Virus record (IMG/VR): IMGVR_UViG_3300025575_000011
Location: 1-64,000 of that record
Direction: 5' to 3' (one strand)
From: a virus
Taxonomy: Duplodnaviria > Caudoviricetes
Length of the DNA stretch: 64,000 nt
Shown: positions 1 through 64,000 of the stretch, piece after piece
Layout of the letters: each line of letters opens with the position of its first letter
How positions within the stretch are numbered: the stretch's first letter is position 1
Position numbers and translations under genes: made by a program
Notes under the pieces: generated by a model
What the model saw: the letters and a program-made list of their open reading frames with translations, nothing else
What the model was told of the DNA's origin: nothing
Databases searched by the model: none

Positions 1-322
1 ATAGGTGAAATTATCCTAAATAAATACAGAGGTTTTACCTAAATATTTCCTTGTGCATCAGACACTTAACAGATATACTATAGATAGAAAACAAACACAT
101 GTTCCTTATATACCGAACACAAACATAGAAATAACTAAGGGAATAACCCTAGAACAACTACTATGTTAATACCAAGGTTAAAATATATTAAATTAAGGAG
201 TTGATAAATAATGAGGTTACTAAATTATAATCAATAAAGGTTCTTCCCTAATAGAAGCAAGCAACAATATCTGTAGTACGTTAATTAGAAGAGGCGAAGT
301 AGAAGAAGAATAAAAATGAGGA

Positions 323-763
323 GTGGGTTTAAAAATGAATAGCATTAACGCTAATGAGGGGTCTGTGTGGGTCATTAAAGACCAAGAGGGCAACTTTGTA
401 AATAATAGTATCTATAAGTCAGATGAGTTCTCTAAGGAGTCATACATACCGTCATTTAGGACATTTGGAGCGTCATGCAGATGCTATGAAGATAAAAATG
501 AAGCAGAAGTGACACTAATTAAATTAAATAAAAAGAAAGCATCAGCACGGATTGATGCCGCATTCCACTTGGAAAATTGTATTCTAACAGAATTAATTGA
601 TCAATACCTACAATTTCGAAAAACTGGCAAAGATAATATAGTTATAATTGAGAATAAAATACCATGTGAATTGCGACCAAAAGTAAAACATGTGTTGTAT
701 AGTAATAAAATAGCATTGATTATAGTATTTATTTTAGTAAAGGCATTAACTAAAACAATCTAA
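323..763 (+). CDS. hypothetical protein
   Basis: 146-aa ORF after an SD-like gagga, followed by a hairpin; no motif recognised. Confidence 0.6.
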   Translation: MGLKMNSINANEGSVWVIKDQEGNFVNNSIYKSDEFSKESYIPSFRTFGASCRCYEDKNEAEVTLIKLNKKKASARIDAAFHLENCILTELIDQYLQFRKTGKDNIVIIENKIPCELRPKVKHVLYSNKIALIIVFILVKALTKTI

Positions 764-773
764 ATATTCTTAT

Positions 774-807
774 ATAAGCTACTTACATTATTTTGTAAGT
801 AGCTTAT
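774..807. terminator. intrinsic terminator-like hairpin
   Basis: ataagctacttaca-ttattt-tgtaagtagcttat, perfect 14-bp stem just after the 323..763 stop. Confidence 0.7.
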
Positions 808-832
808 TATTTATGAGTTTATGTATATTTAC

Positions 833-861
833 TTGCGTAGTAGAGTATAATAATGTATAAT
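833..861 (+). promoter_or_regulatory. sigmaA-type promoter
   Basis: TTGCGT-17 nt-TATAAT with extended TG, upstream of 903. Confidence 0.65.
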
Positions 862-902
862 GACAATTATATTACTTTAGTATGAAGGAGAGCGATGATT
901 AA

Positions 903-2279
903 ATGTTAAAAGAAAGTTCTGCCCAACTCATTCAATCTCTTAATGAATTGATTAAGAAATATGCGGGGAATGACAAGATAAGAAATATAATAGTCGATGA
1001 GTTTACTGCAAGGAATATGAGAGCAGGAGTTGCTGTCAATATTCTTAATGAAAGGTTATTATTATCTACATTAAACATTGATGACAAAAAAGATTTAATA
1101 TTGTTATTTGTTTTTACAAAAAGTTTGTTTGTTGCCCTGACTCATAAAGAAACAGATGAACAAGAACCATTGGGAGAAATTAATGAAGGGATTAAGATTG
1201 ATCCTAAATATTATTTTATGTCATCTGAAATTGAAGACTATACTAATTACAAACAAGAGAAAAAAGTTGGTAAGAGTGAACAGTATGTTTTTCATAATAT
1301 GATTGAAATTGGTGATAAGCATTGGATTGGGAAAATATCTTCTCAACAACTAGCATCAATTGATATGGAGAATGAGTGGATTTATAATTATGAAACTCAA
1401 AGAGATCCAGTCATAAATGTCTATGGAACTAAGAGCATTAGACTAGACAAAGCGAAGGCATTAGTTATAAAGAATAGATTGCTTGCAGGCTTGCAGTTCC
1501 CAGATCAAATAAGAGTTAATGTCTTACAGGACGGTAGCGAGAGCATAGATTTTAATTCTAAAAGCGGAGATTTGACCATTGTTTCTGGTACTAAAAATAT
1601 ATTTGATGGTTATCACAGGAAAACAGCAAACTCAATGGCTATAGCTGAAGACGCTAATTTGAATTTTAATTGGGGATTTGCAGTTACAAATTTTAGTGAG
1701 AAAAAAGCTCAAGATTTCATGGTCCAAATTAATAAGCAAAAACCTATGAAAATTGAACACACAAAAAATATGGACACATCTATATTGGGGAATACTACAG
1801 TTGATGCTATTTTGAATGGGGATTCTGAGTTTGCTTTGAATATAAAACAGAGTGATTCTGAACTTGACCACGGGGGTTTGGTTCGAAAGTCTGTGCTTTC
1901 AAATTCCATCGAAGAGGTATTCGGTGAGGACTTAACTAATCGTATTGAAGCGAAAAAAATTGCACAGCATATTGCCGATGTTATGGATTTCATTATTGGC
2001 TTAAAAGTAGAAGAATTTATTAATAATCCAAATGAAACAAAGAAAACAAGTTATATCAACCATAGAAATATGTTTGTAGGATATATGGCACTATCATCTA
2101 AATTTTTTGTCGATAAGAAACCAGTTGAAAATTGGAAGGAAAAAGTTGAAGAAGTATTAGAGAACATTGATTTTAGTAAGACAAATGATTTTTGGAAGGA
2201 TAATGGATTACTAGAAACTAACATGAGTAAGAATAGTCGTAACAACATCTATAAATTATTCTGGAGTAAAACTGTTTAG
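903..2279 (+). CDS. DGQHR/DndB-like (ParB-fold) protein, SPbeta YopQ/SroE-like
   Basis: Motif NIFDGYHRK and upstream YNYETQRD segment; about 460 aa; lies directly upstream of a recombinase-fold gene, as I recall for SPbeta yopQ-yopR. Confidence 0.6.
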   Translation: MLKESSAQLIQSLNELIKKYAGNDKIRNIIVDEFTARNMRAGVAVNILNERLLLSTLNIDDKKDLILLFVFTKSLFVALTHKETDEQEPLGEINEGIKIDPKYYFMSSEIEDYTNYKQEKKVGKSEQYVFHNMIEIGDKHWIGKISSQQLASIDMENEWIYNYETQRDPVINVYGTKSIRLDKAKALVIKNRLLAGLQFPDQIRVNVLQDGSESIDFNSKSGDLTIVSGTKNIFDGYHRKTANSMAIAEDANLNFNWGFAVTNFSEKKAQDFMVQINKQKPMKIEHTKNMDTSILGNTTVDAILNGDSEFALNIKQSDSELDHGGLVRKSVLSNSIEEVFGEDLTNRIEAKKIAQHIADVMDFIIGLKVEEFINNPNETKKTSYINHRNMFVGYMALSSKFFVDKKPVENWKEKVEEVLENIDFSKTNDFWKDNGLLETNMSKNSRNNIYKLFWSKTV

Positions 2280-2304
2280 ATTCAAATGAAAGGGTTGGTG
2301 TCGT

Positions 2305-3321
2305 ATGATGTCCGAAAAGATAACCGACAATTTAGAGGAAGATAATTTATTCCAAGTTGATACTGCATTTAAAGAAGAATTTTTAGGAACACTAAAAAAG
2401 ACAACAAGAAAATTCTATCGTTATGTTTTAAAAAGAGCAGATTTTTATGAAAAACAACTCGGTATTAGTATGTTCGATTTTAATATGGAGCAAAGAGACG
2501 ACATGTTAACAGTTCAATTCAAAAACAAGTCTCAATGGGCTTTCCAAACTGTTAGATCACCATTAAAAAACTATGTGGACTACTGCATGTTTAAAAGTTT
2601 TACAGACAGGAATGAGAATATTTTCGAATTAATTCTTCCTAGTTCCTATGATAAGTATGTAAACCCACAGGCCGTTGAAAACTCATATATTCCTAAAGCT
2701 AGGGTTAGAGAATTAGAAGATTTATTGGTTAATGAACAAGACAAACTCTTCCTTGAATTATTAAGTTGGGGCACAAGAGGTCGTACAGAAAAAGGTAATA
2801 CGCTAGAAGAATTTATAAATTTAAAAGTAGAAGATGTAGATTTCCAAAAGAATACAATTAAACTATCTAAAAACAATATAACTGAAAAAAGAGTTTTATA
2901 TGTAGATGATTTTACTACTGATCTAGTAAAAAGAACTATTGAAAAAGGGTTTTATTTGTTCAATAATGGATTAAAAGGGAAAAAGAATAGTAAAGGAATT
3001 TACGAAAAAACAGATAAAGGATTCCAGATCAATGAAACTGAATATGTTTTCAGAATTCCGGGCAAAAACAAGTATGGACAAATTGATCATCAGTTAATTG
3101 CTAATAGAATACAAAGAATCCAAAAATGGACAAATACAAAGTATTTAAATATTTCTAGCCTCTACTTTTCAAGTATGATAGATAAGGCCAAGGAAATAAA
3201 AGCGAAAAAAGGTAAACTCACTAGACAGGATTATGTTGATATTAATGAGGAATTTTCATACGGAGCAGACGGAGAGATTTATCTGAATAAAATTAAGGAA
3301 ATGATGAGTTTCTATATCTAA
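2305..3321 (+). CDS. tyrosine-recombinase-fold protein, probably catalytically dead repressor (SPbeta YopR/MrpR/SroF-like)
   Basis: Box I-like GTRG...LEEFINLKVEDVD present; the expected HxxR box II position reads LNISSLYFS; 338 aa. Confidence 0.65.
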   Translation: MMSEKITDNLEEDNLFQVDTAFKEEFLGTLKKTTRKFYRYVLKRADFYEKQLGISMFDFNMEQRDDMLTVQFKNKSQWAFQTVRSPLKNYVDYCMFKSFTDRNENIFELILPSSYDKYVNPQAVENSYIPKARVRELEDLLVNEQDKLFLELLSWGTRGRTEKGNTLEEFINLKVEDVDFQKNTIKLSKNNITEKRVLYVDDFTTDLVKRTIEKGFYLFNNGLKGKKNSKGIYEKTDKGFQINETEYVFRIPGKNKYGQIDHQLIANRIQRIQKWTNTKYLNISSLYFSSMIDKAKEIKAKKGKLTRQDYVDINEEFSYGADGEIYLNKIKEMMSFYI

Positions 3322-3333
3322 AAGGAGGAAATC

Positions 3334-3735
3334 ATGCAAAATACACTAGAGACTATATGGCGTAAGTATGATGCGTTATTTTTTCTAAAAAATGAGTTAA
3401 ATAAAAAAGGCTATCCATCAAAAGATTTAGGGTTTATTGATCCTCAACTTGATCTTTTGATGGAACTTATTGAAATTGAAAGTCTAAATGTCATAAATTC
3501 TCTATTGAAAAAAACCTACTATCGCTTATTGGAAAAAATTATAAGAGGTATTGAATATATTCCTAGTATTTATTCAGAATCAGATAATTGGATTCTAAAT
3601 AAAATTGACGATGATAAAGAAGCTTGGATAGATAAAAATGTTTTGGTGATTTCAACTAAGAATAACATCTTAGTATTCAGTAAAAAATCTAGAAAAAGCG
3701 ATGGTAATTCTTTTACAGATGGGAAATGGCAATAG
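3334..3735 (+). CDS. hypothetical protein
   Basis: 133-aa ORF with strong RBS aaggagg. Confidence 0.65.
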   Translation: MQNTLETIWRKYDALFFLKNELNKKGYPSKDLGFIDPQLDLLMELIEIESLNVINSLLKKTYYRLLEKIIRGIEYIPSIYSESDNWILNKIDDDKEAWIDKNVLVISTKNNILVFSKKSRKSDGNSFTDGKWQ

Positions 3736-3749
3736 AAAGAAGGAACACT

Positions 3750-4151
3750 ATGAACATCGGGGAAAAGATTACTTCATATAAAGAGAAATTAAACTTTAGA
3801 GATTATAAAGAATTCTCTTCCGCAGCAGGAGTTAGTAATTCTTGGTTATTAGAATTAAGCAAGAAAACAGAAGTTTTGACTATTGATATAAACAATTTGG
3901 TCAAACTATGCGAGTATCTAAATGTAGATGTTCAACAGTTAATCAAAGATGATGTATTTGAAGAAAGTGATTCTATTAGTGTTAATCATATTATAGACTG
4001 CAATGATATAGGTATTCTACTCAAAGAATTAGCAACATTAGCAAATCAAACAGAATTAAAAATGGATGGGGTCGTAATGAATACTCGTGCAAAAGCTATT
4101 TTCAAGGATTCACTTTATGCAGTTACTATGCTAGTTAAACAACATTTATAA
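3750..4151 (+). CDS. XRE/Cro-CI family HTH regulator
   Basis: IGEKITSYKEK...KEFSSAAGVSNSWLLEL...LVKLCEYLNVDVQQL; start moved to ATG 3750 after gaagga. Confidence 0.75.
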   Translation: MNIGEKITSYKEKLNFRDYKEFSSAAGVSNSWLLELSKKTEVLTIDINNLVKLCEYLNVDVQQLIKDDVFEESDSISVNHIIDCNDIGILLKELATLANQTELKMDGVVMNTRAKAIFKDSLYAVTMLVKQHL

Positions 4152-4165
4152 CGGAGGAATAATCA

Positions 4166-4420
4166 ATGAATCCATATTACACAATAGATGATATAACTAC
4201 AACGAGAGTCCTTGGACTTATAGATAAATGCAAAGAATTAAATTTAGGTAATGTATCTTTTGTTTATTTTGCATTACCTAAACACGATGAGATTAGATTT
4301 CGTTTAACTGAGGATAATCATGGATGGGAATTAGTTATCATTACTAGAAGAACCGAAGAAGTAGATGTATATAGAATTACTGAAGATAAATTAGTATATC
4401 AGTACTCAGAAAAAGATTAA
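4166..4420 (+). CDS. hypothetical protein
   Basis: 84-aa ORF, RBS ggagga. Confidence 0.6.
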   Translation: MNPYYTIDDITTTRVLGLIDKCKELNLGNVSFVYFALPKHDEIRFRLTEDNHGWELVIITRRTEEVDVYRITEDKLVYQYSEKD

Positions 4421-4452
4421 TTTATCTTTCCCCATCTTTTTATTATTTATAC

Positions 4453-4481
4453 TTGACTTATAACTCAGGATAAACTATACT
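4453..4481 (+). promoter_or_regulatory. sigmaA-type promoter
   Basis: TTGACT-17 nt-TATACT. Confidence 0.7.
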
Positions 4482-4564
4482 ATGGTTAAGACATGAAAGG
4501 AGTTGAACAACTATGGCATTAATGCAAATGTAATATAATAAATATAGAAAGAGGTTAAAGTAGT

Positions 4565-5170
4565 TTGAGGAAAGTAATACTAAGCAACAGAAGGTTTTGC
4601 ATCTTTGGCTGTATTATATTCCTTATTGTTAGCTTGAATTTTAATCACCAAGTCATAGTCAGGAAAACAGTAATTGTGAATAATAATCTAAGTGTACGTG
4701 CAAATAATATCCTTAAATTGTTCAGAAGAAATTACATAGTAATTAAACAGGATAAAGTGGTAGAAGATGTAATTAATGTTGCACCAGTTATTAAACCTAA
4801 ATCAAACAATAAAATACTTATCATGACTATCACAGGATATGACTTATCATATCGTTCGACTCAAAAATCAAGGGGTTCTGAAGGTTTTGGATTGACTGCC
4901 ACAGGTTATAATCTCAAAGACCAAACAAGAGTTTCAGCAAGGACAATTGCTACAGATAATTCAATAGTACCTCTAGGATCAAAAGTAAAACTAACTTTTT
5001 TAGACCCAAAATATCAAAACTACTCAGGCATTTATACTTCGAGAGATACAGGAAATGGAGTCAAGGGACTACATATTGATTTATTCTTAGGCGATATGGG
5101 AAATCAGTCAAGCAAAGTTGCTTTAACTTTTGGAAGAACTAAGTGTGAATTAGAAATAATAAAGGAGTGA
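4565..5170 (+). CDS. 3D-domain (MltA-like) cell-wall protein with N-terminal membrane anchor
   Basis: TGY...TATG...IATDNSIVPLGSKV...RDTG..VKG.HIDLF pattern with three conserved Asp; hydrophobic N-terminus. Confidence 0.8.
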   Translation: MRKVILSNRRFCIFGCIIFLIVSLNFNHQVIVRKTVIVNNNLSVRANNILKLFRRNYIVIKQDKVVEDVINVAPVIKPKSNNKILIMTITGYDLSYRSTQKSRGSEGFGLTATGYNLKDQTRVSARTIATDNSIVPLGSKVKLTFLDPKYQNYSGIYTSRDTGNGVKGLHIDLFLGDMGNQSSKVALTFGRTKCELEIIKE

Positions 5171-5919
5171 GATATTTGAGAAGAAGGCGTAAACAACGAT
5201 TTAACGGAAAACTATATGGAAAGCCAATTGGTATGTATGGGTTAATCTTTATCTTAGCTATCACAATAGGCATTGCTCGTGATAGAAACGTAAAAGCAGA
5301 CGATCACATAATAAATAGGAATATTGTTGCTACAAGCTCAATATACTCTAGCAAAGACAAGACAACAAATATAATAGAGAATGGAGTTGAGGAAGTAAAG
5401 AAGGATGCAAAAAGTCCACCTAAGACAATGCCAAATTACAAACTTAATCTTAGTCTTGAAAATCAAAAACTCATCTACAGTTTATGCCAGAAAAATAATT
5501 TATCATATGAATTTGTTTTATCAGTCTTTCATTATGAATCGAGTTTTAATCCCAAGGCAATCCATATCAATACGGACTCCAGTCGAGACTGCGGTTTTGT
5601 GCAATTGAATTCGTTTTATACAGATGAATATAGGAATAATGGAATCAAATATTGCAATTTACCAGAATCAGTTGACTTCGACGTTTTTAATCCAGACCAT
5701 AGCATTAGAGCAGGAATTGGGACACTTGCAAGTTTGGTAAACTACTGGACTAGTAGAGGAATTAGAGGAAGTATTTTGATGGAGTATGTAACAGGGTCGT
5801 GGAATATGGGTGTCTCAGGCTTTACAAATTACATAAAACAGACTGGTACAACTAAAAGAGAATACAGTAAGCAAATCCAAATTAGAAAAGATAAACTTAA
5901 AAATAGTAACAGTTTGTAA
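5167..5919 (+). CDS. SLT-family lytic transglycosylase with N-terminal membrane anchor
   Basis: VLSVFHYESSFNPKA (catalytic Glu), GFVQL, SWNMG motifs. Confidence 0.8.
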   Translation: MRYLRRRRKQRFNGKLYGKPIGMYGLIFILAITIGIARDRNVKADDHIINRNIVATSSIYSSKDKTTNIIENGVEEVKKDAKSPPKTMPNYKLNLSLENQKLIYSLCQKNNLSYEFVLSVFHYESSFNPKAIHINTDSSRDCGFVQLNSFYTDEYRNNGIKYCNLPESVDFDVFNPDHSIRAGIGTLASLVNYWTSRGIRGSILMEYVTGSWNMGVSGFTNYIKQTGTTKREYSKQIQIRKDKLKNSNSL

Positions 5920-5969
5920 ACGTATTGCATAAATATAATATATATTAATAAAGAAAGAGGGAAATACAT

Positions 5970-6140
5970 ATGAAGACAGATTTTATTATTCTACCATTTG
6001 AAGGATTCAAGGAGAAGATCAGGAAACAAAAGGAGTTAAACCAAGAAATGATGAAAAAGCATGGTAAAGATAACTATTCACTGTGTGTTTATGAGAACTG
6101 CGTCGTTGCGGAATTTAAGAGTGTAAATCAGTTTTTTTAA
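5970..6140 (+). CDS. small hypothetical protein (56 aa, not in ORF track)
   Basis: RBS aagaggg, then ATG...TAA read manually. Confidence 0.5.
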   Translation: MKTDFIILPFEGFKEKIRKQKELNQEMMKKHGKDNYSLCVYENCVVAEFKSVNQFF

Positions 6141-6223
6141 GAACTACATATAATATATCCCATATTACAAACACATATCCATAAATGTTCTTAAACAAAT
6201 TTAATAAAGAAAGAAGTGTTTTG

Positions 6224-6538
6224 ATGCTATTATATGAGAGTGTGGAGAAAAAGGTTGTTATTCAAGAAAAAGTTGGCGTTCTTTGTAACCAATGTGGAGA
6301 AGTATTAGAAATTGGTCAATCTCATCCTTATCAAAGTTTCGATATTGCTTTCGGATATGGTTCATATGATAATAAAAAAATAAAATTTGAACTATGTAAT
6401 GAATGTATAAATGACATGGTAAAGGGTTTTAAATTAGAACCAGAAGTAACAAGCAATGATGTTTCAGATTGGGAATGGCCTATGGATGACGAGGAATCTG
6501 TTTCCACTCCATTAAGGGGTGATACATATGAGGATTAG
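6224..6538 (+). CDS. small Zn-finger hypothetical protein
   Basis: CNQC...CNEC; start moved to ATG 6224. Confidence 0.55.
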   Translation: MLLYESVEKKVVIQEKVGVLCNQCGEVLEIGQSHPYQSFDIAFGYGSYDNKKIKFELCNECINDMVKGFKLEPEVTSNDVSDWEWPMDDEESVSTPLRGDTYED

Positions 6539-6827
6539 AATCATTAAAAACATTTCAAAATCTGATGGCATTGATAATATTACACCATTCATAGGTAGAA
6601 CATTTTACACAGAACCTCAAGGCAAAGATGGAACAGTTAGTGTTGACTTCGGCTTAATTGGAACATTAACAGTTTATCCAAAGGAATATGAAATTGTTGA
6701 CTTTACAAAGGAATTAGTTAAACTTGTTGATAATTATTACCCATTGTCAGGTATTTACCCTCAGGACACTATAGATTTCATTTTGGCTAATAAAACAGCA
6801 TTATCTAATATTTTGAGAGAATCGTAA
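6528..6827 (+). CDS. hypothetical protein
   Basis: RBS aggggtga before ATG 6528. Confidence 0.55.
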   Translation: MRIRIIKNISKSDGIDNITPFIGRTFYTEPQGKDGTVSVDFGLIGTLTVYPKEYEIVDFTKELVKLVDNYYPLSGIYPQDTIDFILANKTALSNILRES

Positions 6828-6878
6828 AAGCCCATAAATGAAGATTTTCATTCTATTAAGCGAAAGGAAGTAAAAAAT

Positions 6879-7427
6879 GTGACTTTAGATGAGATAATTA
6901 AAGAAAAAGATTGGTGGTACATAAAAGATAAAAATTATATTCTTGACAGATATTGGTTAAATGAGTTTAAAGAACAATCATATCCTGCTTTCATTTGGTG
7001 GAATCAATATACATTTAGGACTCCTAGATTGTATTTTAGAATTGTAATCCGAGAGCATACAGAAGAAGCAATGAGCAAAGTATGTAAGTCTACTCTAGGC
7101 AAATATCTTTACAAACACAAATATACAGTAATTATTATGGGAGCTGAATCAGGAGTACCTTTGCCAATAGAAATCTGGGATGAAACTGGAAACCCTTGGA
7201 AGGGTGGCACAAATCAATACATAGATAGTTTCTATTTTGGTAGGAAGTATAAAGATTTAGAGACAGATTATATTGGAGAACAAGTAGGCACATCTTCAAC
7301 ATTAATAAAGGCATTTGATTCCTTAGATGATGCTAACGAATTTGCTGAATCGTGGAGACATAAAATTATTGAAGATCATAAAGAACAAATTGAAACAGAT
7401 AGAGAAATTATGAAACTTATTCAATAG
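6879..7427 (+). CDS. hypothetical protein
   Basis: 182-aa ORF between two junction sites. Confidence 0.65.
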   Translation: MTLDEIIKEKDWWYIKDKNYILDRYWLNEFKEQSYPAFIWWNQYTFRTPRLYFRIVIREHTEEAMSKVCKSTLGKYLYKHKYTVIIMGAESGVPLPIEIWDETGNPWKGGTNQYIDSFYFGRKYKDLETDYIGEQVGTSSTLIKAFDSLDDANEFAESWRHKIIEDHKEQIETDREIMKLIQ

Positions 7428-7463
7428 AATCAAATGAGGAATTTAAAAGGAAGGAGGGGTATT

Positions 7464-7721
7464 ATGGGTAAAATTATCAAAGCATTAGATATTACATTAA
7501 AACTAATAGGAACCGTTTTAGGTCTAGGGCTATGTATATTTGCAGGAGCAGGAATATCCTTATTAGTATTTTTGTTCTTTACATTATTGTTTATGAACAA
7601 TCAACCCACATTGGTTGTTATCCCATTTGCTATTAAGATTTGTATAACCATATTCTTTGCAGTTATGTGGGTCATAAGTTCCATTCAGTTTTTCAAAGAT
7701 AATAGTAAAAGAGTCCATTAA
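7464..7721 (+). CDS. small two-TM membrane protein
   Basis: Two hydrophobic stretches; RBS ggagggg before ATG 7464. Confidence 0.6.
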   Translation: MGKIIKALDITLKLIGTVLGLGLCIFAGAGISLLVFLFFTLLFMNNQPTLVVIPFAIKICITIFFAVMWVISSIQFFKDNSKRVH

Positions 7722-7755
7722 AATATATGTTTCCTGCCATTAAGAAAGGAGAGCA

Positions 7756-8085
7756 ATGATTAATATATTCCTCGATGATCTTAGACCAAATCCAATAGGT
7801 TTTATATTGGCAAAGAGTGATTTAGTATGCAGGAAATGGTTATTATTAAATAAATCATTTGTAAATATCTTATCACTTGACCATGATTTAGGAGAAGATG
7901 AGACTGGTTATGACTTTGTTAAATGGTTAGTAGAAACAGGGATGAGTGACCCTAGTATTTATCCTAAAGAAATATATCTTCATACTGCGAATCCAGTAGG
8001 TAGACATAATATGTTTCAATTGTTGGAGAGATATAAGCCAGATGAAGTCAAATTACATAATGGGCCAATGCCAAATAATGATTAA
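7756..8085 (+). CDS. cyclic-phosphate-processing receiver-domain protein
   Basis: IFLDDLRP...LSLDHDLG...GYDFVKWL...IYLHTANPVGR signature. Confidence 0.75.
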   Translation: MINIFLDDLRPNPIGFILAKSDLVCRKWLLLNKSFVNILSLDHDLGEDETGYDFVKWLVETGMSDPSIYPKEIYLHTANPVGRHNMFQLLERYKPDEVKLHNGPMPNND

Positions 8086-8108
8086 ATATAATATAGGAGG
8101 ATTACTGA

Positions 8109-8744
8109 ATGAGAAAATTCACCATCCTCTTCGTTGGGGCATTACTCCTAACAACTGCATACTTTAGATTTAATAGTTTATATGTACCAAAGTCTACAGC
8201 AACAGAACAAAATCAACTTAGAGAATTCCAAGAGGCTAAAAATAGGTCAGCAGAACTTCAAGCAAAAAACACCCCAACAATGATTCAAAATCAACTTGAA
8301 AAAGTAGGCAAACTTACAATCCTAGAAGGACAATATAAATACTTCAGTAAAATAACTGATAAAGGGATCTTGGATATTACTCTTAGGGAAATGACATTAG
8401 ATTTTACATATAAATTTGCTCTGTGTGCATCACTAGAAAACATAAAAGTAGTTAAGGTAGAAGGCAATACGGTTATTTTAGATGTTCCTAAAGGAAAAAT
8501 TGGTTTACAATACATAGAATTATCTCAGGAAAGCAAGATTATTGATGGCAAAAAGATGATTTTAGTATCACAATTTAGTCCTTCAGAGATTACAACAGTT
8601 ATTAATCAGAGTCAACAAAATGTTACAAATGCAATCAATACAGATAGTTCCCTATTTGATAAAGCACAAGTTAATTTAGAAAGTGAACTGAAAGGATTAA
8701 TCTTGAAGATGGGATTTGATAATGTAGTGTTTAACCAAATTTAA
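8109..8744 (+). CDS. membrane-anchored DUF4230-like protein
   Basis: N-terminal TM, then VGKLTILEG.YKY...I.VPK...IEL and AQ.NLES.LK.L...MGF..V.F. Confidence 0.55.
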   Translation: MRKFTILFVGALLLTTAYFRFNSLYVPKSTATEQNQLREFQEAKNRSAELQAKNTPTMIQNQLEKVGKLTILEGQYKYFSKITDKGILDITLREMTLDFTYKFALCASLENIKVVKVEGNTVILDVPKGKIGLQYIELSQESKIIDGKKMILVSQFSPSEITTVINQSQQNVTNAINTDSSLFDKAQVNLESELKGLILKMGFDNVVFNQI

Positions 8745-8756
8745 GGAGGGATTCAT

Positions 8757-8912
8757 ATGGCAGAAAAAGTAGAAGAAATTCGAGTCAAGACACTATTCAA
8801 TAAAAAGAAATACAGACACCTAAATAGAGAACAACAATGGGCTAGAGCGACATCAAAAGGATGGATTTTCAGTGTCATTCACGGATATTTCACAAGGACT
8901 ACAGTTATATGA
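8757..8912 (+). CDS. small hypothetical protein (51 aa)
   Basis: Strong RBS aaggagggg; ATGA overlap with the next gene. Confidence 0.5.
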   Translation: MAEKVEEIRVKTLFNKKKYRHLNREQQWARATSKGWIFSVIHGYFTRTTVI

Positions 8913-9100
8913 AAGAAATAGATATGTATGTTTACTATCCTTACATAAATAAAATGGTTGAAAAATATGAAGAAGAATTAATTGAGGGTGAAAAACTACA
9001 ACAATATCTCAACACTTTAGAGCTTTGGGAGAATAGATATAAGAAAATATCATTGACCAAAAAGAATGAACTGAGGTATGCATTACAAATATTGTATTAG
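8909..9100 (+). CDS. small hypothetical protein
   Basis: ATGA translational coupling at 8909-8912. Confidence 0.5.
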   Translation: MKEIDMYVYYPYINKMVEKYEEELIEGEKLQQYLNTLELWENRYKKISLTKKNELRYALQILY

Positions 9101-9112
9101 AAAGGAGAAATA

Positions 9113-9331
9113 ATGAAAGTAAAATGTAATTGTTGCAAGTCAATTGTAGCAATTAAGGATTTGATTTTCATAAGAGAAGAGGAATATGAAGTCCCTGTTG
9201 CAATCTATCAATGTCCTGTTTGTAAGGGAGAATTAAACGATTTACAGTCAGATATTATTGATGAATGTGAAGTTCTAGGTGGAAGAAAAGATTGTAATAA
9301 TTGTACGTGTAATAGTTGTTCGGATAGATAG
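9113..9331 (+). CDS. Cys-rich Zn-binding small protein
   Basis: CNCC...CPVC...CNNCTCNSC. Confidence 0.6.
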   Translation: MKVKCNCCKSIVAIKDLIFIREEEYEVPVAIYQCPVCKGELNDLQSDIIDECEVLGGRKDCNNCTCNSCSDR

Positions 9332-9455
9332 GGAAATGAAAGAGTAATTTCATGGGGTTTGAGTATTTGAAAATCGTAGTAAATGGAAGCATGAGCGAGT
9401 ATTAGAGAGATGTATTTTATAGTACAAACAAATATATAATAAACAGGAGGAATAT

Positions 9456-10292
9456 ATGTTAGAATTAAATAACTTTTACATTGATAACTCAGTAAACTTT
9501 ATGGAAGAAAACATTCCAGATAATTACATAGACTTAACAATTACTTCCCCTCCATATGATGATTTGAGAAATTACAATGGATTCTCATTTGACTATAAAA
9601 CAATGCTAAACGAATTATATAGAATTACTAAAGATGGTGGCACTGTAATTTGGGTAGTAGGAGATAAAACAACAAAAGGTAGTGAAACTGGTACATCATT
9701 TAAACAAGCATTATATGCAAAGGAAATAGGGTTTAACTTACACGATACCATGATTTATGGTAAAAATAATCCATTTGGTACTTGTGGTAATCCTCCTTTA
9801 AGATATTCACAAGGATTTGAATACATATTTGTTTTTACCAAGGGTAGAATAAAAACATTTAATCCTATAAAAATACCTTGCAAATATGCAGGAGATACTA
9901 TTCTATTAACCACAAGGAAAGATAGACAATCAGATGGATTACCATTTGACCATTTAAGAAGTAAAATAGACACAGTAAAAGATACAAAGATTAAATCTAA
10001 CATATGGATGTACGATACAGGTAATAATAAATCAACAAAAGATAATCTTGCGTTTAATCATCCTGCAACATTCCCAGAACAATTAGCATTAGATATGTTG
10101 CTTAGTTATTCAAATGAAGAAGATGTTGTATTAGATCCAATGTGTGGAAGTGGTACTGTTTGTAAACAATCTTATCTAAATAAGAGAGAATTTATAGGAA
10201 TTGACATGAGTGATGAGTACATAAATAATATTTGTAAACCACGATTGAATACATATGGTTGGAAAAGTGAAGATAAAATAACAATATTATAA
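9456..10292 (+). CDS. orphan DNA methyltransferase, beta class (N4-C likely)
   Basis: Catalytic TSPPY near the N-terminus; HPATFP and DPMCGSGT SAM motif near the C-terminus. Confidence 0.9.
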   Translation: MLELNNFYIDNSVNFMEENIPDNYIDLTITSPPYDDLRNYNGFSFDYKTMLNELYRITKDGGTVIWVVGDKTTKGSETGTSFKQALYAKEIGFNLHDTMIYGKNNPFGTCGNPPLRYSQGFEYIFVFTKGRIKTFNPIKIPCKYAGDTILLTTRKDRQSDGLPFDHLRSKIDTVKDTKIKSNIWMYDTGNNKSTKDNLAFNHPATFPEQLALDMLLSYSNEEDVVLDPMCGSGTVCKQSYLNKREFIGIDMSDEYINNICKPRLNTYGWKSEDKITIL

Positions 10293-10319
10293 AATATAAT
10301 TTTGAGAAGGAGTTTAACT

Positions 10320-10547
10320 ATGACTAAAAATTCAATGAAGTCAAAAGTTATTAGTCTTACTGGGAAATTACTACAGGCTAAAAGAAGTGGAAATGTAATG
10401 AAGGAACAAACAGCATATCAAAATCTGTATGAATTTTGTATTGAAAATAATATTGACTTTGACAATGCTTATATTGGTGCTGTGGAATGGATTAAACAAA
10501 ATAAGCCTATAGCAAGTGCTATGAATGGGATATTAGTTAATACATAG
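10320..10547 (+). CDS. hypothetical protein
   Basis: RBS gaagga; start moved to ATG 10320. Confidence 0.55.
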   Translation: MTKNSMKSKVISLTGKLLQAKRSGNVMKEQTAYQNLYEFCIENNIDFDNAYIGAVEWIKQNKPIASAMNGILVNT

Positions 10548-10661
10548 AAGTATAGAAGTAGCACCTTCTTCATGCTTCTATATACTCACTTATGCTACGT
10601 TTTCAAACACTAAAATACCATAAAATCATTCTTTCAATCTATAAGGAAAGGGGATAAAACA

Positions 10662-10847
10662 ATGAAAAACTTTAATATAATTCACTATAAAGAATGTCCA
10701 CAATGTAATTTCCATATTGATTCACTTTCAAAATATGCTTATGACAATAATTTATGTCCTAAATGCGGATATACAACAGGTTATGGTTCGTCAACACCAG
10801 TAATTCCTTCCGACATAAATAATCATACTGGATTATTAACTAAATAA
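10662..10847 (+). CDS. Zn-ribbon small protein
   Basis: CPQC...CPKCG. Confidence 0.6.
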   Translation: MKNFNIIHYKECPQCNFHIDSLSKYAYDNNLCPKCGYTTGYGSSTPVIPSDINNHTGLLTK

Positions 10848-10861
10848 GGAGACAAAATAAA

Positions 10862-11155
10862 ATGGAATACTGCGAATATATCCATGCCGATTGTGAATAT
10901 CTAGAAATCTGCAAAGAGAGAATTGAAGGAATTTGCATTAAGGATATCTTGGGAGAAGAATTAATCCTTAAACCTGAGTATTCGCCAAATGCTATCAAAG
11001 AGAGAATCCTATACTTTGCTAATAAAGATAAAATGAATAAAGAATTGGAGGTGAAAAGTATGTCTAAAGTTGTAGATTGTGGAGTAGGTTGTGATTTTAA
11101 TTGTGAAGGTAATTGCCCATTCAATACTAAAAATGAATCAGTAGTTGCTGAGTAA
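10862..11155 (+). CDS. Cys-rich hypothetical protein
   Basis: RBS aggag; an internal in-frame SD plus ATG at 11060. Confidence 0.55.
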   Translation: MEYCEYIHADCEYLEICKERIEGICIKDILGEELILKPEYSPNAIKERILYFANKDKMNKELEVKSMSKVVDCGVGCDFNCEGNCPFNTKNESVVAE

Positions 11156-11190
11156 ATATAATAAATAATAAATGAAAGAAGGATAAATAT

Positions 11191-12345
11191 ATGAATACTT
11201 TAAGTAATTTAATGCAAGAGGGAATCGAGAAAAATATTAAGGATACAACAGATACATATAAAAGTCTTACTAAATCATTAGGAAATCTTAATAATTGGAT
11301 GCAAAATCCATTAGACATCTTCAATAATTACTTTGATTTTACTCATCAAGAGCGAAAACCTTTAGAATGGTCAACAGATCATGAAGTAATCATTAAAAGT
11401 CAAGCAATGAATTTATTACATTTTCCAAATACAACTCGTGAAGTAACTGCAAAATATCCTATTCTAGTATCTCCTCCAAACGCAGGACATGACAGTAAAC
11501 TTGCTGATTTTAGTCCCACACAAAGTTTAGTAAGGACATTACATGCACAAGGTTTTGATGTTTATGTCGATGAATGGCTTAGTGCTACAGCAGAAGATTC
11601 TGAATTAGGAATTGATAGTTATGTTAATTTTACTCATAGATCAGTAGAAATGATTAAACAATTACATAATGTTGATAAAATCCATTTGTTAGGACAATGT
11701 CAAGGTGGATGGCAAGTATCAATGTATGCTTCATTGCATCCTGAAAATATATCGAGTTTAGTTGTGGCTGCTGCACCAATTAATTTTCATGCTGATTATG
11801 GAGTCATGAATATTCTTGTAGACAATATGAAGATGAAAGACTTTGAAAAACTTACTACAAAAGGTTATTTAGCAGGAGAAGATATGCTAAAGAGCTTTAA
11901 AATGCTTCAACCTAATGAACATCAGCACTTGAAATTCATTAAAGAATACATAATGGTATTAGAGAAAGATAAAAAAGCAATGGACAGAACAGAGCATTTT
12001 TCCCAATGGTATGATAATCCACAGAATTTGCCTAGACGATTCTATTTAGAAATTGTTAAAAATGTGTTTATGGATAATTGTATGAAAGAAAATACGTTTT
12101 CAATTGACGGTAGGGTAATTGATTTAAAGAATATCACATGTCCATTAGTATTAATTGGAGGAACAAAAGACCATATTACTCCTCCAGAACAGTGTTTTGG
12201 TATGTCAGAATTAGTTTCTACGCCACAAGATCAGATACATAAGTTTACAGTCAATGCAGGACATATTGGAGCTTTAATGGGTGGTAGTGTATTGAGGAAT
12301 GAGTATCCTAAGATTTGTGGTATTATGAAAAGTAGTGAAGTTTAA
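11191..12345 (+). CDS. PHA synthase (PhaC) / intracellular PHB depolymerase (PhaZ)-like alpha/beta hydrolase with Cys nucleophile
   Basis: Lipase-box variant LLGQCQGG, Asp in GGTKDHITPP, His in NAGHIG; PP.AGH.S..AD and DVY.D.W segments resemble PhaC/PhaZ-type proteins. Confidence 0.75.
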   Translation: MNTLSNLMQEGIEKNIKDTTDTYKSLTKSLGNLNNWMQNPLDIFNNYFDFTHQERKPLEWSTDHEVIIKSQAMNLLHFPNTTREVTAKYPILVSPPNAGHDSKLADFSPTQSLVRTLHAQGFDVYVDEWLSATAEDSELGIDSYVNFTHRSVEMIKQLHNVDKIHLLGQCQGGWQVSMYASLHPENISSLVVAAAPINFHADYGVMNILVDNMKMKDFEKLTTKGYLAGEDMLKSFKMLQPNEHQHLKFIKEYIMVLEKDKKAMDRTEHFSQWYDNPQNLPRRFYLEIVKNVFMDNCMKENTFSIDGRVIDLKNITCPLVLIGGTKDHITPPEQCFGMSELVSTPQDQIHKFTVNAGHIGALMGGSVLRNEYPKICGIMKSSEV

Positions 12346-12439
12346 TATAATAAAGTAGTTGTATTATTATACATAGTATTGCATAAAAATACAGTATATT
12401 TATGTATAATGTGCATAAAAAGTAGAGGAGAGATTATAT

Positions 12440-12658
12440 ATGGAATATGTAAGCATTACCGCTATTATTAAAGATGGAGGATATAGGAAACTACAAATTA
12501 CCCCAGAAATGCTCAGTGAACTAACAATAGCAATTCAAAAAAATGGGTCTGAAATTGTTCAATTACCGTTTAGTGATATAGTCATTGCTGGAATATTAAT
12601 AGTGGGAAAAGACATTGGAGAAAGAGTAATTTTTATCAGTGATGATAATGTTCAATAA
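12440..12658 (+). CDS. hypothetical protein
   Basis: 72-aa ORF, RBS gaggag. Confidence 0.55.
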   Translation: MEYVSITAIIKDGGYRKLQITPEMLSELTIAIQKNGSEIVQLPFSDIVIAGILIVGKDIGERVIFISDDNVQ

Positions 12659-12675
12659 CACATAAATAATATATG

Positions 12676-12704
12676 TTGACTTTAAACCTTGCAAAGTGTA
12701 TACT
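12676..12704 (+). promoter_or_regulatory. sigmaA-type promoter
   Basis: TTGACT-17 nt-TATACT upstream of the ligase. Confidence 0.7.
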
Positions 12705-12757
12705 TAGTATATCGAGTGAGGTTCAATTTTTAGAAGAAAGAAGGAGAGAAAATACAT

Positions 12758-14044
12758 ATGGAAAAAGTATTGTCAATCGTAGAACAAATCCAAGCAACAT
12801 CTGGAAGGAACGATAAGGAGTTTATTTTATCACAACATAAGGACAATGAGTTATTCAAGACTGTAATGCACTTCATCTATAATCCATTTATCCTTACAGG
12901 AATCAGTAAAAAGAAGATCAGTAAGAAATTAAAACTTCCAGCAGAACCTTCCACATTATCAATTATTGAGGTTATGGATTATCTTAAAACATATAATTCT
13001 GGTAGAGATGAGGATGTTGCTTTAGTACAACACTTTATTCAATCACAGCCCGAAGGATTAAGAGACTTCTATACTAAGATTGTCTCCAAGGATTTAAGCA
13101 TTGGCATGACAGAAGGCACGTTAAACAAGGTATATGGAGCAGGATTCATAAAAACATTCAGCGTCATGTTAGCTAAGAAATATGAAGATCATAAGAAAAA
13201 AATTAAAGGCGATTTTGTTTTAACGGAGAAAATGGATGGGAATCGCTGTGTAGTAATTAAAGATAATGGAGTTGTAAAGTCTTTTACTAGACAAGGTAAA
13301 CAGTATGATGGACTTGAAGAAATTGAATCAGACATTGCTAACTTGCTTGAAGACAATGTTATTTTTGATGGAGAATTAATTGCAGATATGCAAGGTAGCA
13401 CGATTGAAATTTATGCGGAGACAACCAGTAAGGCAAGAAGTAAAGGAAGTAATAAAACAGGATTGGTATATCACATTTTTGATATGTTACCATTAGGGCA
13501 ATTCCAAGATGGAAAATCTAGTGCAAATTGTATTACACGCAAAAAATACTTATCTAGTGTATTTGATAATAATACATTCTCGCACTGCGTAGAAGTAAAA
13601 CCTTTGTACATAGGAAATGATTTATCAGAAGTGGAAAAATGGATGGGTTGGGCTAAAGACAACGAACTCGAAGGAATAATGTTGAACTTAGACAAGCCGT
13701 ATATTTGTAAGAGAAGTGATTTCATTTTGAAAGTTAAAACCTTTAATGATGCAGATGTAAAATGCTTAGGCGTTTTAGAAGGAACTGGCAAAAATGTAGG
13801 TAAACTTGGTGCTATTACAATCCAATTCACTCATGAGAATAAGATATATGAATGTAATTGTGGTTCAGGATTCTCAGATGAGGAACGAGAAGCATACTGG
13901 AAGACACCAGAATTGATTGTAGGTAAGATTGTGACAGTAGGTTATTTTGAAGTCTCTAAGAATGCACAAGGAGATTATGGGTTGAGATTCCCAACTTGGA
14001 AAAGTATTATTAGACATGATAAAACAGAAATTAGTATGAATTAA
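12758..14044 (+). CDS. lig: ATP-dependent DNA ligase
   Basis: Adenylation motif TEKMDGNR, FDGEL, YHIFD, EGIML, ILKVK, C-terminal OB fold GSGFSD...LRFP. Confidence 0.93.
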   Translation: MEKVLSIVEQIQATSGRNDKEFILSQHKDNELFKTVMHFIYNPFILTGISKKKISKKLKLPAEPSTLSIIEVMDYLKTYNSGRDEDVALVQHFIQSQPEGLRDFYTKIVSKDLSIGMTEGTLNKVYGAGFIKTFSVMLAKKYEDHKKKIKGDFVLTEKMDGNRCVVIKDNGVVKSFTRQGKQYDGLEEIESDIANLLEDNVIFDGELIADMQGSTIEIYAETTSKARSKGSNKTGLVYHIFDMLPLGQFQDGKSSANCITRKKYLSSVFDNNTFSHCVEVKPLYIGNDLSEVEKWMGWAKDNELEGIMLNLDKPYICKRSDFILKVKTFNDADVKCLGVLEGTGKNVGKLGAITIQFTHENKIYECNCGSGFSDEEREAYWKTPELIVGKIVTVGYFEVSKNAQGDYGLRFPTWKSIIRHDKTEISMN

Positions 14045-15969
14045 AAGGACTATTTCGAAGGAAAGGAGTTAAATTATAATGACCAAATATGGTATAAAGT
14101 CATATTCTTTATCAATAGGTGGCGAAGAGTTTGGAGGGATAATGTACCCAATTGATACGATAATAAGAGCATTACAAAAGTATGAAAAAGAATATGATGG
14201 TCTTGTTGGCTCTTTAAGCGGTGAAACTACAGTTAAGAAAATTGTAGAAGAAATGATAAGGGATAAGTAAAACATGAAAGATATATTTCATTCCGAAAGG
14301 AGGAATACATAAAATGATTGAAACCATTATTTGTGGATTGTTAGCTGGAATACTTACATCAATAATTCAATTAAATATAGAATTTGCTAAGTACGTATTA
14401 TCTAAAAAATAATATATAAACTATATAAAGAGGAGGATATACCATTGAATATTAGTAAGAGAGATAAATCAATAATGAAAATGTTAGCAAAACTATCAAC
14501 GTACAAAATACCTTTCATAAGTAAAGTATGCAAAGATGTTTTATTAAAGAAAATTGAGGCAGAAGTAGATAAAGCAATACAGATAGAGTATGAAAATACT
14601 CGCTCATTCTTACAGGAATTTGCAGAAGCAAAAACATTCGATGAACCAAGTTTTATTAAGTTCAAATTGAAAAATACAATCAAATAGAAGAAATTTTGAG
14701 TAGGATAAAACATGTCATTTAATTGATTATAAGAAAGGATTATTTGTATGGAAAAGAAAAAGATTAAAGTAAGTGTAAGACATCAAGTCCTCGATGTTAA
14801 TAGAGATAGAGGTTGGATACTAAGGGAGTTAGATAAATATCCAAAATATGATCCTAAAAAAGATCCTGCTATTAAAAGACTAAATGAGAGATTTGCTGAG
14901 ATTGAACACGAATATAGTAATAGAGGGTGTTTGGGTACAGTCATCTTTGCTATTATGGTTGCAGTAGGTCTACCATCGTTATATTTGTTAATGAGTTGAG
15001 ATATATAGAAAGGAGAAACAATGTACGAGTTTTACAAGATTAAGTATCCTTATGATAACCTATTCAGTACGGGATTAAGAAATGGATATATACAAAAATC
15101 TAAGAAGGGTAAAACATTCAACTCCATTGGTGCATTAAAAAGCCATTTAACAATGACGAAAAAATTTGATAATGGCGCATTTGAGTTATTTTATAATGAG
15201 TGGTTGGTTATCAAGATCACAGAGAATGGAATTGAAGAATTAGGTAAGGTAAAAGATTTCACTAGCAAATGAACATTTCCTAGTATTAAGGAAGAAAGGA
15301 GAATATTATGCAATTAACCAAACAAGCTATTGAAAAGAAATATAATTGTGAATTAATAAAAAATAATGACTGTGATGGCAAAGGTTCGTATTGGCTTGCT
15401 TATCGAGACGATGAAGGTTATATAGCAGATGAATTTACTCTTAAAGAAATGGTTAATACCCTTGAAAAATTGGAGGATTAAAAACTAAAATTCATCGTAT
15501 GAAGGGGAAAATAATGCGTGAGTACATAGTGGATAGCTTAGAAAATACATGTGTTAATGAAAAGAATGATCCAATTAAGGAAAGTAAAATTACTGATTTT
15601 GGTCAGAGTGTTAGATTCAAATTGGAGAATAATTAATATAATAAGGAAATCGAATAAAATTATATAATGTATAATCCCTTTATAAATGTGAAATAATAAT
15701 ACTAATCCATAAAATATAAAGGAGGTAGTATTATTATGAAGCGACTTCTAAATGGGTATGTTGAAACTTTTTATGTTCTAGGGAATAGAGCAGGTAATGG
15801 GTTTATAAATCATAGTAGTAGCAAAATTCTTATTACAGACCCTATGAAGTCTAGAAAATTTGACAGCTTAAAGGAAGCATTAGATTTTGTAGAAGGAAAC
15901 AAAAATAGCTATGAACCATTATTCCCACATCAAATTAGGATTACAGTTGAGTTAATTTAGTTTTAGGGA

Positions 15970-16010
15970 TATAGTGCAATATAATATTGTTTTGTTTATA
16001 TTGCACTATA
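15970..16010. terminator. AT-rich hairpin (terminator or operator)
   Basis: tatagtgcaatataa-11 nt-ttatattgcactata, perfect 15-bp inverted repeat after 15736..15960. Confidence 0.5.
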
Positions 16011-17799
16011 AATACATAGGCCGATAAAACATGCATTTCTTGGTATCGGAAAGGAGTTTGGTCATGAGAGTTGAATATTACTTTAGTGCAACTTCTGATT
16101 CAAATAGTTGGAAAGACTTTTTGACAAAAGAACAGAATGGAAGATTAGACTGTTTTTATAAAAAGATAACTGGATATGGATGGAAAGATAAATTTGGTTT
16201 TCACCCAAATGGTGAATCTATACATATCAGTGAAAATGGAGATGTGTATAAAGGAGTTTGGTTTGAAACAGATACTAGAAAGATTGCTATATTTGATGTG
16301 TTTAGCAAAAATTAATTTAGGGGGAGGTGACACTGTGGAATTTACTTCAATTAAAAATAAGAAAGCTAATATTAATTGTTGCCATCAATACTTACATAGG
16401 CCATTAAATATGAGTAAGTCTATCATTGAAGTAGGTAAGCCGTTGAGTATATTATACGAAATTGGTTCGTCTTTTGGTCATGAGATGGTTATTGGTATTG
16501 AATATCTTAATAAAACAGCTATGAGAGTAGAGACACAAAATAAGATATGGATTATATCCTAGCAAAGAGGAGTTTTAAGCTATGTTAAAATTTTTAATGA
16601 AGAAACCTAAAGAAGAAGACCAATATAAAATTAATTATTGGCCTTATCCTGTAGGAAAACTCATACCAAGAAACAAAAATTACGTAGCAAGAGATGTTGT
16701 ATATATAGAATCACACAATTTAATAGATGGAACAATTACAAGGATAGATGTATCACATGTAAAACTAAAGGAGGATATTAAATGAGTGGATATTTTCAAT
16801 ATATAGGATTTTATTATGAACCACATGTCCAGTATTTTATGAGAAGAATTGAAGCAAGTAATCAGATAGAAGCAGAGAACAAATTTATAAAATATATTGA
16901 AGAAGAAAATGGTAGTTGTGTCTATGAAATATTTGTTAGTTTGATATCTGATTTAGATATTATCAATTGATACTAAGAAACTCATGTTTTAAGGGGAAAG
17001 GAGTGATACTAAATGATTCCGTGGGAAGAACCAATACCAGAATGTACTGAGTGTGAATATCATAAACCGCCATATGATATTTGTAGATGTTGTCATTTTG
17101 CATTTAGCGAGAATAAAACAAACTATTTTGAACAGAAAGAGGAATAAATGAAGTATTTACTAGATATAAACATTCCATATTGGCTTGGTAAGCAACTCAA
17201 TATTTTATTGTGGATTAATAGCAATGGGAAAATCAAAATTCTAAATCTTACATTTTGGTTAAATTATAGAGTGAAAGAGATACAAGGATATGAAAAAGAT
17301 TGGTTTCTAGGTAAGAGAAAAAGTTTTGTTTTACGGAAATGGGACATTAAATAATACCCATCGAAAATACAGTTTTATCCTATAAGGAGGTGTCTAAAAC
17401 AATTGAAAAATTGTGTCGTAAGAACTTATGGTAGGGGCTATTCTAGTCCTATGGAGAATTTATCAAATAAGTTAAGTGATGGATGGATTGTAAAGAGTAG
17501 TACACCAATTTTAAACAGAGATGGCAAAACAGAGTATATTGAGTATATTTTAGAAAAAGAATAACATTCCCAAGAAACATAATTTTCATGGGATAAGAAA
17601 GGAGAAATATATGAGTAATTTTGAGAAGGTAATAAATATTGGTATGAAGGCAATGGGCGTGATTTATGCGGTAGATTCTATTGTAATATTACTAGGATAT
17701 CTTACACCATCTGCATTTGGTTCAGGCGTAACCCATTTATGTATAGCTTCGTTCTGCTTAATGAGTACATATTCGAAACCAAGTAAAACCAAATAATAT

Positions 17800-17828
17800 T
17801 TGACTTATATTCACTAATGTAATATAAT
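17800..17828 (+). promoter_or_regulatory. sigmaA-type promoter
   Basis: TTGACT-17 nt-TATAAT. Confidence 0.65.
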
Positions 17829-19291
17829 ATTAATTAAGGAGGTAGGCAATACATATGAGATTGATTTGCACATGTAAGGTTTGTGGTCATGATGATGATT
17901 GGTCTGAGAGTAAAACAGAAGATTATTACTTTTGTCAAAGTTGCCACACAGAATCACACAAAGGATCTATGAAGCTAGAATTTGAGTTTTATGGGGTTAA
18001 GGTTTTTCCTGTGGACTTTGGAGATGAGGACGAGGAAGAGGAAACACAAATAAATAGGTATGTAAGTGAAACAGAGAATTGTGAAAACTGTATGTATAAT
18101 AAAGATTCTTCCCTTTGTTATGAACGTTGGGATAAAATGAGCAATCTTCCTATTAAGAAGTTTGGAGATGGTTTAATTAACTGTTGGGAGCAAGAAGACT
18201 AAACACTTAAAAGATTACTTTTATGGTACGGGAGGTGAAATATTATGATTGAATGTGGGAAGTGCCAAAAAGAAACATTGCCTTTTTACATTACTCAAGA
18301 TGGAAAGTCATTATGTGTTGAATGTGCTACAAAGCATTGTGAACTCGTACATACAAAAATGAATCGAGATATCCAAGAAATGCAAAAGAGCATGAATAAT
18401 AGTAGTAACGATTTATTTAAGTTAAAGAGACAAATGTGTAAACATGAGAATTTAATTGATACTGGATATTGTCGATGGAGTGACCGTCTAAGACTAATTT
18501 TCAAGTGTGCTGAATGTGGTAAGGAAATACTAAAGGACTAATCCCATAAGTAGTCAATTTCATCGGATAGGAGGAATTTAATTTTATGGTTCAGGTCAGA
18601 GAAGTTCTTAAAGACATCTCAGAACTATTACTTATAATTTATGACAATTATAGTCTTGACGATGAGACAGATAGTTATATTGAATCTCAATTATATGATA
18701 TTGTAAGTAACTTATAATCCAAATCAAAAATTAGTTTCATGGGAAAATATAAAAAGAAAGAGGTTCTGGTGATATGGAACAGTTTAATTTTGAAAAACAT
18801 TGGGGTAAGTTTAGGGCAGATGGATTAGCAGTAAATTGTAAAACAGAGGATTTAGCAAACGAATTTTTGAGTTTTTGCGAACAAAGGGGTTTAGAATGGA
18901 GTGGTGGAGATTCATTGTTATCTTCAAATAACAAATGGCAAGAGCACGAGTCAGAAACTTGTTATTGGGGAAGATGGGGAGTATCATATTCCAGTATTAA
19001 TTATTGCAATGAGCAAAAAGTAGGCATTATAGAATTTATAGGTTCAAACAAAGAAGTAAAATCCAATCATCCAACAACCACAACTGAAGAAACAATCAAA
19101 GTAATCTATCATCGAAGGGAAACAATCGTTCTTCTCAAATCAGAAGGCAAACATTATAGAGGTGTTTCAAAATGCAGTTCACTAGATACATATAATAAAG
19201 AAGAGGGTTTTTTATTAGCATTAGAAAGAGCAAGAGATAATCAGAAGGAAGGGAGATATTAAATGATTTGTTGGGAAAAGAGTAAAAATAA

Positions 19292-20167
19292 ATGTCAAAT
19301 CTAAACACTGAGGAAAAGAAGAAGAGAGCAGACAAACGAAGGCAAGATAAATACAATGAGGAACATAAACTAATTAATGGAATGATTTTTAAGTGGTGTA
19401 AGGTTGGACAACATTGGGTAGTAATGGATGAGGAACATTTTTATATGAATCAAAAAAATGGGGTAGACGGGTTTCATCCAGATTGTAAATATCACACAAT
19501 TGAAAAATCAAGAAAATGGGCTAAAGATAACCCAGAAAGAGAAAAAGAAATAAGACACAAAATAAATACTAACCCATCTGATAAAACAAGAGAAACCAAA
19601 CGTATAGACGCTCAAACAAGAAGAGATAATGGCAAGTATTATCAATGGTTAAAAGATAATCCTGATAAACAATCTGCGTATACTTTAAATCATAGACAGC
19701 ATGATATTACAGAAAAGGAATGGCGATTATGTAAAGATTACTTTGATAATAAATGTGCTTATTGTGGACTACCAGCAGAAAAACATTTTGCAAGCAGGAA
19801 TGGTAAAGAAATTATAATGGATTTACATAGAGAACATGTTGAAGATGATGGTTATAATGACCTAAGAAACTGTGTGCCATCTTGTAAGGGCTGCAATAGT
19901 GCTAAACATGATTTTATTATGGTAGATTGGTTTTCTAGACAAACATTCTATGATATAGTAAGATATAATATTATTATATTGTGGACAACCGAAGATTATG
20001 AGCAATACATTGAAGAAAAACCTCCTTATAAAATGACTAAAAAGAAAAATGATGGTTTAAAGACTTTCCATTGGGAACTTTGGACGGTCGACGAGAAGAG
20101 GAATACAGTAGAATTAATAGATATAAAAGACAAAAAGAGACAGTTAGATATTAAATTAATACTATAA
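19292..20167 (+). CDS. HNH endonuclease-domain protein
   Basis: CAYCG...LHREHV...GYNDLRNCVPSCKGCNSAK. Confidence 0.8.
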   Translation: MSNLNTEEKKKRADKRRQDKYNEEHKLINGMIFKWCKVGQHWVVMDEEHFYMNQKNGVDGFHPDCKYHTIEKSRKWAKDNPEREKEIRHKINTNPSDKTRETKRIDAQTRRDNGKYYQWLKDNPDKQSAYTLNHRQHDITEKEWRLCKDYFDNKCAYCGLPAEKHFASRNGKEIIMDLHREHVEDDGYNDLRNCVPSCKGCNSAKHDFIMVDWFSRQTFYDIVRYNIIILWTTEDYEQYIEEKPPYKMTKKKNDGLKTFHWELWTVDEKRNTVELIDIKDKKRQLDIKLIL

Positions 20168-20206
20168 AGCGATTATTTTATTCTACAAATAGAAAGGAAA
20201 TGAATT

Positions 20207-20573
20207 ATGAAATTAAATTTCACAGTAGATATAGACAGAAGTGATGACATATGATTTACAAGAGGAACTATTAAATAAAGCGTCAGAAAAATTTATAGAG
20301 GGTATTTTAGGGAACAAGTGGGATGATGATACCTTGTATGAAAAACTAGAAAAAAGAGTCATATCAAAACTAGAGATAATTATGGACGCAGACTTTAAAA
20401 ATTCAGTATCTACAAAAGTCACTGATAATCTAGTTAAGAAATTTGAAAGGACTAAACAATACAAAATATTACAATCCAATGGAGAAGTGGTTGCAGATGG
20501 TATAATCAAAAGTGGATTAAAGGATTTAATTGCTGAGATTGTCAGAAGTGAAATGAAAAAAGTATTTAAATAG
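20207..20573 (+). pseudogene. hypothetical gene with apparent 1-nt frameshift near 20237
   Basis: SD plus ATG 20207 gives MKLNFTVDID and stops at about 20252; removing one A at 20237 joins it to ORF 20241..20573, whose GTG lacks an SD. Confidence 0.45.
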
Positions 20574-20589
20574 AAAGGAGGAAGATAAT

Positions 20590-21087
20590 ATGATTATTCA
20601 AAAAACACAAGATTACCTAAATTATGTAAAAGAGCATAAACAAAATGTAAAACTTGCATGGAAGGAACTTCAGGAAAAATGTGAGGGCAAAGGATTTTCA
20701 TTTATTTATGATGACTGGAAGTACCATATCTTATGTTCATTAATTGAAAAGCATGATGATAGTAAATTATCTAATGAAGAATTTATTCCATACAGACAGA
20801 AATTTTATCCATGTGAAGGAGAAAACATTGACAAATCTTTGTTTGGTGTAGCGTGGGAGCATCACAAAAATAACAATCCTCATCATTGGGAACATTGGTT
20901 AAATCATGAACCTTCAACCCCTTATGATAAAAGTATGTACGCTGTTGAAATGGTTTGTGATTGGATGGCAATGGGTTATAAGTTTGGTGATACAGCAGAA
21001 TCGTTTTATTTAAATAATAAAAATAAGATTATTTTACCTGTATCTGAAGACTATATTTTTGAAATATTTAATGCGATAAAGCAATAA
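20590..21087 (+). CDS. DUF5662-like HD-type phosphohydrolase-fold phage protein
   Basis: EHK.NV...HDDSK...HHKNNNPHHWEHW...EMVCDW. Confidence 0.65.
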   Translation: MIIQKTQDYLNYVKEHKQNVKLAWKELQEKCEGKGFSFIYDDWKYHILCSLIEKHDDSKLSNEEFIPYRQKFYPCEGENIDKSLFGVAWEHHKNNNPHHWEHWLNHEPSTPYDKSMYAVEMVCDWMAMGYKFGDTAESFYLNNKNKIILPVSEDYIFEIFNAIKQ

Positions 21088-21138
21088 TTCGAAATTAAGA
21101 TTTTAAAGGATTATAATTAATATTGGGAGGGATTAACA

Positions 21139-21918
21139 ATGAATAGCCCTATATCTTGGGTGGGTGGCAAAAGTAGACTTAGAAATAAAATAATTGAACT
21201 TATACCCGAACATATTTGTTACGTTGAGGTTTTTGGTGGAAGTGGTGCTGTATTATTTGGAAAGACTCCAAGTAAAGTTGAGGCGTATAATGATAGGTTA
21301 GATTACTTAGTAAATATGTTCAAAGTATTTAAAACTATGCCAGAAGAATTCTTAAAAGAAATGGACTTAATACCTGTATCAAGAACAATATTCAATGAAT
21401 TTAAAAGTGATTATTACCATTTAGAAGATTTCACAGATGTAGAAAAAGCTGTTAGATTTTATTACTTAATTAAGGCAGGATTTGGATCTAGTTTACCCGG
21501 AGGCGGAGGAGGTTGTGGATTCGGAATAAGAACTGAAAGTCCATCAAGATTGAATTTAGATAAGGTAGAAGTAAATATTCGTCAAACATTTGAAAGACTG
21601 AAAAAAGTATTTATTGAGAATTTAGATTTTGAGGATTTAATAAATAGGTATGACAAAGAACATACTGTATTTTATTGCGATCCTCCATACATAGCCAGTA
21701 GAGAATACATAATTAAATTTACATTAGAAGATCATAAAAGACTTGCTAATAAATTACATAATATAAAAGGCAAATTTATTTTAAGCATAAATAATCACGA
21801 ATTAAGTCATGAATTATACAAGGATATGAACATTAAAGAAATAGAGCATAATTATTCTATGAGGAAAGATAGTCACAATACCGAGTGCAAAGAGTTAATT
21901 ATCACTAATTTTACTTAA
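21139..21918 (+). CDS. orphan Dam-like (D12 class) DNA adenine methyltransferase
   Basis: SPISWVGGKSRL, YVEVFGGSG, FYCDPPY. Confidence 0.9.
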   Translation: MNSPISWVGGKSRLRNKIIELIPEHICYVEVFGGSGAVLFGKTPSKVEAYNDRLDYLVNMFKVFKTMPEEFLKEMDLIPVSRTIFNEFKSDYYHLEDFTDVEKAVRFYYLIKAGFGSSLPGGGGGCGFGIRTESPSRLNLDKVEVNIRQTFERLKKVFIENLDFEDLINRYDKEHTVFYCDPPYIASREYIIKFTLEDHKRLANKLHNIKGKFILSINNHELSHELYKDMNIKEIEHNYSMRKDSHNTECKELIITNFT

Positions 21919-21995
21919 TATCCAACTAATATATAATAACATTATTATCATAAATAGTGATTGTAGTTCATTCACAGTATAAGGAGGATAACGAA

Positions 21996-22157
21996 ATAGA
22001 TAATGATAAACTAATTAGTGTTCTGAACTCAATTGAGTTTACATTGGTAAAACTAGATAATAGAATTACTTCACTAGAGATAAATGCGAATAAAGACTCT
22101 AATCGTCCTAAACCTATGCAGATGATTGATCAAGATGGAAATATTGTATATTATTAA
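21996..22157 (+). CDS. small hypothetical protein, probable ATA start
   Basis: AAGGAGG at 21981-21987, in-frame ATA 8 nt downstream. Confidence 0.4.
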   Translation: MDNDKLISVLNSIEFTLVKLDNRITSLEINANKDSNRPKPMQMIDQDGNIVYY

Positions 22158-22233
22158 ACCACCAAGAAATTTTGGTTTTATGGGAATATGCCTAAAATAC
22201 ATAAATAAGTAGTTTTTCATAAATCTAAGCAAT

Positions 22234-22269
22234 AAACCCCTGTAACCATTGGTATGACTACGTTTGAGA
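22234..22269. repeat. degenerate copy of the intergenic hairpin element
   Basis: aaacccctgtaaccattggtatgactacgtttgaga aligns without gaps to 39361-39396 (25/36 by eye); lies between junction sites 22164 and 22312. Confidence 0.55.
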
Positions 22270-23131
22270 CACTTCAAGGCATATAAATAATTAGTCCATA
22301 AAACTTTCCCCATAAAAAAGAAGTTTTAAAGGATAAAAAAAATTAGGAGAGTGTAAGATGAATAAAGTTAAGTTTGACAGAAAGTTTTTAAGAGATGATT
22401 TAGAATTGCCATACAGTGCAACAGAGAATAATATTATTGACTCAAGTAGATGGAGTATTCAGCACAAAATTGTCTTTGCATACGAGGATAAGTTTTATCA
22501 AGCATATTACTCAAAAGGTGCTACTGAAATGCAAGATGAAAGTCCTTGGGAATATGAAGAAGAAGTTGAATGTATTGAGGTAGAACTAAAAGAAGTTAAA
22601 GTTATGCAGTGGGTGACCGTATAATATGAAGATTAAAGACATTGTGGGTATAAATACAAAATGTGATTGCGGTTGTGATATCCCATATTTTAAAATTGTG
22701 TTTTTTCATAAGATTGGCATTTGTTATTTTAAAGAATGTACTGGTGACTGGTGGTTAAGGTTTATGTGGAGAGGTAAAAAATTTAAAGGGTGGAGACAAT
22801 ATTCAACGGTCAGTGGTTGGAGAAATTATAACATGTCATATGGATATGAGGAGTATTTTTTCTAGAAAATAAGGTAGATTAAAAGTTCATTTTCATGGGA
22901 TTAATAAGAAAGAAGGAAGATTAAAATGAATATCAGTGATTTAACTGTTGGTGACATTGTGGATGCTTACATAAATGGTGAAGAAACACATAGGGTAATG
23001 ATCATAGAAATTGGTGAAACATTGGTTTTTGGTATTGATTCAGATAATGAAGAGTATTCCATTGAGCCAAGAAGTGAGATTGAACGAGTTATTGCTAACA
23101 TTAATGAACTGTAAATTAGATATAATATTAT

Positions 23132-23160
23132 TTGCATTATGCCCATGAATATGTTATACT
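23132..23160 (+). promoter_or_regulatory. sigmaA-type promoter of the replication operon
   Basis: TTGCAT-17 nt-TATACT. Confidence 0.6.
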
Positions 23161-23323
23161 ATACATACGAGGTTAAACAATAAATATTTAAAGAAAGGAT
23201 TGATTGGTTGAAGAACTCAGGTAACTGCTGGAAGCCCATCAAACGTGGGAATTCCCCTCCTATTCAATTTATCGTTTAAATACATAATATAAATAATATA
23301 ATTGAAAGAAGGAATTATTAAAA

Positions 23324-24298
23324 ATGGCAAAGAAAACATTTAAACTAGAGCAAACTAAGGGTAACTTCAAATTTGAGGGAATTGTTGTTGGTATTTCTAA
23401 AGATACGGCTTTTATTGAAAGCGAAACCAAAGACCATAAGCCATACCGTAGCATAAGATTTATGGTTAAAACAAGTGCAACAAACATTGAGAATGTAGAA
23501 CTGTTTGGGGCAGAACAAGATTTTGTGTATGCTTACTCAAGAAATGATCAAAAAACACTAAAAGTACCATTTGCCGAAAGAAACAATGAGTTTCCTGATG
23601 GTTATCACTTAATTGGAGTAAACGTAACTGTTGGAGAAGAAGAACGAGCAACATTCGCAGATTTTGACGCAGCAGAAGCAATTTACCAAGGCTTTAGTGA
23701 TGGAGATAGTGTCCATGTTGCAGGAGAAATTAAACCTAATTCATACATAAGCTCTACAAGTGGCTTACTGGTTAGTAATTTCAAGTATATCATTAAAACA
23801 ATTTATACAAAAAAGAAACCTGTTGACTTTGAAGAAGCATCATTTAAAGAAACAGCATCTTTTGACCACGAATTAGTCATTACTGACGCAAATCTTGATA
23901 AAGATACAGATAAGGTTATTGTGAATGGTTATGCAATTGGGTATGCTGATTCCGTAAAGCAAATTCAATTTGTAATTCATAATGACAAAAATCCAAAGTT
24001 AGGTAAAAACTTCTTGAAACTAAAATTTGGTGATTTCATTAAGGTACTTGGAATTTGTACAAATGCTCCTCAACAACAAGCTGTAGAAGAAGACGAATGG
24101 GGTTCTGAAGTTCCACAAGGATACAATACTGGTGGAAAGTATATTTCAGAATTACGAATTACAGCAGTTGATAAGGACAAAGATGGTGCTTCAGTCTTCA
24201 AAAAAGGTAAGTATAATGAAGAAAGTTTTGCTGAAGATGATGAACAAGAAGAAAAACCAGAGTCAAAAGAATTAGAAGATGATGACTTGCCGTTTTAG
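23324..24298 (+). CDS. single-stranded DNA-binding protein (two OB folds, SPbeta-like)
   Basis: Beta-rich tandem domains, acidic tail ending DDDLPF, first gene of the replication operon. Confidence 0.7.
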   Translation: MAKKTFKLEQTKGNFKFEGIVVGISKDTAFIESETKDHKPYRSIRFMVKTSATNIENVELFGAEQDFVYAYSRNDQKTLKVPFAERNNEFPDGYHLIGVNVTVGEEERATFADFDAAEAIYQGFSDGDSVHVAGEIKPNSYISSTSGLLVSNFKYIIKTIYTKKKPVDFEEASFKETASFDHELVITDANLDKDTDKVIVNGYAIGYADSVKQIQFVIHNDKNPKLGKNFLKLKFGDFIKVLGICTNAPQQQAVEEDEWGSEVPQGYNTGGKYISELRITAVDKDKDGASVFKKGKYNEESFAEDDEQEEKPESKELEDDDLPF

Positions 24299-24379
24299 AA
24301 ATTACTAGGGGCTTAGTAGCGAGCTAAGATTAATCTCTTAGCTCAACAAATAAATAAAATAAATGGAGGAATTTAAATA

Positions 24380-25369
24380 ATGGCAGGATTTAAAAAAGCG
24401 TCAAGAGAAAAATTGTGGGTAAAAGTATTAATGGCAGGTTCGTCAGGTGCAGGAAAATCTTACACAGCATTAAGAGTAGCAAAAGGCATGGCAAAAAAGA
24501 CAGGCGGTAAAGTGGCAGCCATTGATACAGAGAATGGTCGTATTAGATACTATGCAAATGAATTTGACTTTGATGATATGCAATTAGAGTCTCCTTACAG
24601 CCCTGAGAAATACATAGAAGCAATTGAAGAAGCCGTGGATGGTGGATATACAGTATTGATCCTTGATAGTATTTCTCATGAGTGGGAATTCTGCTTAGAC
24701 GTTCACTCTAAAATGCCGGGGAATTCATACACAAACTGGTCAAAAGTTACCCCACGACATGACAAATTCATGGAAAAGATTCTTCAAGCTCCAATTCATG
24801 TAATTGCAACTGCAAGAGGAAAAGATGAGTATGTACTTGAAGAAAAGAATGGCAAGCAAGTTCCTAAGAAAGTAGGTTTGGGATATAAACAAAGGGATGG
24901 TGTTGAGTATAATTACACTGTAACTTTTAATATTGACCAACAATCTCATGTTGCGACTGCTACAAAGGATAACACACATATTTTTGAAGAGCGATATGAC
25001 GTTCTTACTGAAAAAGATGGTGTTGCATTGTATGAGTGGGCAAATAGTGGAGATGCACCTATTGCACCAGTAAAGAATGAAGTAGTAGAAGAAAAACCTG
25101 AAAAGAAGGTAGTAGTTGAGGAAAAGAAAGTAACTAAAGTGAAGGAAGAAGAAGTTCCAGTCGAAGATGACGAACCAGACTTTGACGATGAAGTTTCTGC
25201 TTTAGACGTACAGAAGAAAATCACAACTCTAGCAAAAACATTTGAACCAAGTGTGAAGAAAGAATTTGGTGCAAAGGTTAAGAAATTATTAGTAACAACT
25301 GCTAATTATAATAAATGTGAAGATATTGAGCAATTACAAGCAATCCTGACTATTGCGGAAGGTATGTAA
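24380..25369 (+). CDS. AAA_24 / Sak4-like recombination ATPase
   Basis: Walker A GSSGAGKS, IDTE, Walker B LILDSISHEW, YEF-like YNYTVTF. Confidence 0.85.
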   Translation: MAGFKKASREKLWVKVLMAGSSGAGKSYTALRVAKGMAKKTGGKVAAIDTENGRIRYYANEFDFDDMQLESPYSPEKYIEAIEEAVDGGYTVLILDSISHEWEFCLDVHSKMPGNSYTNWSKVTPRHDKFMEKILQAPIHVIATARGKDEYVLEEKNGKQVPKKVGLGYKQRDGVEYNYTVTFNIDQQSHVATATKDNTHIFEERYDVLTEKDGVALYEWANSGDAPIAPVKNEVVEEKPEKKVVVEEKKVTKVKEEEVPVEDDEPDFDDEVSALDVQKKITTLAKTFEPSVKKEFGAKVKKLLVTTANYNKCEDIEQLQAILTIAEGM

Positions 25370-25421
25370 TTAAAGTAGGAGGGGATTAATTTCCCCTCTA
25401 TCCTAATCTAAGGAGAGTAAA

Positions 25422-25982
25422 ATGCCTAAATGTAATTATTGTAAAAATGATACAGAGAAGAAAGACGTAATTAAATATCTAGATGAGTATATTAAAACAC
25501 CTAAGAGAGTAAACATGTGCTCACAAACTTGTATTGAAAATTATAAAAGGGAACAAGATTCTAAGATAAAAGAAAGAGATGGATACCTTTTACTTTGTGA
25601 TTATGTAATGAAAGTGCATAATTATACATTTTTACCAAATGGCTTTTATACCGTCTTAAAAGATTTAAGAGATGGGACTATAAGGCAAAGAGAAATTCTT
25701 ATTAAAAAAGATAAACAAGGAGTGCCTTGGAAGGATTTATTAGTTTCATATAAATTTTCTGAAGCAAGTATAAAAAGATCAGCTTTAACAAAATCGTTTA
25801 ATACTTTAACAAATGAATTATTATATGGTCTAGCAATAGTAAAAAATAATTTAGTTAAGGCTAAACAATTACAGAAACAAAAAGAAATGAATGAAAAGAT
25901 TGTTAATAAGGTTAATTTAGATGACGAAACTCATTATACTAAAAAAGTGTTTAAAGATGATATTAGCAATATGTTAGATTGA
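25422..25982 (+). CDS. hypothetical replication-associated protein with N-terminal Zn finger
   Basis: CNYC...CSQTC; directly upstream of the helicase. Confidence 0.55.
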   Translation: MPKCNYCKNDTEKKDVIKYLDEYIKTPKRVNMCSQTCIENYKREQDSKIKERDGYLLLCDYVMKVHNYTFLPNGFYTVLKDLRDGTIRQREILIKKDKQGVPWKDLLVSYKFSEASIKRSALTKSFNTLTNELLYGLAIVKNNLVKAKQLQKQKEMNEKIVNKVNLDDETHYTKKVFKDDISNMLD

Positions 25983-25993
25983 GGAGAGTTTAA

Positions 25994-27529
25994 ATGGCAG
26001 AAGTAAAAAAAGAACAAGAGTTATATGACAATATTTACCTAAGTGAAAGTTACTTAGTAGGACTCTTTTGGGTTAACCCTGAACTCTATCTTACATATAC
26101 AGAGGATAAAATTAATCACAAAACTTTTGCAAATAGAATTTGGCAGTTGTATTTTTACTTAGGAAAAGAACTTACCGACACTGGTAAGAGAATTTTTGAT
26201 GATATTACAGTTGAAGAATATGTTTCTAAGACAACTAAAATACAAAAGAGTTATCGCGAGTATGGAGAATACCAAACCATGCAGGAAATCATTAATGAGG
26301 TAAGGGACAAGGAAGAAAACTTTGAAGGCTATTATGACGAAGTAAAGAAATTTAATATGTTAAGATCCTTATTTGAATTATTTGGAGAACAAGTTATCAC
26401 TGTAAAAGGTAAATATAATTATAAAAACATGTCTTCAGAGCAAATCGGAACATACTGGCAGGACAATGTAAACAAAAGGTTAGTGCTTTGTGATAGTAAA
26501 ATTGAGGAACACAACTTACTAGAAGGTCTAGAAAGTTTTATTGAAGAAATTGATGATAAACCTGATATTGGTCTTCCTTTTGACAATAGTAGAGATTTCA
26601 CTAATATTTGTAATGGGTGGGATTTTGGTCACATTTACATATTTTCAAGTTTCTCAGGCAAAGGAAAAACATCTTTTGCTATGGCTAAAGTCATAATGTC
26701 TTGTGTAAAGCATAAGGAAAAATTACTTATCATAGCAAATGAAATGGGAGTAAAGGAGTATAAGAAACTACTACTCATTACAATTATGGGAAATGAAATG
26801 TACGAGTGGTTACAAACAAAAGGATATAAGGGATTCCATCGGCAGAATATTGACAAAGGAAATTTCTCAGAAGAGGACAAGGAAAAATTAAGAGAAGCTA
26901 CTAAAATAATTAAAGCTGTTACTGATGGACAACATGATTACATAAAATTTGTACCTTTGGACATTTATACAATCGCTAATGTAGAAAAAACCATTAGATA
27001 TTATGCCAATAGAGGATACAAAAGATTGATAGTTGATACTGCAAAACCAAGTGATGGTAATAAAGAAAGATGGGTACAGTTTACAGAGGATTTCGAGAAG
27101 ATATATAAATTAGCTAGACCAAATGGTGGTGGACTAAATTTAGCAGTATACACTACAGTTCAATTGGCTGATGCTAATGTAAAACAAAGGTATTTAGATG
27201 AAACTTGTTTGGGCGATGCTAAGAAGATCAAAAATGTTGCAAGTGTCGTGTGGCACATGAGGGGTGTTTGGGATGATGAATTCAAAGACTGTAAAAGAGA
27301 AATTAAAGTTTATCAATATCGTAAACAAGCAGGAACTCCAAAGGGATATGAAACTGTTGAATTTACTCTAGAAAAAAGTAGTGATTATACATATATGCTA
27401 ATGTTTACTTCAAAAAATAGGCGTGGAATGTCAAATGACACGGGGTTAGATGTTCTAGTGTTTAAGGTTTCGTTTAATCGTAATAGTTGGCAAGAAATAG
27501 GGTGGACAAAAATATATAAAGACTATTAG
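25994..27529 (+). CDS. dnaB: DnaB-like replicative helicase
   Basis: Walker A SSFSGKGKTS, ANEM, IVDTAK, TVQL, KNRRG. Confidence 0.85.
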   Translation: MAEVKKEQELYDNIYLSESYLVGLFWVNPELYLTYTEDKINHKTFANRIWQLYFYLGKELTDTGKRIFDDITVEEYVSKTTKIQKSYREYGEYQTMQEIINEVRDKEENFEGYYDEVKKFNMLRSLFELFGEQVITVKGKYNYKNMSSEQIGTYWQDNVNKRLVLCDSKIEEHNLLEGLESFIEEIDDKPDIGLPFDNSRDFTNICNGWDFGHIYIFSSFSGKGKTSFAMAKVIMSCVKHKEKLLIIANEMGVKEYKKLLLITIMGNEMYEWLQTKGYKGFHRQNIDKGNFSEEDKEKLREATKIIKAVTDGQHDYIKFVPLDIYTIANVEKTIRYYANRGYKRLIVDTAKPSDGNKERWVQFTEDFEKIYKLARPNGGGLNLAVYTTVQLADANVKQRYLDETCLGDAKKIKNVASVVWHMRGVWDDEFKDCKREIKVYQYRKQAGTPKGYETVEFTLEKSSDYTYMLMFTSKNRRGMSNDTGLDVLVFKVSFNRNSWQEIGWTKIYKDY

Positions 27530-27546
27530 AAAAGAAGGTATCTCTA

Positions 27547-28569
27547 TTGACTGATTTACAAATTATTAAAAAGAAAATATTTGATGAAGAGAAAATAGAA
27601 TACCTTCTGGAGCAACTTGGTTGTGAAAATATTAAGTCAGAGCAACAAGGGCAACTAATTACAGCAAAACTTCCAGATAGTATTGAGTCTTCTAATAACA
27701 GAAGTGTTCAGGTTAAAGTCAGAGAGAGTTTATCATCATACATAAGAAGTAAAAATGTCCAAGGAGATATATTTAATCTAGTAGAGTTCATTCAAGAGTG
27801 TGATCTTTGTCAAGCTAAGTATTGGGTGTGTAATGTTTTAAATTATGATATAACTTTTAACGATTACAAGCCCAAGAAAGATTGGAATGAAAGATTACAC
27901 AACATACTAAAAAAAAGACAAAAGGAGTATGCACCATCTGTAAACATCCTCTTATCAGAAGATTCATTATTACAATATGCCAAAATACCATCTCATGAAT
28001 GGTGGAAAGAAGGGTTATTATGTAAAACACAAATTGAATTTGAGGTTGGATTAGATGGTAGTGGTGGAGCAGATAAAATAGTGTTCCCAATACGTGATGA
28101 AAACACAGGGTTATTGACTATCAAAGAAAGATTTACTCATGAGTTTGAAGAATTCCATAAGGACATGAAATATTTTTACGCCTATCCTTATAATAGACAA
28201 TTGAATGTTTTCAACTTACATAGAGCAAAGGAACATACTCAAGATATAATTTATGTATTTGAGGGAGAAAAATCGTGCATGTTCGCATGGCAATGGAACG
28301 TGAAAAACACAGTGTCCACACAGGGTAAGGAAATTTCGCCTTTACAAATTCTTAAATTATTAAGGTTAGACTGTAAAATAATATTTGTATTTGATAAAGA
28401 TGTACCACTTGATTTCTTTAGTAAGTACAAAAATCAACTCATGACAAGATTATCTTATTGTATTTTGGATGTAGATAACTTGTTTGAAGGTAAAGAATCT
28501 CCTGTGGATAGGGGGAAAGAGAGTTTTTTAAAATTAATTAATGAACCAAAAAATAGATTTAAAATTTAG
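27547..28569 (+). CDS. dnaG: DNA primase (TOPRIM)
   Basis: GDIFNLV, IVFPIRDE, FEGEKSCM, FVFDKD; follows the helicase. Confidence 0.8.
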   Translation: MTDLQIIKKKIFDEEKIEYLLEQLGCENIKSEQQGQLITAKLPDSIESSNNRSVQVKVRESLSSYIRSKNVQGDIFNLVEFIQECDLCQAKYWVCNVLNYDITFNDYKPKKDWNERLHNILKKRQKEYAPSVNILLSEDSLLQYAKIPSHEWWKEGLLCKTQIEFEVGLDGSGGADKIVFPIRDENTGLLTIKERFTHEFEEFHKDMKYFYAYPYNRQLNVFNLHRAKEHTQDIIYVFEGEKSCMFAWQWNVKNTVSTQGKEISPLQILKLLRLDCKIIFVFDKDVPLDFFSKYKNQLMTRLSYCILDVDNLFEGKESPVDRGKESFLKLINEPKNRFKI

Positions 28570-28572
28570 GAG

Positions 28573-29322
28573 ATGAAATTATTGGTAAATGTAAAGGAAA
28601 TGGTATGGAGCTTTAGTAGACTTAATAGTTTTCACGGGTGTAAACATGCTTGGTATAATTCATATGTTTTAAAAGATAGGGGAGAGAGTAATTCTTTTGC
28701 TATTTATGGGACTTTAGTCCATCAATTATTTGAGGATTATACTAGTGGCAAATTAGAAGTTTATGAACTAGTAGAGGAATTTGAAAAGCAATACGATTCT
28801 AATGTTTGGGACTTCCCTCCTAACAAATATGTTAATCTTAGTGATTCATATAGGAGTCAGGGGGTAGAATATTTTACAAGTTTTGACGGTTTTGACGAAT
28901 ACAAAATATTAGGGACAGAGAAAAAGATTAATTTTGAAATAGATGGTTATAAATTTGTTGGATATATAGATAGTTTGTTGGAAGATGAGTATGGAAAAAT
29001 GATTGTACAAGATTATAAATCAAAGGCAGCATTCAAAAGTAAGAAAGAGAAAAAAGAATATGCTAGGCAACTTTATCTGTACTCCGTCCCATTAATTGAG
29101 GAATACGGAAAATGTCCAGATAAATTAGTTTTTAATATGTTCAGAAAACAAAAGATGGAAGAGATAAAGTTTGATGTAAAAGATTTGGAAGAAGCAAAAA
29201 AATGGGCGTTAGATACAATTGAAGCTGTCAGTAAGGAAGAAGAATTCCCTGCTACAATAAATGATTTCTTTTGCAATCAATTGTGTAATATGAGAGCAAA
29301 ATGTGAAGAAAGGTTGAAGTAA
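28573..29322 (+). CDS. PD-(D/E)XK RecB-like nuclease
   Basis: WSFSRL..F..C, GTLVH, GYIDSL...QDYKS, RQLYLY, C-terminal C..LC...C. Confidence 0.85.
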   Translation: MKLLVNVKEMVWSFSRLNSFHGCKHAWYNSYVLKDRGESNSFAIYGTLVHQLFEDYTSGKLEVYELVEEFEKQYDSNVWDFPPNKYVNLSDSYRSQGVEYFTSFDGFDEYKILGTEKKINFEIDGYKFVGYIDSLLEDEYGKMIVQDYKSKAAFKSKKEKKEYARQLYLYSVPLIEEYGKCPDKLVFNMFRKQKMEEIKFDVKDLEEAKKWALDTIEAVSKEEEFPATINDFFCNQLCNMRAKCEERLK

Positions 29323-32300
29323 ATGGATAAAAACTATGTAATGTACCACTGCCATAGCACCATGAGCAACGGTACTATGATGGATAGTTCTACAAATTTT
29401 CAGAAATATATTGATTTAGCAGTTGCTAACGGGATGAGTAGCATAGCATTCAGTGAGCACGGGAATATTTTCAACTGGATTCAAAAGAAAATGTCTTGCG
29501 ATAAAGCTGGTATCAAGTATATACATGGAGAAGAGTTTTATTCTACAACTACAATTGATGAAAAAATCAGAGAAACATTCCATATAGGTTTATATGCTAA
29601 GAATTGGGATGGAGTAAAGGAAATTAATAAATTATCTTCAAAATCTTTTAATAAAGAAGATAACCATTTTTACTATAGGCCAAGACTCTCATTAGAAGAA
29701 ATAATGAATACTTCTGACTCGATTATCGTTACAACAGCGTGTATGGCTTCAATTTTATGGCAAAGAAAAGGAGAACCAGCAGCGGAAGAATTTTTAGAGT
29801 GGATGAGTGAAAATAAACACAGATGCTTTCTAGAAGTTCAATATCATAACAACTCTGAAGAACAAAAAGAATATAATTTATTGTTGTTAGAACACAGCAA
29901 GAAGTATGGCATTCCATTGATCTCAGGCACAGACACACATGCAGGAGATGATGAAGATGCAGAATTAAGAAAGGTACTTCAATTATCTAAAGGAATAAAG
30001 TTTCCAGAGGAAGAAGAGTTTGACTTAACTTTTAAAACATATGGTGAATTAGTGAAGGAATTTAAAAATCAAAAGTGCTTACCAGAGAAAGTTTACCTAG
30101 AGGCAATTAATAATACTAATGTTTTTGCTGATATGGTAGAAAGTTTTGAACTGGATTTTTCTTATAAGTACCCTAAAATATATGAAACTCCTGAGTCAGA
30201 ATTAAAAAAGAGAGTCAATACTGGTGTTCTTGGCAGAAAATTAAATTCATGGGAAGATAAAGATAAGAAAAAACAATATTATGCTAGAATTAAAGAAGAA
30301 TTTGCTGTTTTTGACCAACTTAAAATGTTGGATTATATTCTATTATTAGACGATATTATTAACTTTTGTAAGGAAAACAATATCAGTGTTTCTCCAAGAG
30401 GGTCATGCAATGGAAGCTTAATCTTATGGGCATTAGGAATTACAGATATTGATAGTATTAGATTTGATCTTCCATTTTTTAGATTCTGCAACCCTGAACG
30501 TGTATCATTGGGCGATGTTGATATAGACATGGCAAGTATTAAGAGGCCACTAGTAAAAGACTTCCTTTATACATATCCAAAGATCCAAGGGAGTGCAATC
30601 ATTACATTCCAAACATACGCACTCAGAGGGGCTATTAAGGGCATAGGAAGAGGATTGAATATTCCACTGTCAGAAGTAGAATCTATCTCAGCAGACATTG
30701 ACGAGATAGATGAGGAAGATGATAAAGGAGAAAGCAAAAAGATTACAACTTTCCACAATAAAGAGAAATGGGAAGCTAAGTACCCTAAATTATTAACTAT
30801 GGCTTACAGATGCCTTGGTGTAATTGAGAATGTATCTACTCATGCTTGTGGCTTTGTTGCTACAGACAGGAATATTGATGAGGAAATTGGCACATTTAAG
30901 TCAGATAAGTGTCCTTGGGTTATTTCGCAAAACAATATGAAATGCATTGACGCTGTAAACTTTGTAAAAATGGACTTACTTGTTGTTGATAATGTTCAAA
31001 TTGTTGAGGACACTTGCAGATTGGCAGAAGTACCAATTCTAGATAATAATGAAATTGATTTTGAGGATATTGATGTTTGGAATGAGATGTTAATATCAGG
31101 TCTTGGAATATTCCAGTTTGAGAAGACAGGATTTAGACATTTAAAACATACATTAGAAAACTTTGGAGAGTTTCAGAAACAAGTCAAAGGCATAACTAGA
31201 TTAGATGTAATGACTGCACTAAATGGTATTATCAGACCAGCCGGGGATTCTATTCGTGATGATTTTATTCTAGGTAAGCCTTTTAGAAGTGGAATGAAAG
31301 AAATTGATGATTCTTTAGGAGAAACCCTATCATATTGTATTTATCAAGAGCAGATCATGATGTGGCTTTATAATTTCTGTGGATATACTATGGCCCAAAG
31401 CGATACGGTTAGGCGTGGTATTGCTAAGAAATATGGTACAGAGAAATTAATACCTGAGATTGAAAAGGGGTTTATGGACTTTTGTACTAAAACATATCCA
31501 CAATATGATGAAGAATATTTAAAAATTGTGCTTGCAAAATTTATTCAGGTTATTCTCGATGCCAGTTTTTATGGATTCTCGAAAAATCACTCAAATCCAT
31601 ATTCAATTTTAGGGTTTAAGTGTGCATATTTAAGGCATTACTATCCATTGGAGTTTTTAACAGTTCAATTTAATATTAATGATGGAAGGATAGAAAAAAC
31701 ATCTAAGATTAATGATTATATGAATAAATTTACTGACATAAAAGTAAAATCAATTAAATTTAGAAAATCTAAATCAGAATATGCTTGCGATAAAAGTACA
31801 AATATTATTTACAAAGGTATTAAGTCAGTAAAATATCTGAGTGAACAGGTAGCTTTAGAATTACACGAACTAGGTAAAAAGGAGTATGATTCGTTTCTTG
31901 ACTTAATAATGGAGATTACAGAAAATAGTTGTGTCAATTCAAGACAAATGGCAATTCTCATTAAACTTAATTTCTTTGAAGAATTTGGTGGCAATAAATA
32001 TTTGATGAATGTTTACGAAGCGTTTTCTTCCAAATACAAAAAGACTTATGTTGATAAAACAAAAGTAAAAAGAATTGAGGAAATAAAAACATTGATATCT
32101 GATATGGAAGATGTGGCTTTTAATATTAAAGAGCAACTTGAGTATGAGAAGGAATTTCTAGGATTTTTACAGTCTACATTTGATATGGACGAAACATTTG
32201 TTTATATATCTGATCTTGACTTAAAATATTCACCAAAAGTAATGTGTTATTATTTAAAAGGTGGGTATGAAGAGTGCCTTAAGATATACAAGAAGGAATA

Positions 32301-32445
32301 TAAACAAGATATTTTCAATGTAGGAGATATTATTAAATTAGGTGGAGTTGCCAACAGACCAAAATCTAAGAAAATTGATGGTGAGTGGACTAAATCTACA
32401 ACTGAAACAGAAAAGTGGATATCAAGATATAATATAGTAAAGTGA
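29323..32445 (+). CDS. dnaE: DNA polymerase III alpha subunit (family C)
   Basis: PHP domain YHCHS...SEHG...GTDTH, RGSCNGS, DVDID, THACG, KMDLL, YQEQ, YGFSKNHS. Confidence 0.95.
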   Translation: MDKNYVMYHCHSTMSNGTMMDSSTNFQKYIDLAVANGMSSIAFSEHGNIFNWIQKKMSCDKAGIKYIHGEEFYSTTTIDEKIRETFHIGLYAKNWDGVKEINKLSSKSFNKEDNHFYYRPRLSLEEIMNTSDSIIVTTACMASILWQRKGEPAAEEFLEWMSENKHRCFLEVQYHNNSEEQKEYNLLLLEHSKKYGIPLISGTDTHAGDDEDAELRKVLQLSKGIKFPEEEEFDLTFKTYGELVKEFKNQKCLPEKVYLEAINNTNVFADMVESFELDFSYKYPKIYETPESELKKRVNTGVLGRKLNSWEDKDKKKQYYARIKEEFAVFDQLKMLDYILLLDDIINFCKENNISVSPRGSCNGSLILWALGITDIDSIRFDLPFFRFCNPERVSLGDVDIDMASIKRPLVKDFLYTYPKIQGSAIITFQTYALRGAIKGIGRGLNIPLSEVESISADIDEIDEEDDKGESKKITTFHNKEKWEAKYPKLLTMAYRCLGVIENVSTHACGFVATDRNIDEEIGTFKSDKCPWVISQNNMKCIDAVNFVKMDLLVVDNVQIVEDTCRLAEVPILDNNEIDFEDIDVWNEMLISGLGIFQFEKTGFRHLKHTLENFGEFQKQVKGITRLDVMTALNGIIRPAGDSIRDDFILGKPFRSGMKEIDDSLGETLSYCIYQEQIMMWLYNFCGYTMAQSDTVRRGIAKKYGTEKLIPEIEKGFMDFCTKTYPQYDEEYLKIVLAKFIQVILDASFYGFSKNHSNPYSILGFKCAYLRHYYPLEFLTVQFNINDGRIEKTSKINDYMNKFTDIKVKSIKFRKSKSEYACDKSTNIIYKGIKSVKYLSEQVALELHELGKKEYDSFLDLIMEITENSCVNSRQMAILIKLNFFEEFGGNKYLMNVYEAFSSKYKKTYVDKTKVKRIEEIKTLISDMEDVAFNIKEQLEYEKEFLGFLQSTFDMDETFVYISDLDLKYSPKVMCYYLKGGYEECLKIYKKEYKQDIFNVGDIIKLGGVANRPKSKKIDGEWTKSTTETEKWISRYNIVK

Positions 32446-32454
32446 GGGTGATTT

Positions 32455-32988
32455 ATAATTTTAAGTTTTTATAAGTACACAGACAAACAAAAGACAGAAT
32501 TATTGAAGTCAATTGTAATATTAGTAGACACTCGTGAGCAGAAAAATGAATGGATTATAAATTACTTTGATGAGAAAAAGATTCCATATAAGATTAAGAA
32601 ACTTGATCATGGAGACTATTCATATTTTATTCCTAAAAATGATGAACTTAATATCCCTCGTGAATTATATATGGATCAAATTGTAGCAGTCGAAAGAAAA
32701 GCTAACTTAGAAGAGTTGTCAGGAAATATGACAACTGATAGGGAGAGGTTAGAAAAGGAGTTTAGTTTATACAAAGGAAAGATGCATTTGCTGATTGAGA
32801 ATGCATCTTATGATGATATTTACAACAATAATTATAAGACCCAATACAATAAAAAATCATACATGGGAAGTTTGCATAGTTTTGCTTTGAGATATGATTT
32901 ATCAATTATGTTTATGCCTAAGAAAGAATGTAGTGGCGTTTTTATCTTCTGTACTTTCTATTATCACATGAAAAGTTTACTCCATTAA
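32455..32988 (+). CDS. ERCC4-domain nuclease (resolvase-like), probable ATA/ATT start
   Basis: VDTREQ, KLDHGDY, VERKANLEEL; frame is open upstream of TTG 32503 to ATA 32455, 6 nt after GAGGG. Confidence 0.85.
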   Translation: MILSFYKYTDKQKTELLKSIVILVDTREQKNEWIINYFDEKKIPYKIKKLDHGDYSYFIPKNDELNIPRELYMDQIVAVERKANLEELSGNMTTDRERLEKEFSLYKGKMHLLIENASYDDIYNNNYKTQYNKKSYMGSLHSFALRYDLSIMFMPKKECSGVFIFCTFYYHMKSLLH

Positions 32989-33017
32989 TAGTTTAACAAA
33001 TAATAAATAATATTTTA

Positions 33018-33046
33018 TTGACTTAATATAACCCATATGCTATACT
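33018..33046 (+). promoter_or_regulatory. sigmaA-type promoter
   Basis: TTGACT-17 nt-TATACT. Confidence 0.7.
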
Positions 33047-33136
33047 AATATACATAGGGAGTGGTTAACCGACAAAACAAAATTCTGAACGAAAAGAGGG
33101 TGCATTATCATGTGAATTACATTATTCCAATATCTC

Positions 33137-33172
33137 CCACCTCTGGAACATAGGCGTAGCAAGGGTTTCAAA
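33137..33172. repeat. partial copy of the intergenic hairpin element
   Basis: acctctggaa-12 nt-aagggtttca has the same arms and spacing as 39361-39400; followed by junction site 33186. Confidence 0.55.
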
Positions 33173-33508
33173 AACCCAAAATAGCTTAAAATCTGGCTTT
33201 TATGGGATTGCATAAAAAGGAGAGCATAATGGATGAAAGTGGGACAACAGGAGTTTGGTTAGTTATGATTTCACTTGGAATAATCGGTATAGTTTTTCAA
33301 TTGGTCAACCTTACATAAATAATAAATATAAATGAAAGAAGGAATTATTAATGGGATTTTCTACACATAAACAACGTTTTACAGCTTTGGAGTCTAAGAA
33401 GTTGAATAGTGGATTGACTGAGGATGAACTTGTTGAATTTAATGTACTAGAAGATTCATTAATCATGGATGAAGTAATTAAATATTGCGGTAAATAAATG
33501 GAGGTGAA

Positions 33509-33766
33509 ATGATGGAACAAAAATATAATGATTGGATTGAGTGCGATAAATTAGACTACGACTATCGAGATCGAATTAATTTCAAATACATCGTTTCGGA
33601 ATCTGACGATACTGTTACATATTATAAACAGAGAGTTATGAAAATCTATGATGCAGAATGGTTTAGAAATAAGCCTGTTATTTGGACAGATAGCCCAGAT
33701 TTAGAAGTTGATCATAGTCTTTATTGGTCAAATTCAAGAAAAGTCAAAGAGGAAGGTGATAAATAG
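33509..33766 (+). CDS. hypothetical protein
   Basis: RBS ggaggtg. Confidence 0.6.
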   Translation: MMEQKYNDWIECDKLDYDYRDRINFKYIVSESDDTVTYYKQRVMKIYDAEWFRNKPVIWTDSPDLEVDHSLYWSNSRKVKEEGDK

Positions 33767-33994
33767 TTGGCTGATTTGTCCATGTGCAAGTGGGAAAGAT
33801 GTATCCAAAAAGAAGTATGCCAAAGATTTATTGCTCCTCCAGAAACAGAGACAGAACAAATTTATATGCATTTTGAGAATAAGTGTAGTAAAAACAATGA
33901 TTGGTTTTGGTTTTATGGAGATAGAAGTAATATGGTTGTAGAAGAAGAAACTGTGCTGATAGAAGAAATAGTTAAGGAAGAGGATGTTACATAA
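33767..33994 (+). CDS. Cys-containing hypothetical protein
   Basis: DLSMC...C..K..C.RF. Confidence 0.55.
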   Translation: MADLSMCKWERCIQKEVCQRFIAPPETETEQIYMHFENKCSKNNDWFWFYGDRSNMVVEEETVLIEEIVKEEDVT

Positions 33995-34170
33995 TTAAGA
34001 TTCAACTCGAATGTATCAAGGAATGCGAAGGTTATATTATAGGAGAAAAATACACAATGGTAAGTTGTTCAGGAAAGTATGTTGAGATGGTAAATTCAAA
34101 TGGGTTTAGAGAGATTATGCTTGATGTTTATTTTAGTGGATTTGCCAAGAGATTAAAGAACAATAAATAA
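33991..34170 (+). CDS. small hypothetical protein (59 aa), probable ATA start
   Basis: AGGA-6 nt-ATA ATT AAG..., open to TAA 34168; fills the gap before nrdD. Confidence 0.4.
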   Translation: MIKIQLECIKECEGYIIGEKYTMVSCSGKYVEMVNSNGFREIMLDVYFSGFAKRLKNNK

Positions 34171-34188
34171 TAATATAGGAGGAAATAA

Positions 34189-36414
34189 ATGAACAAAGTT
34201 ACAAAAAGAGATGGCAGAATTATCACATTTGACAAGGACAAAATCACTAATGCAATTAAATTAGCAATGATTCGTACAGAAAAGGGTATTGATGAGGCAT
34301 TAGCTGTTGATATATCAGATAAAGTAAGTAAAATGGACAAAAAAGACATGAATGTTGAAGAAATTCAAGATTTAGTAGAACTTAAACTAATGGCAAGTGC
34401 AAGAAAAGATGTTGCTAAAGAATTTATTACATATAGAAATAAAAGAAGTGAAGTAAGACAAAAAAATACAGAGTTAAATAAGAAAATTGAGAAAATCCTT
34501 CTATGCAGTAACATCCAAAATTCAAATGCCAATGTAGATGAATATTCTTTTGGTGGAAGAAAGTTTGAAAGTGCAGGATTATTACATAAAGATTTTGCAA
34601 TGAAGAACTTACTTCGTAGTGGGGTAGCAGAAGCGTTCATTGAAAATAGGATTTATATCCATGACTTTGATTCTTATGATATTGGAATGCATAACTGTCT
34701 TTTCTCAGATGTTGGTAAACTCTTAGACGAAGGATTTACAACTAGAAATGGTGATGTTAGAGGAGCAAATTCAATCGGTAGTGCTATGCAATTAGTAGCA
34801 GTAATCTTTCAATGTCAGAGTCAGGTACAATTTGGAGGAGTAGGAAGTATCCATTTAGATGTTGATCTTGCACCTTCAGTTTCTAAATCATTCTTGAAAC
34901 TTTTCTGCAAAGGATTATTCTACTTTGATGATATTAAAACTCCAAAAAAGTTTGTCATTGATGAAGCATTAGATGTAACTTTAGACAATATAAAGTACTT
35001 AGAATACAAATATCCAAAAGCAACAAACTACGCTTTATTAGAATTAGATAAAGAAGGATTGCAAGCAGCACAAGCATTATTCCACAATCTAAACACTCTA
35101 GAATCCCGTCCGGGGTCTCAACTACCATTTACCTCAGTTAACTATGGCAGAGACATTACAACAGAAGGAAGGAAGGTTTCTGAATGGCTGTTACGAGCTA
35201 GTGTTGATGGGATTGGTAAGTATCACACAACAAGTATTTTCCCTATTAGCATCTTCCAATATAAGAAGGGAATTAATGATGTTGAAGGCACTCCAAATTA
35301 TAGTTTAAAGAAATTAGCAATCAAATCAATGTGTAAAAGAATTTATCCTAATTGGGTTAATGGTGATTTTAGTAACAATATTGAAGATGAAAATGATCCA
35401 AATACTTATATGGCTACAATGGGCTGTAGAACAATGATTGGTTCAGATGTACATGGGCTAGGATATTCTAAACTTGGAAGGGGAAACATTTCCCCTGTTA
35501 CAATTAATCTACCAAAACTAGGTATCAAACATGGTATTTGTTTAGGGAAAACCGCACCAGACTTAATGGGATTTTGGAAAGAACTTGATGATGTTCTAGA
35601 ATTAACTACACAAGCACTGGTTGATAGGTTTTATCATATTTGTAATCAATCAGTTAAATCTGCACCATTTATGTATAAGAATGGAACAGTTGTAGACTCA
35701 GAAAGTGCATTGAAAAATGGCGTATATGAAGCAATGAGACATGGCACTAATGCAATTGGATACATTGGAGTTGCAGAAATGTGTCAAGCATTGTTTGGGA
35801 ATAATCATGCTGAATCAGAAATAGTTAAAGCATTTGCATTAGAAGTAATTGTACATATGTCAGATCATGCAAAGAAAGCTAGTTCTGAATATAATCTAAA
35901 CTTTAGTCTTTACGCAACTCCAGCAGAAAACTTATGTAAAACGATGATGTCAGGACTTAAAAAAGAGTTTGGAGTTATTCCAAATGTCACAGAAAAAGAT
36001 TATCTTACTAATTCACATCATGTTCCAGTATGGCAGGAGATTTCAATCTTTGATAAGTTAAAAGTAGAAGCTCCATTCTGTAAATATCCTACTGGTGGTT
36101 GTATTACATATGTTGAATTAGACAGTTCAATTATTCATAATGAAGAAGCAGTTGAGAAGATTATTGATTTTGCAATGACATTAGACATTCCTTACATGGC
36201 ATTTAACTTTCCTATTGATTCTTGCTTGGATTGTGGTTATCAAAGTGAATTTAATGATGCTTGCCCTGTATGCGGAAGTGAAAATATCCAACAACTACGA
36301 AGGGTTACAGGATATTTAAGCACAGACTTTAGAAACTTCAATGAAGGGAAGAAACAAGAAATAAATGATAGGGTAAAGCATTCATTATTTACAGACTTTA
36401 CAAAGGGTGAATAA
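34189..36414 (+). CDS. nrdD: anaerobic ribonucleoside-triphosphate reductase (class III)
   Basis: ATP cone VTKRDG, MGCRT, ATPAENLC, CxxC...CPVC, glycyl-radical loop RRVTGYL. Confidence 0.95.
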   Translation: MNKVTKRDGRIITFDKDKITNAIKLAMIRTEKGIDEALAVDISDKVSKMDKKDMNVEEIQDLVELKLMASARKDVAKEFITYRNKRSEVRQKNTELNKKIEKILLCSNIQNSNANVDEYSFGGRKFESAGLLHKDFAMKNLLRSGVAEAFIENRIYIHDFDSYDIGMHNCLFSDVGKLLDEGFTTRNGDVRGANSIGSAMQLVAVIFQCQSQVQFGGVGSIHLDVDLAPSVSKSFLKLFCKGLFYFDDIKTPKKFVIDEALDVTLDNIKYLEYKYPKATNYALLELDKEGLQAAQALFHNLNTLESRPGSQLPFTSVNYGRDITTEGRKVSEWLLRASVDGIGKYHTTSIFPISIFQYKKGINDVEGTPNYSLKKLAIKSMCKRIYPNWVNGDFSNNIEDENDPNTYMATMGCRTMIGSDVHGLGYSKLGRGNISPVTINLPKLGIKHGICLGKTAPDLMGFWKELDDVLELTTQALVDRFYHICNQSVKSAPFMYKNGTVVDSESALKNGVYEAMRHGTNAIGYIGVAEMCQALFGNNHAESEIVKAFALEVIVHMSDHAKKASSEYNLNFSLYATPAENLCKTMMSGLKKEFGVIPNVTEKDYLTNSHHVPVWQEISIFDKLKVEAPFCKYPTGGCITYVELDSSIIHNEEAVEKIIDFAMTLDIPYMAFNFPIDSCLDCGYQSEFNDACPVCGSENIQQLRRVTGYLSTDFRNFNEGKKQEINDRVKHSLFTDFTKGE

Positions 36415-36927
36415 ATGCATATAAGTGGACTTGTAAATGAAAGTTTAGTAGATGGAATAGGAATCAGGACAACCATTTTTATTAGTGGTTGTCGCCACTT
36501 CTGTAAAGGGTGTCAAAATCCAGAGACACATAATTTTAAGAGAGGAGTTGAATTTGACGAAGAATTACAATGGAAAGTAATTGATGATATAAGAAACAAT
36601 CCTCTTATTCAAGGAATTACATTAAGTGGTGGAGATCCTATGTTCTCTGCAAAAGAATTAGTAGAATTTATTGAGTTTGCTAAGAGTGAACTTAGTGATA
36701 TTAATTTTGATGTATGGTGTTACACTGGATTTACATATGAAATGATTAGAAATAGTAATGATCCTGATACAATTGACTTACTTAAATTATGTGATGTTTT
36801 GGTTGATGGGAAGTTTATATTGGAACAAAAAGATATTACATTATCATTTAGAGGTAGTGCCAATCAGAGGATTATTGATGTTAAGAAAAGTTTAAGACAA
36901 GGTACTGTAATTAAGTTAATGGAATAA
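36415..36927 (+). CDS. nrdG: class III RNR activase (radical SAM)
   Basis: VDGIGIR, GCRHFCKGCQN, LSGGDP, FRGSANQR. Confidence 0.95.
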   Translation: MHISGLVNESLVDGIGIRTTIFISGCRHFCKGCQNPETHNFKRGVEFDEELQWKVIDDIRNNPLIQGITLSGGDPMFSAKELVEFIEFAKSELSDINFDVWCYTGFTYEMIRNSNDPDTIDLLKLCDVLVDGKFILEQKDITLSFRGSANQRIIDVKKSLRQGTVIKLME

Positions 36928-36952
36928 ATATAATATAAAGGAGATTAAATAT

Positions 36953-37420
36953 ATGGCATATGCAGTAGGACTTAGAGGATTTGAATTAGTATCAAAGGAT
37001 AAGAAAAAGAATGTAGTTGATGCAATTAAACCAAAAAGAGGAACAAAAACTTCAGCAGGGTATGATTTTTCAACTCCTGTAAAGTTTTCCATTCCTTCTC
37101 ATGGCAAAGCAACAATCTGGACAGATATTAAATCGTATATGCAACATGAAGAAGTCTTAACTTTACATATTAGAAGTTCAATTGCTAATAAAAAAGGATT
37201 AAGACTTGCAAACTGCACAGGTATTGTGGATTCAGACTATTTTAACAATCAAGACAATGAAGGAAATATTGGTCTTTGTTTTTATAATGATAGTAATGAT
37301 ACTGTAACAATTGAAGCAGGAGAGAGAGTAGCACAAGGTATTTTTCTTCAATTTCTTGAAGCATTTGAGGGGAATACAGAAAATACAAGAGTTAGTGGTT
37401 TTGGAAGTACAGGAGAATAA
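36953..37420 (+). CDS. dut: trimeric dUTPase
   Basis: SAGYDF, IRSS, GIVDSDY, RVAQGIF, RVSGFGSTG. Confidence 0.93.
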   Translation: MAYAVGLRGFELVSKDKKKNVVDAIKPKRGTKTSAGYDFSTPVKFSIPSHGKATIWTDIKSYMQHEEVLTLHIRSSIANKKGLRLANCTGIVDSDYFNNQDNEGNIGLCFYNDSNDTVTIEAGERVAQGIFLQFLEAFEGNTENTRVSGFGSTGE

Positions 37421-37436
37421 AGGAGTTGTAATTATC

Positions 37437-37661
37437 ATGTTACAAGTTGGGAAAGTATACACACATTATAAAAAGGGAGATAGATACACAGTTCTAGACT
37501 TTGCTAAACACTCTGAAACACAAGAGGATATGATCATTTATCAGGCTGAATATGGTAATCGTGCTATTTGGGTAAGACCATTAAATATGTGGAACGATGA
37601 GATTGCAGAAAATAAGGTAACTGATTTTGGTCAAAGTGTTAGATTTAAAGAAGAATCATAA
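37437..37661 (+). CDS. DUF1653-family protein
   Basis: YTHYKKG..Y.V...AKHSET.E..IIYQA.YG...IWVRP..MW; start ATG 37437. Confidence 0.8.
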   Translation: MLQVGKVYTHYKKGDRYTVLDFAKHSETQEDMIIYQAEYGNRAIWVRPLNMWNDEIAENKVTDFGQSVRFKEES

Positions 37662-37779
37662 ACAATATAATAAGTAAAGACACTATATATAGTTACAAAA
37701 TACATAAATAATACTACATATAGTGTCTAAAACTCAATAGAATAAAACGAAAATTTCAAAGGAATAAAGGAGAGATGAT

Positions 37780-38880
37780 ATGAAAAATACAATATTTTTG
37801 CCTAAGACTATCAAAGTAGGATATCAATCACGTACCGATACATATACAGGACAGTTAGCTTATGTCATTTATATTGACCAGAAAGGAGTTCTAAGAAAAG
37901 AAACATCTTGGAATAGTTGGCGAGATAATAAAATTGAACCACAAGATTTTTCAAATGAACCAACTTCGGGATTTGTTCTAAATAAAAAGGTTGGTGATTA
38001 TGTTTCAGATTGGAATCATAGGCAAGCATATGTAAGAGTTTATGATCCTAGAAACTTTGAGTTTGAGATTACCATTGAAAATTTACTCTATATCCTTGAG
38101 AATGCTAGTTCAATTAAAGGTAAAGGACTTGAAGGTAATTTTGTCTATGGTTGGGATGGTAAGGATTTGTTATTGATTCCAACAGAATCTCCAGATTATA
38201 AGGAAATTACCGAATATAGTGAAATAATATTCCAAAAGAAATATGTTAAAGCTAAAGAATTAATATTAGGGGCTACATACAAAACTAAATCAAATGAAGA
38301 ATGGATTTATATGGGTAGGTTTGATTACCATACCACTAAATATGACAAAGTTCTATCTAAGATACAAAGTAATTCTTGGTATTCCCCTTCATATGATAGC
38401 GTCATAGTAAATGTCAATAAGGGAAAGCATCATTTCTTTGCTAGAGAAACTATAGATTATAAGGATAATAAATATTTAAGTATCTTAACTATTAAATCAC
38501 TTGGAGAGAGGTTTATAGATACAGTATCATCTGATTGCGTAGAAAACTATGCAGAGTTATTTGAAAAACTTGAATGCAAAACCGATTATTCACCATACGA
38601 TGAAAACAAAGATGAATATATAAGGTATACATTGGAGGAATTTAATAGTTCTATAAATAAAAGCAGATGGATTCATTATTATGATAATCTAAAGAATAAA
38701 TATGAAGTATATTTTGGACGCGATGACATATTTCATTATCGGAAAATTGATGCAAATAATCATTATGGTGATGAGAAATCAGTTCAAGGAACATTAGAAG
38801 AAATATATAACTTAATTAAACCAATGTACAAAAACGAGTATTTAGAAAATAATAAATTATATAGAGAGGGGAATAAATAA
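37780..38880 (+). CDS. conserved phage hypothetical protein
   Basis: 366-aa ORF coupled to the next ORF. Confidence 0.65.
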   Translation: MKNTIFLPKTIKVGYQSRTDTYTGQLAYVIYIDQKGVLRKETSWNSWRDNKIEPQDFSNEPTSGFVLNKKVGDYVSDWNHRQAYVRVYDPRNFEFEITIENLLYILENASSIKGKGLEGNFVYGWDGKDLLLIPTESPDYKEITEYSEIIFQKKYVKAKELILGATYKTKSNEEWIYMGRFDYHTTKYDKVLSKIQSNSWYSPSYDSVIVNVNKGKHHFFARETIDYKDNKYLSILTIKSLGERFIDTVSSDCVENYAELFEKLECKTDYSPYDENKDEYIRYTLEEFNSSINKSRWIHYYDNLKNKYEVYFGRDDIFHYRKIDANNHYGDEKSVQGTLEEIYNLIKPMYKNEYLENNKLYREGNK

Positions 38881-38881
38881 T

Positions 38882-39289
38882 ATGAAAACTGAAACAAACG
38901 ATCAAAAGATTATGGAACTGAAAAAACAAATCGAGGTAAAGAAAAACAAAGTAGGAAAATCCCAAAAGTTTAGCCCAATTACTAATTGTTCAATTGAGGT
39001 TGATGGAGAGCGTTCTAATATTCAAGTATTGACAAAAGAAAAGTTAATCTCATTAATGGTAAAACTAAATTCATATTCAATTTCTGCCAAAGACTTAGAA
39101 GTAGAATATATTATCAGTGGTTACAATGTAGTGGATTGGATTCAAGATATTAAGTCAAAACTTGATTTTGTCAGTCGAAAGGAAGAAGAAAATAAACTAA
39201 AATTCATGGAATCCAAGTTACATGAATTGCTTTCTAATGAAAAGAAGGTAGAACTTGAAATTGATGAAATTGCATCGTTTTTAAAGTAA
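38882..39289 (+). CDS. coiled-coil hypothetical protein
   Basis: 135-aa ORF ending next to junction site 39296. Confidence 0.6.
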   Translation: MKTETNDQKIMELKKQIEVKKNKVGKSQKFSPITNCSIEVDGERSNIQVLTKEKLISLMVKLNSYSISAKDLEVEYIISGYNVVDWIQDIKSKLDFVSRKEEENKLKFMESKLHELLSNEKKVELEIDEIASFLK

Positions 39290-39360
39290 ATCCCCATGAA
39301 ATTGATGTTTTAACCTAGTGTAAAATTTAAGAAATTGTAAATATCAGAAAATTAGATGTT

Positions 39361-39400
39361 AAACCTCTGAAAGCGTTGGTGTGTAAGGGTTTCAGAGGTT
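39361..39400. repeat. intergenic hairpin element, copy A
   Basis: aacctctgaaa[gcgttggtgtgtaaggg]tttcagaggtt: 11-bp arms, 17-nt asymmetric core. Confidence 0.8.
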
Positions 39401-39516
39401 AGGTTGTTACATTTGCCAAAAGAGAAGGAATACAGTTATTTAGGGTAAATCATCAATAATACCATGAAATCAATCTTTTATCCTATTGGAATAAATAATA
39501 AAAAGGTGGAATATTA

Positions 39517-40482
39517 TTGTTAGAATTAAATAATATATATAATGAAGATTGTATATATGGAATGAAGAGAATTGATGCCGAATCTATTGATTTAATTATT
39601 ACAGATCCTCCATACTTAATTAATTATCAGAGTGCAATGAGGACTGATAGATTTGATAAGATTGAAGGAGATAAAGGTACTAAATCGGATTATAATTTAA
39701 TTACTAATTCGTTAAATGAACTGCATAGAGTATTAAAGGAAGGTTCGCATATTTATATGTTTTGCAGTTGGCATAATATTGATTTCTTCAAGCAAGAATT
39801 TCAAAAACATTTTGAATTAAAGAATATATTAATATGGAAGAAGAAGGGTGGGTTTATAGGCGATTTAGAAACACAATATGGTGTTGATTATGAGTTTATA
39901 TTATTTGGATTTAAAAAATGGGAATATTATGATGTAGATAAAGATTGTAATTCATACCCCTTAGTAAGAGGCTATTTTAAAAAATTACAAAAGCATATAG
40001 GTTTAAAATTAAAAGAAATAAACACACATTTAGGGCATAGAAAAGCGGAACATTGTTTTTACTGGAAAACAACGCAATGGGATATGCCGACTAAAGAAAC
40101 ATATAATGAATTAATAAGAACCTTCAACATTGATAACTGGAATGAATTCAAAGAATTTAATAGCTTGAAGGTCGAATATGATAAATTAAAATATATTTAT
40201 AATAAAAGAAAACCTTTAAATGGGAAAAGAATATCTGGCATAATTGAAACATCTAAAGTGCCCAATAAGGAATATATTCACCCTACTCAAAAACCAGAAG
40301 AGATAATTAACATACTTATAGAAAAATCAAGCATAGAAAACGACATAATTCTTGATCCCTTTATAGGTTCTGGTACGACTGCAATAGCATCAATGAACAC
40401 TAATCGTCAATACATAGGTTTTGAATTAGATAATACATATTATGATTTAGCACAAAAAAGAATAGAAGAACATATCAATTAA
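39517..40482 (+). CDS. orphan DNA methyltransferase, beta class (N6-A likely), with internal insert
   Basis: ITDPPY, HPTQKP, DPFIGSGTT; about 90-aa insertion (RGYFKKLQ...QWDMPTKETY). Confidence 0.9.
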   Translation: MLELNNIYNEDCIYGMKRIDAESIDLIITDPPYLINYQSAMRTDRFDKIEGDKGTKSDYNLITNSLNELHRVLKEGSHIYMFCSWHNIDFFKQEFQKHFELKNILIWKKKGGFIGDLETQYGVDYEFILFGFKKWEYYDVDKDCNSYPLVRGYFKKLQKHIGLKLKEINTHLGHRKAEHCFYWKTTQWDMPTKETYNELIRTFNIDNWNEFKEFNSLKVEYDKLKYIYNKRKPLNGKRISGIIETSKVPNKEYIHPTQKPEEIINILIEKSSIENDIILDPFIGSGTTAIASMNTNRQYIGFELDNTYYDLAQKRIEEHIN

Positions 40483-40576
40483 GGTAATTACATAAAATAT
40501 ATAAAATATTACCATAAAATCGAATTTTCATCGTCCTCAATAATTAAGAATCTAAAATATTAGAAAATCAGGTATT

Positions 40577-40616
40577 AAACATCTGAAACCCTTACACACC
40601 AACGGTTACAGAGGTT
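40577..40616. repeat. intergenic hairpin element, copy B (core inverted relative to copy A)
   Basis: aacatctgaaa[cccttacacaccaacgg]ttacagaggtt; core is the reverse complement of the copy A core at 16/17. Confidence 0.8.
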
Positions 40617-41061
40617 GGTTTCACCATTTATCCAAAAACACAGTAAAACAGCCATTTTTCCCTAAAATACCCTAATAGGATAAAAAACACATTTCGAAGG
40701 GTTATAAAGGAGAACTAAAATGTTTATACTAACATGCTCTAAGTGTAATAATAAAATAGAAATTGATGAAGATAAATATAGAGTTAAACCCACTGACAAT
40801 TTTAGTATTTTTATTAACTATAGCGATTATGGAGATGCAATATTTATTGAGTGTAATAATTGTTGTCAAGAAACTATAATAAAATAAAGGAGTGGAATAA
40901 ATGGATACTAAAATAAACATATGTGATACTTGCATCCACCATCCCTACGATTGTTCAGCAAAAGAAACAGATGTTAGATATGGTGATGGAATTGGTTTAG
41001 ATAATGTTTATGATTGTGCTGTTTATACTAAAGGAACTGTGGGATTTGCTCAATATTAACA

Positions 41062-41090
41062 TTGACTTTATAAGTGTAATATAATATAAT
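41062..41090 (+). promoter_or_regulatory. sigmaA-type promoter
   Basis: TTGACT-17 nt-TATAAT. Confidence 0.65.
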
Positions 41091-41091
41091 T

Positions 41092-41568
41092 ATGGTATAC
41101 ATAAGAAGTAATTTGGGAAGGAGGATGAGTTTTATGGCTAAGAGTTTATTATCTAAGACATCAAAACCTAAAACAAGATCAACAAGTAGAAAAACATCTA
41201 AAGAGGATTATCAATTTTTAGTTGGTGCTAGTGTCGTATATTGTGGTTCTCTAGGAGGATATGAAAAGGCTGAATGTGTTGTTGTATCTAGAAACCGAAA
41301 ATACCTTCAAGAATATTATCATATTAGATTCAGTAATAATGACGAAGTTGAAACTATCGGTGGGATTTTAAAGTCAAAAGAAGATTATGAATTAGAAAAT
41401 CAAGATGATAAGACTAAACAATTTACTGATATTGAAGATTCTTATCAGAACCCACAAAACTGCTTAAATCCAATTACATTTTATGAGATGAGATGTATGG
41501 AGTGTGGTTATGAAACAAAATGCGTTTATCGTAATAAGCATGATTATAAGAAGATTAAGTTTAATTAG
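41092..41568 (+). CDS. hypothetical protein
   Basis: True start probably a downstream ATG after ggaaggagga; C-terminal Cys cluster. Confidence 0.55.
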   Translation: MVYIRSNLGRRMSFMAKSLLSKTSKPKTRSTSRKTSKEDYQFLVGASVVYCGSLGGYEKAECVVVSRNRKYLQEYYHIRFSNNDEVETIGGILKSKEDYELENQDDKTKQFTDIEDSYQNPQNCLNPITFYEMRCMECGYETKCVYRNKHDYKKIKFN

Positions 41569-41585
41569 AAAGGAGAAAATACCAC

Positions 41586-42152
41586 TTGAATATAGAAAAT
41601 GTTAAAGTTTATGATTTAGAAGAGTCCATTAAGGCTTCTAAATATCCAATGGCAACTAATACTTCAGAAGCTAATTCTGATGTCACAGGAACAGTCCTTG
41701 CGTTAGGTAATAGCAAAAAAGGCGAAGGACATGATCAATTTCTCACTGGAATCAGAGTTAATTTTGATTTAACATTTTCAAACAAAGCATGGGTGGAATT
41801 AGAAAGATATAGGTTCATTGAGTTTGTTTCTAGTCAATCTACAATGCATAGGCTATCAAAATTTGATTTAAAACAACAATATAATAAATATGTTGACCCA
41901 AGAATGATTTTTATTATGGAACAATTAAAAGATACATATAATAAGACAAATGATAAAGAAGATTATTTAAAATTGCTATATTCTAATCCATCAGGTTTTG
42001 AATTAACTGCAAGATTAACAACAAATTATAGAGCATTAAAAACAGTTTATAGTCAACGAAAAAATCATCGCCTTCCAGAATGGAGAGCATTTTGTACTTG
42101 GGTTTTGACACTACCACATTTTGTTGAGTTGTGTTTAGGAGGAGAGATTTAA
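41586..42152 (+). CDS. ThyX-like (FAD-dependent thymidylate synthase fold) phage protein
   Basis: GHDQFL, ELERYRF...SSQSTMHR, TNYRALK..Y.QRK.HRLPEW; context of nucleotide-metabolism genes. Confidence 0.55.
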   Translation: MNIENVKVYDLEESIKASKYPMATNTSEANSDVTGTVLALGNSKKGEGHDQFLTGIRVNFDLTFSNKAWVELERYRFIEFVSSQSTMHRLSKFDLKQQYNKYVDPRMIFIMEQLKDTYNKTNDKEDYLKLLYSNPSGFELTARLTTNYRALKTVYSQRKNHRLPEWRAFCTWVLTLPHFVELCLGGEI

Positions 42153-42715
42153 TGCCAATTATTATTCCAATCTCAGGTAAAGCAGAATCAGGTAAGGATT
42201 TTACAGCAAAATTACTTAAAGAAGAATTAGAAAGACAAGATCAAAGAGTCTTAATCATAAATTATGCGGATCAGTTAAAATTTATATGTTCTAAATACTT
42301 CGGTTGGAATGGTGAAAAAGATAATATTGGACGCTCATTATTGCAGCAGATTGGAACTGAAAAAGTAAGATCAAAGAATAATAACTTTTGGGTAGATAAT
42401 GTCATTGAATTTGTCAAAGTATTTCAAGATGATTATGATTATGTTATTATTCCAGATTGTAGATTTGCCAATGAAATAGAGAGATGGAACAATAATTTTG
42501 AGTTTGTATCATTGCGTGTAGAGAGATTTAATTATGAGAACCATCTTACCCCAGAACAGAGATTACATTCTTCTGAAACAGCATTAGACGATTACAACTT
42601 TGATTATTACATAAAGTCCGAAAGTGGAGTAGATATTTTAAAAGAAAAGGTAATTAAATTTATTGAACGGATGAATGAGTGGGATAATCATTTAAAGGAG
42701 TGGAATAATGTTTAA
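42152..42715 (+). CDS. deoxynucleoside monophosphate kinase
   Basis: P-loop ISGKAESGKD, RSLLQQIGTE, IPDCRFANE; start ATG 42152. Confidence 0.8.
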   Translation: MPIIIPISGKAESGKDFTAKLLKEELERQDQRVLIINYADQLKFICSKYFGWNGEKDNIGRSLLQQIGTEKVRSKNNNFWVDNVIEFVKVFQDDYDYVIIPDCRFANEIERWNNNFEFVSLRVERFNYENHLTPEQRLHSSETALDDYNFDYYIKSESGVDILKEKVIKFIERMNEWDNHLKEWNNV

Positions 42716-43283
42716 ACCAAAACTTTTTTGTGATATAGACAACACGCTCACACAAACTACTGAAGCATTCGTAAAGACATACTCCTCAATTTATAAAGAT
42801 CATCCTGATTATGTTAAACCAAATTGGGAATTAGTGAATATGTGGAATTTTGAAGATCAATGTAAATTATTAAAAGGAGTAGAAGAAGTAGAAAAGATAT
42901 TCGGTACAATTGAATTATTCAAAAACCTTGAATTTATTAACCATAATACATATGAAGTCATTGAAAAACTTAGTGAAAAGTATGAAATTGTTCTTGTGTC
43001 GATTGGTTCATATAATAATATTAGTTTCAAAAGTCAGTATGTTAAAAAGAATTTACCATTCATTACAGAAGCAATATTCCTTGTTAATAATGGGTGTGCA
43101 ATGCGAAAAGAACTTGTAAATATGCTAGGCGAAGGCAATGTCTTTTTGGAGGATGTTGAAAGTAATCTGAGAAGTGTTCAAGTAGAGCGTAAGATATGTT
43201 TTGGAATTACTAAGAGTTGGAATGAGATGTGGAAAGGCGAGAGAGCATTAGATTGGACAGAGGTTGCTAGTAAATTATTGTAA
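42708..43283 (+). CDS. HAD-family 5'(3')-deoxyribonucleotidase (NT5C-like)
   Basis: FCDIDNTL motif I; FLED. Confidence 0.75.
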   Translation: MFKPKLFCDIDNTLTQTTEAFVKTYSSIYKDHPDYVKPNWELVNMWNFEDQCKLLKGVEEVEKIFGTIELFKNLEFINHNTYEVIEKLSEKYEIVLVSIGSYNNISFKSQYVKKNLPFITEAIFLVNNGCAMRKELVNMLGEGNVFLEDVESNLRSVQVERKICFGITKSWNEMWKGERALDWTEVASKLL

Positions 43284-43307
43284 ATAATATATATAAAATG
43301 AAGGGAA

Positions 43308-43592
43308 ATGATGTATATTATGAAAGAAGTTATTGATATTGAAGATTTTCTTGAATACTCACCACAAGATATTGAGTGGTTTCAGATTCTAAATGGTAAA
43401 AGACCATTCCACCAATTAATAGACAAAGACGCTTTATTAGAAATGATGCAAATAGAGCATGAGAAATATTGTAATGATAATGGTTTGTGTTCTGAATGTA
43501 TGGGTTATATGGAAAGACAAGATCAGAAAGAAGAGATTTGTGGTTCGATTAGGACTAGCGAAGTGCTTTGGGTTTGTAGTAGAGGATGTTAG
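43308..43592 (+). CDS. hypothetical protein with C-terminal Zn ribbon
   Basis: CSECMG...VCSRGC. Confidence 0.55.
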   Translation: MMYIMKEVIDIEDFLEYSPQDIEWFQILNGKRPFHQLIDKDALLEMMQIEHEKYCNDNGLCSECMGYMERQDQKEEICGSIRTSEVLWVCSRGC

Positions 43593-43683
43593 ATTAAGGT
43601 TTTACTAATGGTATTCACGCTTTCCTATCGAGCGTTTATATAAATATAGGGTAGTGACCGAACCACTAAGGAGGAAATTAATA

Positions 43684-44106
43684 ATGGAAGTTAAAGATTT
43701 TGAAAGATACTTAAAGTTGATTGAACTTAAGAAGACATGTCAAGATATATATTCAAAAAATACCAGTGAAGAAAATCTTAATAATATAATAAAGATTGAT
43801 GATGAATTTAGAGATTTACAAAAGGGACTGGCAAACTTTCTCTTCAGCAATCAAAGTAGTGTTGAAACTGTTTTAGATAAACTTAAAATCAGGCTTAATC
43901 GTTTTAGCGAATATGCTGGATCTAATGAAACCAAAAACTTCAATGAAATCAAAATGGTTAAAGAAATATTGAATTTAATTGATACATATGATTGGAAGAA
44001 TATGAATGCTACTTATCATACTGGAGAGGTTAAACAAATTTCTATTTGGGAGCAAAATGGGAATGGACAAATAAGAAATCATAAAGTTTGGAATGTAGTA
44101 GAATAA
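43684..44106 (+). CDS. hypothetical protein
   Basis: RBS aaggagg before ATG 43684. Confidence 0.6.
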   Translation: MEVKDFERYLKLIELKKTCQDIYSKNTSEENLNNIIKIDDEFRDLQKGLANFLFSNQSSVETVLDKLKIRLNRFSEYAGSNETKNFNEIKMVKEILNLIDTYDWKNMNATYHTGEVKQISIWEQNGNGQIRNHKVWNVVE

Positions 44107-44122
44107 AATAATATAATGTAGT

Positions 44123-44165
44123 AATATTGATAACTTACTGAGATAGGCGGTAGGTTATCAATATT
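44123..44165. terminator. 18-bp hairpin with AGATAGG loop
   Basis: aatattgataacttactg-agatagg-cggtaggttatcaatatt (two G-U pairs). Confidence 0.5.
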
Positions 44166-44393
44166 TAATATGAAAGATAAGGAGAAACTTAAAATGAATG
44201 AAGATTTAAAATATGGCATGGTTCTAATTGATGAAGATGAGGTAGAACATGAATTAATTTTTACTAAAGATGCTTGGAAGAAAATATTTGATGCTGTGAA
44301 GATTGTTATTCCTGATATTAAGGGTTAAAAGCAATTATAGACTTTATGCTCAATATAGAGTGTGAAGTCTATTAAACTATATATAATATTAAC

Positions 44394-44422
44394 TTGACTT
44401 TGCTATGGATTAGTAGTATAAT
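44394..44422 (+). promoter_or_regulatory. sigmaA-type promoter
   Basis: TTGACT-17 nt-TATAAT upstream of the homing-endonuclease-like gene. Confidence 0.65.
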
Positions 44423-44468
44423 ATAGGTAGTGGTAAGTATGATTATTTTGAGAGGAGGGTTAGAATTT

Positions 44469-45926
44469 ATGTTGGTTACTAAAGAAGTTGAAGTGGGATT
44501 ATCCTCAATAAATACTAAATACTATGAAAAATTAGGATATAAGATACCAAGGAGAATAGATAAATATGGAATAAATTGTGTTAAAAGAGGAACAAAAATT
44601 AGAGTAAAAACGCAAGATTTACAAGATAGGTGTAATTCGTTAGTTGATGTTATATGTGATGGATGTGAAAAAACATTAAATATAAAATGGAGTGACTATA
44701 AAAGAAGTGTAAAAGAAAATGGAGAATGTTATTGCTTTAAGTGTGGTAATGCAGGGCATAAGAAATGGGTTAGTTTCTATGAGTGGTGTTACCTTAATTT
44801 ATCTAAAGAAGATGCTGATAGGATATTATCTCGTTGGGACTATGATTTAAATGGAATAAACCCTATTGATGTTACCTATAGTTCTAAAGGGCTAAATGGA
44901 AAAGGATATTGGTTTAAATGTTTGACATATCATGAGCATGGATCAGAGTTAAGAGACATTAGTAATTTTACAAGTGGTGAAGTGGGGAGTATTTGTTGCA
45001 CCAAATGTAACAAAATTGCAGTCACCAATCCTGATTTGGTAGATTTTTTTGTTGATAAGGAAGATGTATTAAAATATTCAAGTGGCTCCGAAAAATCCAC
45101 TTTGATTAGATGCCCTGAATGTGAATTTCAAAATAAAAGAATTATTAAAAATTTTATACGATATGGAATTAATTGTCCTAAATGTTCCGACGGAGTACCA
45201 TATCCTGAAAAATTTATGTTTAGCGTTCTATGTCAACTAGATATAATATTTAAAACTCAGTTATCTAAATCTACTTTTGAATGGTGTGGTAAATACCAGT
45301 ATGATAACTTTATTTCAGAAATAAATTGCATAATCGAGACTCATGGGTTACAGCATTATGAAGAGAATGCTAATTGGAAAATGTCATTAGATAAAACGCA
45401 AGAGAATGATAAATTAAAGGAACAAAATGCTAAAGATAATAACATAGGGAATTATATAGTTTTAGATTGCAGGTATTCTCAACTAGAATGGATTAAAAAT
45501 AGTATAATGCACAGCGAGATTCCACGGTTATTAAACTTCAAAGAAGAAGATATTAATTGGCTACAATGCTCTGAATATGCTTGCAAAAACATGGTCAAGG
45601 AGGCATGTAATTTGTGGAATTCTGGAATCAATAAAACAATAATAATAGCAGATAAATTAAGGATTAGTAGAGCAACTGTATTAAGATACTTAAAACAAGG
45701 TGCAGAACTAAAGTGGTGCAAATATATTAATCACAGTAAAGTAATATGCCTAACTACAAATGAAATTTTCAATACACAAACAGAAGCGTCTAGAAAATAT
45801 AATATGTATAGTAGCAGTGATATTGCTCAATGTTGCAGACACAATAGACCATTTTCAGGTAAACATCCAGACACGGGAGAGAAACTTGTGTGGATGTATT
45901 ATGGAGAGTATCTATCTATAACTTAA
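44469..45926 (+). CDS. free-standing homing-endonuclease-like protein (Zn-ribbon repeats, Vsr/DUF559-like nuclease, NUMOD1-like tail)
   Basis: Repeated CxxC ribbons, CPKCSDGVPYPEK, YDNFI...IIETHGLQHY, VICLTTNEIF...EAS...IAQCC. Confidence 0.75.
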   Translation: MLVTKEVEVGLSSINTKYYEKLGYKIPRRIDKYGINCVKRGTKIRVKTQDLQDRCNSLVDVICDGCEKTLNIKWSDYKRSVKENGECYCFKCGNAGHKKWVSFYEWCYLNLSKEDADRILSRWDYDLNGINPIDVTYSSKGLNGKGYWFKCLTYHEHGSELRDISNFTSGEVGSICCTKCNKIAVTNPDLVDFFVDKEDVLKYSSGSEKSTLIRCPECEFQNKRIIKNFIRYGINCPKCSDGVPYPEKFMFSVLCQLDIIFKTQLSKSTFEWCGKYQYDNFISEINCIIETHGLQHYEENANWKMSLDKTQENDKLKEQNAKDNNIGNYIVLDCRYSQLEWIKNSIMHSEIPRLLNFKEEDINWLQCSEYACKNMVKEACNLWNSGINKTIIIADKLRISRATVLRYLKQGAELKWCKYINHSKVICLTTNEIFNTQTEASRKYNMYSSSDIAQCCRHNRPFSGKHPDTGEKLVWMYYGEYLSIT

Positions 45927-45988
45927 TAATCTAATTTTATTGAGTCTCATAATTAATATTACTAAAAACAGATGATTAAGAATACTCA

Positions 45989-46786
45989 TTAAGCGTAGAA
46001 TTTATCATAAACGTCTCTCCTATTTTGGCATCTCTTTGGTCTCTTTTGATCTTGAGAGATGCTTATGTTTTTTGATGGATACAAGATTACTAAACCACTT
46101 TTCTGTTGTCTAATTGACGATACTACTAATCCAAATTCACTCTTCTTGATTTTATTATGTAATATTTTTTCATTAACCATCTTCAGTGCAAAGTCTAATT
46201 GACTTGGGGTTGCCTGTTCTTGCTTCATAATATTTTGATACTGTTTACCTCTGTTACTATCAATGTCAATCCCATTGCTCCCCAATATAAAAATTGTGGA
46301 TAAAGTTTCATCATCGTCTCTAATATTTTCAGTTTTACATACAGAGTTTAATATTAAAGGGATGGTTTCTTCTTTGTGCGTCACCGTTGGCATGTCTCTT
46401 TTTAAAGAAATACTAAACTTCTTATCCCCTTCTATCTCCCCTGCCCTCTTAATAGGAAGGAGAGAGTATAAATTGCTTGTAGTATACCTCTGTAAAGACA
46501 CTAAACACGATGCCCTTACCAATTCCCCTATAAATCTCTGAATGCTTCTTACAGAGCATCGTAGTGCCTTTGATAAGTACAACTGACTAGGAAAAATTGA
46601 TTTCTTCCTACCATACATCATGCTTTTAACTTTCATATAAAGCACTATGGCCCCATTGGATAAGTCAAACTCCTCTGCAATTTCCCATATCTCATTATTG
46701 AAAATAGTAAAGTTACCTTCATATTGATCTAAACTTGCCACAATATTTTCCTCATCTCTAGCATTTGGGTATATTGAACTAGACAT
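45989..46786 (-). CDS. HTH (HTH_36-like) plasmid/phage replication-initiator-like protein
   Basis: GAIVLYM...SIFPSQLYLSKALRCSVRSIQRFIGELV...YSL; adjacent to Par genes and repeat array; start uncertain (ATG 46786 or TTG 46885). Confidence 0.6.
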   Translation of the reverse strand: MSSSIYPNARDEENIVASLDQYEGNFTIFNNEIWEIAEEFDLSNGAIVLYMKVKSMMYGRKKSIFPSQLYLSKALRCSVRSIQRFIGELVRASCLVSLQRYTTSNLYSLLPIKRAGEIEGDKKFSISLKRDMPTVTHKEETIPLILNSVCKTENIRDDDETLSTIFILGSNGIDIDSNRGKQYQNIMKQEQATPSQLDFALKMVNEKILHNKIKKSEFGLVVSSIRQQKSGLVILYPSKNISISQDQKRPKRCQNRRDVYDKFYA

Positions 46787-47046
46787 TAAGAAAATACATG
46801 TTATACTAAAAGAACAGAGAAACCCCCTTGTATTAGTAAACAAATATTTTTCATGTCCAGCCCATGATTTGTGATCGGCAGCCAAACTGATTCACAATCA
46901 TGGGTTTTGCTATTTCTAAAATGAATTTCTACACAATGTTTCATATCTATCCACCTGTTGATATGTTTCTACAATGTTATTCCTTTGTGGACAAAATACT
47001 TACCATTAGTGTACTATATCCCCCAATATTTGCAATCAAAATAATA

Positions 47047-47480
47047 TAGACTCATATCCTCATATGCGTACAAGAGTATGTGTACATGAATGGATATGGG
47101 TCTATATGTTTATGTTCATATGCGTTTATAATTATATGAGTATAAACATTTATGTACTTGAAGCCATAAGAGTATGAGCGCATATGTACTTGTACATTTA
47201 AAATCATATACACCTAAACATATATACTCATATGAATCTAAACTCATAAGTACATGTGCGTATAAACATCTAAACCCATAGACGGATAAACATATATGTA
47301 CTTATGCAATTATGTTTATATACTCATATGGGTTTATGATTACATACATCTATGGGTTTATGAATATATAATCATATGTGTTTGAATGTATAAGCACATA
47401 GACATATATGCGTATAAATACATATGAGCATAAAAATATAGATGTTCAAGTACATAAATACATAAACATCTATGGGTATA
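47047..47480. repeat. dense bidirectional 9-mer array (ATG[ACG]GT[AT]TA / TA[AT]AC[TC]CAT): candidate centromere (parS) or iterons
   Basis: Copies near 47047, 47096, 47120, 47136, 47223, 47239, 47271, 47319, 47328, 47352, 47408, 47424, 47472, plus many degenerate CATAT/ATATG units; no ORF. Confidence 0.75.
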
Positions 47481-47611
47481 TGTGTGGCATAAATTACTTA
47501 GAAGGCATACAAGAGCGTTTAAGGAGTTTTAGATATTTTAAGCATAAAGAAGACATTAACAAAACTAAATGCCCTTAGATAGCGTTAAATTCTATCTGAG
47601 AGCATTTATCT

Positions 47612-48112
47612 CTAGTCATCATCTACAATATCATACTCTTTACGAAATTCACGAAAAACGAATTCTGATACTTGATCTCCACTGGTTATTGTCTCTGAGA
47701 GTTTATGTTTGTACTTTTCATAGAGATACTGACCAATTCTTAGAAATTCTTCAGCAATAATGCCTTGGTGATAGTTCTGAATTTCTGCATATTTTAATTC
47801 TCTTGAGATATTATCAATGTAATTTACAATCTTTTTATCAATAATATAACTTGTTCTTGTTTTACCTTTTTCTTTAGTTAGAATTGTTCTCTTAATATCA
47901 GGTGTGATTTCAGGTTCTACAGTTAATTCTACAGGAGGAATTATGATTTCTTTAACAGGTGGTTTAATAACCTTGATCTTTTTAGGGATTATTTTCTTTG
48001 GTATTTCATCTACTTTAGTCTTTACAGCCTCATGCATATTACTGTTTTTTGATTGTTTAACCTTACTAGGCATTGAAAGAACCATAGCAGGATTAAATAA
48101 TTGATCAGACAA
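47612..48112 (-). CDS. type Ib ParB-like centromere-binding adaptor (disordered N-terminus, RHH-like C-terminus)
   Basis: Coupled to parA; Pro/Lys-rich N-terminus, then RTSYIIDKKIVNYIDNIS. Confidence 0.55.
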   Translation of the reverse strand: MSDQLFNPAMVLSMPSKVKQSKNSNMHEAVKTKVDEIPKKIIPKKIKVIKPPVKEIIIPPVELTVEPEITPDIKRTILTKEKGKTRTSYIIDKKIVNYIDNISRELKYAEIQNYHQGIIAEEFLRIGQYLYEKYKHKLSETITSGDQVSEFVFREFRKEYDIVDDD

Positions 48113-48980
48113 GGCTTAATACCTCCTCTGCTAAAAGGTCAAAATCTTCTGAGCCACTAGAATGAGGTGCTAATTCTCCAATGAGCAAGTGTTTTTCAGG
48201 ACAATCCATTAAAGAACTACATACACGAATTGGCGTAGTAGATAACTTGGTAGGGTAAACCTCCTTTATTACGTCTAATGCTTTATCGACACGATTTTTC
48301 ATTCTTCTATCTAACATGTTGGGTATGATCATCCCAATATCCATGTAGTTATAAACACCGTCTGTATCATACTCTTTCAAAAGGTCTATGTTCTGGTTTA
48401 CTTCATCAATAGTTTGCTTTATTTGTGCTACTCCATTGACAGAAAAGAAGTCACATATCAAAGGAACAAATGTTGTCTGTGCAGCAAGCAAAGCATTTAA
48501 GTGTAATATCGAATGGGAGGGACTTGAATCGAAAAAAATGTAGTCATATTGGGCAAAGAATGGTTTATTGTCTTCCATGACGTTTTTTAATATAAGACCC
48601 GAACCTGCTTCTAATCCACGCTCAAGAACGAATTTAGCAAGCATTCTGTTGCCTTGAATCAAATCTAAGTTGTCTCTTACTCTAATTATTGCCTTATCTG
48701 GAGTTGCTGATTGATATAAGATGTCCGACATAGTTGGAATTTTTCCTATATAATCTTGTACTCCAAAGAATAAACCAGTATTGTTTTGACTATCAAGATC
48801 CATTACTAAAACCTTTTTGCCCTTTTTAGCAAGTGAGGCCGAGAGGTTTAAGGTAATGGTTGTCTTTCCGACACCTCCCTTATGAGCTACGATTGCGATT
48901 ATACGAGGATTAGCATTATGAAAAATAGATTGCTTCTTAGAAGTAGAAGGTTTCTTTTTTAACTTGTCCAATACTTTCAT
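48105..48980 (-). CDS. parA: ParA/Soj partition ATPase
   Basis: Deviant Walker A KGGVGKTT, DLDSQNN, FFDSSPS, PLICDFFS, IIPNM. Confidence 0.92.
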   Translation of the reverse strand: MKVLDKLKKKPSTSKKQSIFHNANPRIIAIVAHKGGVGKTTITLNLSASLAKKGKKVLVMDLDSQNNTGLFFGVQDYIGKIPTMSDILYQSATPDKAIIRVRDNLDLIQGNRMLAKFVLERGLEAGSGLILKNVMEDNKPFFAQYDYIFFDSSPSHSILHLNALLAAQTTFVPLICDFFSVNGVAQIKQTIDEVNQNIDLLKEYDTDGVYNYMDIGMIIPNMLDRRMKNRVDKALDVIKEVYPTKLSTTPIRVCSSLMDCPEKHLLIGELAPHSSGSEDFDLLAEEVLSLV

Positions 48981-48996
48981 ACAAAATCACTTCCTT

Positions 48997-49191
48997 TTAC
49001 TCATATTTCTCAAAGAACTCTTCTAATGCTTTGTTTGCAAGTCCTGATTCAGATGTTCTATATTTATCTTTAAAGTTTGCTAATTTATGAAGGTTGTCCA
49101 GAGTAATATACAGTCCCTTTAGCTTTTTCAAGACAGATGATGGTTTAGATGGCATATCCAAATATTTTTTACTCATGATATCTGCATCCAT
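48997..49191 (-). CDS. small ribbon-helix-helix regulator
   Basis: KGLYIT...LHKL...SESGLANKALEEFF. Confidence 0.55.
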   Translation of the reverse strand: MDADIMSKKYLDMPSKPSSVLKKLKGLYITLDNLHKLANFKDKYRTSESGLANKALEEFFEKYE

Positions 49192-49203
49192 AATGTCCTC
49201 CTA

Positions 49204-49227
49204 AATGTTAATGTTAATGTTAACATT
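49204..49227. promoter_or_regulatory. AATGTT x3 plus inverted AACATT, candidate operator
   Basis: aatgttaatgttaatgttaacatt upstream of the RHH-parA operon. Confidence 0.45.
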
Positions 49228-49307
49228 CTACATTAGATTCTAAAATCCTTTATTCGACAGAAAAGAAATTTTGTAGTAGGAATATTGCAATGTCCACTCC
49301 CATAAGA

Positions 49308-49329
49308 TTGTAATACAATTGTAATACAA
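49308..49329. promoter_or_regulatory. tandem 11-bp repeat TTGTAATACAA x2, candidate parC/operator
   Basis: Perfect tandem of a near-palindrome directly upstream of the parM RBS. Confidence 0.55.
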
Positions 49330-49341
49330 ATTAAGGAGGGA

Positions 49342-50244
49342 TTGTCCATGTTGTTCTGGGATTGCGGAAACAGCTATGGAAAAGCACGAGACTCTAAAGG
49401 AAGAGAATTAAAAATCCTATCAGTAATAGGCAAAGCACAAGAAACTTTTACAGAAAAACAACTATGGCAAATTGATGGAAATTATATCGGTGAAGATGCA
49501 ATTTTACATGGTTATGCTCAAGATTATTCCCTTGATGAAATCAAAACAGAACAATCTACATTTAAAACATTAACAAAATATGCTTTATGTAATTACAAAG
49601 GTGAGAATAAAATCGTTTTCTTGTTTCCATTTGAATCTTATTTCAGTGAAAAGAAACAAATTGTAGAAATGTTTTCAAGAAATATGGATATTGCTTATAA
49701 AATAGGAAATACTACTTACAATTATAATTTTAAACCTGAACTTATACGCTCACTTCCGCAAGGATACTGTGCAGGAATGGATTATTTTCTTGATGATGAA
49801 GGTAAAATAAAAGAAGAAATCCCAAATACAGTTTTAATAATTGATGTAGGAATGGGAACTGTAAACTATATTTATTTACTCAGAGGAGAAATTGTTAGGG
49901 AAATGTCTCATACAACTAATAATGGAATGCATCAGATTTATAAAAGAGGACTTCAAGGCAAAAAAATATATGAAGTTGATTTATTCAATGGTTTTAATTC
50001 AGTAGCTCATTTATATCCAGATCAAGCAACATTAATTAAGAGTGATATTTCAACTTATTACGAGTTAAAAAAATTAGATCAAATAGTTGTTGTAGGTGGA
50101 GGAGGGGAAGCAATATATCATTTCTTGCCTTGGACAAATAAGGTTTTGCACAAAGGACAATTTTCTAATGTTAGAGGTGCAAGTAAGGTGGTGCAAAATT
50201 TATCATGGGGGAAATCAGAACATTTAGAGATGATGATGTCTTAA
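49342..50244 (+). CDS. parM: ParM/StbA actin-like partition ATPase
   Basis: Phosphate-1 DCGNSYGK, phosphate-2 IDVGMGT, adenosine VVGGGG, PQG linker. Confidence 0.85.
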   Translation: MSMLFWDCGNSYGKARDSKGRELKILSVIGKAQETFTEKQLWQIDGNYIGEDAILHGYAQDYSLDEIKTEQSTFKTLTKYALCNYKGENKIVFLFPFESYFSEKKQIVEMFSRNMDIAYKIGNTTYNYNFKPELIRSLPQGYCAGMDYFLDDEGKIKEEIPNTVLIIDVGMGTVNYIYLLRGEIVREMSHTTNNGMHQIYKRGLQGKKIYEVDLFNGFNSVAHLYPDQATLIKSDISTYYELKKLDQIVVVGGGGEAIYHFLPWTNKVLHKGQFSNVRGASKVVQNLSWGKSEHLEMMMS

Positions 50245-50435
50245 AACCTTTGTTAGATACAATTCCTAGAAGAAAGATGGGTAAGATAATTAGGAGAGCG
50301 TTGTATGATTATTTTTTCAAGGGAAAAGATATAGTAATGGCAGAGGATGAGGATTGTTATATAGAAGTGGTTGAGGTTGAAGAGGTTAAAATTAAACCAG
50401 TAAAAGAAATTAAATTTGATATGTTTGAAGATTAG
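50205..50435 (+). CDS. ParR-like adaptor
   Basis: Overlaps the parM end; short helix pair (KMGKIIRRALYDYF) with acidic tail. Confidence 0.6.
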   Translation: MGEIRTFRDDDVLKPLLDTIPRRKMGKIIRRALYDYFFKGKDIVMAEDEDCYIEVVEVEEVKIKPVKEIKFDMFED

Positions 50436-50461
50436 TCCTGAGAAATCAGGGCTTTTCTTTT
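50433..50461 (+). terminator. intrinsic terminator
   Basis: agtcctgagaaatcagggct plus T-rich tail. Confidence 0.65.
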
Positions 50462-50467
50462 ACCTTT

Positions 50468-50569
50468 TTACATATATCCCATATTGTGAGCCATCACAAT
50501 TGCTGTAAACCCATATGCAATTGCTAGAACTATAATTATTGATAGTTTATTTTTAGTATTTGCTGTCAT
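50468..50569 (-). CDS. 33-aa single-TM peptide
   Basis: RBS aaggaggg; MTANTKNKLSIIIVLAIAYGFTAIVMAHNMGYM. Confidence 0.55.
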   Translation of the reverse strand: MTANTKNKLSIIIVLAIAYGFTAIVMAHNMGYM

Positions 50570-50719
50570 GTATTTTCCCTCCTTTTTGATTTTGTACTAT
50601 TATTATGTCCTTTATTTTAGTGTTTATTGAGCGAAATATATCCATAAAATCCCATGAATATAGACAATCAGCACTAGACTATATATGGGTATAAGGTAAA
50701 GTGAGGTGAGCTAATAAAG

Positions 50720-50962
50720 ATGTTAAGCAAAGTAGAAATTGATATTCTAATGCATCTGAAAAGTGAGGGATTAGTTGATGCTATGAACAGCAGAACCATT
50801 AAAAACGTCAGTATTTCAATTGATCTCAATCTCTTTCGTACACGCAATAATTTGTATCACTTGCAATTGTTAGGAATGGTTGGACTTGGATTTAAGGAGA
50901 TTCGGTCAAACACTTATTATTTGACACAGAAAGGGATTGATGAAATTGAGAAAATTGGGTGA
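50720..50962 (+). CDS. winged-helix DNA-binding protein
   Basis: EIDILMHL...TIKNVS...RNNLYHL..LGMV...YYLTQKG. Confidence 0.65.
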   Translation: MLSKVEIDILMHLKSEGLVDAMNSRTIKNVSISIDLNLFRTRNNLYHLQLLGMVGLGFKEIRSNTYYLTQKGIDEIEKIG

Positions 50963-51510
50963 TGTTTTAAAGATCAGAAGTAAAAGTAGTATTAGAGAAT
51001 CTAAAGAAGTTAAGAAGATCATTCCGAAACGATGCATCAAATGTAACAGTGAAAATATCATCGGTCATGGATTAGTAATTGGAATGGCTAAAATTAATTT
51101 AGATACTTTAGAAGTTGATGAATGCGGTGATGAATTTGAGATTTATGACGAAGAGAATTTAGAGTATCGGTGTGGCGATTGTGATTTTAGTTGGGAGTAA
51201 GGAGGGATTATCAATGACCAATTACACTGTTTTAAAACCTGAAAATGTTATCTTTAGTAGAGTAGAAAAACGTCTTAGAGGTAGAACTTATAATTGTGGA
51301 ATATGCGAAACCACAAGTCTTATTCTCACTGATAAATCCATTATCACAAAGGAAAATGATTCACAAATTATTCACGCTTTAAATTATTGTCCAATATGCG
51401 ATCAGAGATTTTCTATCAGAGTAGATTTAGAGGATAGTAGTGTATTTTTGATTAAGTTTCCTGATTGGGAAGATGACGATAATATTTATCCTAAGAGGAG
51501 AGTTGACTGA
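50937..51510 (+). CDS. two small Zn-ribbon hypothetical proteins (50937..51200 and 51214..51510)
   Basis: CIKC...CGDC and CGIC...CPIC. Confidence 0.5.
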
Positions 51511-51728
51511 TTAAATTTAAGGAGGATGAAATTATGACTACGAAAGAATTAAATGAACTAGATGGTGCTGAACTATTGAATGATTTTTATGCAAGAATTG
51601 ACAGACTTGCGATGATTAATCATTATTATGAGGATAATGGGATTGAAGTTCCTGAATGGATTGTTGATAAGAATATTGAGATGGTTGAAGTTTTTAAGAA
51701 ATTGGGAGTGTAAAGGAGAGGAAAAAAC

Positions 51729-52010
51729 ATGGAAGCAGAGTTTACAGACTTTAGAGAGAATACTAATTGGGTTAATGGAATAGTCGGAGACAACATTAGT
51801 TTCAGTGCTAAATTATACAATGAACCTTCAAAATATTGCTTAAATGGAGGAAGAGTCAGTAATATGTTTATGTACAAAGGTCATGTTTGTATCTTTAATT
51901 ACAATTATGATGATCATAGTGATGGTATTGAGATTAATGAAGAGAATGTGGAGTATTTTGAATGTGTTATGGAATTGTTAGAAAATAGTCCAGAAAGAGA
52001 TTTTGATTAG
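51729..52010 (+). CDS. hypothetical protein, paralog 1
   Basis: WVNG...FSAKLY..PSKY..NGGRVS; homologous to 52022..52291. Confidence 0.65.
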   Translation: MEAEFTDFRENTNWVNGIVGDNISFSAKLYNEPSKYCLNGGRVSNMFMYKGHVCIFNYNYDDHSDGIEINEENVEYFECVMELLENSPERDFD

Positions 52011-52021
52011 GAGGAATTGAT

Positions 52022-52291
52022 ATGGAAGCAATTTTCACAAGATTTGATAACGAAGACAATTGGGTTCAGGGTGAATGTGGCGGATTTAGTTTTGACGCTA
52101 AACTGTTCAATACTGGTTCAAAGTATGGAATTGATGGTGGAAGAATATCAAAATTATGCATTCAAAATCAATATGGAATGATGGCAAATTTTGATCGAGG
52201 ATGGGATATTGAACCTCCAGAGGAGCATATGGATTACTATTTAGCTATTGTTGATTTGTTGGAGAATAGTGATGTTAGGAATTTTGGGTAA
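52022..52291 (+). CDS. hypothetical protein, paralog 2
   Basis: WVQG...FDAKLF..GSKYGIDGGRISKL...NFDRGWD. Confidence 0.65.
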   Translation: MEAIFTRFDNEDNWVQGECGGFSFDAKLFNTGSKYGIDGGRISKLCIQNQYGMMANFDRGWDIEPPEEHMDYYLAIVDLLENSDVRNFG

Positions 52292-53407
52292 GGGTTAAGT
52301 TAGGATTAAAATTTGAGGAGGATGAGATTATGAATGTTTCACTATTGTTTCTTCTTAAAGTAGTTTTATATTCAGGTGCAATTATCATTGTTACCAAAGC
52401 AGTACGATATGTATATAAAGAGGAGGAAAGTTAATGAAAATCATTGGATTTTATCACAATCCTAAATTAATCAATAGTTGTAAGGTTGTAATTCCACAAG
52501 TTCTTAAAGGTTTAATGGTTATGGGATTCACTTTTACCTTTACAGATGACGCTGTATCACTATTAGCCCCTTATATTGATATTAATGGAATTTACCAATG
52601 TACTAATCATGGTGTGATTGATGGAAATTTAGTTAAACATCTATACCAAGCAGTAAATGATTCAATGTCGCATAATTTAATTAAGTAGAAGGGAGAAATT
52701 ATGCAAAATTTATTATTAGTTCTTAATATCACTTCATATGTAGTTTTGATCTTCTGTGGCATTCAAGCAATGAAATTTGTGTATGGGGTTCAAGCAATCA
52801 AAATTGTATATTCAATTTTCAAAAGTCAAAAATTATCTGTTAAATAAGAGGAGGAATTAGCGTGAGAAGGCTAATCAACAAAAAATTAGTAGTAAGTGCA
52901 ACATGTTTAGTTGGTGGATATTTAATAATGCAAATAAACGAGGGTGCTTATGTTGAATCATGGTTGTTTTACAAAATGGTTGCAGAGTTATTAGGGTTTG
53001 CAGTTTTTAGTATTGGACTAATTGGTGTCTTGGGGATTGGAGTTAAATCAGGGATTAAAGGATTGAAAGGTTAATTAAATTAAGAGGAGTGTGTAAATTA
53101 TGTATCAAGAAATTGCTCAGATTCTAGCCATAATTGCCATAACTATTGTAGGTATATATCCTCTATTATCAAAGAGAACTAAGCCTCCAATGTGGTATAT
53201 AAAAGGTACTTTAGGGATATCCGCAGTTTATACAATCGGAATAGTTGCCATTGTAAAACTAGGTTTAAACTAAAGAAAACCAAAAAAATACCCCTCAAAT
53301 GAGGGGATTGGGAAAAGGGTATAATCATTCTTAGATTTTCTTCACATACATGCGTATGCAAATAAATATGCGTGGGGTATCTAAATTATGCCAGTACGTT
53401 TAGTACT

Positions 53408-53503
53408 TTATTTCAAAAGACTTGATGCAATATTTGCCAATTGGATTACGCTATACCCTGTAATTCCTAAACCAGTTAAGATCATTCCAATTCCTAAAAA
53501 CAT
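53408..53503 (-). CDS. 31-aa hydrophobic peptide on the opposite strand
   Basis: RBS aagaagg; MFLGIGMILTGLGITGYSVIQLANIASSLLK. Confidence 0.45.
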   Translation of the reverse strand: MFLGIGMILTGLGITGYSVIQLANIASSLLK

Positions 53504-53767
53504 ATTAAAACCTTCTTTCAATTTTTATTTTATTTCTCTTTAGTCGGTTTTGAATTTCTTGCTTACGACCATAATTGTAGTATCACCCATTTCAAAAATT
53601 ATATACATGAAAGGAGAAAAAATTATGATGAAAACTTTAGAAACAATTTTAAACATTATTTCTTATGGGTTTTTAGTGACAATTGGGATTGTTATTATCA
53701 GAATTGGGATGAAGGTTACTGGATTTAAAATCTTCGGCAAGAGATAAAGTTTAAAGGAGGAATATAC

Positions 53768-53998
53768 ATGTTAGTTGAACCATTTCACACCAGTGTATAT
53801 CCCATATTAGTTCAAATAGCAATGGTGATGGTTTTGTACTCTGTGTGTGTTCTCGGCTACACGCAAATACGAAGACCAGACGTTGCTCAGATGGTAGAAA
53901 AATTAAGAGGGTTATTGTTCGGTTTTCTATTAGTTAAGTGTTCTTACCTTATTGTAATGTTTATTAATAACACTATTGATAAAATTGTAATTAAATGA
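53768..53998 (+). CDS. VirB2/TrbC pilin-like two-TM protein
   Basis: Two hydrophobic helices split by a basic loop (IRRPD...EKLRGLLFGFLLV). Confidence 0.35.
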   Translation: MLVEPFHTSVYPILVQIAMVMVLYSVCVLGYTQIRRPDVAQMVEKLRGLLFGFLLVKCSYLIVMFINNTIDKIVIK

Positions 53999-54509
53999 GG
54001 TGACATTTTATGGCTGGATTCTTTAGTGACATAACTGTAAATCCTTTTATTCCGAATCCCGCTTTTGCTAAACCAGAGGAAGCTAATTTTATAGAGAAAG
54101 GAATTTCTAATGGAATAGAAAAGGGGTTGGGGAACGTTGGTGACAAGGTTCTCCAAGCAGGAAAAGTTAAGACAGAATCAATGATGCACAATCTACCTGA
54201 AATTGCGACTCTAGCATTGGTTATGTATCTCATATATTTAGGGTATATGTCTTTCATTAGGAAGGATGGACGCAAAAGAGAAATTGATTTCTCAAGAATG
54301 TATGTAGTTTTTATGGTCTATATTGTCTTCAAGTTATTCTGGAAGGTAGTATTAAAAATCTAGTTCATTAAATTAAGAGGAGAGTGTTAATTATGATTAA
54401 AAATTTATTAAAAGGTTTAGGTTTATTGGCAATATTTTATGTAGGAATCTTAACCATAAATGGATTCTTAGAAAAGGTAATCACAAATATCAAATAAGGA
54501 GGATTTAAA

Positions 54510-56906
54510 ATGCAACAAAAAGCATTAATCAACTTTAGAAAAAGAGAGATCCTTCCAACAAAACTTAAAAGAGAAACCTTTGGATACAAAGCATACTCTA
54601 TTACGCCCTCTCGTTTTATCGAGAGTGGCGAGGCACTTAAACAAATCTTAGATACTGCAAGTGCAATTCATGAAGGAATGTTTAAATATGATTACCTTAA
54701 TAAATCATTTGTAATAAACCAATCAAGTCCTATTTATTATGAAGTTTTATATGAAGGCAAAAATATTTCATTCAATTATATCATACCCGATAAATATACA
54801 GAGGTATTAGTAAATAAAATTGATCGTGTATTTCGTGTGGCTGCGGTAAAGGAACTAGAAGAAGATTATTTCCATAATTTTGTAAATAAATATTATTGTA
54901 CTTTTGCACAGAAAAAACATTTTATGTTTTCATTAAATACTAATGCAGATGATAGTTTATTAGAAAATTTATTGTCAGTTATAAATTCAGTCCAACCTGA
55001 CGATAAAGTTTTACTTCAAGTTGCATTAAATCCCCTTAATGAAAAATGGAAAGAAGATTGGGCTAAAGCAAACATTAAACGTAAAAATGGGGAAGAACTG
55101 GCAGTTCATCCTAGTAAAGCAATTTCTGTTATTGAAAGCATAATGGGTACTGTTGAAAATGCTCTAGATTTAGTAGACATAATTGTTGGAGTAGATAAGA
55201 AAGAAAAAGAAGCATATTCAAAAAAGGAAAAGCAAATTGATAGTTGGGGAGGGAATATGTATCGCAATGCCAATCTGACAAAACAAAAGATAAATGGAAA
55301 TGGATTTGAATGTCAGATTAGACTTTATTGCACTAGTGAAGAAAGGACAAGATACTATCAAAAGATATTCTCAGGAGTTTTTAAGGTGTTGGATGCAGAG
55401 CAAGAGTTGGAATTTACTACAATAGGAAAACATAAGAGCAAGGATAGAGAATTTGAAGGGCATTTAACTAGTAAGAATGTATTTTCTACGAAAGAGATCA
55501 TGCCATTCTTGAGATTACCCAATCGCAAAATGCAGGGAGACTTCAAGGAGAGTATGAAAGCAATTCAAATTACTGAGGTTCCTATACCAGAGGAATTATT
55601 AAATGGAGAAATTCCTATAGGAGAAGCATCATATAAGGAAAATAAATTTATAGCTTATTGGAACACGAGAAACAAAGATATTGCTGCAATGCACAAAATA
55701 TTAGCTGGTATGCAAAGAGCAGGTAAAACAAACTACCTAATACACTTTGCAATAAAATCTATGAAAGCAGGTCAATCAGTTTTTGTAATTGACAGCATTA
55801 AAAATTGTGAACTAGCCGATGCAATAAGAGATCACCTGCCACCAGAATTCCATCATAAAATTATTGTATTGGATTATAGTAATCTAGACTATCTACTTTC
55901 ATTAGCATGGAGTGAACTCAGAAAACATCAAGGAGAAACAGACAAGAAGCACAGAATGATGTTAGCAAGTCAAATTGCAGGAAATCTTGAATCATTTATT
56001 GAGAGCGTTGGAGCAGGATCAGTTCAAGAGAAATTTAGTGCACGAATGAAACGATTCTTAGCATGTGCAGCAAAGCTAGTTTTATCACAAGAAGGAACGA
56101 ATATTAAAGATGTTTTAGATGTGCTTCAAGAGAGGGATATTAGAGATGAATTTATTGAAAGATCAGGTTTGCCTGAATCAAATATTATTGTTCAAGAATT
56201 AAGAAGATTAGACGACCCTAAAACTGAAGGGACAAGATATGATTTAATAGGAGGAATTATAGACAGAGCATCAATAATGACAAATGATTACCTTATGGAA
56301 TTGTTGCTTAGTGTAAAACCCAATGATGAGATTGACTTTAGATATTGGGCTGATAATGGATACTGTGTGTTAATTAAAGTTTCCGAACTTAAAGTAAGCA
56401 GAACTGCTCTAAGACCTTTGGTTTCATTTATCTATTCAAAATTATGGTTGAGTATGTTTTCTAGAGGAGAACAAAAAAGTCCTAGAATCACAAATGTAAT
56501 ACTTGATGAGATCCACAACTTCCCAGAGGTATGTAATATGATCAAGGGAAATTGTCGTGAATCGGCTAAATACGGATTAAGTTATGTTTTTACTAGCCAT
56601 ATGCTCACAGACCTTAAAGGATTGTTACCAATTATTAAAGGGTCTGGTGCTAGTTTTATGTTATTTAAAACCACTAAAGAGAATTTGAGGTTATTGGAAG
56701 AAGAATTAATGCAAGGTGGAATTACGATAGAAGAAGCTCTGGAACTTAAAAAATTCCACACTATTAACATCGTCAATTATGATAGGGAATATGCAGTATT
56801 TACAACGAAAGCACCTGATTTAATAGACAAGTGTTATAAACTCATTGATAGAAGTCATATAGATTTAGAATGTAGTATGAAATATGGGAGTCCTTTTGAA
56901 GATTAG
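54510..56906 (+). CDS. FtsK/HerA-superfamily P-loop ATPase (VirB4/coupling-protein-like)
   Basis: Walker A AGMQRAGKT, VFVID, Walker B VILDEIHNF, KYGL...TSH; long N-terminal domain; 798 aa. Confidence 0.75.
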   Translation: MQQKALINFRKREILPTKLKRETFGYKAYSITPSRFIESGEALKQILDTASAIHEGMFKYDYLNKSFVINQSSPIYYEVLYEGKNISFNYIIPDKYTEVLVNKIDRVFRVAAVKELEEDYFHNFVNKYYCTFAQKKHFMFSLNTNADDSLLENLLSVINSVQPDDKVLLQVALNPLNEKWKEDWAKANIKRKNGEELAVHPSKAISVIESIMGTVENALDLVDIIVGVDKKEKEAYSKKEKQIDSWGGNMYRNANLTKQKINGNGFECQIRLYCTSEERTRYYQKIFSGVFKVLDAEQELEFTTIGKHKSKDREFEGHLTSKNVFSTKEIMPFLRLPNRKMQGDFKESMKAIQITEVPIPEELLNGEIPIGEASYKENKFIAYWNTRNKDIAAMHKILAGMQRAGKTNYLIHFAIKSMKAGQSVFVIDSIKNCELADAIRDHLPPEFHHKIIVLDYSNLDYLLSLAWSELRKHQGETDKKHRMMLASQIAGNLESFIESVGAGSVQEKFSARMKRFLACAAKLVLSQEGTNIKDVLDVLQERDIRDEFIERSGLPESNIIVQELRRLDDPKTEGTRYDLIGGIIDRASIMTNDYLMELLLSVKPNDEIDFRYWADNGYCVLIKVSELKVSRTALRPLVSFIYSKLWLSMFSRGEQKSPRITNVILDEIHNFPEVCNMIKGNCRESAKYGLSYVFTSHMLTDLKGLLPIIKGSGASFMLFKTTKENLRLLEEELMQGGITIEEALELKKFHTINIVNYDREYAVFTTKAPDLIDKCYKLIDRSHIDLECSMKYGSPFED

Positions 56907-56917
56907 GAGGGAGTTAA

Positions 56918-57457
56918 ATGAAAAGTATTACGGATTTTCGTATTACTACAAATTGGCATGAGGTTGATAACTTTCATGCCTCTCCCCATTCAGGTTTAGA
57001 TTTGGCCTGTGTTACTGGGACAAAAATTTATTCCCAAGATTCAGGGACAATCTCTCTTACAATTGATCAATGGTTGGGTAATACTGTACGTTTAAAGCTC
57101 GATGATGGTAGGATTATAGTATATGGACACTTGAGTAAGATAAACGTCACACAAGGGCAACGTGTGGGTGTCAATGAACTTTTAGCTGAAACAGGAGGTG
57201 CTGTGGGCAGTCCAAACAGCGGAAGAACAACTGCTGAACATTTGCATGTGAGCGAGTACAGTTTTGATGGCACTACTTTAATTGACCCAACTAATTATCT
57301 ATTCCATCATGAGTTGGTTGCCCAAAGTAATTCAAGTCCATTTTTAGTCCCTACCATGCTTATTCTATTATTTATTATCTTTTTTAAGTTCCGAAAGTTT
57401 TTTATATATGGATTTGGAATATGTGCTATTCTAGGAATTATTTTTATCGCTTCATAA
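56918..57457 (+). CDS. M23 metallopeptidase with C-terminal membrane anchor
   Basis: HSGLD (HxxxD), YGHLS, HLH motif; hydrophobic C-terminus. Confidence 0.88.
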   Translation: MKSITDFRITTNWHEVDNFHASPHSGLDLACVTGTKIYSQDSGTISLTIDQWLGNTVRLKLDDGRIIVYGHLSKINVTQGQRVGVNELLAETGGAVGSPNSGRTTAEHLHVSEYSFDGTTLIDPTNYLFHHELVAQSNSSPFLVPTMLILLFIIFFKFRKFFIYGFGICAILGIIFIAS

Positions 57458-57483
57458 AATAAAATAAGGAGAGCGAATTAATT

Positions 57484-57723
57484 ATGTGGAAATTAGGACA
57501 AGATTATGATTGGAAAGGTAAATATGTTATCACAAAGAATGAATTTGGATTTAATGTTTATGATATTGAAAGTGATATGAATGTTTATGAAGATGGATTA
57601 TCTTATGTGGTAGCATTATATAGACAACAGAAATTGAATTGGATTGAAACATTATCTCTAGAAGAATGGCATAAGATATTTCATTTTATGAGTGGTGATT
57701 TATATAGGATTGCGACTGAATAA
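57484..57723 (+). CDS. hypothetical protein
   Basis: RBS aaggag. Confidence 0.55.
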   Translation: MWKLGQDYDWKGKYVITKNEFGFNVYDIESDMNVYEDGLSYVVALYRQQKLNWIETLSLEEWHKIFHFMSGDLYRIATE

Positions 57724-58124
57724 ATATAGAGGAGTAAAGTATTATTTATTAGTTATATGAGCATAATGAAATAAGGAGTGATTAGTTTGCTTCTTATTTC
57801 ATTTTAGGCGACAATTTGAAAGGTAGTGATATGGGTGGGATATATGAGTAATATATTTAAAGGAGTTAGGAGATTGACTGTAAGTAGAAGCCAAATGATT
57901 GATTATATAGGTGAACGGATGGAACATGTTGATGAAGAAATTATTGATCAGGTTTTGAGTGAGGAAAAGAATTTTCTTAGAGAGAAAAACATTATGTATT
58001 GAATTTTAACGTTTTAGGTCTATTTTATTTGATTTATGGATATTATTAATATATACTCAAAAGAAGGGACTTGATTTATATGGAATTAGTGCCAAAAATA
58101 GAATTTTTAATGGAGGGTATGAAC

Positions 58125-59438
58125 ATGAGTAGAAAGAATAAAGCACAAGAAGAAACTGCATCTAGTTCTGAAATGGAGAATGACAGTATTTGGGATAAAG
58201 GTACTAGGGATGGTTCAGAAGAACACGAGAACACTGAAGAAAATGCAATGCCTAAGTTAATGAGTTTGAGCGAAAAGACAAAAATGGAAGAGCAAGAAAC
58301 TGAATCAGATAGTCAAGAGAAAAATGAAAAACAATTAAAAGCAGAAGCAAAGTTAAAACGAGAAGAGAATAAAATGTTTAAGGAATTAACTAAACAAGAC
58401 AATAAAGAATGGGAATTTGAGAATGTTTATCCAGTTTATCGTAATGGAAAAATTCATAAATGGATGACTACTTTAACTTCTGAGAGGATTAATGATCTTT
58501 TCAAATCCGGGGTAATTTACTATGATTACGAGATCCAAAGAGGCTACCGTAAAAATATACAAGGAGAAAAGAGACCCCTTATAACAAACCGTCACGTAGA
58601 CGATATCTTAAAACCTATGCAATCTGGGAAAATTGCAGGAGGTGCTTTGACTTTCTGTTACTTTAAAGAGTATGAAGAAGAGTTGGAGTATAATGAGGAA
58701 GAAAATACTTTAAAAGTAAACAACAGATTAGCTGTGGTAGATGGTGGTCACAGGGTTTTCAGTTGCATCAAGATGGTCAAATTAAATAAAAAGGACAAAT
58801 CTAATCCAAATCCTGCATTATTTGAATATCCCGTGTTTTTAGAATTTTTGTCAAGGGAAGAAGCTATGGCATTGTTCAGTGAATACGCAAACGCAGGAAA
58901 GAAAATTGGGAAAAATAAAGCAGAAGCATTAAATGTTTTCGACCCTTCGCATGATATGGCAAAAGAAATTATTATTAATTCAGAACTACACAATAAGATA
59001 GAAACAATAAGTTCTAATCCTAAAGAAAACAATATCATGCTTTTTAGCACACTTATGAACGGTATTAGAATTTTTAAACCACAGACCCAAAAGGATTCAG
59101 ACCAAATTGTCGAATTCCTATCAAAGTTCTGGTCTGAATTGATTTATCTATTTAAAGATCAAATGGGTAATATGGAATTCAAACAGCGGAGGGAAATTCG
59201 GAAACAGACATTTTTGCTTGAACCGATGTTTCTTAATGGATTCTTCCATGTAGCTAAATATCTAATGGATAATCCTGAAAATTGGGTTGAGAAACTAAGT
59301 AAATTAAAAGATGATAAAATTTTCTTCTCAAGAGACAATAAACTTTGGCTAAATATTCTCAGAGAAGGTGGGAAGACAATCCACACAAGTCTTACGCAAA
59401 CCTTCGTAATTGATGAAATGGTCAATAAAGTAAAGTAA
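58125..59438 (+). CDS. second DGQHR/DndB-like (ParB-fold) protein with acidic N-terminal extension
   Basis: YDYEIQRG, LAVVDGGHRV, EAMALFSEYAN; start moved to ATG 58125. Confidence 0.7.
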   Translation: MSRKNKAQEETASSSEMENDSIWDKGTRDGSEEHENTEENAMPKLMSLSEKTKMEEQETESDSQEKNEKQLKAEAKLKREENKMFKELTKQDNKEWEFENVYPVYRNGKIHKWMTTLTSERINDLFKSGVIYYDYEIQRGYRKNIQGEKRPLITNRHVDDILKPMQSGKIAGGALTFCYFKEYEEELEYNEEENTLKVNNRLAVVDGGHRVFSCIKMVKLNKKDKSNPNPALFEYPVFLEFLSREEAMALFSEYANAGKKIGKNKAEALNVFDPSHDMAKEIIINSELHNKIETISSNPKENNIMLFSTLMNGIRIFKPQTQKDSDQIVEFLSKFWSELIYLFKDQMGNMEFKQRREIRKQTFLLEPMFLNGFFHVAKYLMDNPENWVEKLSKLKDDKIFFSRDNKLWLNILREGGKTIHTSLTQTFVIDEMVNKVK

Positions 59439-59452
59439 AAGGGATAAAAAAA

Positions 59453-59491
59453 AGAGTTATGCAGTCCATTTTAAGGATTGCATAACTCTTT
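59453..59491. terminator. bidirectional terminator between convergent genes
   Basis: aagagttatgcagtcc-atttt-aaggattgcataactctt with A and T tracts. Confidence 0.75.
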
Positions 59492-59529
59492 AGTATTCAC
59501 CTCGTATAGACGTTTAATTTACTATTTTA

Positions 59530-60612
59530 TCAAATTAGACATATCCATCCTTGAGCCCTTTTATATGTTACAATATTTTTAATAATAGCTTGTTTAACGG
59601 AATACATTATTGACAACTCTTCTAATGTGCAATTTTCATTCTCGTATTTATATCTTATTTCTGCAAGTTGTTCAGAAGTATATTTAACCCTTGTATCAAC
59701 AGGTTTTGATTTAATAGGTTTTGGCTTAATTATCTTTGGTTTATGTTTTACGACGACAACAATATCTTCGAACTCTCCATTATTATATCTTACTTTAAAT
59801 TCATCAAATTGATCAGGTGTATTATCATCTCCATAAATCTTGTGATACATACTATGTATGCTCTTTGATAAACAAACCCCTAAAGGATATTTGGCATGTA
59901 TCCTAATACTAACTTGTTTTAATAAATCTAATTCCTCATTTGTATATTCACCAATTATTGTATGGATAGGAAGGTTACATTCTTCAATTATTTCCTTTAA
60001 CATTTTATTAAATGAGTATAGATGGTGTATAGCGTGAAATCCATTGCCTGTAACTACACATTTATAATTACAGTCTGCCATTGAATCTTTCTTCCATTTA
60101 CCAATATATTCCCTTAGATAAGTATTTAAAAAAGATGTTCCTCCCTTCCAAGACGGAGCACCTTCACCAACTCTGTAATCCAAATAGCAATATAAACATC
60201 CTTCACCTTTCTTATTGTTTCCAAATATGAGGTTGTTTACTGATTTATGTTGAATAACATCTGGATGCTTTGGACAAATGTAGTCCATAAGGACTGAACA
60301 ATTAACATATACTTGCGGTAGCAAAGTTAGTCCTCTCTTTGCAAATTCCTCAAATGCTATTTCATATGTATATTTTCTATATTTTCTAAATAATTCACAT
60401 CCTATATATACAAGAAATTCATTATATGTTGTTACATCTAAACTAGAACAATTATTTATGAACCAGTGAACTTGAGGCAATCCAAAATCGTGTCTATTCA
60501 ACTCGGTAGATGTTAAAGTTTTCCCTAATTCCTTACATGCCTTTTTAAAATCTACTACATATTCTTCATATGGTTTTATAGGTTTGAATTGTTGTGATCT
60601 AGACATTAACAA
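59530..60612 (-). CDS. HNH-type homing-endonuclease-like protein
   Basis: YICPKHP, GAPSWKGG (NUMOD3-like), CVVTG...IHHL...GVCL...H..YHKIYG. Confidence 0.7.
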   Translation of the reverse strand: MLMSRSQQFKPIKPYEEYVVDFKKACKELGKTLTSTELNRHDFGLPQVHWFINNCSSLDVTTYNEFLVYIGCELFRKYRKYTYEIAFEEFAKRGLTLLPQVYVNCSVLMDYICPKHPDVIQHKSVNNLIFGNNKKGEGCLYCYLDYRVGEGAPSWKGGTSFLNTYLREYIGKWKKDSMADCNYKCVVTGNGFHAIHHLYSFNKMLKEIIEECNLPIHTIIGEYTNEELDLLKQVSIRIHAKYPLGVCLSKSIHSMYHKIYGDDNTPDQFDEFKVRYNNGEFEDIVVVVKHKPKIIKPKPIKSKPVDTRVKYTSEQLAEIRYKYENENCTLEELSIMYSVKQAIIKNIVTYKRAQGWICLI

Positions 60613-60627
60613 ACATCTCGCTTTCTT

Positions 60628-60714
60628 TTACTCGCCTAAAATATAAAAAATCAACAGAAACGAGACGCGAGTTGTCTCTAATAATGGAGGATCAATCCAT
60701 TACCTTCTGTTGAT
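60628..60714 (-). ncRNA. candidate cis-regulatory three-way-junction RNA in the HNH gene leader
   Basis: P1 atcaacagaa/ttctgttgat (10 bp) encloses a 7-bp and a 5-bp hairpin; loop actcgc matches downstream gcgagt. Confidence 0.4.
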
Positions 60715-60784
60715 AAAAATTACATAATAAAAAGAAGGGTAAAATACCCTCCTTAAAACTAAACTATATGTATAATATTATATA

Positions 60785-61558
60785 TTAGTTGTTACTATCT
60801 TCACTAACTTTACTTAAATGCTCTCTGATTCTTTCATTCGCTAGATTGTAATATGTATTGTCTAGTTCAAATCCTATGTAATTACGATTAGTATTTATGC
60901 AAGCTATAGCTGTAGTCCCTGAACCCATACAATTGTCTAATATTAAATCTTCCTCATTAGTATATGTATTGATTAACCATTCAAATAGATTGACTAATTT
61001 CTGAGTTGGGTGTAAAAGTTTTTTAGTTCTATCTGCCGTAGAAAATGTCACTATACTTTTAGGGTTTTTCAAATTTGAAGTATCATTATGTCTCTTACCG
61101 ACTGCTATATTTTCTCCCTCATGTATTTGTTTTGTTTTTGTATTTCCTCCTCTACTCCACATTTTACCCTCTTCCATTTGTGGATTATAGGTAGGTTGTT
61201 TCTTGTAAAAAATCTCAATATTTTCATGTTTCTGGAGTGGCTGTTTCTTAGCTAACATAGGATTTGAAGCACATACCTTATCCCAAATCAATTCATATCT
61301 AAATAATTTTGGGTTACTCATTATTAGAGAACTAGTAAAGGGCTGTTTACCAAATAAGACTATTGCTCCATTATCCTTAATAACTCTTGTATATTGTTCC
61401 CATAATTTATCGAACGGAATAATTGTATCCCATTTACAAGCAGTTGTGCCATAAGGTAAGTCACAAAGGATCATGTCAATAGATTTATCTGGAATCAAGC
61501 ACATTCCCTTTTCTCCAATGCAGTCTTCATTATATATTTTATTTACATTTAAAATTAT
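60785..61558 (-). CDS. orphan DNA methyltransferase, beta class, probable ATA/ATT start
   Basis: ILCDLPYG, HPTQK, DNCMGSGTT; frame extends upstream through NKIYNEDC to ATA 61558. Confidence 0.88.
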   Translation of the reverse strand: MILNVNKIYNEDCIGEKGMCLIPDKSIDMILCDLPYGTTACKWDTIIPFDKLWEQYTRVIKDNGAIVLFGKQPFTSSLIMSNPKLFRYELIWDKVCASNPMLAKKQPLQKHENIEIFYKKQPTYNPQMEEGKMWSRGGNTKTKQIHEGENIAVGKRHNDTSNLKNPKSIVTFSTADRTKKLLHPTQKLVNLFEWLINTYTNEEDLILDNCMGSGTTAIACINTNRNYIGFELDNTYYNLANERIREHLSKVSEDSNN

Positions 61559-61585
61559 ATATCATCCTTTCATTACCCCAGTTTT

Positions 61586-61900
61586 TTACATGACAACATT
61601 AGTTTTTAATAAATCATTTTCTTGGAGAACGCCTTCTAATTCATTATTTAATTCACATATTTTATATAATAACTCTTGATTATTAATTAATGATTTATAA
61701 TATTTATCTTTTATGTCATCCAGTTCAATATTTTTTAATTCCTTACCACACCAAGGACAAAATTTGATTTCTACTTTAATACGTTCCCCTGCATAATGCT
61801 CTGCTACAAAATAATATTTATCTTTTTTATTGTCGTGCATAATACCCTCATCACCAGAGCACGAACTTGTTTCTTGATATTCAATACAATATTCACACAT
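61586..61900 (-). CDS. Zn-finger / coiled-coil hypothetical protein
   Basis: CEYC...FCPWCG. Confidence 0.6.
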   Translation of the reverse strand: MCEYCIEYQETSSCSGDEGIMHDNKKDKYYFVAEHYAGERIKVEIKFCPWCGKELKNIELDDIKDKYYKSLINNQELLYKICELNNELEGVLQENDLLKTNVVM

Positions 61901-61977
61901 TTTAAATGAAACACTCCTTATTATATATTATTTATTACTAGACGAATAGACAAACCTATCCCTTGTGCATTATGCAT

Positions 61978-62217
61978 TTAGGAATTAATGATAATCTCGG
62001 AGTTTACAATTCTTGATCCTTTATGAGATTTAAGTATGTCTTGGACACTAGTATAAGTATCCCAATGTGATACTCCAGTTGCTAAATTAATTAGATTAAC
62101 ATTATCTGAATTAGATGATTTCCCAACCATATAAAAATCATTACCATATAATTGAACGACTATCGGTAATTGTATTTCTTGTTTACTAATATCTTGGATA
62201 GTAAGTTTAGTTTTCAT
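61978..62217 (-). CDS. hypothetical protein
   Basis: RBS agagg. Confidence 0.55.
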   Translation of the reverse strand: MKTKLTIQDISKQEIQLPIVVQLYGNDFYMVGKSSNSDNVNLINLATGVSHWDTYTSVQDILKSHKGSRIVNSEIIINS

Positions 62218-62484
62218 TTTGTTTAACCTCTTTCATTTATTTTGTTCCACAATATTTAAATATGAATTAAACCCAATTTTTATAGTTCCATATTTCACCC
62301 ATATATAACAACAATATCAGTACTTATCAACCTCAAATAATCCACAGATACAAGGGAATCCAGTTTCTTCATTATATAATTCAGGATTATTTTCTTCTGG
62401 ATGTCCACAATCAATATCCATAATAGTACATAACCCATTGTCATTATTTTTACAACTCATATATTATCACCTCACTTCATGATA

Positions 62485-62513
62485 ATTATACTACATATAT
62501 ATAATATACTCAA
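62485..62513 (-). promoter_or_regulatory. sigmaA-type promoter overlapped by a perfect 17-bp inverted repeat
   Basis: TTGAGT-17 nt-TATAAT on the minus strand; inverted repeat arms 62491-62507 and 62519-62535. Confidence 0.55.
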
Positions 62514-62549
62514 GATGAATATTATATATATGTAGTAGGTGAGTATTCT

Positions 62550-63998
62550 TTAATCTTCTTTTCTAATAATAATCTTAGGATAACTCCTAGCAGGACAATC
62601 AATATTAAATTTATTCTTAATTTCCTTATTAGCAGTCACCTTAACCAATCCATAACTATCCAATATCTCCTGAATACTACGTTTCCATTGACTTTCAGTA
62701 GTATAATTAACTCTTAAATCCTTCTCTAATACATAACCTTGAGCATCAATTCCATCTAAGATATATCGAGCAATTACCAAACTATTATCATTGGATTTTT
62801 CTGTAGTCCCTAAATCATTTTCATAAGCATATTGGGGGAATACTCTATTGGTGAAATCAACTCCAAAGGTTCTTAATAGATACTCTCTAGATAACCCCTT
62901 TAAAGACATATTATTTTCTTTTAATACGATTGCAATCTTATTACTTTCCTCTAATGAATTTACACCATAAGAATCAATACTATAAAAGTTAGTCAATTTC
63001 TTATGTTTATATTTCGCTGCAATATGTTTTGCTTTCTTCAAAGTTTCTTCTGGCAATCTTTCATGTGGGATCTTATTAAGTAAACTCAGTAAAGTAAATA
63101 ATGTAACACTTTGAGAAACCCTAGTTTTATCCTTTGAGCCGAATATGTCCATCAAATTATTCAACGATACAAAGAATAAAGGATTATCATCTAAACTAAA
63201 ACCCTCATCCTTAACATTCATTTTTGCAAAGTTATTCAATGCTATAAGATTAGATTTTCTAGTCCTTATGAGCGAGTGTAGTTGTGGATATATTTCTTTA
63301 AATTCATCAGACAATAGCAATTCAATATTCGTATCAAGTATTTCTAATTGCTCTTTTTGCCATTCAGTTTGTTGTAATTCAATATTGTAAACCTTTTTGA
63401 TAAATTCAATGGCTTTAACCCTTTTACATTTAGCTAATTTTTCTACTAATGATATTATTGTATACTTTGCTTTACATCCAAAACACTTATATATTTGAGT
63501 ACCATTATCAGTTTCATAGATATGAGCAGAAGGAGTGTCATCCTCATGCAAAGGAAGAATACAATTCACAGTTCCATATATATTTGTAAACTCTTTTAAG
63601 TCAATGCTATTCATATAATTATATACTTCTTGTTTATTAATGCATAAAACATTACTATCTTTATCAATATTGAGTAAAGACTTCATTGTATTTACATCAA
63701 GGGATTTAATGGCATCAATATGCGACAAATGCCCCGAAACCGTTGGTACGAGTGGAGTCTGAGCTTTGGCAATACTGATAGAAGAAGAATTTAGTATATT
63801 AGTATTGAGAAAGCTCACAACACCCATAGGAACTGTATTTGAGAGACTTTTAATACCATTTAATATTTCTTCATATTTATTCATAATATCTTTAACATTT
63901 ATTCTATTTTCACAATCACATTCTATTAAACCCTTACCACCAAAGAATAATCTAGTAGCATCAAAAGTAACTCCATCACTATTAGAGAATAATTCAAT
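62550..63998 (-). CDS. 5'-truncated primase-like/replication protein with CHC2-type Zn finger
   Basis: CILPLHEDDTPSA...YKCFGC; frame is open to the window edge, with D..T.DATRLFFGGKG upstream of the ORF-track start. Confidence 0.6.
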   Translation of the reverse strand: MELFSNSDGVTFDATRLFFGGKGLIECDCENRINVKDIMNKYEEILNGIKSLSNTVPMGVVSFLNTNILNSSSISIAKAQTPLVPTVSGHLSHIDAIKSLDVNTMKSLLNIDKDSNVLCINKQEVYNYMNSIDLKEFTNIYGTVNCILPLHEDDTPSAHIYETDNGTQIYKCFGCKAKYTIISLVEKLAKCKRVKAIEFIKKVYNIELQQTEWQKEQLEILDTNIELLLSDEFKEIYPQLHSLIRTRKSNLIALNNFAKMNVKDEGFSLDDNPLFFVSLNNLMDIFGSKDKTRVSQSVTLFTLLSLLNKIPHERLPEETLKKAKHIAAKYKHKKLTNFYSIDSYGVNSLEESNKIAIVLKENNMSLKGLSREYLLRTFGVDFTNRVFPQYAYENDLGTTEKSNDNSLVIARYILDGIDAQGYVLEKDLRVNYTTESQWKRSIQEILDSYGLVKVTANKEIKNKFNIDCPARSYPKIIIRKED

Positions 63999-64000
63999 TA

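Follow-up and report, generated by a model that had tools for sequence, protein, structure and literature searches.

A large tailed phage with a probable T4SS-derived translocation or assembly module, a homologue of the Bacillus-phage DNA translocation operon

One compact locus of a large tailed phage, whose gene content also includes plasmid-type maintenance functions, is probably a membrane module for translocation or assembly that derives from a T4SS and has its homologue in a DNA translocation operon already proposed for other phages. The locus lies on the plus strand at 52330-57457 of the 64,000-nucleotide stretch analysed here (the window) and comprises nine small ORFs followed by genes for a P-loop ATPase (798 aa) and an M23 peptidase; every ORF named in the original prediction is present at its position. 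We regard as established what the ATPase is and how it folds, that gene order is conserved, that the active sites are intact and that the locus is homologous to the operon; that the cargo would be the element's own DNA, and which way it would travel, are tentative suggestions. The original prediction had envisaged an export or transfer machine with nine small membrane components and a non-lytic route for DNA, particles or effectors, undescribed until then, and what remains of it is a conserved membrane module of T4SS-type parts, with the nine components, the novelty and the particle route given up.

The DNA translocation operon was proposed for phages 0305phi8-36 (orf200-207) and SPO1 (gp27.3-27.9), and its deletion in 0305phi8-36 caused no growth defect (Pathria et al., 2012; PMC3357382); similarly, SPP1 gp31.1/gp31.2/gp32 were proposed as a translocon, disruption of which again left growth unaffected (Godinho et al., 2018; PMC6316719). 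An ATPase combined with membrane proteins had therefore been described in all three phages, and the module is not new. Judged by sequence comparison, our locus belongs to this operon of Bacillus phages, which is known bioinformatically, and the SPP1 genes, the Tsamsa gp256-263 region and the 0305phi8-36/SPO1 operon are one unit.

The ATPase gene (54510..56906, plus strand) encodes 798 aa with no TM helix, a Walker A motif GMQRAGKT and a Walker B motif ILDE, and residues G405, K406, D666 and E667 are invariant across 70 diverse homologues. Its product matches phrog_5156 over the full length (E 1e-110), about 88% of it matches SPO1 gp27.4, and homologues at about 87-98% coverage and 21-29% identity occur in SPO1 (gp27.4), CP-51, Tsamsa, D6E and TPDSL_ph2 as well as on C. 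botulinum and C. tetani plasmids; with phiCp-D and SPP1 gp32 the match covers only the C-terminal 60-64% of the window's ATPase. None of the Pfam, NCBIfam and VirB4 sequence models recognises the protein. The ATPase has an AlphaFold model with mean pLDDT 87.6, and the N-domain folded alone has TrwK/VirB4 as its sole clear PDB match (Z 13.7, rmsd 3.5, 233 residues aligned; next Z 8.1), is unlike packaging or Zot-type ATPases and retrieves TrwK chains only in Foldseek (E 3e-4 to 4e-3). The C-domain (350-790) matches VirB4 4ag6 (Z 26.3), TrwB (Z 25.8) and HerA (Z 24.2), and the closest structural viral matches of the ATPase come from Bacillus phages JL, G and 0305phi8-36. By its modelled fold the ATPase is VirB4-type in both domains.

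Upstream of the ATPase, the genes for 40-, 76- and 117-aa proteins recur with it, and usually with the M23 gene, in identical order in 12 related loci (ATPase identity 42-70%), which places the organization of the locus beyond chance; a co-occurrence survey found these genes in the 12 related loci, small membrane genes with the ATPase in distant loci too, and the M23 gene with the module in two distant lineages. The first core gene (53625..53747, plus strand) was listed as a 65-aa ORF at 53550-53747, but its translation most likely begins at ATG 53625, preceded at 8 nt by AAAGGAG, which gives a 40-aa single-TM protein; the homologues in 11 related loci measure 34-41 aa. The 76-aa protein (53768-53998, plus strand) is a hairpin of two TM helices with a basic loop between them and, at 35-88% identity in the 12 related loci, the best-conserved gene product of the module, exceeding the ATPase; its language-model leads (CedA1, T4SS_pilin and DUF3852) have weak scores of 0.84-0.86. 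The 117-aa protein (54010-54363, plus strand) combines a hydrophilic, conserved N-terminal 60 aa with a C-terminal two-TM hairpin whose loop is K/R-rich, shows 50-67% identity in the 12 related loci, has no match in Pfam and belongs to a family of 46 clusters, all within the window's clade. Going by gene order, the 117-aa gene is in a virB2-like position. The virB3-like position, immediately 5' of the ATPase, is held by a single-TM peptide listed with 37 aa (54384-54497, plus strand) and probably of 34 aa from ATG 54393; a ribosome-binding site is present, the peptide is lineage-specific and absent from the related loci, and in one of them (L011) an unrelated 50-aa gene occupies its place. Small TM ORFs stand immediately 5' of the ATPase in all of the approximately 24 loci examined, and one to three small membrane proteins precede the ATPase gene across 20-70% ATPase identity. 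As to a pilin, the proteins encoded at the corresponding place in pCLJ and phage 035JT001 come close to TrbC/VirB2 (25.6 and 27.3 bits, cut-off 27.9), and the match of the upstream protein in both to T4SS_pilin is also slightly below cut-off; hhalign finds no similarity between the 117-aa group and this TrbC-like group, and neither sequence nor profile comparison links the window's 76-aa or 117-aa protein to VirB2, to VirB3 or to the TrbC-like group of the distant relatives.

The remaining five small ORFs, at 52330..53273 on the plus strand, form a tightly packed, variable array that, as far as sequence comparison tells, is outside the conserved core. They encode 34 aa (52330-52434) and 84 aa (52434-52688), each with a GGAGG ribosome-binding site, 48 aa (52701-52847, GGAG), 70 aa (52862-53074, GGAGG) and 57 aa (53100-53273, AGGAG), and four of the five have TM helices. 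No homologues of the 34-, 84-, 48- and 70-aa ORFs were found in the 12 related loci, the 57-aa ORF has a counterpart in three of the 12, and there is no convincing paralogy among the five. Over all nine small ORFs, a GGAG-type ribosome-binding site precedes the listed start in seven (GGAGG in five), and in the 65- and 37-aa ORFs an internal ATG is better spaced after such a site than the listed start. At least one TM helix is predicted in eight of the nine, the 84-aa ORF showing none at the Kyte-Doolittle threshold used; the nine proposed membrane proteins thus exist as ORFs, but only those of 40, 76 and 117 aa are retained in the core. Similarly, the claim that all genes are co-oriented is true of the nine small ORFs, the ATPase and the M23 gene, but overlooks a hydrophobic peptide gene that runs the other way within the array (minus strand, 53408..53521; 31 aa from ATG 53503, or 37 aa if TTG 53521 is the start), conserved at 57-68% identity and in unchanged position in 11 related loci and equipped with its own terminator on that strand (53306-53291).

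The membrane-anchored M23 peptidase was recognised correctly: the gene at 56918..57457 (plus strand) encodes a 179-aa M23/LytM metallo-endopeptidase that matches PF01551 with 60.3 bits (cut-off 28.7; E 2e-16), retains all of the catalytic residues H24, D28, H71, H108 and H110, and ends in a two-helix membrane hairpin. Eight clade relatives and Tsamsa gp259 share the catalytic residues as well as the hairpin and its KFRK loop, and in Tsamsa this M23-plus-hairpin protein is encoded next to the ATPase although ATPase identity is 22%. The gene is missing from two related loci (L007 and L008), lies upstream in L011 and was found in none of seven randomly chosen distant loci. As the M23 domain lacks a signal peptide, its export would depend on an unusual N-out topology, which is inferred from the positive-inside rule alone.

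Further upstream, a 300-aa actin-like ParM/Alp protein (49342..50244, plus strand; Pfam ALP_N and MreB-like_C, phrog_691) shares 28% identity with SPO1 gp27.9 (E 3e-7), and an ALP_N gene lies 5' of the ATPase in the window and at least 12 other loci (L007, L009, L011, L014, L018, L022, L031, L032, SPO1, which is lytic, Tsamsa, D6E and 0305phi8-36). With a terminator-like site at 50434-50453 behind it, the actin-like gene is linked to the module family-wide, yet is a separate transcription unit here, and it may simply be a plasmid partition system. The gene that follows it (50205..50435, plus strand) encodes a 76-aa candidate ParR-like adaptor, so called from its position, which follows the ALP gene in L018, L014, L007 and L008 as well and returned no match in a family search, and a candidate regulator, a small winged-helix protein of 80 aa (50720..50962, plus strand; weak HTH_45 match, E 0.011), has homologues upstream of the module in eight related loci. 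Downstream, a 455-aa DGQHR/DndB-like protein (58071..59438, plus strand; phrog_5732, TIGR03187 E 4e-11, below cut-off) is the usual neighbour in this clade, its gene lying 3' of the ATPase or M23 gene in nine related loci, among whose downstream genes Pfam DndB matches are also seen. It takes the place that a Replic_Relax gene has directly downstream in SPO1, Tsamsa and 0305phi8-36, and its membership of the module is uncertain.

The host is an anaerobe, probably Clostridium-like. The record measures 84,150 bp, about 51% of the genome, and within that part no VirB6-like polytopic protein, VirB8, VirD4-like coupling protein or relaxase was found, nor a second large translocase, nor any ORF of at least 100 aa with at least three TM helices, in agreement with the earlier remark that no VirB6 was recognised.

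In conjugation operons virB2 (pilin) and virB3 lie before virB4, and the VirB4 type in known systems sits on membrane partners; we know of no canonical VirB4 that moves DNA alone. The core of the module would be a soluble hexameric VirB4-type ATPase together with the hairpin membrane proteins encoded just upstream, in the virB2/virB3 positions, and these small partners would dock the ATPase at the cytoplasmic face of the membrane. The ATPase might spend ATP on extracting hairpin subunits from the bilayer and building a short conduit of them, or on pushing a macromolecule through such a conduit, and the M23 enzyme would locally open the thick peptidoglycan. The element's own DNA, not virions, would be the most likely cargo, brought by the neighbouring actin-like partition system and destined for an adjoining cell or forespore.

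One alternative, unlikely in our judgement though deserving of attention, is that the module and the actin-like filament pump or place the genome into the forespore, or anchor it at the pole or septum, with the element surviving in the endospore and the LytM/M23 protein acting at the septal wall. SpoIIQ-type LytM proteins are part of the mother-cell-to-forespore channel, and the M23 protein matches a SpoIIQ model weakly (E 3e-5). The named phage records with the family are nearly all from phages of endospore formers: the window ATPase as query retrieves 121 of them (Bacillus, Geobacillus, Lysinibacillus, Brevibacillus, Clostridium and Terrisporobacter) and SPO1 gp27.4 retrieves 146 (the first five of these genera, Alicyclobacillus and one Microcystis phage), plasmid matches number 32 in Clostridium, 21 in Bacillus and one in Alicyclobacillus, and Staphylococcus, Listeria, Streptococcus, Lactococcus and Enterococcus are absent among those records. 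Linkage to actin-type segregation genes, presence in strictly lytic phages, where conjugation is hardly sensible, and dispensability in vegetative growth (PMC3357382; PMC6316719) point the same way. All of this support is correlative, however, most of the 1281 metagenomic relatives carry no host label, and SpoIIIE already carries DNA into the forespore.

More doubtful is superinfection exclusion, in which an early membrane complex would block or reverse the entry of DNA from rival phages or conjugative elements, the ATPase expelling incoming DNA or remodelling the entry site. The SPP1 module is indeed among early or moron-type non-essential genes (PMC6316719). Moreover, lytic phages, temperate phages and plasmids all carry the family, its set of small membrane proteins is variable, as expected under conflict, and the ATPase has a weak P-loop match to the defence ATPase model mad8 (E 5e-7), but PADLOC matched no system beyond the generic P-loop and the recurrent linkage to actin-like, Replic_Relax and wall-hydrolase genes would be left unexplained. 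We also know of no exclusion system with a VirB4-type ATPase.

Very improbable is the non-lytic extrusion of particles or effectors originally envisaged, analogous to filamentous assembly or enveloped release: an ATPase, "coat-like" small membrane proteins and a wall hydrolase do adjoin, and the FtsK/HerA/VirB4 superfamily, to which the ATPase belongs, includes packaging ATPases of membrane-containing viruses (weak B204 matches were seen), but tail proteins, a tape measure that has a lytic domain, and an endolysin of its own are all encoded in the record and make such release unlikely, the window is filled with a large tailed phage's replication genes, homologues occur in the classical, strictly lytic tailed phages SPO1 and SPP1 and in CP-51, and the N-domain is VirB4-like rather than packaging or Zot-type. 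Equally improbable is that there is no machine at all and that the ATPase and its one or two partners form a separate unit with another function, for example cytoplasmic nucleic-acid remodelling (HerA-type relatives act on cytoplasmic DNA), with the M23 gene and the peptide array as unrelated morons; the unconserved five of nine small ORFs and the patchy occurrence of the M23 gene fit this, but small TM partners abut the ATPase at each locus examined, the M23 protein with its unusual hairpin recurs beside the distant Tsamsa ATPase, and a VirB4-type N-domain is membrane-partnered in known systems.

The T4SS-derived module that we favour can be set beside several known systems. With the DNA translocation operon it shares the homologous ATPase (phrog_5156), small membrane proteins immediately 5', an actin-like gene upstream, carriage by phages of spore-forming Firmicutes and a putative function, and with Tsamsa also the M23 protein with a TM hairpin; it differs in that its clade has a DGQHR/DndB-like gene and no Replic_Relax (MobC-type relaxase-like) gene or six-TM protein of the 0305phi8-36 orf203 type, sequence shows no relation between the two sets of small membrane proteins, five peptide genes form an extra variable array, and the phage has plasmid maintenance genes and an anaerobic, probably Clostridium-like host. 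Conjugative T4SS (TrwK/TrwM/TrwL of R388; VirB4 of Thermoanaerobacter pseudethanolicus) offer the same two-domain fold and Walker motifs, small hairpin membrane genes followed by the ATPase, a wall hydrolase and, in distant relatives of our module, near-threshold TrbC/VirB2-like partners, whereas no VirB4 sequence model matches our ATPase, VirB6, VirB8, VirD4 and a relaxase are missing from the 84-kb record (about 51% of the genome), and the module occurs in tailed phages, lytic ones included; plasmids with the family are typed non-mobilizable in every case. The Ced/Ted systems of Crenarchaeota import DNA with the VirB4-like CedB, the two-TM CedA1 and CedA2 and the polytopic CedA, and are likewise minimal, pairing a VirB4/HerA-type ATPase with very small hairpin proteins and no other T4SS parts; a language model places a CedA1 cluster near the 76-aa protein (score 0.86, a lead only), but no CedA-like polytopic protein was found in the record, no kinship shows at the sequence level, and domain of life and envelope are different. 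Lastly, TraB of Streptomyces is a membrane-anchored FtsK-type translocase with a clt recognition site, unlike our VirB4-type protein, which has no TM helix, and the parallel is the idea of a near-minimal or relaxase-less motor of the FtsK/HerA superfamily that would carry element DNA between adjoining Gram-positive compartments.

The locus at window positions 52330-57457 is a Clostridium-type member of an already described module and not a new kind of system, and its lineage-specific complement is made up of an M23 hydrolase, a DGQHR gene in the place of a relaxase-like gene and extra peptide genes. All of the ORFs named in the original prediction are present at the locus, and the observation survives with corrections; the interpretation fares less well and is upheld in part, the module behind the supposedly undescribed export route being already on paper for Bacillus phages (PMC3357382, PMC6316719). 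The ATPase, the peptidase and the small membrane proteins each contribute to this assessment, and I will consider them within the element that carries them.

The record of which the window forms the first 64 kb (84,150 bp in IMG/VR, completeness ~51%, GC ~31%) encodes a DnaE-type polymerase, DnaB helicase, DNA ligase and anaerobic NrdD reductase, along with ParA and an actin-like ParM/Alp protein, and the part beyond the window adds tail proteins, a tape measure protein that includes a lytic domain, and an endolysin encoded separately (record 71342-72412). With NrdD, ParA/ParM, tail, tape measure and endolysin genes together, the element is a large tailed phage of an anaerobe that possesses plasmid-type maintenance genes; one relative of its 117-aa protein is labeled Clostridium sp., and related contigs extend up to 133-175 kb. 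Nucleotide searches of the 6-kb region against phage and plasmid collections returned no match, an Rfam scan of window 49-60.8 kb gave nothing meaningful, and PADLOC found no defence system, only a single weak mad8 P-loop match. A sigma-70-like promoter scan found fewer sites in the real than in the shuffled sequence, simple consensus scans of this type being uninformative in DNA of 31% GC. The same record also carries two paralogous HNH/homing-endonuclease-like genes (window 44430-45926 and record 72413-73912, the latter being 8413-9912 of the locus with handle L028; phrog_4538 with phrog_559) and an additional HNH gene at L028 16181-17188.

The 798-aa ATPase (54510-56906) matches phrog_5156 from end to end (E 1e-110), and a profile search yielded 1281 cluster representatives with E values under 1e-10, almost all of them of 750-850 aa. 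Alignments of 60-70 diverse homologues show no variation at the Walker residues G405, K406, D666 and E667. Sequence models say little about what this family is: there was nothing above cut-off in Pfam and nothing at E 0.01 or better in NCBIfam, a precomputed DUF8128 match is weak, phmmer against PDB sequences yielded only noise, and the family profile gives weak, non-discriminating P-loop matches to RecA, HerA, TrwB, DptH, DotL, B204 and VirB4; when 60 family members were compared with sequence models, none matched the VirB4 models and nine gave weak TrwB_AAD_bind matches. The predicted fold is more informative. The AlphaFold model built from 70 diverse homologues is confident (pLDDT 87.6), and the N-domain (residues 1-356), folded alone (pLDDT 86.7) and compared with 48,161 PDB representatives, has one clear match, TrwK/VirB4 of plasmid R388 (7o42_A; Z 13.7, rmsd 3.5, 233 aligned residues), the runner-up chain scoring Z 8.1 and all remaining chains 6.7 or less. 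Foldseek agrees, every N-domain match at E 4e-3 or better being a TrwK chain, so that of the candidates named in the original prediction (VirB4, T4CP, Zot and packaging ATPases) it is VirB4 that the N-domain resembles, with no likeness to a packaging or Zot-type ATPase. The C-domain (350-790) is closest to Thermoanaerobacter VirB4 (4ag6_A; Z 26.3, rmsd 3.6, 341 aligned residues), followed within one Z unit by TrwB (25.8) and the DndH C-domain (25.3) and then by HerA (24.2), which places the modeled domain in the VirB4/VirD4/HerA group with no choice among the three from fold scores. The predicted VirB4-type alpha/beta domain of residues 1-356, the restriction of the TrwB match to residues 348-790 and the absence of a TM helix, unlike the N-terminally anchored type IV coupling proteins (VirD4/TrwB/TraD), argue from the model that the ATPase is of the VirB4 type throughout and not a coupling protein, an assignment that refines the VirD4-/TrwB-like labels of database records and earlier papers.

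The M23 peptidase that follows (56918-57457, 179 aa) scores 60.3 bits against PF01551 (cut-off 28.7), with the HxxxD ... H ... HxH zinc and catalytic residues H24, D28, H71, H108 and H110 invariant in 10 sequences including Tsamsa gp259, and ends in a C-terminal two-helix hairpin, which bears out the membrane-anchored peptidase of the original prediction. Tsamsa gp259 is itself an M23 peptidase with the same hairpin and catalytic residues, although the two ATPases are only 22% identical. The possibility that the window protein is the phage endolysin was rejected, a separate endolysin being encoded at record 71342-72412.

The small proteins require correction. Nine small plus-strand ORFs do exist, eight of them with a predicted TM helix (the 84-aa ORF is the exception) and seven preceded, at the start as listed, by a ribosome-binding site of the GGAG type; for the other two, the likeliest start codons are ATG 53625 in the 65-aa ORF, which shortens it to 40 aa, and ATG 54393 in the 37-aa ORF. 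Among the 12 related loci, none has a counterpart of the 34-, 84-, 48-, 70- or 37-aa ORF, and three have one of the 57-aa ORF; "nine small membrane proteins" is therefore too high a count for the module, whose conserved core is three small proteins preceded by a variable upstream array. Five upstream ORFs make up the array, and between it and the core sits a minus-strand unit, a hydrophobic peptide ORF of 31/37 aa (53408-53521) that opposes the surrounding operon, carries a strong terminator of its own (53306-53291) and is kept at the same position with 57-68% identity in 11 related loci; its product may be a peptide of the type-I-toxin kind or an additional membrane subunit. When the ten small peptides were compared all against all by blastp, no convincing paralogy emerged. 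Farther upstream, between a winged-helix gene and the peptide array, lie two CxxC-pair ORFs (87 and 112 aa, zinc-ribbon-like; window 50937-51510), the first of which is kept in three related loci, and tandem DUF7678 paralogues (window 51729-52010 and 52022-52291; PF24726 E 1.5e-23 for the second; phrog_4709), of which the related locus L018 has one copy.

Across 12 metagenomic and viral loci with ATPases of 42-70% identity, the common order is minus-strand peptide, 40-aa, 76-aa and 117-aa proteins and ATPase, and conservation peaks in the 76-aa hairpin protein, which reaches 88% identity in a locus where the ATPase is at 59%. A search for related loci with an alignment of closer homologues brought up clade members only. 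The M23 gene lies 3' of the ATPase in eight of these loci, is upstream and shorter in one (L011) and is missing in two (L007 and L008), while a DGQHR/DndB-like gene lies downstream in nine; the window copy (58071-59438; TIGR03187 E 4e-11) is thus a regular downstream neighbour of the ATPase/M23 pair in the clade. The window also holds a paralogue of this gene at 903-2279 (both phrog_5732), with no other dnd genes.

Across the family, the ATPase is immediately preceded by one to three small TM ORFs in all ~24 loci examined, and small membrane genes followed by an ATPase would, by analogy, mirror the virB2-virB3-virB4 order. The ~130-aa upstream proteins of the kind found in pCLJ and Bacillus phage 035JT001 have a signal-peptide-like start and a two-helix mature part and come close to TrbC/VirB2 (25.6 and 27.3 bits, both below the cut-off of 27.9), with the 035JT001 protein also below cut-off against T4SS_pilin (24.6 versus 26.6 bits). 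The window 76- and 117-aa proteins share a hairpin topology with a basic loop with the distant upstream proteins; neither matches TrbC/VirB2 or T4SS_pilin, hhalign found no similarity between the 76/117-aa proteins of the clade and proteins of 130 aa or 82-89 aa from distant loci, a profile search with the 117-aa family matched only within the same clade with no named relatives, and language-model leads to CedA1, T4SS_pilin, DUF3852 and TIGR03745 clusters are weak and sub-threshold. An actin-like (ALP_N) gene with a small following gene is found 1-3 kb upstream in the window (49342-50244), most clade loci, SPO1, Tsamsa, D6E and 0305phi8-36, as well as in three of four randomly chosen distant loci with enough upstream sequence, and the window protein matches SPO1 gp27.9 at E 3e-7 and 0305phi8-36 orf207 at E 1e-10. 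Its positions elsewhere include 3962-4981 in L001, 1851-2681 in L026 and 2540-3532 in L027. Since this linkage to a VirB4-type ATPase holds even in the strictly lytic phages SPO1 and 0305phi8-36, the actin-like gene may serve the module and not plasmid partition alone.

Queried by tblastn, the window ATPase recovered 121 phage records that carry the family and SPO1 gp27.4 recovered 146, among them SPO1-like and CP-51-like myoviruses, Tsamsa-like jumbo siphoviruses, phage G, 0305phi8-36, D6E, Terrisporobacter TPDSL_ph2 and Clostridium phiCp-D. The window ATPase reaches SPO1 gp27.4 at E 1e-36 with 88% coverage and SPP1 gene 32 at E 5e-9 over the C-terminal half only, while ORF201 of 0305phi8-36 is reached from SPO1 gp27.4. 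The phiCp-D homologue (L024 4169-6584) is annotated as two overlapping ORFs of 179 and 631 aa, which could reflect a split, a frameshift or an error in sequencing. The family is also carried by 54 plasmids (32 from Clostridium, 21 from Bacillus and one from Alicyclobacillus), and the tblastn matches included none from phages of Staphylococcus, Listeria, streptococci, lactococci or enterococci.

What, then, might the module do? Its gene set is conserved, both enzymes keep intact active sites, the ATPase has the VirB4 fold and gene position supplies candidate membrane partners; it is probably a T4SS-derived membrane translocation or assembly module, in which the ATPase would dock on the small hairpin proteins and either build them into a conduit or push a substrate through it, the wall being opened by the M23 enzyme. 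If so, linkage to actin-type segregation genes, and to a relaxase-family gene in other lineages, points to DNA as the cargo, which is possible but doubtful. Against a complete transfer machine, laboratory mutants have no phenotype, and the search of the whole record (~51% of the genome) detected neither a VirB6-like polytopic protein nor a coupling protein or relaxase, in line with the missing VirB6 of the original prediction. Carriage in spores, which overlaps with the T4SS-derived reading, draws on the observation that nearly all named hosts are endospore formers (the one exception being a Microcystis phage) in a pattern that does not follow phylogeny; this is only a correlation among named hosts, the metagenomic majority of relatives being unlabeled, and as an explanation it is unlikely. 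Superinfection exclusion is more improbable still. Non-lytic particle extrusion, raised in the original prediction, has very little left to commend it given the tail and endolysin genes of the same record (a Zot-like or filamentous-phage reading was rejected on these genes and the VirB4-type N-domain), and it is just as hard to believe that there is no machine at all. Returning to the T4SS-derived module, its most far-reaching form would be a minimal machine of VirB4 and pilin-like parts, supplied by an actin-type segregation filament, that moves the double-stranded genome of the element virion-free across a membrane or septum into the forespore or a neighbouring cell, and that is common to phages and plasmids of endospore-forming Firmicutes; I regard this as a speculative proposal with the odds against it.

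The family is large and is at home in the textbook phages SPO1, SPP1 and CP-51 as well as in jumbo phages and large plasmids of Clostridium and Bacillus, and to this widespread module the window locus adds range and a sharper fold assignment: the ATPase is predicted to be VirB4-type over its full length, versus VirD4-/TrwB-like in earlier annotations, and the module, together with a membrane-anchored M23 hydrolase, reaches phages of anaerobic Clostridium-like hosts. DNA movement by the module, if real, would alter our view of how large phages and phage-plasmids persist in spore formers and would provide a very small model of a T4SS-derived motor; and if virion-free genome movement were true, phages would have a third route of persistence and spread besides lysis and lysogeny, by means of the simplest working T4SS derivative in bacteria.

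Among known systems, the archaeal Ced system (CedA1/CedA2, CedA, CedB) is approached through a CedA1-cluster language-model neighbour (score 0.86, below the 0.9 lead threshold), and no CedA-like polytopic protein was found in the 84,150-bp, ~51% complete phage record. Compared with a complete Gram-positive conjugative T4SS, which would comprise a VirB6-like polytopic channel protein, a VirB8-like protein, a VirD4 coupling protein and a relaxase, the same record has no ORF of at least 100 aa with at least three TM helices and no second large Walker-A translocase. The ATPase shares with the VirB4 family a modeled two-domain fold and invariant Walker A and Walker B motifs, and differs in going unrecognised by Pfam CagE_TrbE_VirB or AAA_10 and by the NCBIfam VirB4 models. 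The closest counterpart is the 'DNA translocation operon', the name given by Pathria et al. to orf200-207 of 0305phi8-36, with its relaxase-like, coupling ATPase, VirB6-like and MreB-like genes; they also found the SPO1 counterpart, and deletion in 0305phi8-36 caused no growth defect (Pathria et al., 2012; PMC3357382). Similarly, SPP1 gp32 is non-essential, has TrwB, VirB4 and FtsK as HHpred kin, and, jointly with two membrane proteins, gp31.1 and gp31.2, was proposed as a translocon (Godinho et al., 2018; PMC6316719), and TrbC/VirB2, Replic_Relax and FtsK/SpoIIIE-family genes were listed for B. pumilus phages in 2022 (PMC9658697); the literature search found no paper with a functional test of the module. 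The operons differ directly downstream, where SPO1 (gp27.3), Tsamsa (gp256) and 0305phi8-36 (orf200) have Replic_Relax (PF13814) genes 3' of the ATPase, whereas the window clade has the DGQHR protein after the ATPase/M23 pair, and phmmer with gp27.3 detected no Replic_Relax homologue in window 47-61 kb or the 12 clade loci. They are alike in the homologous ATPase (orf201/gp27.4/gp32), in the small membrane proteins directly upstream of it and in the actin-like gene farther upstream.
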